A stretch of DNA of 46,314 nucleotides from Hydrurus foetidus (lineage: Eukaryota), in the NCBI GenBank assembly GCA_900617105.1, contig UYFQ01000293.1:1-46314 (forward strand), in the 5' to 3' direction. A program made the position numbers and the translations under genes. Below, one piece after another: positions 1-46,314 of this stretch. How positions within the stretch are numbered: position 1 is the stretch's first letter; every line of letters begins with the position of its first letter. The notes under the pieces are model-generated. The model had not been told where the DNA came from, searched no databases, and worked only from the letters and a program-made list of their open reading frames with translations.

Positions 1-636
1 CAATAATTGATGCTTCTGTCACGAGGTGTCGACATGGGGCTCCTTTTTCTTCTCGCCTCTGTAACTTTAACTTTTTTGCATCTTTTTTTAATACTCCACC
101 TCGTCACATGCTGACAGAAAATGAAAAACTTACTGGCAAGCTTTTCTCTCAGTTTCCGAAGCTCATAAATCATGATTTCAGCGGGATATGAATCCTTATT
201 GCTGCTGATAACGTATCGATAGATAAGTTCTAGAGGCTCCACAAATTTCTATCGTATGGTTTATATCGTGCTACGGTGAAATGACAGTCAGTCAAGAACG
301 GTAAATATTTTACCGTTCATTTTAATCGTCAAATTCTATCGTTCCCGTGAATAGTGGCCTAAGACCGTTCCTTACCGGGTGATTTCCGAAAATGAAAACT
401 TACGATTTAAAGTTTTGTTTTTGATTTGTCGATTCTTGCAGGTTGTAAACTGACAATAAAAACACATTTTCTTCAGTATTCAACTTCTCAGTCGCCAAAA
501 ACTGAGGAACTACCCCTCTTTTGTCAGTTTTCTCAGTCGTTCTCTTTCTGAAAATGAAAGCTTGCAAGACTCTGTCCATGATGTAGTACGCTTATAATCT
601 CACCATTTAGTGCCATTCAGTTGCAAATCTCACCAA

Positions 637-1050
637 ATGGAATACCCTGATTTGATTGACTTCGTCGACTATGCCTCAGGATCATTTGACTTCCTCAAAT
701 ACTCAACCTCAGTTCCGAATCATGACGAGAAAAAACGCAATTCAACTGATATTAAGGAGAAGATCAATAAGAGGCCATTTAAACATCGGAAGACGTACTT
801 CCGAAGGGATCCCAAGACGTCTTTTTGGTAGATAGATTGTGTCATTGATCCAGAACACACATGGCGCGATCCGTCTCATAGAGATGGAAAACGTTTTAGG
901 AACAGATTCTCACATAAGTTTGACTCTGTCCATAAAATTGCCGCAAAGATACAAGAAGAGGGTCATTATTTTTGAAGGAATAAAACAGACAACAAGGGAA
1001 GGCCATCGAGCGCAATAGAATTACTTGTGTTAGGATCTCTCCGACATCTT
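637..1050 (+). pseudogene. Harbinger transposase N-terminal fragment
   Basis: Read through in-frame stops at 829-831 and ~973-975: ...RRDPKTSFW*IDCV...DGKRFRNRFSHKFDSV...RPSSAIELLVLGSLRHL. This resembles the F-R-x-R-F-R and L-R-x-L N-terminal motifs of Harbinger transposases. The DDE core is not seen. Confidence 0.6.
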
Positions 1051-1202
1051 AACCAGGAATCTCAGTCTCTGTGACAGTGTCATCACCCTCGATGAGAAGA
1101 GCAGGTTTTTTCTTCAAAGCAAGTAGATCGTCGTAAATCTGTAAATGAGGGGTTCATAAATCAGAGAAAATATCAGACCGCATTTGAAAGATCGAAGAGT
1201 TG

Positions 1203-1764
1203 TTACACCTTTCTCAGAATATTCAGCAATTCCAAACCAGCATTTCCACCCGAGTCTTCGTTCAATTCCAGGCCAAATAAGGTCTTATCTGCTTTCTCAT
1301 CGGCATTGGTAATGGGCTTAAGTGCTGTAAAGTTGAGAATTTTCCCGTACTCGACAATCCAAGTAACTAAGTCGCGGCGGGCTGCCATCCCCTTCTCCTA
1401 AATTTTCTCCCCTGTAACGAAGTTATTTTTAGTCGTAGCTCTAATTGCATCGGGTGCAAATTCTCCTCTCGTGAACTCGACTATGCCAGCCCATCGCCCT
1501 CGATGCTCGTCAAAGAGCGCAAGCTTGGCTTCAATTGTAACTAACACAAGTTTCTCTTTCCCCTCCTTGTTCAGTTGAACACCGGAAGAATAGAAAGCAT
1601 TTATAGAGATGAGACAGATAAGGCTCTGAAGTATCTTGAGCTTTTGATTCGAAGTCAACATGATAGAATTGTGCTGCATCGCAGCTTGAGTTCGAAGATA
1701 CAGGTAGTAGTGTCGATATCTCATCCTCGATGTGGAAATGTTCATGAGGACTTTTTCCTTTCAT
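1203..1764 (-). pseudogene. Second (accessory) ORF of the Harbinger element, disrupted
   Basis: Minus-strand ORF pieces 1531-1764, 1398-1745 and 1203-1388 lie inside the TIRs, convergent with the transposase. Harbingers typically carry a second Myb/SANT-like gene, but no domain was recognised by eye. Confidence 0.4.
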
Positions 1765-2343
1765 GTCATTTCCGTTAACAATTGAGGGCTTTTTCCTTAT
1801 TTCATAATTCTACTTTGCGGTTTCAGTTCTAGGCCGACAAGGATCAACACTGAAACAAAGTTCTGCTAAAAACAATTTTGTGTTTTCTGTTTTCGGAAAT
1901 CACCCGGTAAGGAACGGTCTAAATTTTGGATTTCTGTGTTGGTTTTGACGTCGACATTTTTCGTATATTATAGGCGATGTAAAAGAGTCGAGAGAGGTCA
2001 GTCAGCTGGGGACCTAGAACCTTGCTTTCTCCGATAATTCTACACCTCACATCTCTGAACCAACATGTAAAAGTTATCAGGAGTAAAGTTTAAAGAAAAC
2101 GTCTAATAGATGGATACGAGACAGACACGGCAGTCTTAAAAAAGGATCCAACTTTTTGTCGTCTCACGAAGATGTACTCTTGAAATGCCTATTACTCCTC
2201 AGCATATAGCACAGTAGAGAATACCTCTGAACTCCAGTTATAAATTCCTAAATAATAAGCATACAGTAGCAGCTATAGCCACTACTTCGCACCTTGGAAA
2301 GTACCATCACTACAGAAATCATCCAAATCATAGAGAGTATCTG

Positions 2344-2559
2344 TGTGATGGTACAGGATTTAGTACCACATTCCTACCCTCCGTAGTACCGTATAGCCGT
2401 CCGTACATGTGGCTGAGAGTCCTTCTGACCTCTCACAGACTGTTAGTTACCTTGCAACGCTTTGCATGCAGAGTTTTACACCTCTGCAAGCCCATCCCCT
2501 CTCTTTTCCGTTGTAAGCCTAACTACCTTTCTGCCTCTCCTAGCTTCATTTGGACTATA
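2344..2559 (+). repeat. 5' LTR (TG...TA)
   Basis: Starts TGTGATGGTAC and ends GGACTATA. Matches 9152-9367 except for 7 clustered substitutions. Confidence 0.93.
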
Positions 2560-3285
2560 GTAGATCTACTCGTTCCGCTTTCCCTTCTAAATTCTACTAC
2601 TTGGCCCCCTACTACCCATCCACCTATTTAGCTAGACTTCTGTCCACGCGGTCCACCGAGTTTTCAGAAGTCCTTCCAAAGCATTTGGTTGGAGAACTCA
2701 GGATTTGAGCAAACGTTGTCATTTCGACACGTTTCTCACGACTTGGCGCAATCGGTGAAACATAGGTATCCCCTATCTGAATTTCAACAGCCGATCAAGA
2801 CTCTCAAGCTCCTGAATCTCAAGAGCTTTCAAGATCTTCAAGGAGGCCTTTCAAGATCTTCACGGATTCCCGATTGCTATATCGGTTGCCAGCTCTAAGC
2901 CGTTTCGACGCCAGCTGAAGAACAGAAGTCAATACCTGTTTGACGCAACATAGGTATCCCCTATCTGAATTGCAAAAGACTTCGCGGGCAATCATCAGCA
3001 GGACTTCAAGCCTGTTCAAGACTCAAAGCAGCAACGCCTGCTCCTTTGGATTGGCCAACAGGAACCTGTTGGTGAGCCGAAGACCGGATCTCAAGTGCCA
3101 TTAGTCGAAGACCTTTGTTATTTTTCATCTGCTTTATTTGCTAACCCCATCGATCAGACACCTGTCCAACCGATACGGCACGAGGCAAACCTCTTGCAAA
3201 TTTTTTTCAAGAGGGAAAGATCTTAGAGGAATTTAACTAAGAAGCGCTCCGGTCAAAGCAGCCTGCTTAGCAGCTCTTCAGAAGG

Positions 3286-6200
3286 ATGACACCAGAGCAG
3301 CCACTTCCAACGCCCTCCCCTCCTCCAGAACCGGAATTATCAGAGGAGGAGATCAGGAGGTTTGCGGAAACAGGGAATACGGGACCTCCAAGCCCGGTTA
3401 ATGAACTAAACCTTTCATTAACAACACGGGGAGAAGAGACCCAGAACTCCCTGGCGTCATCGATAACCAAAGCTCTTTCTTTCAACAAGAAACTCTTTGT
3501 GTTACAGAACACTCTCATCAGCTCGGATCAAGCTGAGAGGTTCCTTGCGCAGGCCGTCACCATGGGCGACTCCATCGACATCCAGCAGACTATGACAGAG
3601 GCGGCCATGGACACACTGGACATGAAAATCCGGTGCGATCCGTCCCTAAAGGTCCTCAACAAGTCGGAGGTTTCCCTGTGGAGGACAAGACTGTCGCACC
3701 TTCAAATCGCTCGTCTTGTCAGCCAGTACTTTGGCAAGCGACACGATGAGAAGAAGACCCTGGCCGAGGTGTTCTCCAAAGTCAAGTTCCAGTACTGCAT
3801 CGATAACGAGGATCATGAGATACTGATGATGGCGGATTACAAGGAGGTCATCAAGGGGTACACCCGTACGGTGGGGGAGATCACTGAGGAACAACAGAGG
3901 GACCTCATCAAGATCTTCGAGAAGCGTGTCGCGGCGGAAGAGTCCCAGATCCGCCACGACTACTTCGACATGAAGAAGGCAGACAAGGTCGAGAGGATGG
4001 TGGCGTTCGTGTCGAACCCCAACAACCCTCAGACCGAAGACACCTGGTTGACATGCGTCTACAGGTTCTGCAAGACACTCGCAGTCGCACGCCAGGCGTT
4101 ATTCAAGGTGGCTCAGTACGGCGATACCTCTATCGTCCACACCTTCCCACCCACTAGCGTCAAGTCCACGGCATCAGCGGTAGGATGGTCTGGTCCCAGC
4201 AACTCCGCTGCGTCAGCCTCCTCTCGTTCGACGTCGGACCTAGTGCAACAAAGGAGCGAGCGCCGAGCGTACAGCACGGATCCGACTGAATGCCAGTGCT
4301 GCGGTTTCGCAACACACCGGGTTGCGGACTGCCCCTTCAAAGGCCTTCATGACACGAACAACCAGTACCACGTGTTATGGGGAGAGTCTGCGATGGGAAA
4401 GGCATGGATGGCTGAGGGTCATGACACCTTCGTAGAGCACCTGTATCTACCAGGATGGGAACTTCGTCGGAAGAAACGCGCGGAGGAGTCCTCAGAGGAT
4501 GCGGATACATCCAAGCGAGTCCGTTACAACAGTGAGTCTGAGGACGACCGTCCCGCGCGAGACCGACGCACGCTGCAGGAGCGGGAGAGAGACGACCGCG
4601 ATCTGAACGAACGCAAAGCACGCGAGCGACGCGCAGACCGTGGCCGTTCTTCCAACCGCGAACGCAGTCGTGACAGAGACGATGACCGCCGAGACAGTCG
4701 TAAGTACGACAACAAGAAGGGCGGCGGACAGGGGTCACGCCACAACAGGGCCAGGGGCAGCTCCCAGCCTAGGAGCAGTTCCCAACCAAGATCCAACAAA
4801 GGAAGTAAGTCTCTAGCTGCTGTAGACTCTGTCCATGCACTCGCGCCTGCATCTGACATTGTTGCTGCCATACAGCCGCTTACTGCGTTACCTGCACTTT
4901 CAGTTGTCTTACCCATCCCCGTACGTACGGACCTTGTACCCTCGGATGTGCAACCGCCCATCTCGACTAACCCGACTGATTACTTGTCTTGTAATATCTT
5001 TGCTGTACAGCGTAAAGACACGCAGGACGCGGTAATAGGACACTCGAAACAAGTCGAGGGGGATGCGCTGCTGGACACGGGAAGCTTTCCGGGGAATTTC
5101 ATTTCGCGTGACTGCTTAGTCAGAATGAATGCACTGCAGTACATTTACACCTCACCTGTTCCCATGACTGTATGCAGTGGCCTGGATCGCACCTGCTATC
5201 TGAGTGTCAATGTTGTAGACATAGGAATCATCTTTCAATCACACGATGATATTATACACACGGTGTACTTTACGGTTAACGTTAACCCAGACCAAGAAAT
5301 CGATTTAATTGTGGGTCGGACAACCCTAGCGCTAAATAATTTTAACATTTTGACACCATCCGCTTTGGGTTTCAAAGCACCGTCCGCACCACAACCGCCA
5401 CCTTTGGCAGCTAAAAAGCCCGTCTCGGCTAAACCGGATAAGCCCCCTAAGGATTACTCCCGTAAGACGGCCAAGGCGAAACCGCTTTCCTTTAAGGTGA
5501 TTGCTTCGACACCAGCTGTCGCTGACGCGGAGACGTTGCCAGCACGTACTCCTGAGAAGTTGAACCCCTCACAGCGCAAGAAAGCAGCAAAGGAAAGAGC
5601 GAAACTCGCGGAGAAAATGAAGGCTAAGTATGGTCCCCCACCATCTACCATAGACCATGTGGTTGCATCTTTGGTACCCGTCACCGACACTCAGCAGACT
5701 ATATGCTCGCCAGATTGTAAGTGTGCAGCCCACAACGGTCTTGCTAACCGCCCGGCTCGTGGCAACGAGGGTCGTCAGCTTCCAGGCAACGTAGTTGCTG
5801 CCTTGGCTGTACGTACGGACGATACACCGCGTCCGGGTGTCGACCTCCCTCACACCCCTTCGCACACACCACTTATAACAAGCGAAGATATTCTCCACCC
5901 TGTCTGCGTTAAGCCCAGTGGTATCATAGTCTCCGTTGATGAGATTGATAATGAGAAAGTCGACACTTTCGGTGCCTTCTTCAGCGACAACAAGGACCTT
6001 CATAGAGGGGAGGACGACACCAAAGCTTTCTTAGAGCAATTTGTGTTCGCGGGTAGTGAGACCCAAGTACACAGATTAAAAGATCTTGTCATGGAATACC
6101 GAGACATCTTCAGTGATGTACTCGCGGAAAGAGCCGCGGACTTAACCCCGTTCCGGTTTAATGTGGAGGAACCTCTGTGGGAGACCCCAGGGAACAGGAC

Positions 6201-8853
6201 CCCATGCCGACCCCAGTCGGTCAAGAACAACATCGAGATAGAGAAAGCTATCAAGACGATGCTTGCAGATGGCGTTATTGAGAAATCAAACGCATCTTAT
6301 TACAGTCACCCAGTGATTGTACAGAAGACAGAAGACAAAGTGCGGGTTTGCATCGACTACAGGAACCTCAACGATTGCATCAAGCCCGCCAGCTGGCCCC
6401 TCCCCAACATCCGTGGGCTCTTCGAAAGAATTGGACGCAACAAACCGACGGTGTTTGGAGTCATGGACCTAACGGCAGGATACCATCAGGCCCCACTATA
6501 CCCACCGCACCGTGTATTCACGGCATTCCTGTGCTTTTGCGGGCTATACCAATTTACCCGGCTACCGTTTGGACCTAAACGGGCCCCCTCCTACTTCCAG
6601 GAGCAAATGGTCACCAAAGTCCTTCAAGGTTTACTGTACGTCTCCTGCGAGATGTACTTGGACGACTGCATAGTGTATGCATCAGATGAAGATCAGTTCC
6701 TCACAAGACTGAAGGAGGTATTCCAGCGCTTCCGCGAGCGCGGCCTTCTGCTGAAGGCTAAAAAATGCAAATTTGGACTGCCCCAAATAGAGTATGTCGG
6801 GCGAGTCATCTCTAAAGATGGACTGTCTATGTCCATGGTCAAGATTAAATCGGTACTCAACTTTGAGAAACCGCGGAACCTTCACGCCCTAAGATCCCTA
6901 TTGGGACTGGCGAACTACTTTCGGGGATTTGTACCAAATCACTCCCTCATAGTAAAGCCGCTTCAAGATATGATTGACCACAAGGGCAAAAAGAACTCAC
7001 CACTGGTGTGGACACAGGGAAGTTCCGACGCGTTCCAGGCTATACGTAAAGCTATATCGCATTGCCCACTGATGCATTTCCTGGACGACAGTGACGCACC
7101 TATACGGCTGTATACGGACGCCTCCGACTACGGTATAGGCGGCGTACTATTCCAGATCGTTGACGACATTTGGCGACCGATATCTTTCGTCAGCAAGTCT
7201 TTCAACGCCACTCAATCTCGTTGGTCAACGATACAGAAGGAGGCATACGCAATCTTCCATTGCTGCCAGCAGATGGACACTCTCCTCCGCGACCGGGTGT
7301 TCACTATACACACAGATCACTTGAATCTGACGTATATGACCAACAACCCCAACTCGATGGTCACCCGCTGGTCCATAGCGATGCAGGAACTCGACTTCAA
7401 GATTCACTTCGTGCCAGGCTCCCAGAACAAATGGGCTGACACACTGTCACGCCTGTGCCCCAACCTTATGGAACTCGCCATGGATTACACCCCAAGGGTC
7501 ATGGACGCCCCAGGTTTTATTGTTGCGGCACTGACCACATGCCCTTTAGCTTCGGAGGAAGAACAGGAGTGGATGGAGCAGGCCCACAACTTCCGCGTCG
7601 GTCACGGCGGCGTAGACCGCACGATGCATAAGCTGGGCCTCATGGGCCATTCTTGGCCGTACATGCGCAACCACGTCCGGTTATTCGTACGGTACTGTCC
7701 GTGCTGCCAGAAGATGAGTGCGGTACGCATTCCCATCAACGTCCATAAGTTCACGACGGCAGGCGAGGTACTATTCGATGTCCTCAACATCGACTTCATC
7801 GGTCCATTCCCCGACGGCACACACGTGCTAGTCATAGTGGACTCATTCTCAAGATGGACGGAGCTGTTCCACTGCAAGGACAGCACGGCAGAGTCAGCAT
7901 GCCGCTGTCTCTTGGAACACTTCGGTCGTTTCGGTTCTCCCAACCTGATACGCTCCGACCGCGGACCACACTTCGCCAACGAACTAATAGAGAAATTTCT
8001 CTTGGCGGTTGGAACACCGCACAACCTCACACTAGCCTATTCGAAGGAGGAGAACTCCATCGTGGAGCGGGTCAACAAGGAGGTGAATCGCCACTTGCGC
8101 TCGTTTGTGTTCGAGACACTCGAGATGGACCAATACAAGCTTTGCCTCCCCTTTGTCCAACGGATCATGAACAGCTCGGTTCATGGCTCCACGGGAGTGT
8201 CACCGGGTAACCTGCTCTTCGGCAACCGCTTGGATCTGAACAGAGGCATCCTCACGCCCTTTCAACCGGCCCTTCCAACTAAGACTCCGGGCTCACGCAT
8301 CATGGCTGACATGATTAACGCTCAGGATACGACGCACAGGACAGTCCAAGAAATGGCGCAGGAACACGCGGCACAGCGCTTAACGGATCAGCCGGATCCA
8401 ACCGTTTTCCCTGTCGGTTCGTACGTACTGGCGCAGTACGCTACAGGTCCCCCTACGCGACTACACACACGATGGCAAGGTCCGATGGAGGTGATTTCCC
8501 ATCGCGATTCGGAGTATGTACTCCTGAACATCGTCTCTAAGAAGACTAAAAGAATCCACGCTTCCAAACTCAAGATATTCCTATTCGATCCAGCGAGGAT
8601 CGAACCCATGGACTCAGCCCGACGCGACTACATGGAGTTTTACATCGAGGCGATCACTGCCCACAAGGGCAACACCAGGAAGGTCTCCACGTTGACCTTC
8701 CTCGTCAAATGGCTTAATTATAGCGAGGAGCACAACTCATGGGAGCCATGGAGTGCTCTGAGACTCACGGACCAGCTACACACCTACCTCAAGAGCGCCG
8801 GACTGAAGGCGCTGGTTCCGCACAACCTGCGTGGCGAAGATATACCGGTGTGA
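3286..8853 (+). CDS. Gag-Pol polyprotein: Gag, CCHC knuckle, aspartic protease, RT, RNase H, integrase, chromodomain
   Basis: 1855-aa ORF. Motifs: CQCCGFATHRVADC (CX2CX4HX4C); LLDTGS protease; RVCIDYRNLN, LPFG and YLDD in RT; TDASDYGIG in RNase H; integrase HHCC plus DFIGP/SDRG/VER; GPY/F-like WQGPM; C-terminal FLVKWLNYSEEHNSWEPW chromodomain. Domain order is gypsy-type. Confidence 0.98.
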   Translation: MTPEQPLPTPSPPPEPELSEEEIRRFAETGNTGPPSPVNELNLSLTTRGEETQNSLASSITKALSFNKKLFVLQNTLISSDQAERFLAQAVTMGDSIDIQQTMTEAAMDTLDMKIRCDPSLKVLNKSEVSLWRTRLSHLQIARLVSQYFGKRHDEKKTLAEVFSKVKFQYCIDNEDHEILMMADYKEVIKGYTRTVGEITEEQQRDLIKIFEKRVAAEESQIRHDYFDMKKADKVERMVAFVSNPNNPQTEDTWLTCVYRFCKTLAVARQALFKVAQYGDTSIVHTFPPTSVKSTASAVGWSGPSNSAASASSRSTSDLVQQRSERRAYSTDPTECQCCGFATHRVADCPFKGLHDTNNQYHVLWGESAMGKAWMAEGHDTFVEHLYLPGWELRRKKRAEESSEDADTSKRVRYNSESEDDRPARDRRTLQERERDDRDLNERKARERRADRGRSSNRERSRDRDDDRRDSRKYDNKKGGGQGSRHNRARGSSQPRSSSQPRSNKGSKSLAAVDSVHALAPASDIVAAIQPLTALPALSVVLPIPVRTDLVPSDVQPPISTNPTDYLSCNIFAVQRKDTQDAVIGHSKQVEGDALLDTGSFPGNFISRDCLVRMNALQYIYTSPVPMTVCSGLDRTCYLSVNVVDIGIIFQSHDDIIHTVYFTVNVNPDQEIDLIVGRTTLALNNFNILTPSALGFKAPSAPQPPPLAAKKPVSAKPDKPPKDYSRKTAKAKPLSFKVIASTPAVADAETLPARTPEKLNPSQRKKAAKERAKLAEKMKAKYGPPPSTIDHVVASLVPVTDTQQTICSPDCKCAAHNGLANRPARGNEGRQLPGNVVAALAVRTDDTPRPGVDLPHTPSHTPLITSEDILHPVCVKPSGIIVSVDEIDNEKVDTFGAFFSDNKDLHRGEDDTKAFLEQFVFAGSETQVHRLKDLVMEYRDIFSDVLAERAADLTPFRFNVEEPLWETPGNRTPCRPQSVKNNIEIEKAIKTMLADGVIEKSNASYYSHPVIVQKTEDKVRVCIDYRNLNDCIKPASWPLPNIRGLFERIGRNKPTVFGVMDLTAGYHQAPLYPPHRVFTAFLCFCGLYQFTRLPFGPKRAPSYFQEQMVTKVLQGLLYVSCEMYLDDCIVYASDEDQFLTRLKEVFQRFRERGLLLKAKKCKFGLPQIEYVGRVISKDGLSMSMVKIKSVLNFEKPRNLHALRSLLGLANYFRGFVPNHSLIVKPLQDMIDHKGKKNSPLVWTQGSSDAFQAIRKAISHCPLMHFLDDSDAPIRLYTDASDYGIGGVLFQIVDDIWRPISFVSKSFNATQSRWSTIQKEAYAIFHCCQQMDTLLRDRVFTIHTDHLNLTYMTNNPNSMVTRWSIAMQELDFKIHFVPGSQNKWADTLSRLCPNLMELAMDYTPRVMDAPGFIVAALTTCPLASEEEQEWMEQAHNFRVGHGGVDRTMHKLGLMGHSWPYMRNHVRLFVRYCPCCQKMSAVRIPINVHKFTTAGEVLFDVLNIDFIGPFPDGTHVLVIVDSFSRWTELFHCKDSTAESACRCLLEHFGRFGSPNLIRSDRGPHFANELIEKFLLAVGTPHNLTLAYSKEENSIVERVNKEVNRHLRSFVFETLEMDQYKLCLPFVQRIMNSSVHGSTGVSPGNLLFGNRLDLNRGILTPFQPALPTKTPGSRIMADMINAQDTTHRTVQEMAQEHAAQRLTDQPDPTVFPVGSYVLAQYATGPPTRLHTRWQGPMEVISHRDSEYVLLNIVSKKTKRIHASKLKIFLFDPARIEPMDSARRDYMEFYIEAITAHKGNTRKVSTLTFLVKWLNYSEEHNSWEPWSALRLTDQLHTYLKSAGLKALVPHNLRGEDIPV

Positions 8854-9129
8854 GATTTTTCTCAAAATTTAGCCATTTTTTCACCCTACGTGGGTTTTAC
8901 GGTTTTAGTCAGTGAAACCTGACATACTCACACCGGGTCAAGATCGCTGCAGTCGGACGCACGGACACTCCCGGTCAGGACCCCGTCCCAAACTCTCTTT
9001 TAGTCTAGTTAACTGCATCATTTTTTCAAACACTTGATGTATGTTTCTGCTTTAATGTTAGTGAACAATTTTTTTATCATTAGTTACACGTAAGTAGTCA
9101 AAAGAGAGAAGCGAGACAAAGGTCTTTTC

Positions 9130-9151
9130 GGGAAGGAGTAAGTGGGGGTAA
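9130..9151 (+). promoter_or_regulatory. Polypurine tract (plus-strand primer site)
   Basis: GGGAAGGAGTAAGTGGGGGTAA directly 5' of the 3' LTR. Confidence 0.85.
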
Positions 9152-9367
9152 TGTGATGGTACAGGATTTAGTACCACATTCCTACCCTCCGTAGTACCGT
9201 ATAGCCGTCCGTACATGTGGCTGAGAGTCCTTCTGACCTCTCACAGACTGTTAGTTACCTTGCAACGCTTTGCATGCAGAGTTTTACACCTCTGCAAGCC
9301 CATCCCCTCTCTTTTCCGTTGTAAGCTAAACTACCTTTCTGACACCTCTTGCTTCATTTGGACTATA
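9152..9367 (+). repeat. 3' LTR (TG...TA)
   Basis: Direct repeat of 2344-2559, followed by the TSD TCTG. Confidence 0.93.
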
Positions 9368-10113
9368 TCTGCTACACCAGGTGAGGCACTTCTAACGATT
9401 ATGTATCAATATATGATTCATCAAGTGAATCGGCTAGTGGGCATAATAAAATGTTCAAATACGTCGAAAATTCACTGTATTTATGAAAAAAATCCTATTA
9501 TTTTGCGACTCCACCTCTCAATTTCGACAAATAATTACGGAAAGTAGTTATTTAATGACTTCAAAATTGCCGAGATTTACAGAAATAGAGAGTACGAATG
9601 CTGAATACCTATTGCAGAGGAATGTAGATAGTATCGAAACTGATAGAGGAGTGGTAAAATGATCAAGCATATAAATGAACATGAAAATTGTTTTATTTAA
9701 CACAGGACAATCTGCAGCAGATTGTATGCTACACACAACTTATAATTGAGATTTTTATGACTCTATCGGCAAAAATTTCGCGGTAATGTAGTCATATAAT
9801 AGAAAAAAGGAAAAAGACAAAGAAACTTGAGGTACCCCACAAGACACAAGACGAACGGAAGAACCACCAGGATACCGTATACCGTATACTGTATACTACG
9901 GTATAAACTGTGCACTGTACGTTGTACGTCACCAGTCACCAATCTCCTGCACAAAGTTTGTCACCAGTAGAATAGTTGCCATTTACCATCCTTATTACAG
10001 GGTACACCTGTGAGCAGTTCGCGCAGCAACTGACAAATTCTGAATCCAAAGCGGCGGCTATGAATTTTTGATAGGCAGAAGAAAGCGTGTAAGACAATAA
10101 TCTGATAAGTACC

Positions 10114-13100
10114 ATGGAGGGAATCTTGCAGAACATCCTTATCAATACGTACAATCCAGACAAGGACCTTCGTACACAAGCTGAGGATGCGTTGAAGAAT
10201 TTCATCTTCGCGAAAGGTGACAGCTGACAGATTGTCGACAAATACTGAACGACTCTCTAACAAAAATTTGCTCGACTACTTAGGTGCAATTTTTGTCCTG
10301 TTATCTCTTGTGGGTGACCAAAGCATCCACCGTGATCTGCGTCAAGCAGGTATGATGTCGATTGACTCGCTGATTTCGTCTTGAAGAATTCTTTCGCATT
10401 TAAAGTATTGTGGCGAAAGCCACTTCGAGATCGAGAATTACAATCGACAATCATTGCAGCTCAAAAATGCGTGATCTCACCTTCGCTCTCACGTTGATAG
10501 ATATTCACTTGTGTCAACTTCGATCTGCTCATTGAATTACAGCCGATTACTGAAGCTTGAAAACAATCTACTCATACTGGATACAAAACTCTTCCAGGTG
10601 TTATCAGCATCAAAAATAAGATCACTGAGTTATATGCTGGAAACGAGGCGTTTTATTCAGCAGAACGGAAGATTCCTCTGATTGATTTAACATTGGACGA
10701 GAAGGCGAACGTCAAAACGGGTCTTCTTACTGTGTTGTTAAATGAAAATGACAACTCGATCAAGGGTCTTCTGGCTGAATGTATCAAAGCTGTGGCAGAA
10801 ATTGATTTTCCAGAAAGGTTTGTTCTCAGCGACCAATAGAAACCTCTATCAACGTGTGGAATGATACCTCTTTCATGTTAGCATTAATGTCGAAGTAAAG
10901 CTTCCTAAGAAATCATGTTAGTTAAATAGATTTCGTGACTGTACGCCAGCTAACAAAAAGACTGATTCTTGTCTTGTTGGCTTTTGGAAAGTAATTATCT
11001 TCGTCAATTTTGTGATTAATATCTCAACATTCCTAACATGATGTTGAGGGAAGTATGACATTAATTTTGTTCGGAACCAAAAATCTTATTCAGTTAAATT
11101 TTATTCTAATGTAATCTTAATTTGCATCATATTTACCCACAGATGGCCTGAGTTAGTACCGACTCTTTTGGCTCAAATTGACAATCCAGATGTATTGAGA
11201 GTTTACAACTCTCTTCTTGCGCTCAGAAAACTAGTCAAGAGATACGAATATAAAGCAAAGTGAGTCAGAACGAAATCTTAATTTTTAATGGTCAATTTCT
11301 ATTGTACTTCGTTCTTTTGACTCTGTCTTCATTATCTAAATTGAATTCAAATATCGGATAAATATTGAAACGTTTTATTATCATAGAACGTTGCGAACAA
11401 ATTTAAAATAACTTTACTAAAATTGCTATTTTGTAAATGTGACATATTTTTATGCGTTTTTTTTTAAATATCAGAGAACAGCGCGGGCCATTGGACGATA
11501 TTGTGCAAGTATCCTTTCCAATGCTTCAACGACTTATGGTGCAATTACTTGAGAACAACTCTTTGGAAGCAGCCAATGTGATGAGAGTGAGTTTGAAAAT
11601 ATTTTGGTCAGCAACTATTTACAATCTCCCAAAAGCACAAGGTACTATTTATACCGATTTAATCAACAGTTATTCATCAAGATTTTGTTCATTTAATGTA
11701 TCGAATCTAATCTCTCATTTCTGTCACATTATCTATGTTTATATGATTTGATATGTTTATTTTTTTCACGTTATTTGACAAAAATCTTTCAAAAATTTAA
11801 TGTATTTTTTCTGATGTAATTCTAGGTGTCGATGTCAGCGCCTGGTTTCAAATAATTGGACGAATTCTGCAAAAGGTTTGCTAATAAATAGTCTTACAGT
11901 CGCACTATTTATTCCGTTTATGATATCACTTTCTTTTCCGCTTTTTGATGCGCTATTCCTATTTCGTTGAAATTTTCCCTAATTGACTAAATGCACTATT
12001 GGCCACAGCATTCATATTATTCTCAATAGAATATTGAACAAAAGATGTATGCAACGCACTAGTTGGGTGTAATTCGCGAGTTGCACTTTGTAGATGCTTG
12101 TATTACGCAATCAGATGGCAAATTACGTGTAAAACCGTTCTGCAATGTTTTTTTAACTCCTTTTTGTTTTCTTTTTCCCTTTTTTCTTAGGAACTTCCTG
12201 AGTCTTCGGAAGGACTCGAACCCAGGGGTCAGCCGCTGAGTCTGGAGGATCGGAAGGTGTGGCCCTGGTGGAAGGTACGCACGTACAGTATAGCAAGTCA
12301 GAATACAGGGTAGTATGGTGTAGTGTAAAGCAGTATAGTGTAGTGTAGCATAGTATAGTACAGAATAGTACAGTACAGTAAAGTATAGTACAGGTAGAAC
12401 AGAATACGTTACAGTACGGTACAGATAGTTGATGTTCATGAAGCCATGTGAATGGATACATCATTCAGCACAGATTAATTATGTTTAGAATATGATGATT
12501 GCGACACCTCACAGACACGTCATGATCATGACTCGATATTAATGAATACTATTCTTTGGTACAGATAAATTACTTGGCAGTATTTCTTGTTTGCATTTTG
12601 TGCGAATGTGTTACATTACACATCGCAAAAAACGGCATCTGAATTTTCTCAAAAAGAAACTAGTACTACCGTGACAGAATAAAATATCCGAGAATTTAAA
12701 CGAATCCAAGGTGGAAATGGTGATTTCAACAGTGCTCAAACCTGTTTGTTTTGGACATTTTATTCTGTCTCCGTAATACTTTTTGACACTTTTTGACGAT
12801 AGTAATATTTTCATTTTATATATATGCAGCACAACATATAACTTATTTGCGATTCATTCTTATTATCGTATGCGACTCATCACCTCTGAATTCATCAAAA
12901 TTTATAATCACTTCATTTTATTTTTTATTTTAGTTGAAAAAATGGGCTGCTAGACTTGCAAGCCATTTTATTCAGGTAAGAAAAATACGGAAATAGATAA
13001 AAAAAATTGTATCAATATGTTTATTATGTGGTACTGATGAAATGCTGTCTGTCATGTGTTGCGTAGTGTGCAGTATTATATCGCATTTTGTGTAGATGTG

Positions 13101-16100
13101 CTACGCAGTATGTGGTGATCGGCTACATGTGTTTGTTGATGTCAAGATGTGTTTCGTTAGATCGGTTGCATGTGTTTGTTAGTCAGTACTGACAAGATTA
13201 CGAACAATCATATATGTGTTATTTGTGTGTTTGTTTGTGCACATGTATTTGTGCACGATTGTAAGTAAGTAAGTACGTATGTAACAAAGTGTGTGTATGT
13301 ATGCATGTATGCATTTTTCTTTTTACAGTATTTTGTCGTTTGTGATTAACAACAAATTGAATTAAGTACCTACTGCTTATACACGACACACATCTTCACA
13401 TTCACACTCACTCAAAAACACACTCTCAAAATCACTGAATTGATCTATTTTCCGTATCAGCGTTATGGCAATCCTAGATATGCTGGATCAGAATACGAGG
13501 CATTTGCTAACTATTTTAAGAGCAATATCGCATCCAGTCTACTGGGACCTATAATGAATACTCTCGCACTAAAATCAAGAGGGAGATTTGTTACAGGTAA
13601 GTTCATTCTTTATTTTACGATTTGTTTCAGTGTAGTACGCTACTTGGCATGTTTGCCTCTTTTCTTACATCAATTTTTTTTTGTTATCACTCTTTTGTAG
13701 TCTTTTGTTTCCCACTATTGGGAATATTAAAAAGTTCCGTTTTTAAATTGCTTGAGCTTTATCTCAAACAATACTGTGTGTGTATAGGTAAAGTGTAAAA
13801 TGCCGGAATATAGAAGAAAACAAGTCATAGATTACGCAGTGCATAACATATCTGATTTACATGTGACATATTTGACGCAACACTATACAACATTAAAAAA
13901 AAACACCACACCAACAGCACAGCACAGCACACCACTAGCAGTACAACAGTAACAACACCATACTTCTCAATGCAGATGATGTGCACCGTCTGTCTCTGGC
14001 CTACATGGCATCCTGTGTGGAAATGAGCGTAACGTACAAAGAGCTCAAGCCACATCTGGATTTCATCATTTTCGCTGTTATCTTTCCAACCCTCTGCCTC
14101 ACAGCTGCCGACATCGCGTACGTACTTACTCATTTAAATTTCGTACTTGCTAATCTAATGTTGCGTATATGCTATTTTTTTTGTGGATCAAGTGTCGTGT
14201 TCTTATCTATTTTGTTGAATACTTTTTCCTTTTTCTCATTCCTCTTTGCTATTCGCTTTTTTTCCTTCTTTCTATCTTTCTTTTTTTCTTTCTTTCTTTC
14301 TTTCTTTCTTTTTACTGCTTTCCATTTTTCTCTTTTTTTCCAGATTATTTTCCTCCGATCCAGTGGACTTTGTCAGAAAGGTGGCTACACAATTTTATGC
14401 ATCAATGTGAATGCAACGGTCATTTCTGTTTTGGTTACTAGCAGCATAATATTGCTTATTGTTTTAAAGTTCTGATGATGCAATATGTATCCACAATATC
14501 AATTGTGTGTTAAACACTTATAAAATTGAGTTATCCTACAATTGAAAACACAAAGATACATTTTTTAGAATTAAAATTAAATTAACACCACCTGCTCAAA
14601 AATATTGTCAACCCATTTTGTGTTTTCTTCTTTTCTTCTTTTTTACTTTTCATTCCTTTTTTGTTTGGAATCAGATTCATGATCCTTCTGAAGATTGGCT
14701 GGATCCACGAATCGCTGCTGTGAATTTATTGCAGATGCTCGCACGATATAGACAGAAGGATACTCTGCCTTTACTGATTCCGTTTATACTGGGTAAGTCT
14801 AATTAATTGATATTTCTCAAGTAACGTTTTCTCCCTCAGAATTCTACAACACATCATTTTCTTTTTTTGTCTTCTACTCTTGAGACATAAACAATTAAGC
14901 TGTTTTTACTCTACACATTTTTGTTTTTGTTTCACTGCTCATTCTAAATTGAAGCTACTTTGATGCTCAATGTACCGCTCCGAAAATTGATTTCTTATTT
15001 TTGGTTCCTTCTCTTTTTAGATTCTCTTACAGTATTCGCAAGCTCGCCTCCCGAGTCTCGAGATTATCAGAAAAAAGATGGAGTGTTAGTTGCAATTGCT
15101 ACGATATTCAAGATATTAAACGAGAGCAAGGTGTACAAATCTATATTGGAGCCGATTGTGTTGGATCATATTATACCAGAATTGCAGGTAGCACTTACAC
15201 AGTTGTATTTTTTATGTCATACTGGAGTGATGGGTAAGATGTACACTGTTTTATTTCAACATTTTCTGGAATTGTAGGTTACATTTTATACGGATTAATG
15301 TAAACTATTTCATGTGTGCCGTTATGTTTGTTACCGTTTTCTCGTGATGTTTATTTGAATCGTACTTTTCATTCATTTGTATGCGTCTACAGACAAGAAG
15401 AACAATTTGCATTTTGATCAAATTTTGTCAAGAATTTTTTTATCATCTCCTGATAGATACAATTTGTAATTTTCTGTGATTACTTTAATATGTTAAGGTT
15501 TGAAAAATAACACATTAGAAATAAAAAATGACATACTCAACTAAATTTCTCTCTGAACGTATGCTACAGTCTCCTGTGGCGTACTTACGATCTCGAGCAT
15601 GCTGGGTAATTGAGTACGTCAGTGAAATGTCTTTCTCCAACCCGACTACGCTTCAAGCAATCTTAAAAGTAAGAATTGAAATCGTATATAAGAAATCTGA
15701 AATCTGAAATTATTTTTGAAAATAGAATTGCGATTTTTTTAATCCTTTTTCCACGGTAGGAATTTACAGGTTTTTTGTGTCGTTTGCGTGCATGTATTTA
15801 TGAACACCGTCAAATATGTTTGCAGCTCATCTTATAGATTGTAAAGTAGAGGACATCCGTACTATTGCGGTTTATTTTGTGATTCAATAAAACAAATAAT
15901 ATTTAATTGCAACCAAACATTGTATTTATTAATTGCATATTAATTGTATTAGTACGTAATGAATATTTTGTGACGCAATATTTAATTGTGCATGACAAAC
16001 ATCGTCACAGTATTGAGTGACCCCGGAAAAGAAAAAATCTAGGATTCTATTCGAAAAAATAGACTTTCAGCTGGAATTTAGACAAGGGAGGGTCGTCTAG

Positions 16101-19100
16101 ATTTTCGATAGAATCCAAGACTTTTTCTTTTCCGGGGTAACCCATTATGTTGTACCGTATTTGATTATACCGTACCTAATTTACGTATACCGTATTTATT
16201 TGTACCATACTTAATTACACCGTATTTAGGGACTTTTAACGGGTTTACGGGATCCTGCTCTTCCGGTACAGGCGGCTGCTGCTTGTTCAATGAGGTGACT
16301 GTCGCACTAAATTTAATTTTCTCTTTTTTGCTTTTTATATTTCTGACACAAATGAATTTACATCACAATGTCTGTTTATCTCGATTCCCCTGTCCACTCT
16401 TTCGACTCTTGTTTATCATACGATTACATGAGTAACATTTGAATATGAATGAAACGGATAAACTGAAAAATACTTGTGAACGATAATTGTGTTCTGATAC
16501 ATCAGTCATTATGAAACAACAGATTTTAAAAGAAAAAACGCTAGCGCTCTGTAATTGTGTGATAAGATATCGCAGCACAACACATTAGACAGCTAACAGA
16601 CAACGCCATAACCTTCGAAGTCAATTATCACTTTTATGTATCCCATTACAGTACAGCATATAAAGATAAAATATGGTGATCACATCGCACAACACATAAC
16701 ACCTTTAAAAGGACTTCAAAATTCCTCATCTTGCCGTGACTTATTGACTAATGAAATAGAAAATGAGAAATGGTAACAAAAATTAATGATAATGAGCGAT
16801 AATTAACAAATAGATAACATAAAATAAAATGTACCAAATTAATTTTAAAACCATTATCATTCAGGACATTAATTTCCCTTGAGGGTGCTGCCGATTTGCT
16901 TCAAGCCTATCTCCCTGAAATAGTATCAGAATACTTCAGAATAATGGACGAGGTAGAGAACGATGCAGTGCTCTCTGCTTTACAGGTAATGTCCTACTAA
17001 ATATTGTTTGTTATTTGAACTTTATCCCTCATTTTTTATCTGTACCTGTCCCCCTCCCCCTCTCACACACTCTCTCTTCTACACATACTCTCTGTCACTC
17101 TCTCTCACATACACACACTAACTCTTTCACTCACACAAACACACTCCCTCACCCCCCACCCCACACACATACACACTCACACTCACCCCTCCCAACACTC
17201 TATCTCACACACACACACACACAGTGCATCGTGGAGCAGTTCGGAGAGGGCATCGCAGACCTCGCTCCAAGTATGGTGTCAAATCTGCTGCGCGCATTCC
17301 AAACGTACGCAAACAACGGTGAGTACGTACAGATTACACACATGCCTATGCACCTACCTGTGTCTTTTCGAAGACCCCCTATTTTTTTGAATGTGGACTG
17401 TTAAAGAGAATTTCGTATCACTCGAAAGCCTTCTTGTGTTTTGTTGTTTAGGCTACACGCTCTTCTCTCGATTCTCCTCACATCATTTCTCTGCCCCCTC
17501 ATCTTTCCTCTTTGAATATTACCTCCCACCTATTCCCTCACATTTTTGGACTCCATTATTTGCTCTTGAGTCGAGTTGCTGATATCTATCTGACACTGAA
17601 CTCTCTCCACTCGTTTCTCTTTTTTCCCCTTCCTCGTGCAGATGATGATGACGAAGGAGCATTCAGCGCTTGTCAGTGCTTGGACACGATAGGAAGTGTG
17701 CTCGATGCGGTGCAAGAAAGAGGAGATATCATGGCTCAGCTGGAAGTGATTGTTATCCCCATGATGATGAAGTGAGTCTTGTGTTATTTCATGTGATGTG
17801 ATCTGATGTGGAATAGAGTGATGTAATGACATGTCGTGATGTTTCATGACATGTGACACTGATGATGATGAACTGAGTCTTATGACATGCATGACGTGAT
17901 ATCGCTGTGATGTGATGTGATATCGCTGTGATGTGATGTGATGTCATGTGACGTGTTATGATGTCGTATCAGGCAGGGTGATTCATGTGATGTTGAGTTG
18001 TGCAGTGTCTCAATAATATTCATGAGTTTGATTCCTACCAAAGTGATGGTCATGCAGCCTAACAGTACCACAAAGGAAGGATAGTGATTCATTCTTTTTT
18101 GTGTGCGCACACACTGTCTTTCTCATTGATATTTTATATTTCTTCAATGTCAAAATGACTGCGATTAGCAGGATGAACTTGTTGCATTCCTAATATCAGG
18201 AGCGCTCATACACGCATGCGATGTCAGCAACATGCACTTCCTCTTCTTTTTCTTTCCTCCTCTTCTTTTTCTTTCCTCTCCTCTTTGTGTCCTCTTCCCA
18301 CCTCCTCTCACCCCTTCTCCAGTTTCCTTCCAAAGATATCTTATCCCCTTTGCAATGCGCACCCACCTATCGGGTCTTTCTGATATTGGCAATCGAATCT
18401 CAAATAACATTTTACCAATCTCGTCCCTACTCTCTCTCTCAATGTAGCTCACTCGCACATTCACTCATCCACTCTTTCACAATCCTTCCTTTTTTCTCTA
18501 GAATAATGGCTGACGAAAATTTCGAGTATTTGGATAATGTGATACAAATGATGTCATACTTCACGTACTACTCGGAAGGTAACAAATACGGATTCTATCA
18601 GCATATTCTGTATTCTCATTTTGTTTTCTTCTTCCTCATTTATTCTGTATTTGTCTTCAAGACTTTTCTTTTTTTCTGTTTTTATTTCCTGGGAAATAAA
18701 TTCTCTTCCTTTTAATTTATTTGGTCCTATTTCATTTATTCTTATTTTGTTTCTTTCTATCGCATTTTATCTACACCCATCTTACTTCGACCTGTTTTCT
18801 ATTTGTGTTTTTTCATCCTCATTCTTATTTAATCGTATTTTACTTTATATTACCAGGAGTGTCAGCGACTGTGTGGACATTATGCGGACCGTTCCTAAAG
18901 GTATAAAAGAATTCACTTTTATCTCCTGTACGAAAGTGTTACACTTTTATCTCCTGTACAAAAGTTTAACACTGTCATCTCCTACCACAATCCTTCAATT
19001 CGTACATCCACTTTTGCGTTTCTTTACGCTCCTACTTTCTGTACTAGAAATTATTCTGAATGTCTCCCTTTTTCAATTTTTCATTCTTTAACTTTTTATT

Positions 19101-22100
19101 TTCCCTCTTTCACTTTTTCTGGTAACTAGCGTCTTACAATTTTAAGTGATATCTATACATTCCCCATCCTTATATGTTGTACCGTTATTTTCTACACTTT
19201 TTTACTCCAGTCGATGACTACATGGACGTATGACTACACGAGCGAAATCATGGTTTGCATTCTGAACTACATATCAAAGGTGAATGGCAGACTAAATCTA
19301 CGATATCCGTATAACACGTATTTCTTTTTTTTCAAGTGCTGCGGAAATCTTTTACGAGTATTCGTACGTACGCTTGTTGTACATTTGGTTGAATATTCCA
19401 TGATATTATATCTGATTAATTGCAGCGCAACTTTCACAGATTTTTTTATGACCTTTGTTACATACTGTGCATACAAGTACGCAAAATATTTATGATGCCA
19501 TTTTTCGTATTCCTTTTCCCATTTTTGTATTCTTTTCCTTATATTTTGATGCACATGTCAGAATTTCCGTACTTGTTGTTGTATTTGTATTGTAGCTTGT
19601 CTTTTTCTATTACGTACTCATCTACATATGCCGATTACAGACCAATTCTTTTTCCAGCAAGAACACATGCGCATCTTGATCATTCATTACATCTAGTATA
19701 TCACTGTTGCATCATCACCGTTTATTTTATGTCTTTAAATTACTCATACTACGTAGGATGTGTCCACCTTCTTGAGCGGATCGTTTGAGAACGTACCGTA
19801 CGTCACTATGCTTCTTTCTCTCGTTGAAAAAGCGTTCGGAGAAGACACGTACGTATTGTAACGTACCGCACTTTGCCGTACTTACAGAGAATGACATCTT
19901 TCTCGTATATTCAGGAAATGAGCTATGTCATTGACAGAACCTTTTTAATTGTGGTAAAATACATCGTATGCTGATCTGTGTCGTTCCCATTGACTAGGTG
20001 TGCATTGAATAGATGTACAGTATGCATTTGTCTTCTCTCCTTCCGTGACATCTTAGCGCTTCTTGTTTGGGTATCTCGATGCCTTGTCCATGCAACACAT
20101 TCATCTTATTTCAATTCAGTTGTGCTGGCGAAGGGGAGCAAGAAACAGACACCCTGGACTAACCCTTTTCTTCTTCTCATTTTACACCATTTAATTCAAT
20201 ATTACCCGCAGAGGAGAGCAGGAGAGAGAAGCGAAGGCGGCAGCGACTATGTTGACTTGTCTTCTCTCTTGTTCGAAAGGAAACAACACACAACTCACAG
20301 GTACGCGTATGTACGCGTGTGTGTGTACGAGTGTGTATGTATGTATGCGTGTATAAGTGTGTGTATATATTTACGTATTCATGTATGTGTGAATGTATGT
20401 ACGAGTACATGTGTATGCGTTTGTATGTATGGTGTGTGTGTGTTTGTGTGTGTGTATATGTATGTGTATACGTGTGTGATTATGTATGCACACGTGTATG
20501 TATGTAAGTGCGTAAGAACGTACGTATTTATTTATACATCTACGAGTTTATGTGTATAGTATCTCAGTATCATAATTTTCTTCTATTCGTCATTCAATAT
20601 TGGAACAACTTCCTAGCTCTGTGCAACACCAACACTCCTCAATAATCTCCCCCCTCATATCTTAACATTATATTCACCATTTCACCATTTTACCTCTCTT
20701 TCCATGATCACAATCGCACTTCAAGTTGTCCTTCCTGCCGTGCTCACTTTGGTCTTGGCCCGGTTACCTCAATGTCGCACATTGGCCCTGAGGGTTAAAG
20801 TGCTCGAGAACGCGATGAGTTGTATTTACTACGACCCTCTCGCTACTATAGCTGTACTGCACACAAGTGAGTGGAGAAAGTGTGGAAATATTAGAAATCT
20901 AATTTTCTTTGATGTTACTCAGCATTCGTTATTGATGTATTTTGTTCTTCGTTACTATCTAAGGTTTTATTTTTAATTTCTCTGTTTATTCTGCATAGAT
21001 TTGATTATTCTATTATTGTTTTTAGTTTTACTTTCCCACTACCCAGTATCCCTATTTATCCATTCTATTTTTTTTCACTTTATTTTTTATTTATTCTATT
21101 TTTGTTTTCATTTTTCATTTTATTTATTTCAGATCCCGATGCAGCTACTACATTGTTCACTACCTTGTTCGGAACGTTCCCTTCGATGGAGAATGACTCC
21201 ACTCAGCGATTGATTGTTCTTTCCCTCTCTTCCCTTCTCTCCCTTCCGACACATACATTACCTCATGCGGCCAAAGAAAATGTTCACAATATGTTCCAAC
21301 AAATAGTACGAGAATTGGTGTTTATAGAAGAGCAAAAAGTTAAAGATGATAATGGAGAGGGAGAAGATGACGATGATGATGAAGGGGACGATGATGGTGA
21401 GTTGTGCCTCATGCATCTATTAAAGATCGCATTAAAATGTATGCATCCAAGCATGCATAAATGTATGTAAGCGTACATGAAATACACGAACATTATTTTT
21501 GAATGAGGATACTACTACATCGCGATCTACTAACATGGGTTCGAACTGTCGGAATTTCAGGAATTTTCATTTTTTACATTTTTACTTTTGGTGTATTAGA
21601 CATATCCTATCCTATTTATTGTAATTGAAACCCCTTCATTTTTTCTACTTTCAGATGATATGAAAGACAGAGAAGGAGAAGAGGAGAATGACGATCTTGA
21701 ATCGGATGAGGATGAGGAAGAAAAGGGAAGCGGAAAAACATTCTCTAAATTAGATGGTAATTCAGTTTTTTGTGTGACCTCATTAAACCTTCGAGATGAA
21801 ATTCCAAACCTTTTTTTTCATGTTTCATGTCGCTAACTTTGTGATTGTCCTTTTGATGTCTACTTTAGCGCCTTTCTTATCTAAGCTTTTATTTCATTTT
21901 CTTGTACCCCCTTGACTTCTCACTGATTATTGGACAGAATTCTAGATCATTACGTTCTCGGGTTGCCCTTTGAATTCGTTCTGTTATTTATTGTCTATCT
22001 CCCTCCCTGTCTTCAACCTCACCCAATGATGTTCTCATCTGGTTCCACTCTAATCCATCCTTCCAATTCCGTTTTATTTTGATCCTGTTCTAATTCTATT

Positions 22101-22843
22101 TTGTATCATTATGTTTTATTTTGTTTTGATTTGTTTCAATTTGTTTTGATTTATTTTGTTTTGATTTATTTTACCCAGTTCCAGAAGGCGGTTACGGAGA
22201 GGAAGAAGATTGCATCAATGCAGAAGACGAAGAGTACAGAGCAGTGTTGGAGAGGATGGAAAAAGACGGTGACGACTTTCTACGACACATTATGCAAAAT
22301 GATACTGATAAATTATACATAATTCATTCTTAAATCGCAGAACAAAGTTAATTAGATGTACCCATCATCCCCAGCATAACAACTATATCCTGCCAATTAG
22401 AGCCATAGAGTTGTACCGTACTATATTTGACTGAGTAACGAACGCTATAACAACTTCTTCATCCTTTCCAATATAGTGTGTTGTTACGTTGGAAGTGATT
22501 CCTACAGTCACATGATTGATTATCATTGGCTTATTCTAGCACATGTTACTTATGACACACTAAATTATCATCACCTGTACGAACAGGAGTAAAACACACG
22601 AAGTACATTGATGGCGAGCCAGTGGATGACGAAGAAGACGACAATGAAGATTACATCTTCACCTCTCCTCTAGACAGCATGGACGTGTCTTCTTTTTTTC
22701 TGTCAACAATGGCAGAGGCGACATTGAGGGATCCTGGACTGGTGAATTCCTTGCAACAGGGGCTGAGTAATGAAGATAAATTAAGATTGAAAAGTATAGT
22801 TGAAGTTGTTGAAGTGAGGAGAGCTAGCGCTGTTACTGCTTAG
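10114..22843 (+). CDS. IPO7: Importin-7/8 (SAD2/Nmd5-like importin-beta family), about 28 GT-AG exons
   Basis: Hand-spliced exons give MEGILQNILINTYNPDKDLRTQAEDALKNF, IDFPERWPELVP, WPWWKLKKWAARL, RYGNPRY, DPVDFVRK, DYQKKDGVL, YLRSRACWV, LRDPALPVQAAAA and an acidic C-terminus. ATG at 10114, TAG at 22841-22843. First exons about 10114-10216, 10284-10349, 10598-10817, 11143-11259; last about 22587-22843. Internal boundaries are approximate. Confidence 0.9.
12310..12425. repeat. Degenerate pentanucleotide (TAGTA/TAGTG/CAGTA) simple repeat in an importin intron
   Basis: Visible 5-bp periodicity. Confidence 0.7.
16015..16143. mobile_element. ~129-bp MITE-like foldback element in an importin intron
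   Basis: Imperfect inverted arms of ~45-50 bp: ACCCCGGAAAAGAAAAA...GGATTCTAT..CGAAAA and its reverse complement ending at 16138-16143. ATT on both flanks. Confidence 0.65.
17060..17224. repeat. (CA)/(CT)-rich microsatellite in an intron
   Basis: CACACA and CTCTCT runs up to the AG acceptor at 17223-17224. Confidence 0.75.
17790..17965. repeat. Degenerate (GTGAT)n simple repeat in an intron
   Basis: Recurrent TGTGA/GTGAT pentamers. Confidence 0.7.
20300..20557. repeat. (TG/TA)n microsatellite-like intron tract
   Basis: Alternating purine-pyrimidine tract. Confidence 0.75.
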
Positions 22844-23499
22844 ATTAAATTAGATAATATCAAATCTATACTTAGACAAGTGATACTGTGATAACAATTT
22901 TGAATGCTGTCCTGTGTTAGTAAGATACAAAATCAAAGAAGCTAAAACTGAAAAGAAAAGAGATTTCATGGGGGATGAATGAATACAGAAGAGAAGGATA
23001 TGGTGTAATTAATGGTGTGCAATACGCAACGATGAATAGTATGGGTAATATTTTACGAGACTCGCCTCCCTCCTCGCCAGTTGGAAAGATACAGAACCGG
23101 ACTGGATAATATCAATTTTGTTTATCAAATATTATCCCAAAGAGGATCGCTAGTCTACACATACATTATGCATATTAAATTATATCTATGATCCCGACTC
23201 CCAACGGTATAAACTTGGCAAAGCTACCTCACAGAATACAGAACAAACACCGATTATAGACACATCATACAGAACGTCACCTAACAGACAACAACCAGGA
23301 CGAACGTCATTTCACATGGACATTCATTGTGTGTGAGGCTAGTCCCTGGAAATAGCATGTGGAAGATGTTCTCCGACAATGGTGAAGTGTCTCGATAAAT
23401 TCGTCATACTTTAATACCAGGTTGTACTTGAGAGAGGAGCAGCATCAGAGGGCATCGCCTGATTTCTTATTTCGAGTGACCAACTTACATCATCTCCTC

Positions 23500-26122
23500 A
23501 TGATGACCATATTCGGCGCATTGATTTTCGTCTTAATCATATTCGAGGTCGCCCCGGTTCTTCCACCCGAAAATCTTGAGAATGGGAGAACAGATCATAG
23601 ACTCGAGCTCGCCACGGCTGAAAAGCACTCGTTCGCTAACACGGGGGTCGATAAAACAGGGTACAATTTTTCCTGTAGATAGTGATTCAGCGCTGACACT
23701 TACTTCACTGCAACTCCATCATGGTCAATCAATGACATATGTGATCTTATTTTCGTTCAGGGCTACACCTACAGAGATATCGAAGACAGTTCTTACAAGA
23801 GAAATCACTTTCTCAACAGCGCAGAAGCCAGCGGCAGCCGCTGCTTTGTCTACAGTGCAAGCCACCATCACGACTGTCGCTGGAGGTGCTGTGGCTGGCA
23901 GAGGTGGAGACGGAGGTCAAGCGACATCATCACAACTGAACAACCCTGTAGCCGTCACTATCGATGCGTCCCGCAACATCTACATCGTGGACACGAATAA
24001 TGACATCATCAGAATGGTAGCCAAGAGCACCGGCATCATCACCACCGTGGCTGGTAACGGACAGAGAGGGTTCGGTGGGGACGGAGGTCAAGCGACGTCA
24101 GCTCAGTTAATGTCTCCTCGAGGTGTTGTAGTGGATGCATCTGGCGACATGTACATTGTTGATACTGACAATAATCGCATTCGCAAGGTGACGAAGAGCA
24201 CCGGTGTCATGAGTACTGTTGCTGGAACTGGACTGGGCGGATTCAGTGGGGACGGAGGTCAAGCGACGGCAGCCAATTTGTGGCATCCTCGAGATGTTGC
24301 ATTAGATGCATATGGCAACATCTATATAGCTGACCTTGGAAATCGTCGCATTCGTAAGGTGACCAAGAGCACGGGCATCATCACTACTGTAGCTGGTAAC
24401 GGACAATATTTGCTCAGTGGGGATGGGGGTCAAGCGACATCTGCAGTAATAGGGTTGCCTCTAAGCGTCGCCGTAGATGCATCAGGCAACATCTACATAG
24501 CTGATTACTATAATCATCGTATTCTCAAGGTGACGACGAGCACGGGCATGATCACTACTGTGGCTGGTAACGGACAGGCCGGCTACAGCGGCGACGGAGG
24601 TCAAGCGACGCTAGCGAAATTGCTTAACCCTGAAACTATCTTCGTAGATTCATCAGGCAATATCTACATTTCCGACAAAAGTAACACCATCAGGATGGTG
24701 ACCAAGAGCACTGGTATCATCAGCACCGTAGCTGGAAGCGGATCATCTGGCTTCAGTGGAGATGGAGGAGTGCCCGGATCGGCGCAACTGAACAGTCCTC
24801 TAGGCATCGCAGTAGATGCGTCAGGCAATATTTACATCGCTGATACTGGTAATAATCGTATTCGGATGGTGAGGTCAGACGCATTGACAGCAGTACCCAC
24901 ATCATCACCTACAATGAGTCCGACATCATCACCTACAATGAGTCCGACATCATCACCTACACTAAGTCCAACAAGACAACCCACGTCAATACCATCAAAA
25001 AAGCCAACAAAGAGACCGACGAAAAGACCGACAGTTCATCCTACAAAAAAGCCATTCCCCGTATCAAAAGTAATGATTACTACTGTCGCTGGTAGTACTA
25101 GGGTTGGCAGAGGTGGAGACGGAGGTCAAGCGACATCATCACAACTGAACAACCCTGCAGCTGTCGCTGTAGATGCGTCCGGCAACATCTACATCGCGGA
25201 CACGCGAAATTACGTCATCAGAATGGTGGCCAAGAGCACCGGCATCATCACCACCGTGGCTGGTAACGGACAGTACGGCTACAACGGGGACGGAGGTCAA
25301 GCGACGCTAGCTCAGTTGAAGTACCCTGTAGGTGTTGCACTAGATGCATATGGCAACATTTATATAGCCGACCCTGAAAGTTGTCGTATTCGCAAGGTGA
25401 AGAAGAGCACCGGCATCATCAGCACTGTAGCTGGCAACGGACGGAATGGCAATGAAGGTGGTGGAGGTCTAGCGACATCTGCATCTCTAGCCTGGCCTCA
25501 AGGCATCGCTGTCGATGTATCAGGCAACATCTACATAGCTGATACCAGTAATCGTAGTATTTTCAAGGTGACCAAGAGCACGGGCATCATCACTACTGTA
25601 GCTGGTAACGGACAATATGGGTACAGCGGGAACGGAGGTCAAGCGACATCTGCAGTAATAGGATCGCCTGTAAGCGTCGCCGTAGATGCATCAGGCAACA
25701 TCTACATAGCTGATTATTATAATTATCGTATTCGCAAGGTGACCAAGAGCACCGGTGTCATCACTACTGTAGCTGGTAACGGACAGAAGGGGTTCCGTGG
25801 GGACGGAGGTCAAGCGACGCTAGCTCAGTTTAATGATCCTCGAGGACTCGCTGTTGATTCATCAGGCAACATCTACATTGCCGAATCTGACAGCAACATC
25901 GTCAGGGTGGTATCCAAGAGCACTGGTATCATCAGCACTGTAGCTGGAAGCGTATTCAGTGGTGATGGAGGAGTGCCCGGATCGGCGCAATTGAACAGTC
26001 CTCTAGGCATCGCAGTTGGTGCGTCGGGCAATATTTACATCGCTGATACTGGTAATAATCGTATTCGTAAGCTTGATCATGTCGCGCCTGCACCTGCCAC
26101 TACAAAAAAGCCATCAGCATAG
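23500..26122 (+). CDS. Secreted NHL-repeat protein: two 6-bladed beta-propellers joined by a Pro/Thr/Ser-rich linker
   Basis: Proposed exon 1 at 23500-23660 (hydrophobic leader MMTIFGALIFVLIIFEVAP), GT-AG intron 23661-23760 with compatible phase, exon 2 at 23761-26122. Twelve ~56-aa repeats GDGGQATxAQLxxPxGVAVDASGNIYIADxxNxRIRKV in two blocks of six. Linker (PTSSPTMS)n followed by KKPTKRPTKRPT. Confidence 0.85.
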
Positions 26123-28237
26123 CCCACGTTATTAGCAGCTAAGAGGCGCATTGGATCGCCGACATCATTTGCAGGTCTGCCATGATCGTATCTGCGCTTC
26201 CATTGATTGGATCTACTCTACTTTGAGGATCCTCCCTCTCTTAGACACCTACGACTCTCCTACTGTACTGTATGCGAGGCTGTACAGACGATGACGGCAA
26301 AATTGATGACTACTCTCCATATCTTTTTTCACGTCCGCTCCTGCTACTGTACTAGCGGATTTCATTCAAAAACGTGAGATGACCACTCATTCATTTCTGG
26401 CTACGGCTGTCACGGGCTCTTTTATTATTATTTTTATTTTACATTCATCGCCACCCAATTGCCCTTCTTGTGCACATCTAGTGCAGATCTGAGCATGATG
26501 ACAAGTAGCCCTCGACAGCAGGTGTGACAACATTCCTTCCTCCGTTCCATGCAAGTGAATACCCCATTCTATCCGCCGCTCCCTCATGAGAAAATAACCA
26601 CGAAACCAATCACCAAAATTGATTTTTGTCAGCTTATCAGGGAGAGCTCACCGATTGCGCGGTGATTTACTTTCCCTCCTCTCCTCATTCAGAGGCACAT
26701 CAACACTCAACTGCACTTTTTATTTTTAGCACACATGTAGTTAGTCATATGGCACCACCATATCAAACGAGGTGTAATCAGTACTATTACACCTGTATTT
26801 CTTTGCAAGGCCTCATGCTTCATAAGTGCCGAAACTCGCCAATCAAACCTCATTATGACACAGATTATTGCTCGATGATCTAGTTCTCTGTCAATATATT
26901 GATGGTGTAGCCTAGCCTTCACATAATTAACAAAGCAATGATTTGCACACAGCTTTGTCCACTTTGATTCAGATCATGATTTATATGACACTTTCATAGT
27001 GCCTCCACCCGCTTTCATTTGACCAAATGACTCACACGTACGTCACACACTACTGTAAGTACATCTTCTGGCTGGTGGAGAGCCCGACCGGATTACAACC
27101 GTAGGGACACTGGAGGAGATTCAGCAAATTTATATATTAAGAATGTATCAGATAAATCGTCACAAGCAACTAACGCCCCAAGCGAGCAAAACGTCAGATC
27201 TTGGCCTTGATTGTGTATCACATACGATTCTGAACAACTGTGTGGGAGACTTCACTGGACAATATTTCTATTCGAGTCATGCGTTGTTCACTTTGACCAT
27301 TTCTCAAATATATTCGCCACAGCTTATCCTTGATGTATCTCAGCTTGAAGTTGCAGTCGGTAATGTTGGGCACATGTCAGAACACTGTGAATAATTTTGG
27401 ATCAGAATTCAGAGCGCGATAAACATGTTCTTTCCCAATACTAAAATCTCAGAAATTTGCTGAAATATTTGAAATTTGATTAGATTAGTGGTAAAATGAA
27501 TTTAATGAATGATTATAGTTTATCTAGTGTTCATTAGGAAAAAAAGGATGGTGAAATAAAACATAGCACTACAGGAGAATCGGGAGATGAAGTACCCATT
27601 TTGCGAGAAAAGAGTAATCAAATTAATCGATGTCGCTACATACACAGATATCATTACGTCATATACACAGATCTGAAGATTTTGGACTTCGTGCTGAGAT
27701 TCTGTATATTGATTTGATGTACAATTAATTGTGCACTTTGAATGTCGCATAGTGCAAATAAAATTATATACTGACTACAACTCCTTACATCGGAGTGCAG
27801 CGCATTTCATTTCTGTTGTTCACTTTTTAGTCGATCAAACTTCACGGCATACAGAAACATTAAATTCAGCTGAAAATCACGTCAGAGATTTTAGCGCCAA
27901 AACGATTATTCGCTACATCCCCTCGCTGACTTTCACCATTTCATCTCCCATCCCTCGATATTCCCTACCACCTCCATTGAACGAAATCAGCTAAAGTGAG
28001 AAACTGATAAAAATATCATGGAAGTGGATGGGAAGAGAGAAGATCGAAGATGAAGTGATCGTGCAGTTGATATAGTCTATCAGTAAAGAGTTCATTGCAA
28101 CACAAGAAATAAAATAGTTAATACTGTGGGGTTCGATAAGATAAATATTTCATGGTGGAGTCCGGATGATATCAACTCTTACGGGCTATTTGTACAGTGA
28201 CCAGTACACGGCCATTTCTAGCAAATGCCGGTAACAG

Positions 28238-29362
28238 TTATTTACGGTAAGCATTTGACCGGTACTCATCAACCGATGCACTTTTCTGATACTCCCCGTC
28301 TTTACTCTCGAAACGGATTTGATTTTTCTGATATTGAAAATCTTTGTGCGGGGAGTGCCTGTCAACACAGTCGTCCATTGAGTGCGATTGATAACTGTTC
28401 CTCGTCCCAATATTCTCTTCATGATCACCGTGCTCTCTTGGAAAATGACGCGACAAAGGAGGTGACTGTGGGCCGCTTTTGTACTCATCAAACACATCCC
28501 GACTGCCCTCTAACTGATCAAGCGATGACAGCACATATTGCAAATTGCAACGAACTAATGTGTTTTTTCTTGCTGGATCGAGGGATTGTAGGAAAGTTTC
28601 TGTTTCGCTTTCGTCCTCTCCCAAAGCTTCAAGAGAGAGCAGCACAAACTGAAGATCGAAACCTTCAGTAAATTCAAATTGCATGGAGAGGAGAGAAGAT
28701 GAGAACTCTTATCGTAGCCATAATAGCTGAGAAAAACAAAAAGTCATCGATCCACGTCGATATATTTAAGGTGAAGTTATGGAGACTAATTTAATGGTGA
28801 AACGGTATCTCAGTGTAAGAGTATTTTCTCCTGATTTGATGTTAGGAAGTCATATGAAAATTTCAGAAACAATGTCAAAAATCTTTACAGCATCAGAATG
28901 TCTCAATTGCATAGCACATGTACCTTTTGGATTCGAGTGCTCTGCAGCTTTACTCTCGGCGTGCGTCATTTGATGATCGTGTTCAGGGATCCTCTTCTCG
29001 ATAGCTGTTAGAGAGGTAACAATGTTCTCTATCTCATGTTTCGCATTCAGCTGCTTATCAGTTAGAGCACTAGAGAGCGTGTAGTTCAACTCCTCGTCCT
29101 CCGGATCTTTTTCTCCCAATGCAGCTAATGTTGCAAGGATATATTCGAGGTTGTATGCCGGCGGCAGAACTTCCTTCATCGTTTTGTCATTTACTTCACC
29201 TATAGCCCTCAAGGTTGCCATGACAGGCTGTAGATCCACGACAGAAACGATTGACGGCTTCCGACTCTCTTGAGCTGTATCATCTTCATCATCGACACCC
29301 AATTCATGCAAAGCAGACAAGACATACTTCAGATTGAATTTAACAGACTCCCGACGGCTCAT
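28238..29362 (-). CDS. Unknown ~287-aa protein with six copies of a short amphipathic-helix motif (2 exons)
   Basis: ORFs 28850-29362 and 28238-28684 share a motif. They join in frame through a 261-nt intron (28923-28663): donor AAAG|GTACAT, polypyrimidine tract, acceptor GAAG|GT, both phase 1. Confidence 0.65.
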
Positions 29363-29893
29363 TTTCAGAAGAAACTATGCCATGTGGAGCTGTGATAGTG
29401 ATAGAGATATGCTGTTCGTCAATTGTCTGTTCGTCAATAGTTCTTTTTTCCGTTAGAGTGAGGGGTTGGAGAACATCTATTGCGCGACATAATGATGTCC
29501 TGAAATTCGAGATTGCTCATCTGCTACCTTCCGTTAGTTCAATTATAAAAAAAGACGTCATCACAACTCCACAACTCATATCTTCGATGACACACAAATC
29601 AAATCCCGCAAAACTCTCTCTCTCGCAACTTAAAACTTCGTACACAGATGCAAATACAGTTTATGGTTTTTTTCGTATGCTTTTTTCGTAGTACGTTTTT
29701 TTCGCAGCTTTTAAATGGTATGCTCTCAGTTCGTAACTTTCACTTAATATCTCCCGTCAAATAACTCTTACTTCGGATCTCCCTATCAATATCTTCTCTT
29801 TTTATATCTCCCACTTATATCAATAACGTCTCTACCACCTAAGTTGATTATTTTTGATTTTTTTTTGTTTGAAAATTTCAAATGACTTTAGAT

Positions 29894-30400
29894 GTAGATG
29901 TCACAGTAGATGTCACTGTAGATGTCACTGTAGATGTCACTGTAGATGTCACTGTAGATGTCACTGTAGATGTCACTGTAGATGTCACTGTAGATGTCAC
30001 TGTAGATGTCACTGTAGATGTCACTGTAGATGTCACTGTAGATGTCACTGTAGATGTCACTGTAGATGTCACTGTAGATGTCACTGTAGATGTCACTGTA
30101 GATGTCACTGTAGATGTCACTGTAGATGTCACTGTAGATGTCACTGTAGATGTCACTGTAGATGTCACTGTAGATGTCACTGTAGATGTCACTGTAGATG
30201 TCACTGTAGATGTCACTCTAGATGTCACTGTAGATGTCACTGTAGATTTAGAAGTCAGAGTAGATCACAGAAGATGTCACTGTAGATGTCACTGTAGATA
30301 TCACTGTAGATGTCACAGTAGATATCACGGTAGATGTCACTGTAGTTATCAATGTAGATGTCACTGTAGATGTCACAGTAGATGTCACTGTAGATGACAA
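29894..30400 (+). repeat. 12-bp tandem array (GTAGATGTCACT), ~29 near-perfect units then a degenerate tail; left arm of the MULE
   Basis: Near-perfect 12-bp periodicity at 29894-30241, degenerate to about 30400. Confidence 0.95.
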
Positions 30401-31017
30401 TGTCGATGTATATATCAATGCCATTGTAGATGTTAATGACGAGGTCAATTACACATCCACATTCCTCGTACTCATGATCATATTAGCATTCATGTCCAAC
30501 ATGTTCGTATCGATCATCCATCTTTATCATAGACATGAATATATAGATCATACTCAAGTATATCTTTATGTACTTCATGTTCATAAGTTTGATTTATTAC
30601 GTTTCACTCCAGGTTGATTTCGATGCTGAATTTTTTATTAGATTACAGAAGCAGATATCGATCCTGAATATTATTTATTGAACTGTATCATTGGCTGTTC
30701 GGTATGACTGTTCATATTGAGATCTGTGTATCTAAAATATTTTCCAGTAAATGCGTTGTAAATTCTGGCATCTAATTTTATACGCCATGAATACGCAGTT
30801 ACCGAGACAGCTATCTTTTGACCATTTTGAAAAGTTGACTCGTAATGAATTAATCGATATCTTATGAATCCTACCTCGTGGACTCAAAGCAGTAATTGGA
30901 ATGACCAACTAAACACAGAGACAAACTTACTTAAAGTACAGATGAGCTAACATTGTACTGAATAGCAGTCAATTGGTTGGACACATACTATTCTTTTAGA
31001 TTTGCTAGCGAGGTTTC

Positions 31018-32752
31018 TCATCTCCTCTGTTGAGCTCTCATGGGGACAATGTCAGTTCCTGCACGAATTCGAAGAACTTCAATATTTTTGGTGTTCTGTT
31101 CCTTCTGAAGAGACTTGATGAAGCTCCAAATGTTGTCTTTTGCTTTGAGGTTGATGTTCATGTGATTATGCCATCCTGGACATTGATGAAATAGTTTTGT
31201 TAATGGCGTGCTCATCAAATAAATTTTACGTAAGAAATTGTACCTTCAAGGGCATTATTTGTTCTGCGGCCGTCAGCAACACTAAACAAATTCCACATGT
31301 TCTTTTTCGACATCCGAGTGTTTTAGAAATTGGCAACGAACTGGGCAATAGTCTCCATTGGTATCGCAGCGCATTGAAGAGCACCCATATTTAAAATCAA
31401 TTGAGTCAAAGTGGTATCCAAATCGCTCTCTCCATTAACAATTATTTGAGCCAGTGTCCTATCATATTCATTAAATTTACATGATGAAGCAAAATATCAG
31501 TATGTAAAACAGAAAACCTATCAATCCTTAGAAACGCAAGAAAATAGAACTTTCGGACGATCCGACGTAGCCCTGTTGCTTCATCTTTGTATGGCACCTA
31601 CGATTTTTGCTCGATAGTTACTGATGGTGAAACATCAAAATGGAGTATTCAATACAAATAGTTATGCTTACCATAAGACGCTCTTGAATCCATCTAAAGA
31701 CAGCATTGGTGAGATGGAAGAGGCATCCATGTCTAATGAATGGGGGTGGAAATTCAGCAGATAATGCGGGAAGAAGGCCGGTCTCAAAATCAGACATGGA
31801 TGTTTCCCAACATATAGCAATGTTCAATTCATGGGCTTTTTCCTTAATCTTGGCGAACAGTCTGGAGTATATGTTTTGCGTCTTTCCTGAAAGCAAGCAA
31901 TACATCAGGGGAATCAAACGTCTGCTTGTCCCTAGGAATGTATGTATTGTGAAGTATTGGTAAAAAGTTGCAGGACAAACTGAAAAAGGCTGAAGGAGAA
32001 GAGATCCAGCGATTGCTAGATATGCATACCATACGAGCAACACATACTCATGAACTCAGCCATCTATTACTCCATTAGCAGCATCAGCGAAAGTAAAATC
32101 GATAAGAAGGAAAGGAATATCTCCTTCTGCACTATAAATACTTCTATATTCTTCAGGTATTTGCATATCGACTGCATTTACGGGTAAGTGAGGAATATGC
32201 GCCAGACGCCTAGAGTACGCCGATCTTAACGAATTGGCAGTACTCATTAAGCCAGCTAACTCGTGGTTGTCCATAAAGATGAGATTAATCACTCTTTCAT
32301 AGGCTGCATTCAAGAGTTCTCCTACGAAATAAATTGCGAGACCAATTGATATTCTCATTAGAATTTGATCTAGCTTAAACATTTAAAACAAGCAGCAACT
32401 TACCAGCTGCTGCTTGATTAATTATCTCAGTGTGAGCCACATGGTTGGATATATCGTTTGGTGTAACGTTGCATACGTCATAATTGTGATCTTTCGCGAA
32501 AACAATATTTACGATACCCAGACCTAGGCCATCATGATTGGCGTCTGAGATCGGATGCAGGGTATTAATCGGATACGTCAAGGAGGCTTTGCATGCTGTG
32601 GTAGCACAATACCAGTGGCAGTCATTAATTACTCCTTCATGATTTCGGGCGATTTTGCTACGCTTAAATAGCTTATCATTGTAGCGGAGCATTGGTTTGT
32701 TTTTTGTTGAAAGCGTGCTGAAATCAAGATCAGCAGCATCAATTTCATCCAC
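31018..32752 (-). pseudogene. MULE transposase (FLYWCH-like zinc finger + MULE DDE domain), degenerate, with short introns
   Basis: Motifs NKPMLRYNDKLF...WYCATTACKASL...HN; FSVCPATFYQYFTIH...IPLMYCLLSGKTQNIY; MSDFETGLLPA; GCLFHLTNAVFR; GWHNHMN...NIWSFIKSLQKEQ. The expected DGTF and TNNxxE catalytic segments look disrupted. Confidence 0.85.
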
Positions 32753-32952
32753 CGTTCACTATGATTTGTTATGGGATGATAAAAACCAAAAAATATAAAT
32801 AACGCATTGACTTAATCTTGCGATCACAATGTGCATGAAAGTTTGGAACACTTCTCAACCAAAAAAGAGTAAAATTCATTGTAAAGTTAACGCAATACTA
32901 AAGCAATATTGTAAAGCAGTTTAATATCTTTCTTTATACTTCAGAGCTAACT

Positions 32953-33141
32953 ACTGTGACATCTATAGTAACTTCTACAGTGAGATCTACAGTGAGATAA
33001 ACATCTACTGTGCCATCAACATCCACATCTAAATCAGCATCTACAGTGACATCTGCAGTGACATCTACAGTAACTTCTACTGTGACATCTACAGTAACTT
33101 CTACTGTGACATCTACAGTAACTTCTACTGTGACATCTACA
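32953..33141 (-). repeat. Inverted, degenerate copy of the 12-bp array; right arm of the MULE
   Basis: AGTGACATCTAC-type units, partly arranged as a 24-bp dimer GTAACTTCTACTGTGACATCTACA. Confidence 0.85.
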
Positions 33142-33537
33142 TCTAAAGTAATTTGAAATTTTCAAACAAAAAAAAATCAAATATAATCAACTTAGGTGGT
33201 AGAGATGTTATTGATATTAAGTGGGAGATATAAAAAGAGAAGATATTGGTAGGGAGATCCGAAGTAAGAGTTGTTTGACGGGAGATATTAAGTTAAAGAT
33301 ATTAAATGAAAGTTATTAAGCTGGTGATATTAAGTGAAAGTTATTAACTGGGGTACATTCTTTTAAATAGAATATAAATACGAATATTGAGATATTCTGT
33401 ATTTATACCGTAAATAAGAAACAATTAAGTAACAAGTAATTTTTTGCATTGGCATCTTTTTGTCGTGATGCAGAGAGTCTGAAAATATTGCATCTTGATA
33501 AGACTCCCCACAATAGAGTGTCGGTTTTAGTCACAAT

Positions 33538-33836
33538 TTTTCAACGAATGAAGCTACTGTGGTCCTGAAGGGGCGGGGGCGGGGGAGGGGGAGGGAGTTA
33601 GATAGAGCGTCTTTGTTACAATAGAGAGTAGTTTATGTGGTTGAGTGAGTTACAAATTGGACATAGTAGCGAGAGATGATATCGAATCAAAATATTACAT
33701 CAAGATTATACATCAAGATGACATCCTGCTGGGTGGGGGAGAAACATTTGCGGGGGAAGAGGGGGATACAGGAAACATCGGCACTTTCGATCGCCATAAC
33801 TTCGAACTTCTGTACCGTATACAGACCAGGGCACCA
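33538..33836 (+). repeat. 299-bp direct repeat, copy 1
   Basis: Identical by eye to 35307-35605 (offset 1769). Confidence 0.95.
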
Positions 33837-35306
33837 ATTCATTTTTAGTTTACAAGTGTTGAAATCGAAAGTATTAACTCACATCAAAGAAGTTTGTACT
33901 AAATAAAATTGACTAACCGTGCATGGGGGACAGGAGTACTCCTTCATGAAGCCCCCTGAACCGATCACGGGTCATCCTTAACATTCGCCCTGCCATCCGG
34001 GCGCAAATAAGGTTGATGTCTTTTAAGAAGGTTGAGCAAGAGAAAGTCTGTGTACCACACAGGGAGTGGAGGAAGAGGAGGGCAGAGGGACCAAGCCGAC
34101 CGGTCGCCTCAATGGCGCAAGGTATCACGGATCTGGCGAGGAGAGGGGCAGGGGAGTTGACTCGGGAGTAGTGCTGGCGCTTGTTCCGTTCGCACTTTGA
34201 GGCGGCTCCGTCTCTTGTCAGGTGAGAAAAGGTGGGAGCCTTCTGATAATCCGATGCGGCAGGGTCAGCGATGACTATGTCGATGAGAAAGGTATCAGCA
34301 CCCTTGACGTACTTGATGTCGGTGCGGACACTGCGGTGATCACCGTCACCGTTGTCAATTTGACCGACTACGTACTCCATGCTGAGGTGGGTCTGTTGGA
34401 TGCCGGAATTAAGTTTCTTGATTAGCTGGTAGAGCCTATTCCGGATGGCATCGTGGCGAACGTTCCGGACCCCCTTGTTGAGACCACAGCTGAGAGCGTG
34501 AAGGGAGTCCTCGCAGGCGTCGAAGGACTTATGGCAGGCGCACACATGGATTAGCCCAGGGGGGTCGTTGGAAGGGCCGAATTCGAGCTTCGCTCTAGCA
34601 ACGCATCGAAACTCGTCCGCGGAGAAGTAGCCCTCGGCACCGAGAGCGATAGAGGAGTGGATGAAGCTGGTGGAGCTGTCGGTGGAGCTGAGCATCTATG
34701 CAGCATGTTGCTGTGAGCATGGAAAGTCGGCGAGGAGGCTGTGTAGGTCTGTGCTCTGCTTCTTGTAGGCGAGGTTCTTCGCTGTGGTGAGGATAGCAGT
34801 AGCTGAAGGGAAGATAAGGGAGAGCATGGTTTCTTCGTTAAGACCAGTGTGGTCTTCCAAGGCCTCCTGGCGCCCCAAGAGAATATCAGATCGACTCAAA
34901 TGGTTACTGATAATCTGATATTCGTGGAGATGATGGAGAGTGAGGAAGTCAAAGAAGGCCAGGCGAGACAAGATCTGACTCTTCTCGGTGGCCATGCCGT
35001 CGTGCCTGGTTAGACCAAGTCCGCCGAACTTGCGAGGCAGGTAGCACCGCGTGCGAAAGTCGTCGGTGGCTGTTGTCTGAGGGATTGATGCAACCGCGTT
35101 GCTCATCGAGGTATCGAAGTCGCGAGCGTATGGAGCGATGGCGGAGAAGTCAGATGTCGTGCGTAGGAGGTATGATGGTCTGGAGTTGTAGCACTTCATG
35201 AGCAGATGAAGGGCTGTGCGGGGGGTGAGGAGGGAGAGGACTGCTGTCGGTGGAGTCATGTCGGCAAGAAGTTGTCGGGCGTTGGTCTCTCGGGCGTTGG
35301 TCTGCG
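33837..35306 (-). mobile_element. 5'-truncated non-LTR retrotransposon of the RLE (CRE/R2-like) type, decayed
   Basis: In-frame ORFs 34696-35313 and 33913-34695 split by one TAG. Motifs: RT thumb YLLRT...LPRKFGGLGL; CAC...HALSC zinc knuckle; RHDAI; R(T)D...IDI restriction-like endonuclease; K...Y; IPCAIEATGRLG. 76-nt 3' UTR. RT core absent. Confidence 0.85.
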
Positions 35307-35605
35307 TTTTCAACGAATGAAGCTACTGTGGTCCTGAAGGGGCGGGGGCGGGGGAGGGGGAGGGAGTTAGATAGAGCGTCTTTGTTACAATAGAGAGTAG
35401 TTTATGTGGTTGAGTGAGTTACAAATTGGACATAGTAGCGAGAGATGATATCGAATCAAAATATTACATCAAGATTATACATCAAGATGACATCCTGCTG
35501 GGTGGGGGAGAAACATTTGCGGGGGAAGAGGGGGATACAGGAAACATCGGCACTTTCGATCGCCATAACTTCGAACTTCTGTACCGTATACAGACCAGGG
35601 CACCA
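35307..35605 (+). repeat. 299-bp direct repeat, copy 2
   Basis: Identical by eye to 33538-33836. Confidence 0.95.
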
Positions 35606-35799
35606 GGCATCCATTATCTACATCGACATATCACATTGGTGAAACCCTTCGAATATTTGATAGAATCTCTACCATGTTAGACATCAAGTAAACGCAATCT
35701 TTGACTGACGCAACATCTGATCGAAAAAATTATTGGAAGCAGGAACACGATCAGCTCCTGAGGATCTGCAACTTATCGCTCTCTCATCTACATAGTATC

Positions 35800-38775
35800 A
35801 TGTTCTACGTTAGTGGGTCGCCTTATCGCTTCATATCACTAAGAGTGATATATGCGGTGATGATTTTGTCATCTTTACAGTACCATGCTATGGCTGAAAA
35901 GATCAACACACATTCCTTTGAGCCTCCGTTTCAGGACATAGATACTTCAGGAAGCAGAATGGTTTCTAACTACTGGCGTGGATCGGGCTCCACAACAGTG
36001 AACAACAATTTTGCACGACTCACACCTGATCAGCAGAGCAAGAAGGGATCGCTGTGGTCTAGAGAAGTCCTCGACGTTCCTTCTTTCTCAACCATTCTAA
36101 AATTCAGAATAAGTGGGAAGGGTAAAGATCTTTTCGGAGATGGGATGGCTATCTGGTTTGTTCAGCAGGGATATTATATTGAAGGAGACCTACATGGATT
36201 TCAGGATGATTTCGTGGGAATCGGAGTAGTCTTTGATACTTTTAAGAACTCAGAACATCTAGATTCTCATAGGGATGTCACTGTTCTCATCAATAACGGT
36301 GAGAAAACATGGGAAATGATGACAGAAAGCGTGGAGGTATGACTGAAACCTTGAATTGCCGTCTGCGTAAAATTCACCGTAAATATCCACCAATACTACA
36401 CATTATTCATCTGGTTGTTTATATAACTACCCCATTCATCGAATGATGTACTGTCTCAATTGATGGCAGTCGGATTTTTTTATCTCTATTTGTCTACAAT
36501 CATTTATGCATGCATCTTTTACGATTCGTGTTGGCTAAATTCACAGGAATACCATCATCGTCGTCATCCAGATGTATCATGTAAAGTCTGAAGACACTCC
36601 CTATCACGATGAACGTTCCACTGTACCAATGACACAAGATTCACAATATTGCCTATTGTAATATTATACATAACTGTCACTTCTGCGCTACAGAGATGTC
36701 ACACTTTTCTAAACTGATATTACAAGTACATCACCTTCAATACTTTCAAGGGATGTAACACCCAAGTACGGTATCACAGCGACCGTGCTGATTTCAAAGT
36801 CACTGATGCGTCAGCAGCAAAAATTATCATCGATAATAGAGAGTAAGTCTTCCACTGTATAAAAATGATTCCTACCACATTGACATTGTATATGACAGAT
36901 TGGAAATTTCAGAAATAAAGATTAAATATTCTAGACTGTGATGGGAAGACAGTGTTGAGAAATGTGTTTAGCGATGTCGATATTGTTCTCATCTGATAGC
37001 GCTTCTTTTGTTTTAATACTTTATCGTCTGCTCATCAAATCTTTTTCTCATCTTCACTTCTCACTCCTCTTTCAATGCAGTCTAAGAATATGAGTTGACT
37101 CAATGACCTCAGAAACGATCACATTTTCATCATTATTTTTCTAATTTTTATCCGTTATTCTTTCCACACAGTTTGACAATATTGATTGATGCACGCAACA
37201 CGGGTGAATGGACTCCATGCGTTAAATTAAAGAGTATCGATTTACCCGAATTCTGGGCGGTGGATTCGTACATCGGACTGTCATCTTCAACGGGACAACT
37301 GTCAGGTTATTCCATTTTATTTATCGTGTATCATTATCTTCTCCTTTTCTTCCTTTTTTCAGGCCCTTTTTCTCACTCACTTCCGCCTTTTTTCCCCGCC
37401 TTCATCTCCTTTTTTTCGTTTTCTTTTTCTCTCTCTTCCGTAGACAATCACGATGTGATATCACTCGTTACCTATGTCGATGCGGACGTCATGGAGAAAG
37501 CCGAAAATGCCAAAACAAAACGCGTTTTATTCGAAGTTGCTCCTGCTAACGTCTCTGATGATGAAAGAGTGAGAAGGTATTCAGTACTATCAAAGGGCAC
37601 TGAGTGATTTGCAATTATTTGCATTACTTTCAATGATTCTTTTTCGTCTCTCCTTTTCACATTATTCATATGTCACTAAAATCATTGATTTATTTTTCTT
37701 CTTTGATTTATTTTTCTTCTTTCAGATTAGAAGAAACGATAAATAAAATCATGAATAAAATGGAATATATGGATCATCACTATGAGCATCATTTCGTGAC
37801 AAATAGCGATAATATTGATCACGTTAAAGCTAAATTGGACGATAAAGAAGATTCTGCTCTTCATAGAATAGATGAACTTGAGGGATTGGTGAAAAAGGTT
37901 CGTTTTTTATTTCACGTTTTTCGCAATTTCTAATATGAATATATTTCTTGCATTTTTTCCACTGCCCAGTATTGCGTTTCTCGTCTTGATTTTTGAGTTT
38001 CAAATAAGACAAGTTCGAGTCGATGGGTGAATTCAAAATGCAGCATATAGATAGGATCGAAATTACTGATATGCACTGAATTATTAATGATGAGATCATC
38101 TATTGAGTAAAATAGATTTTTAATTCAACCTTTAATTCTGATACTGCTGTGTCACCAAGTATATCTAATACTACATAACCACTCTATAATATTACAAAAT
38201 CCTCAAGTATTGAATTCGAGTAAATACCCCTCAAGCTGCCGTGAATATGTTCCGCATTTTATGTGATTAAACGTGGAAATCGTATATAGCTAAACAACTA
38301 GAAGCCACTGAGAATTGCGATATTTTACCTGTATTCTGTTCAATTCAATTTAGATTTAAATTTAGATTTAGGTGACACATTTTTTTGATTCTAAATGATG
38401 GAACATAATTGTGACGATGATGATTAATCCACTTACCCTAACTAAATTGTTAGCTCAACATAACATGTGGAAATAATCTAAACAATCTTTGCTACTTTGA
38501 CATTGTTCGTTCGACAGGAAGTAGGCACTGCGCTTGGAGAAAGAATGGACACAATGGAAAATATTCTCAAATCAAAAATGAACAAAAAAATAGAAAAATT
38601 TGAAGGAAAAATTGATGATCTGTTTTCCACTCCGGAATGGAAAGAAAAAAATAAATATTCAGGAGGTGGAAGTTGGCGATTACCATTTGCGTTTTTGCTT
38701 TTTTTAATGGTAGGTGGATGTGGTGGTGTTTATTATTTTTATCGAAAACTATTGAGAAAAATGCACCTACCATAA
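35800..38775 (+). CDS. L-type (legume-like) lectin cargo receptor, VIP36/ERGIC-53 family, 6 exons
   Basis: Signal peptide; HSFEPPF; RLTPDQQSKKGSLWS; FRISG..LFGDGMAIW; GIGVVFDTFKN; YIGLSSSTGQLSDNHDVISL; coiled stalk; TM segment WRLPFAFLLFLMVGGCGGVYYFY; tail RKMHLP. Exons about 35800-36336, 36751-36842, 37172-37285, 37444-37576, 37726-37897, 38518-38775. Confidence 0.9.
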
Positions 38776-40161
38776 TTGCAGTAAGAAATAAAAAGAACAA
38801 AGAAATTAAATACAAAAAAGGAAATGGCAAACGAAAAAATGGAGAGCTTTCCAGAGTGCAAAAGGTAGTGTAGTGTAGCGAAGCGAAGCAAAGCAAAGCG
38901 TTTTTAAGCATTTTGAATATGACAATAATACTATTTTTACATGCCGGAAATAACACCAATTTTATTATCAAGAATTTATTTAAAAAACAACGTAACTGTT
39001 GTCCGCCTGAGATTTTGATTTTCGATTATACAAGTAAGCGTGTAAATTAGTCAACATCAATGAAAATGGCTAAATCGCACAGGAGCAGAAGTACCGCTAA
39101 ATTGTGGAAAAATTGAAATTTGTGATTACTCATACTAAATTCCACCTCGTGATTCACACTGGTCAGCTATCTTATACCCGTTACGCGGTTATCTTGTACT
39201 CTACATACGTCATAGTAAGTACAGTGACGTGCGAGATGTTGACGCAGTGGATTGCATTCCGATGCGATGTGATGTTAGGAACATGACATCGTCCACTGCA
39301 TCTCTAGTTGTTTCCTGGGTCGGAATTCAAATTCTACGATCTGATTAGTGCAGCAATAATGGTATTGGTGTTTTATTGCTGATGCACTTCAATGCTGGAC
39401 CAACCCCTACTCACACACTTTTCAAATTCTTTTAAACCGACGATATTCTTCGAGAGATGTGGCGTATGCATATTGTCGTTTATAGCTGTGGGCCCAGCAA
39501 TGAAATGAATAGATCGGCAATAAAACACATTCCTTGATATCGATCCCACATGACCAGGCTGGACCGCGACACAGAAGTGATCTCATTCTCAGTTCATGCA
39601 CTTCGTCCCTTGTCAGCTGTCAACCTCATAACAGCTACTACAAAATGCTATACAATGCTTCTGCGGAACACGTCAATGACTTGTAGACGCAAATACAGAC
39701 ACGAAAACCTTTTGTTACTGTACATACTGAACAGTACGGTAGTTGAAATATTTTATACGGATATTCAACCTCTGCAAAACAAAGAAACAAAAAGGAGGAC
39801 TTTCATGATGTATTAGAAGCCTTTTAAGCTGATTGGCTTTCCGTGATGGCCTGTTGCATGGGTTTTGGTAAGCATGTCATCATTCAGATTAGAGGCCGCT
39901 TTTTCAGATTCAGAATAAAATGTTCTCGGAAGCCTTCCAGGCCTTTTCGTTTGCAAATTTTCGGTTTCCGAATTTATCCATGCAAAAATAATAGCGATGA
40001 TCAAATCTAGATTGCATCAAGCCATTTGAAGTACGTTTCAAAGAGCTTTAATTGTAAGGTGAATTTAGGAGTGAGGTCGAGATATTTCACAGCGAATAAA
40101 ATCTTGCCTAAGAATATTTTAACTGAAGATAATTGCAAAAACGAAGAATCGCTCATCACAA

Positions 40162-40986
40162 TCATTGTTTCTTTGTCAATGTCAACTCATACATAACAGC
40201 TGCTCCGCCTGGGATGAAAGGAGCGAGACCTTCGTCTCCGAAAGCAAGATAGGCAGGAATGACTGCTTTTCTCCTCATATTGTAATTCATGCCTTTCATC
40301 GCTTCCTTCAGCCCATTCAATGGAACGTCTTTAAAATTGGAATTCTCCACTGTGTATACCTCTTGGTATTTTCCGTCTTCCAAGCACTGGAATGTTAACA
40401 TATTACTCTCGCTTTTGTTGATCTGCAACCCATTATAGAACAACTTGGCAAGTAGCATCATCTCATCTCCTCTCTTCGGTGCAGCAATTGACTCCTCAAT
40501 CAGAATATTTGAGTCTGATTTCGACACAGTCGGTTGAAGATCAGTGTACTGAATTCCGTTCGACATGATGGTAGGAGCCATGTTATTTCTGGCGGCGTCG
40601 ACTTTTTTGCTGTAGTCAAACTTATCCGCCATTTCCTTCATGCGAATATTTAGAGAGAGGTATAGTACTGCAGCTGACACTACTATTTTTGCAAGCTCTT
40701 TCCGCGATTGGGCCTGAGTGCTAATTGGAACTGAAGATACGAAACCAGGACTTCCGATCAGACCTTTGTTTAGCTCATCGATTTCGTATGGATTTAGTGA
40801 AGAAGTGACAGAATTTGTTGCCATTTCATTTCGGTTCAGTAGATTGTAGTAGTCTTCGTTTGCGCTCATACGAGTCCCCGTTGTGAATGACTGTGAAGAC
40901 CATCGTGAAGGGAGAAAAGCATCAACTGGATAGTTGCTGATGGTGAAGGTGGAAATGAGTGCCAATAGAATACTTCGGTGCAGCAT
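40162..40986 (-). CDS. Plastid-targeted FKBP-type peptidyl-prolyl isomerase-like protein
   Basis: Signal peptide, ASAFAP-like VDAFLP motif and Ser-rich transit peptide. C-terminal FKBP signature GLKEAMKGM...RKAVIPAYLAFGDEG...IPGGAAVMYELTL. Single exon. Confidence 0.85.
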   Translation of the reverse strand: MLHRSILLALISTFTISNYPVDAFLPSRWSSQSFTTGTRMSANEDYYNLLNRNEMATNSVTSSLNPYEIDELNKGLIGSPGFVSSVPISTQAQSRKELAKIVVSAAVLYLSLNIRMKEMADKFDYSKKVDAARNNMAPTIMSNGIQYTDLQPTVSKSDSNILIEESIAAPKRGDEMMLLAKLFYNGLQINKSESNMLTFQCLEDGKYQEVYTVENSNFKDVPLNGLKEAMKGMNYNMRRKAVIPAYLAFGDEGLAPFIPGGAAVMYELTLTKKQ

Positions 40987-41209
40987 TTCTCAGCGGTCGT
41001 TATGATGAGATAGAGATTCCCACAGATTTCAGATCCGAACACTTTTAATGATGTTGAAAACGTGTGTTACTGTTGAGAGCTGACAGCGAAGCTCTTGAGC
41101 ATAAGCACCTCTGTTCTCTGTTCTGCCCAGCTATGGACCTGTAGTAAGTACGGGTACGTGCGCGCACATGCGTATATCGTACGTTGATGCGTAAGTACGT
41201 TTCTATCTA

Positions 41210-41662
41210 CCGTCGAGGGCCTATTCTTTTGCCATTTTGAAGTGAGAATAGGATTTTGACAACCGTCAGAATCACGGAAATTTTGACACGATAATTGCTA
41301 ACGGGAACTGCTAACTCCTCGGACATAGAATTTCACACAAATGTGATAGTGGATTCGGAAAGAGCATAGTTATTTTAGTTGCACTGCCTATTCAGTTTTC
41401 AATCTGCGGTCCCCAAAATCGAGAAATTTCGATCGCAAGGGACCGAAAGTTCATTTTGGATCGCGATTTGCAGCCGATCTGCTCCTCGTAGGTGTATGAC
41501 CATCATATATCAAAAGATGCGGACAACTTCAGGCAACATCAAACACATCTCATCGGGGTCCCCACTTCTCTAGTTGTCGCGAAATTGTTGGAAAACAGCC
41601 AAAAATCCCCGAAATTCCGAAAACCGGAAATCGAAAATGGCAAAAGAATAGGCACTCGACGT
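41210..41662. mobile_element. ~453-bp MITE, probably Tc1/mariner-pogo type
   Basis: ~29-bp TIRs (C/A)CGTCGAG(G/T)GCCTATTCTTTTGCCATTTT. TA on both sides (41208-41209, 41663-41664). An alternative reading gives a TATCT TSD. No credible coding capacity. Confidence 0.8.
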
Positions 41663-42635
41663 TATCTGCTTTTCCACTGTGTTTGTATTACAGTATAGTC
41701 TATGTGTGATAGTGATAATTGTAGTGTATCCAACGATTCGCGTTTCAGCGGAGCTATTTTTAATTTAAGTCCGCTTACAGTAGTCAGTATAGCTTATCGC
41801 GCACTCAACTAATGCAGTTCACTTATGGCATCATGACCTCTCGACACATCTTAGTAGGGTCCGACGCAATACTTTCGGGATAATCCACTATACCCGATCA
41901 AATAAGAACCAAAAATTTCAACTTGATGTTAACAAACCCCGATTGAAAATTGATTGCTCCTTGGTTGCCAGAAGTGGAGCGTCTAGATGAGACAGAAAAA
42001 ACGAATTACCCATCGAATCACAACGCTAATCGAATTCATGACCTATTTGATGACACTTTCGACTGTTTATCATACGGAGAGAACTTTATGATTGCTTAAG
42101 CGCTGTTCAAAAATTATTCCATCCCTGTTCTACTTGTTAAATCATGGCCTTGATACTTTTCTGGCGTAAATATGATTTTCCTGACTTAATCCTTCATCTT
42201 AAACATTCGCAGCTTTTATTATTTTTTCGCAAGGTCCTTCTTCAAGAAATTTCTTGTCCAGCAGAGGAGACACATCATAATGTTGGCAATATGTGATGCA
42301 GTAATGATGTACTGAAAATAAATCTAACATGGACTCAACAGTTTGGAGTTTGGACTCGGTATACGTACAGTGTCATTGTACATCAGTAGTCAGTAGTTAG
42401 TACGCACTTCTTTTGTGTTTGTGGCAGCTTAGTCCCCTAAGAGCTATTTCTTCTCGTGGGGGATGACGATTGTATAATTCACCTGAAAGGGGGGTCGAAA
42501 CCCGAACTATGAAGTACGCACTTTTTCTTCTTCTGCATACGCACTTGTTCTGAGTACACACTTCCCATTTTCGACACAATTGTGTCGAAAATGGGCTTGC
42601 CGTATTTCGGTCGGAGGTATACCGAATAGTATAAT

Positions 42636-43661
42636 ATGACTTCGACAATGTCAGCTGTAAGTGAGGATACATTAGTACCATTTGATAGTTCTATGACATT
42701 GCCATCAGATAGCACTATTGGAGACTTCTTGTACTATGCGATTACCTCTCTGACTTCTTGTAAAAATGAGAAGAATTTATGGGACGAGTACGTTAAAGAA
42801 ATAATTCCTGTACATTTCGGAAACGTTAAGGAGTTTAGAGCCCACGCTTCAGAAATCAAGAATGCAATCATTCTTGGAATTTCTGAAAAATTTCTTTTGA
42901 AAACTGGGTTGAAATTGATGAAGGCTCATGAAGTCATTGCCATGTCTGTCGCCGAAGTAGCTCGCATTAGTGCCTTGTCAAAAAAACAAAAAAAAGCCGA
43001 TAAGAATTCCGTAGATGTTGCTTTCAAAGAGAGAGTAGCGAAACTGGTTATCCTCATCAACAAGAGGGCAAATACCAGATTCAATCGCATGATTGAAAAG
43101 TATTTCCCGGAGAACGTGACTGTTTCATCTGTTGTCTCTACTCAGGTAAATCATAAATTGAATACGTTTGTTTTATCCATAATTTAAAAAAAATATTAAT
43201 ATTCTTTTATCTAGGAGAGTAGTCAGGATATTGGAGTAGGCGATGATGCTTCAAACGACGAGGAATTACCTGCCATTGAGGAAATGTCTGTTACTGCTGA
43301 ATTATCAGAAGAAGACACCCATGACAGTGATGTACTTGGAAAGCGCAAGAGGGAGCAAACCAATCATTACAATGCCTCTGGGCAATTGTCGGCAGCTGAA
43401 CCTTCCCAAAAAAAATCGAAGAAGAGATCACTTCCGGTTCTGGAGGTTCTTGATGAGGTCACTCCTTCCAAAGAAATTCAGGCTTTATATGGTCGGCTGA
43501 TGCTGAAGAAAGTTCTTCTTGACTTGACTGGTGACGAAGCTGATAGCGAGGATAATGATGTAGATGAGATGGCTAATGAGTTGGAATCGTGGGCGGCTTT
43601 TAATAAAGAGCAAAAAAGTGCATTTCTTCTTCATGTTAAATCATTTGTAAAACCCATGTAG
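42636..43661 (+). CDS. Unknown ~318-aa protein, probably nuclear, 2 exons
   Basis: Exon 42636-43145, 69-nt GT-AG intron 43146-43214, exon 43215-43661, all in frame. Helical N-terminal half, acidic low-complexity region, basic NLS-like GKRKR and KKSKKR. Confidence 0.65.
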
Positions 43662-43884
43662 AAGAAAATTGTTTATTTGGAGGCAAGTTTAACGTTAAGA
43701 TTGATGATAAATAATTTTAATTTTACATTGATTTTAATTTTTTTTAATCTCTAATGATTATTCGAAACCAATATACTTACGGTTGAATTTTTATCGAACG
43801 ATTCATAATTTTGAAAAGTAAATAAATATTTGTTCAATGATGTTTTGAGGATACTTTATAATTTATCATTTAATATATGAAGTA

Positions 43885-44355
43885 TTAAATTAATATGATT
43901 TCCCTATTATTTTCCTTATATATTGTATTGAATATGTTGTAAGTAACAAAATGTCTTAGATTACTATTCATGGAGTCTACATTTTCACAATTCCAATCTT
44001 CATATTTATTTGGTAAGCGAATCATACCAATAGTAAGCAGTCATATTGGAATATGGTTAGGTATGTTTCTGTTATTAATTAGATGCCATGAATATATATC
44101 ATAATCTGAATTTTGGGAAACATCATAATTGAGTCTTTCCATTCCACTTTTATACCATTTACGTATATTTTCAGTTACTTCATTATTATTGTGTCGCATA
44201 CTATCAATTATGTAATAATTTTTGTAACGGGGATCTATTATACATAATATCCAATGACCTATAAATGTTTTCAGAAAGTCTACTTGTGGAAGATAATCTG
44301 GAAATGTTTGAATAGCATGTATATTGTAGGAATTATATTGCGGTGTATTAACATG
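43885..44355 (-). pseudogene. Ulp1/C48-like cysteine protease fragment, interrupted by an LTR insertion
   Basis: Not in the ORF track. Reads HVNTP...GHWILCIIDPRYKNYYIIDSMR...HIP, with GHW at 44259-44251, then a stop at 44041-44043. The expected QxNxxDCG catalytic-Cys segment is missing. Very AT-rich. Confidence 0.6.
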
Positions 44356-44356
44356 G

Positions 44357-46314
44357 TGTAGCCATATGCCATTTAGTATGGCATTATGAGCTTCTAGGAC
44401 TATCGGTCTACAGATCGGTCTACAGGGTCGTAGGCTTCCAGCCTCACCCTTACAACATGTACTCTGCTATCATCTAGCTAGTCCACGTAGAAGTTACCCT
44501 AGCTACGGCTTTCCCCTGTAACTAAGACTTCAGCTCCTCTCCTTTCCTTCCTCTCTTTTGCCATTCGGACTACAATAGATCTATTCCGTCCACTCTTCTT
44601 TAGCTAATACCTCCGACTTCTACCTCTCCTTCCCGATACGCCACCTCCAGATCCCAGCCTCTGTCGACAGAGACGCGGACTCGAGTAAGCCTTCGTGGAT
44701 AAGTCTTTTTCGTTACTTGAAATCTATCTCAGCGATTAAGTTCGTCTGCAGACGATTTCTCTGGGGACTTTTACCGATCACAACTTGGATCCTCGAAGCT
44801 TTCGAGTTTGAGCACTTTCCAGTTAATTCTAGATCGTTTTGCACGATTGCCAAGGGTTAGTGAGCAACGTTAAATCGTTTTCTCGCCTCAACTGTGCTTG
44901 GTTGGCTTTAAATAGCTATTCTCACCGAGATTTTTGACACGTCAAAAATCTCGACTTCTCACCATATGCCTGCTTCGTTTCTAACTGCCTGCTGTTGTTT
45001 CCAAGGTTTTCTACCTTACAACACAGGGGGGAAACTCTGGCAAAAAAATTTCCAGAGTTAACTCTCTTCAGAAACAATTTTGACAGTAATATCTCTTAAA
45101 CCATATCAGGCTTAATTGCTTGATATGTCGAGCGGCTCTTCTAACACTGATCCCACCTCGGGAATATTGCTCCTGATGGCTTTCAAACAGCATCGGGTAG
45201 ATTGCGTCAACAGCAATCACAGTCGAGTAATTCTTCGACAAATCAACGCTCGGGTTCATCACCGATAGCATTCGATAATCGTCGTTCGCAGGGTTCATTA
45301 CCTGACAATGTACGTCGCTCTCAGTCTTCGACTGTTCAATTACAACAACCTTTGTTCGTATTGAAAGGGCCGCACATCTCTCCTGAAGAAGCTGTTCTGT
45401 TTAAGACACAGGCAATACGTGTCCCTGACACTCCGATAAATGAGGTGACGACTCTACAGACGTTTCGCCTCATCGATACAGTTATAAAATCTGATATCGA
45501 CTTCATGGACTATGACGATGATTTCTTCATGCATTGGTCAGAGCAAATGTCTTTAATAGATATTGCTGAAATTGTCATGAAGCATTTCGGGGAGAAAATA
45601 GACATGGGTAAAACTCTGAACCAAGCGTTCAATGAGATCCCATTTTGCTATTCCCTTGATGACAATTATTATGAGCTAAACAGTTCACAAAAAATGGACG
45701 ATTTACTCTATAATTATGTCTCAGCTGGTAACGAGGTTACAGCAGAACAAGAGCGTGAACTAATAATTTCGCTCGAGAAACGTTTAGAACACGGAAATCA
45801 AATTAAAATTGATTATGTTGCAGCAAGAGGAAGTAACACAACTCTTCGTGACGACACTTTTATGCAATGCAAACGTCGCATAATGCTCGTTCTGGCATCT
45901 GCTCGTAAGAAAATTAATGAGGTGAAAATGTATGGTAGTATCGACAAGATCTACTCATCACCTATACCGGCTATAATGCCGTTTAACCCTAACCGTCAAC
46001 CGCAAATAAAACTTGCGACGCGTGATCCGGTTACTGGCCAATCTACAGCAAAACAGATTCTGGCGAAACGTACAGATAGTACAGCAGTACCACCATTAGC
46101 ACGGTCTGCATGCTGCCGCTCTTGCGGAAGTGACGAACATATCCTAACGGATTGTCCTGTCCTTTACTGGTCTGACACCAATACAGATCACCACATCGAT
46201 TGGATTAACTCTAGAGTGGGTAAACTATGGGCTCAGCAAGGCCATAAAAAGCGTATGCCTGAACTCATTTTACCGGGTTATGAAAAATTACTTATTACTT
46301 CAACCGTTGGGTAC
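44357..46314 (+). mobile_element. Second Ty3/gypsy element of the same lineage (5' LTR, leader, gag), running off the window
   Basis: Putative 218-bp LTR at 44357-44574 (TGTAGCC...GGACTACA), whose 3' end CATTCGGACTACA resembles CATTTGGACTATA of element 1. Gag is homologous to element 1. The 3' LTR is outside the window, so LTR limits are inferred. Confidence 0.85.
45125..46314 (+). CDS. Gag (partial), probable 1-nt frameshift near the N-terminus
   Basis: Frame +1 is open from 45151 to the window end (missed by the ORF track). PLFVLKG, HFGEKIDMGKTLNQAF, EVTAEQERELIISLEKR, CRSCGSDEHILTDC and LWAQQGH...LPGYE align with element-1 KLFVLQN, YFGKRHDEKKTLAEVF, EITEEQQRDLIKIFEKR, CQCCGFATHRVADC and AWMAEGH...LPGWE. 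The ATG at 45125 is in frame +2. Confidence 0.85.

Follow-up and report, generated by a model that had tools for sequence, protein, structure and literature searches.

A perfect palindrome at the primer-binding position of a clade of Ty3/gypsy retrotransposons, and possible priming in trans between two RNA genomes

LTR retrotransposons and retroviruses prime reverse transcription with whole tRNAs, tRNA halves or, in the Tf1/sushi group, the 5' end of their own transcript, and minus-strand synthesis must begin at the LTR edge, which sets the LTR end. A contig of Hydrurus foetidus (UYFQ01000293.1, positions 1 to 46,314 of the forward strand; the whole stretch of 46,314 nucleotides is referred to as the window) raises the question of how reverse transcription starts in two LTR elements that carry a palindrome where a primer-binding site (PBS) would be expected. 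The original prediction took the palindromes for the mark of a possibly undescribed priming mode, operating through either a fold-back or an intermolecular duplex. The features of the two elements are as follows.

2340..2343 and 9368-9371, forward strand: target-site duplication TCTG (4 bp) of element 1
2344..2559, forward strand: 5' LTR of element 1 (216 bp, TGTG...GGACTATA)
2512..2516, forward strand: TGTAA motif, 48 nt upstream of the end of the element 1 5' LTR
2559..2570, forward strand: 12-nt perfect palindrome AGTAGATCTACT at the primer-binding position of element 1, from the last A of the LTR
3271..8853, forward strand: single ORF of element 1, 1860 aa from stop to stop
9130..9151, forward strand: polypurine tract of element 1 upstream of the 3' LTR, assigned from its sequence
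9152..9367, forward strand: 3' LTR of element 1, whose 7 differences to the 5' copy are confined to 24 nt
44357..44574, forward strand: 5' LTR of element 2 (218 bp, TGTAGCC...GGACTACA)
44574..44585, forward strand: 12-nt perfect palindrome AATAGATCTATT at the primer-binding position of element 2
45151..46314, forward strand: Gag frame of element 2, cut by the end of the window

The ORF of element 1 encodes Gag with a CCHC knuckle, protease, RT, RNase H, integrase and, at the integrase C-terminus, a chromodomain (PF00385, aa 1792-1838, E 8e-8). The catalytic motifs are present and the RNase H motifs are intact; Atlas matches were to zinc-knuckle clusters only, under 0.9. The LTRs, the target duplication, the polypurine tract and the order PR-RT-RH-IN are those of a Ty3/gypsy element, and the integrase comes after RT-RH, which is not the domain order of copia. 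The chromodomain alone does not settle membership in the chromoviruses because the oomycete Chronos elements gained theirs independently (PMC5348765).

The 4-bp target duplication was found in element 1 and in a member of the same clade (L045). Contigs of other element 1 copies part from the window directly after ...GGACTACA, and in those with loose ends at 2344 an identical polypurine tract precedes the LTR. The duplications and the divergence of the contigs directly after ...GGACTACA thus identify 2559 as the last LTR base. The LTR ends of element 2, of which the 3' LTR lies beyond the window, were set by a terminal inverted repeat and by the likeness of its U5 to that of element 1. Both 12-mers were found where they had been predicted, each being its own reverse complement and beginning on the final A of the LTR (by the duplications and contig breaks in element 1, by the U5 likeness in element 2), and the compensatory change between them was borne out, the symmetry being kept in both. 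The two elements had also been claimed to be too diverged to align as DNA. This held only beyond the junction, where no significant DNA likeness between the LTR-leader regions was detected, while 33 nt around the junction do align (79%, E 0.003), which indicates that conservation between the two elements extends to the end of U5 and to about 10 nt of leader. Their Gag sequences are 27% identical.

As predicted, no TGG was present within 8 nt after the LTR in either element, and neither LTR contained a complement of the site longer than 7 nt with G-U pairs allowed. Elsewhere in element 1, the best partner for the site was a single 9-nt match with G-U pairs in the RT region, and no exact second copy of the site was found. 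No tRNA gene was detected within the window.

We collected homologues by an RT-RNase H search, in which 539 proteins scored E 1e-20 or lower, the listing covering the 120 best of them, and by an alignment of 24 polyproteins, which led to 12 loci in viral contigs, 79 in metagenomes and 30 in genomes; Gag profiles yielded 22 further loci, several of them duplicates, from bacterial bins. The clade that includes the window elements comprises 76 loci. The LTR-leader junction was visible in 25 of them, and the other 51 are duplicates, chimeras or, going by where the ORFs and tracts lie, loci with their start or end within the element. A perfect palindrome starting from the final A of the LTR was found at 25 of the 27 junctions (25 loci and the two window elements), although a scan for palindromes was what first drew attention to several of the sites, a possible source of bias. 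The length was 12 nt in 22 junctions, 14 nt in one (L025) and 10 nt in two (L045 and L115). Of the remaining two, L023 keeps a 10-bp core inside an outer pair mismatched as A-C, and at L041 a palindrome in register is unclear. Among the 26 sites that could be placed, 18 different sequences and 11 central tetramers occur, and all of these sites, also those of 10 and 14 nt, start at the last base of the LTR. The palindrome of element 2, AATAGATCTATT, recurred identically at the junctions of L047 and L122. The LTR end was set by a second LTR copy or by the flank in element 1, L016 (through L015), L031 and L045, and was called in the remaining cases from TG...CA termini between the tract and the Gag start. 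Two loci with an LTR after the integrase, followed by a short unassigned sequence (L028 and L029), were left uncounted.

Palindromes of this kind are rare elsewhere. Among the other CA/TA sites within 260 nt, 1 of 1566 begins a palindrome of at least 10 nt, and none of the 14 outgroup junctions was palindromic. Of the 6365 CA/TA sites in the window, 9, the two junction sites included, begin a palindrome of at least 12 nt, and the chance of two matches at both window junctions is about 2e-6. In a 41-row tree of RT-RNase H, unrooted and containing no named references, all carriers were found on one side of a branch (22 versus 19 rows, 96/91), where L041 and the junction-less L026 were also placed and L045 formed a long branch; the second tree was a quick one of 95 rows, likewise free of named references.

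Several further observations were made on these loci. The apparent start codon of Gag lies within the palindrome in L037 (positions 55-66), and a subgroup of L037, L031, L043 and L045 has very short LTRs of 78-104 nt. Small bacterial bins hold contigs of these eukaryotic retrotransposons (L092-L116, L119 and L122-L143), which is likely binning contamination by eukaryote DNA.

For covariation, 18 of the 26 sites were aligned, leaving out two contig-end and two minus-strand loci, one near-duplicate and three length variants. In this alignment, 107 of the 108 cells pair, 30 double-sided changes stand against no single-sided one, and five of the six pairs covary without any G-U pair. No shuffle out of 500 reached the observed covariation score and slid controls were only 36-54% paired, both comparisons being inflated by the relatedness of the sequences and by a structure drawn from the same sequences. 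The centre of the site is its most variable part, with 11 tetramers, yet it is symmetric. L020 and L030, which are 99.05% identical over 4546 nt, have the centres TTAA and TCGA, respectively, and L023 and L024 (76% identical) have CTAG and CCGG. Altogether, the palindrome is a real, clade-wide and strongly covarying feature. The homologues bear out the covariation at the LTR junction and the conservation in further families on which the original prediction depended: what is kept across the clade is symmetry, not sequence.

Such covariation means that selection acts on the symmetry itself, and this speaks against explanations by host RNA. A primer supplied from outside, namely a tRNA half or other small RNA from the host, or a small antisense RNA from the element, has a precedent in some copia lineages that are primed by tRNA halves (PMC6317226). 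No single host RNA, however, could fit 18 sequences, two of which occur in one window and two in elements 99% identical to each other, and a primer of this kind needs no symmetry. We thus regard an outside RNA as very unlikely. A DNA-binding site for a dimeric protein was ruled out by reasoning because the sequence is free and the symmetry alone is kept.

The known priming modes were compared with the sites in 25 of the 26 placed sites, L115 being left out. A TGG PBS was found in none of the 25, while the control L120 has a TGG site. Self-priming of the Tf1 type by the transcript 5' end is common among chromodomain gypsy elements (PMC4600332, PMC6317226, bioRxiv 10.1101/2022.12.06.519325), and L025 has an LTR complement of 10 nt, consisting of A and T only. 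In the other 24 of the 25 sites, by contrast, the best LTR complement spans 5-8 nt with G-U pairs allowed (the LTRs of L047, L129, L138 and L013 being incomplete), whereas seven of eight distant control elements, scored alike, have a complement of 10-11 nt as in Tf1. The viral contigs contained distant elements only (12 loci) and served as controls. Ordinary Tf1-type priming therefore appears extremely improbable in this clade. Flanks for a Tf1-type three-duplex structure were weak and inconsistent. A downstream hairpin of the type known in fungal GalEa elements was rejected as well, as the best downstream match averaged 5.68 of 9 against 5.74 by chance over 25 sites; the match to the GalEa hairpin partner was at the chance level in 24 of the 25, and L032 matched 8 of 9. 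In a distant compact gypsy-like clade (L056:8694, L088:8412, L091:2626, L061:2157 and L072:326), the 5' LTR is followed by ATTTA... and neither TGG nor a palindrome was seen; in L088, a weak hairpin is possible from the last A of the LTR.

The simplest reading would be that two genomic RNAs pair at the palindrome. As minus-strand synthesis must start at this position, we infer that one RNA would be cut at the 3' edge of the palindrome and prime the other. The primer of Tf1 is reportedly made by RNase H cleavage of an RNA duplex, as described by Levin in 1996. We thus propose that two packaged RNAs pair through the palindrome and that one of them is cut to act as the primer, the palindrome being both site and primer, and assign to this proposal, which is built on sequence comparison, a probability of roughly 55%. 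Priming would proceed in five steps. First, an RNA-RNA duplex of 10-14 bp would form between the two genomes. Second, the RNase H domain of RT would cut in a Tf1-like manner after +11 or after +10. A cut after +11 would leave the last U of the primer opposite the final A of the LTR, which this U may supply, as is suggested by the palindrome starting on that A; the outer mismatch of L023 points instead to a cut one base earlier. Third, the cut would have to be one-sided, so that the other RNA retains the site as the template. Fourth, RNase H would take away the leftover R-U5 arm of the primer, whose sequence is complementary to that of the new cDNA. Fifth, if plus-strand DNA copies the primer, the same symmetry would be required of the DNA at the second strand transfer. 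Only a palindromic site would allow the copied primer tail to pair with the minus strand, and from a single mutation its mirror image would arise and then the double change. This requirement would explain both the strict Watson-Crick pairs and the fast double changes. The fifth step is not general, since neither Ty3 nor Ty1 inherits its PBS from the primer (PMC5371799, section 2.2).

The fifth step would also let a fold-back primer account for the symmetry. If the RNA were cut after the palindrome and primed itself in cis through a 4-bp hairpin, the symmetry would be needed later, at the second strand transfer, and both the central covariation and the absence of G-U pairs would be accounted for too. 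Weak pairing between U5 and the leader could help such a hairpin (mean z -0.44 and combined z -2.1, from 24 sites that are not independent). The hairpin itself is, however, never the predicted minimum: its predicted energy ranges from 0 to +2.9 kcal/mol and the monomer was predicted to be unfolded at all 26 sites, while the predicted self-duplex ranges from -6.8 to -19.5 kcal/mol over the same sites. The stem would be mostly A-U, and the 10-nt variants would leave 3 bp. We consider the fold-back quite improbable. Of the two forms allowed in the original prediction, the intermolecular duplex is thus favored over the fold-back by the predicted energies, and also because the central pair covaries yet cannot form within a hairpin; the priming, the cutting and the dimerisation themselves are proposals.

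Against priming in trans, several sites consist entirely of A-T pairs and are predicted to form weak duplexes (-6.8 kcal/mol), L023 has the outer A-C mismatch, L041 shows no clear palindrome there, and L025 has the LTR complement. Moreover, the same covariation is expected if the palindrome serves dimerisation alone. In that case it would be a dimerisation or packaging signal like Ty1 PAL and retroviral dimer sites, with another primer or site being used. Palindromes do mediate Ty1 dimers and a 12-nt palindrome of the tRNA has been proposed for Ty3 (PMC4974528, PMC5371799), and a dimer site needs exactly what is seen here, full symmetry with free sequence. A signal for dimerisation only, on the other hand, gives no account of a register locked to the last base of the LTR across the 26 placed sites with their length variants. 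It would also occupy the very place where minus-strand synthesis must begin, and once paired it would keep another primer out; the search for a different primer site gave none in the LTR, nor an exact second copy of the site in element 1. Dimerisation alone is therefore unlikely in our view, and priming in trans is preferred.

The nearest known counterpart of the site is in the fungal GalEa copia elements, described in 2017, in which a 9-bp sequence becomes palindromic once the final A of the LTR is added and is followed by a hairpin partner (PMC5445492). In that work, the palindrome was proposed as the PBS and was said to fit no known model; the work is cited in connection with bivalve TRIMs (PMC6934838). 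The suggestion that the mode is possibly undescribed has thus to be narrowed, as a palindrome on the final A of the LTR in place of the PBS was already published, while that description came without a mechanism. GalEa and the present clade are alike in lacking a tRNA PBS and an LTR complement and in a palindrome of which the final A of the LTR is part (PMC5445492). GalEa is nevertheless of the copia type and the present clade of Ty3/gypsy. The GalEa palindrome is 10 nt long with two sequences in 85% of families, in contrast to mostly 12 nt and 18 sequences here; a downstream CHSeq2 closes the hairpin in GalEa, in contrast to downstream matches that are on average at the chance level here; and the target duplication is 5 bp in GalEa, compared with 4 bp in two copies here (PMC5445492).

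The Tf1/sushi elements (S. pombe Tf1, Tj1, Tosmo and Tcn1) resemble the clade as tRNA-free Ty3/gypsy elements with a chromodomain and a site abutting the LTR (PMC4600332, PMC6317226, bioRxiv 10.1101/2022.12.06.519325), and in both the primer is expected to come from the RNA of the element itself. The Tf1 primer is the transcript 5' end acting in cis within a 'pretzel' of three duplexes, whereas the present site is its own complement. Skipper of dictyostelids is also a gypsy element with a chromodomain, with neither TGG nor an LTR complement and with its priming left unexplained, but it has a degenerate polypyrimidine tract instead of a palindrome (PMC5006619). In the dimerisation of Ty1 through PAL and of Ty3 through the tRNA palindrome, two molecules likewise pair palindromically near the start of reverse transcription; there, however, a tRNA still acts as the primer, with the palindrome located in that tRNA or at another place (PMC4974528, PMC5371799). 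A literature search that covered few subscription journals found no report of a palindromic PBS in Ty3/gypsy or of priming between two genomes. Descriptively, the finding is a variant of the GalEa site from a different superfamily, while the mechanism proposed for it would be new. Whether priming in trans, with dimerisation and priming joined in a single event, is a further start mode of LTR elements that arose independently in this gypsy clade and in GalEa copia, with the copying of the primer keeping a drifting site symmetric, we put at even odds from the sequences compared.

The GalEa palindrome has been an exception without explanation since 2017, and priming in trans is directly testable by genetics, for which element 1, being intact, is usable as a test system. 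If the proposal is true, these elements would be independent of the host tRNA supply and might escape silencing by tRNA fragments at the PBS, and annotation tools based on the PBS would miss or misfile them.

The family of element 1 is abundant and variable in contigs of four runs, and its contigs were found in biofilm, sediment, freshwater and glacier metagenomes; one run, guessed to be of RNA, gave 4 contigs over part of the leader only. The positions variable in the family flank the palindrome (2536-2542, 2558, 2582 and 2585), and no variant at 1% or more was listed for 2559-2581 in the contigs of the four runs, which drop rare variants. Both LTRs of the window copy end in TA while the family ends in CA, with T>C at 2558 in nearly all of the contig depth. 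Copies with a TA end were seen in three separate lineages (window 2558 and 9366, L013:6 and L099:373). Judging from the TA at both LTRs and the clean 4-bp duplication, the integrase of element 1 apparently took the TA end. The two LTRs are 97% alike, and their 7 differences all lie at 2519-2542 versus 9327-9350. The 3' LTR version of this 24-nt variable stretch is present in other copies, and the clustering suggests conversion or recombination rather than age. The TGTAA at 2512..2516 is a possible polyadenylation signal; 13 of the 26 sites have the motif no more than 130 nt from the LTR end.

Outside the two elements, the window contains two 12-nt tandem arrays in opposite orientation (29797-30440 and 32934-33217), which are about 85% complementary, lie 2.7-3 kb apart and adjoin a 299-nt exact direct repeat (33538 and 35307). 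The forward strand encodes an NHL-repeat protein at 23537-26122, in which repeats of 171 nt and a spacer rich in Pro and Thr occur, and a legume-like lectin domain at 35692-36342; an FKBP domain is encoded on the reverse strand at 40162-40989. A 32-nt perfect palindrome is located at 42564-42595.
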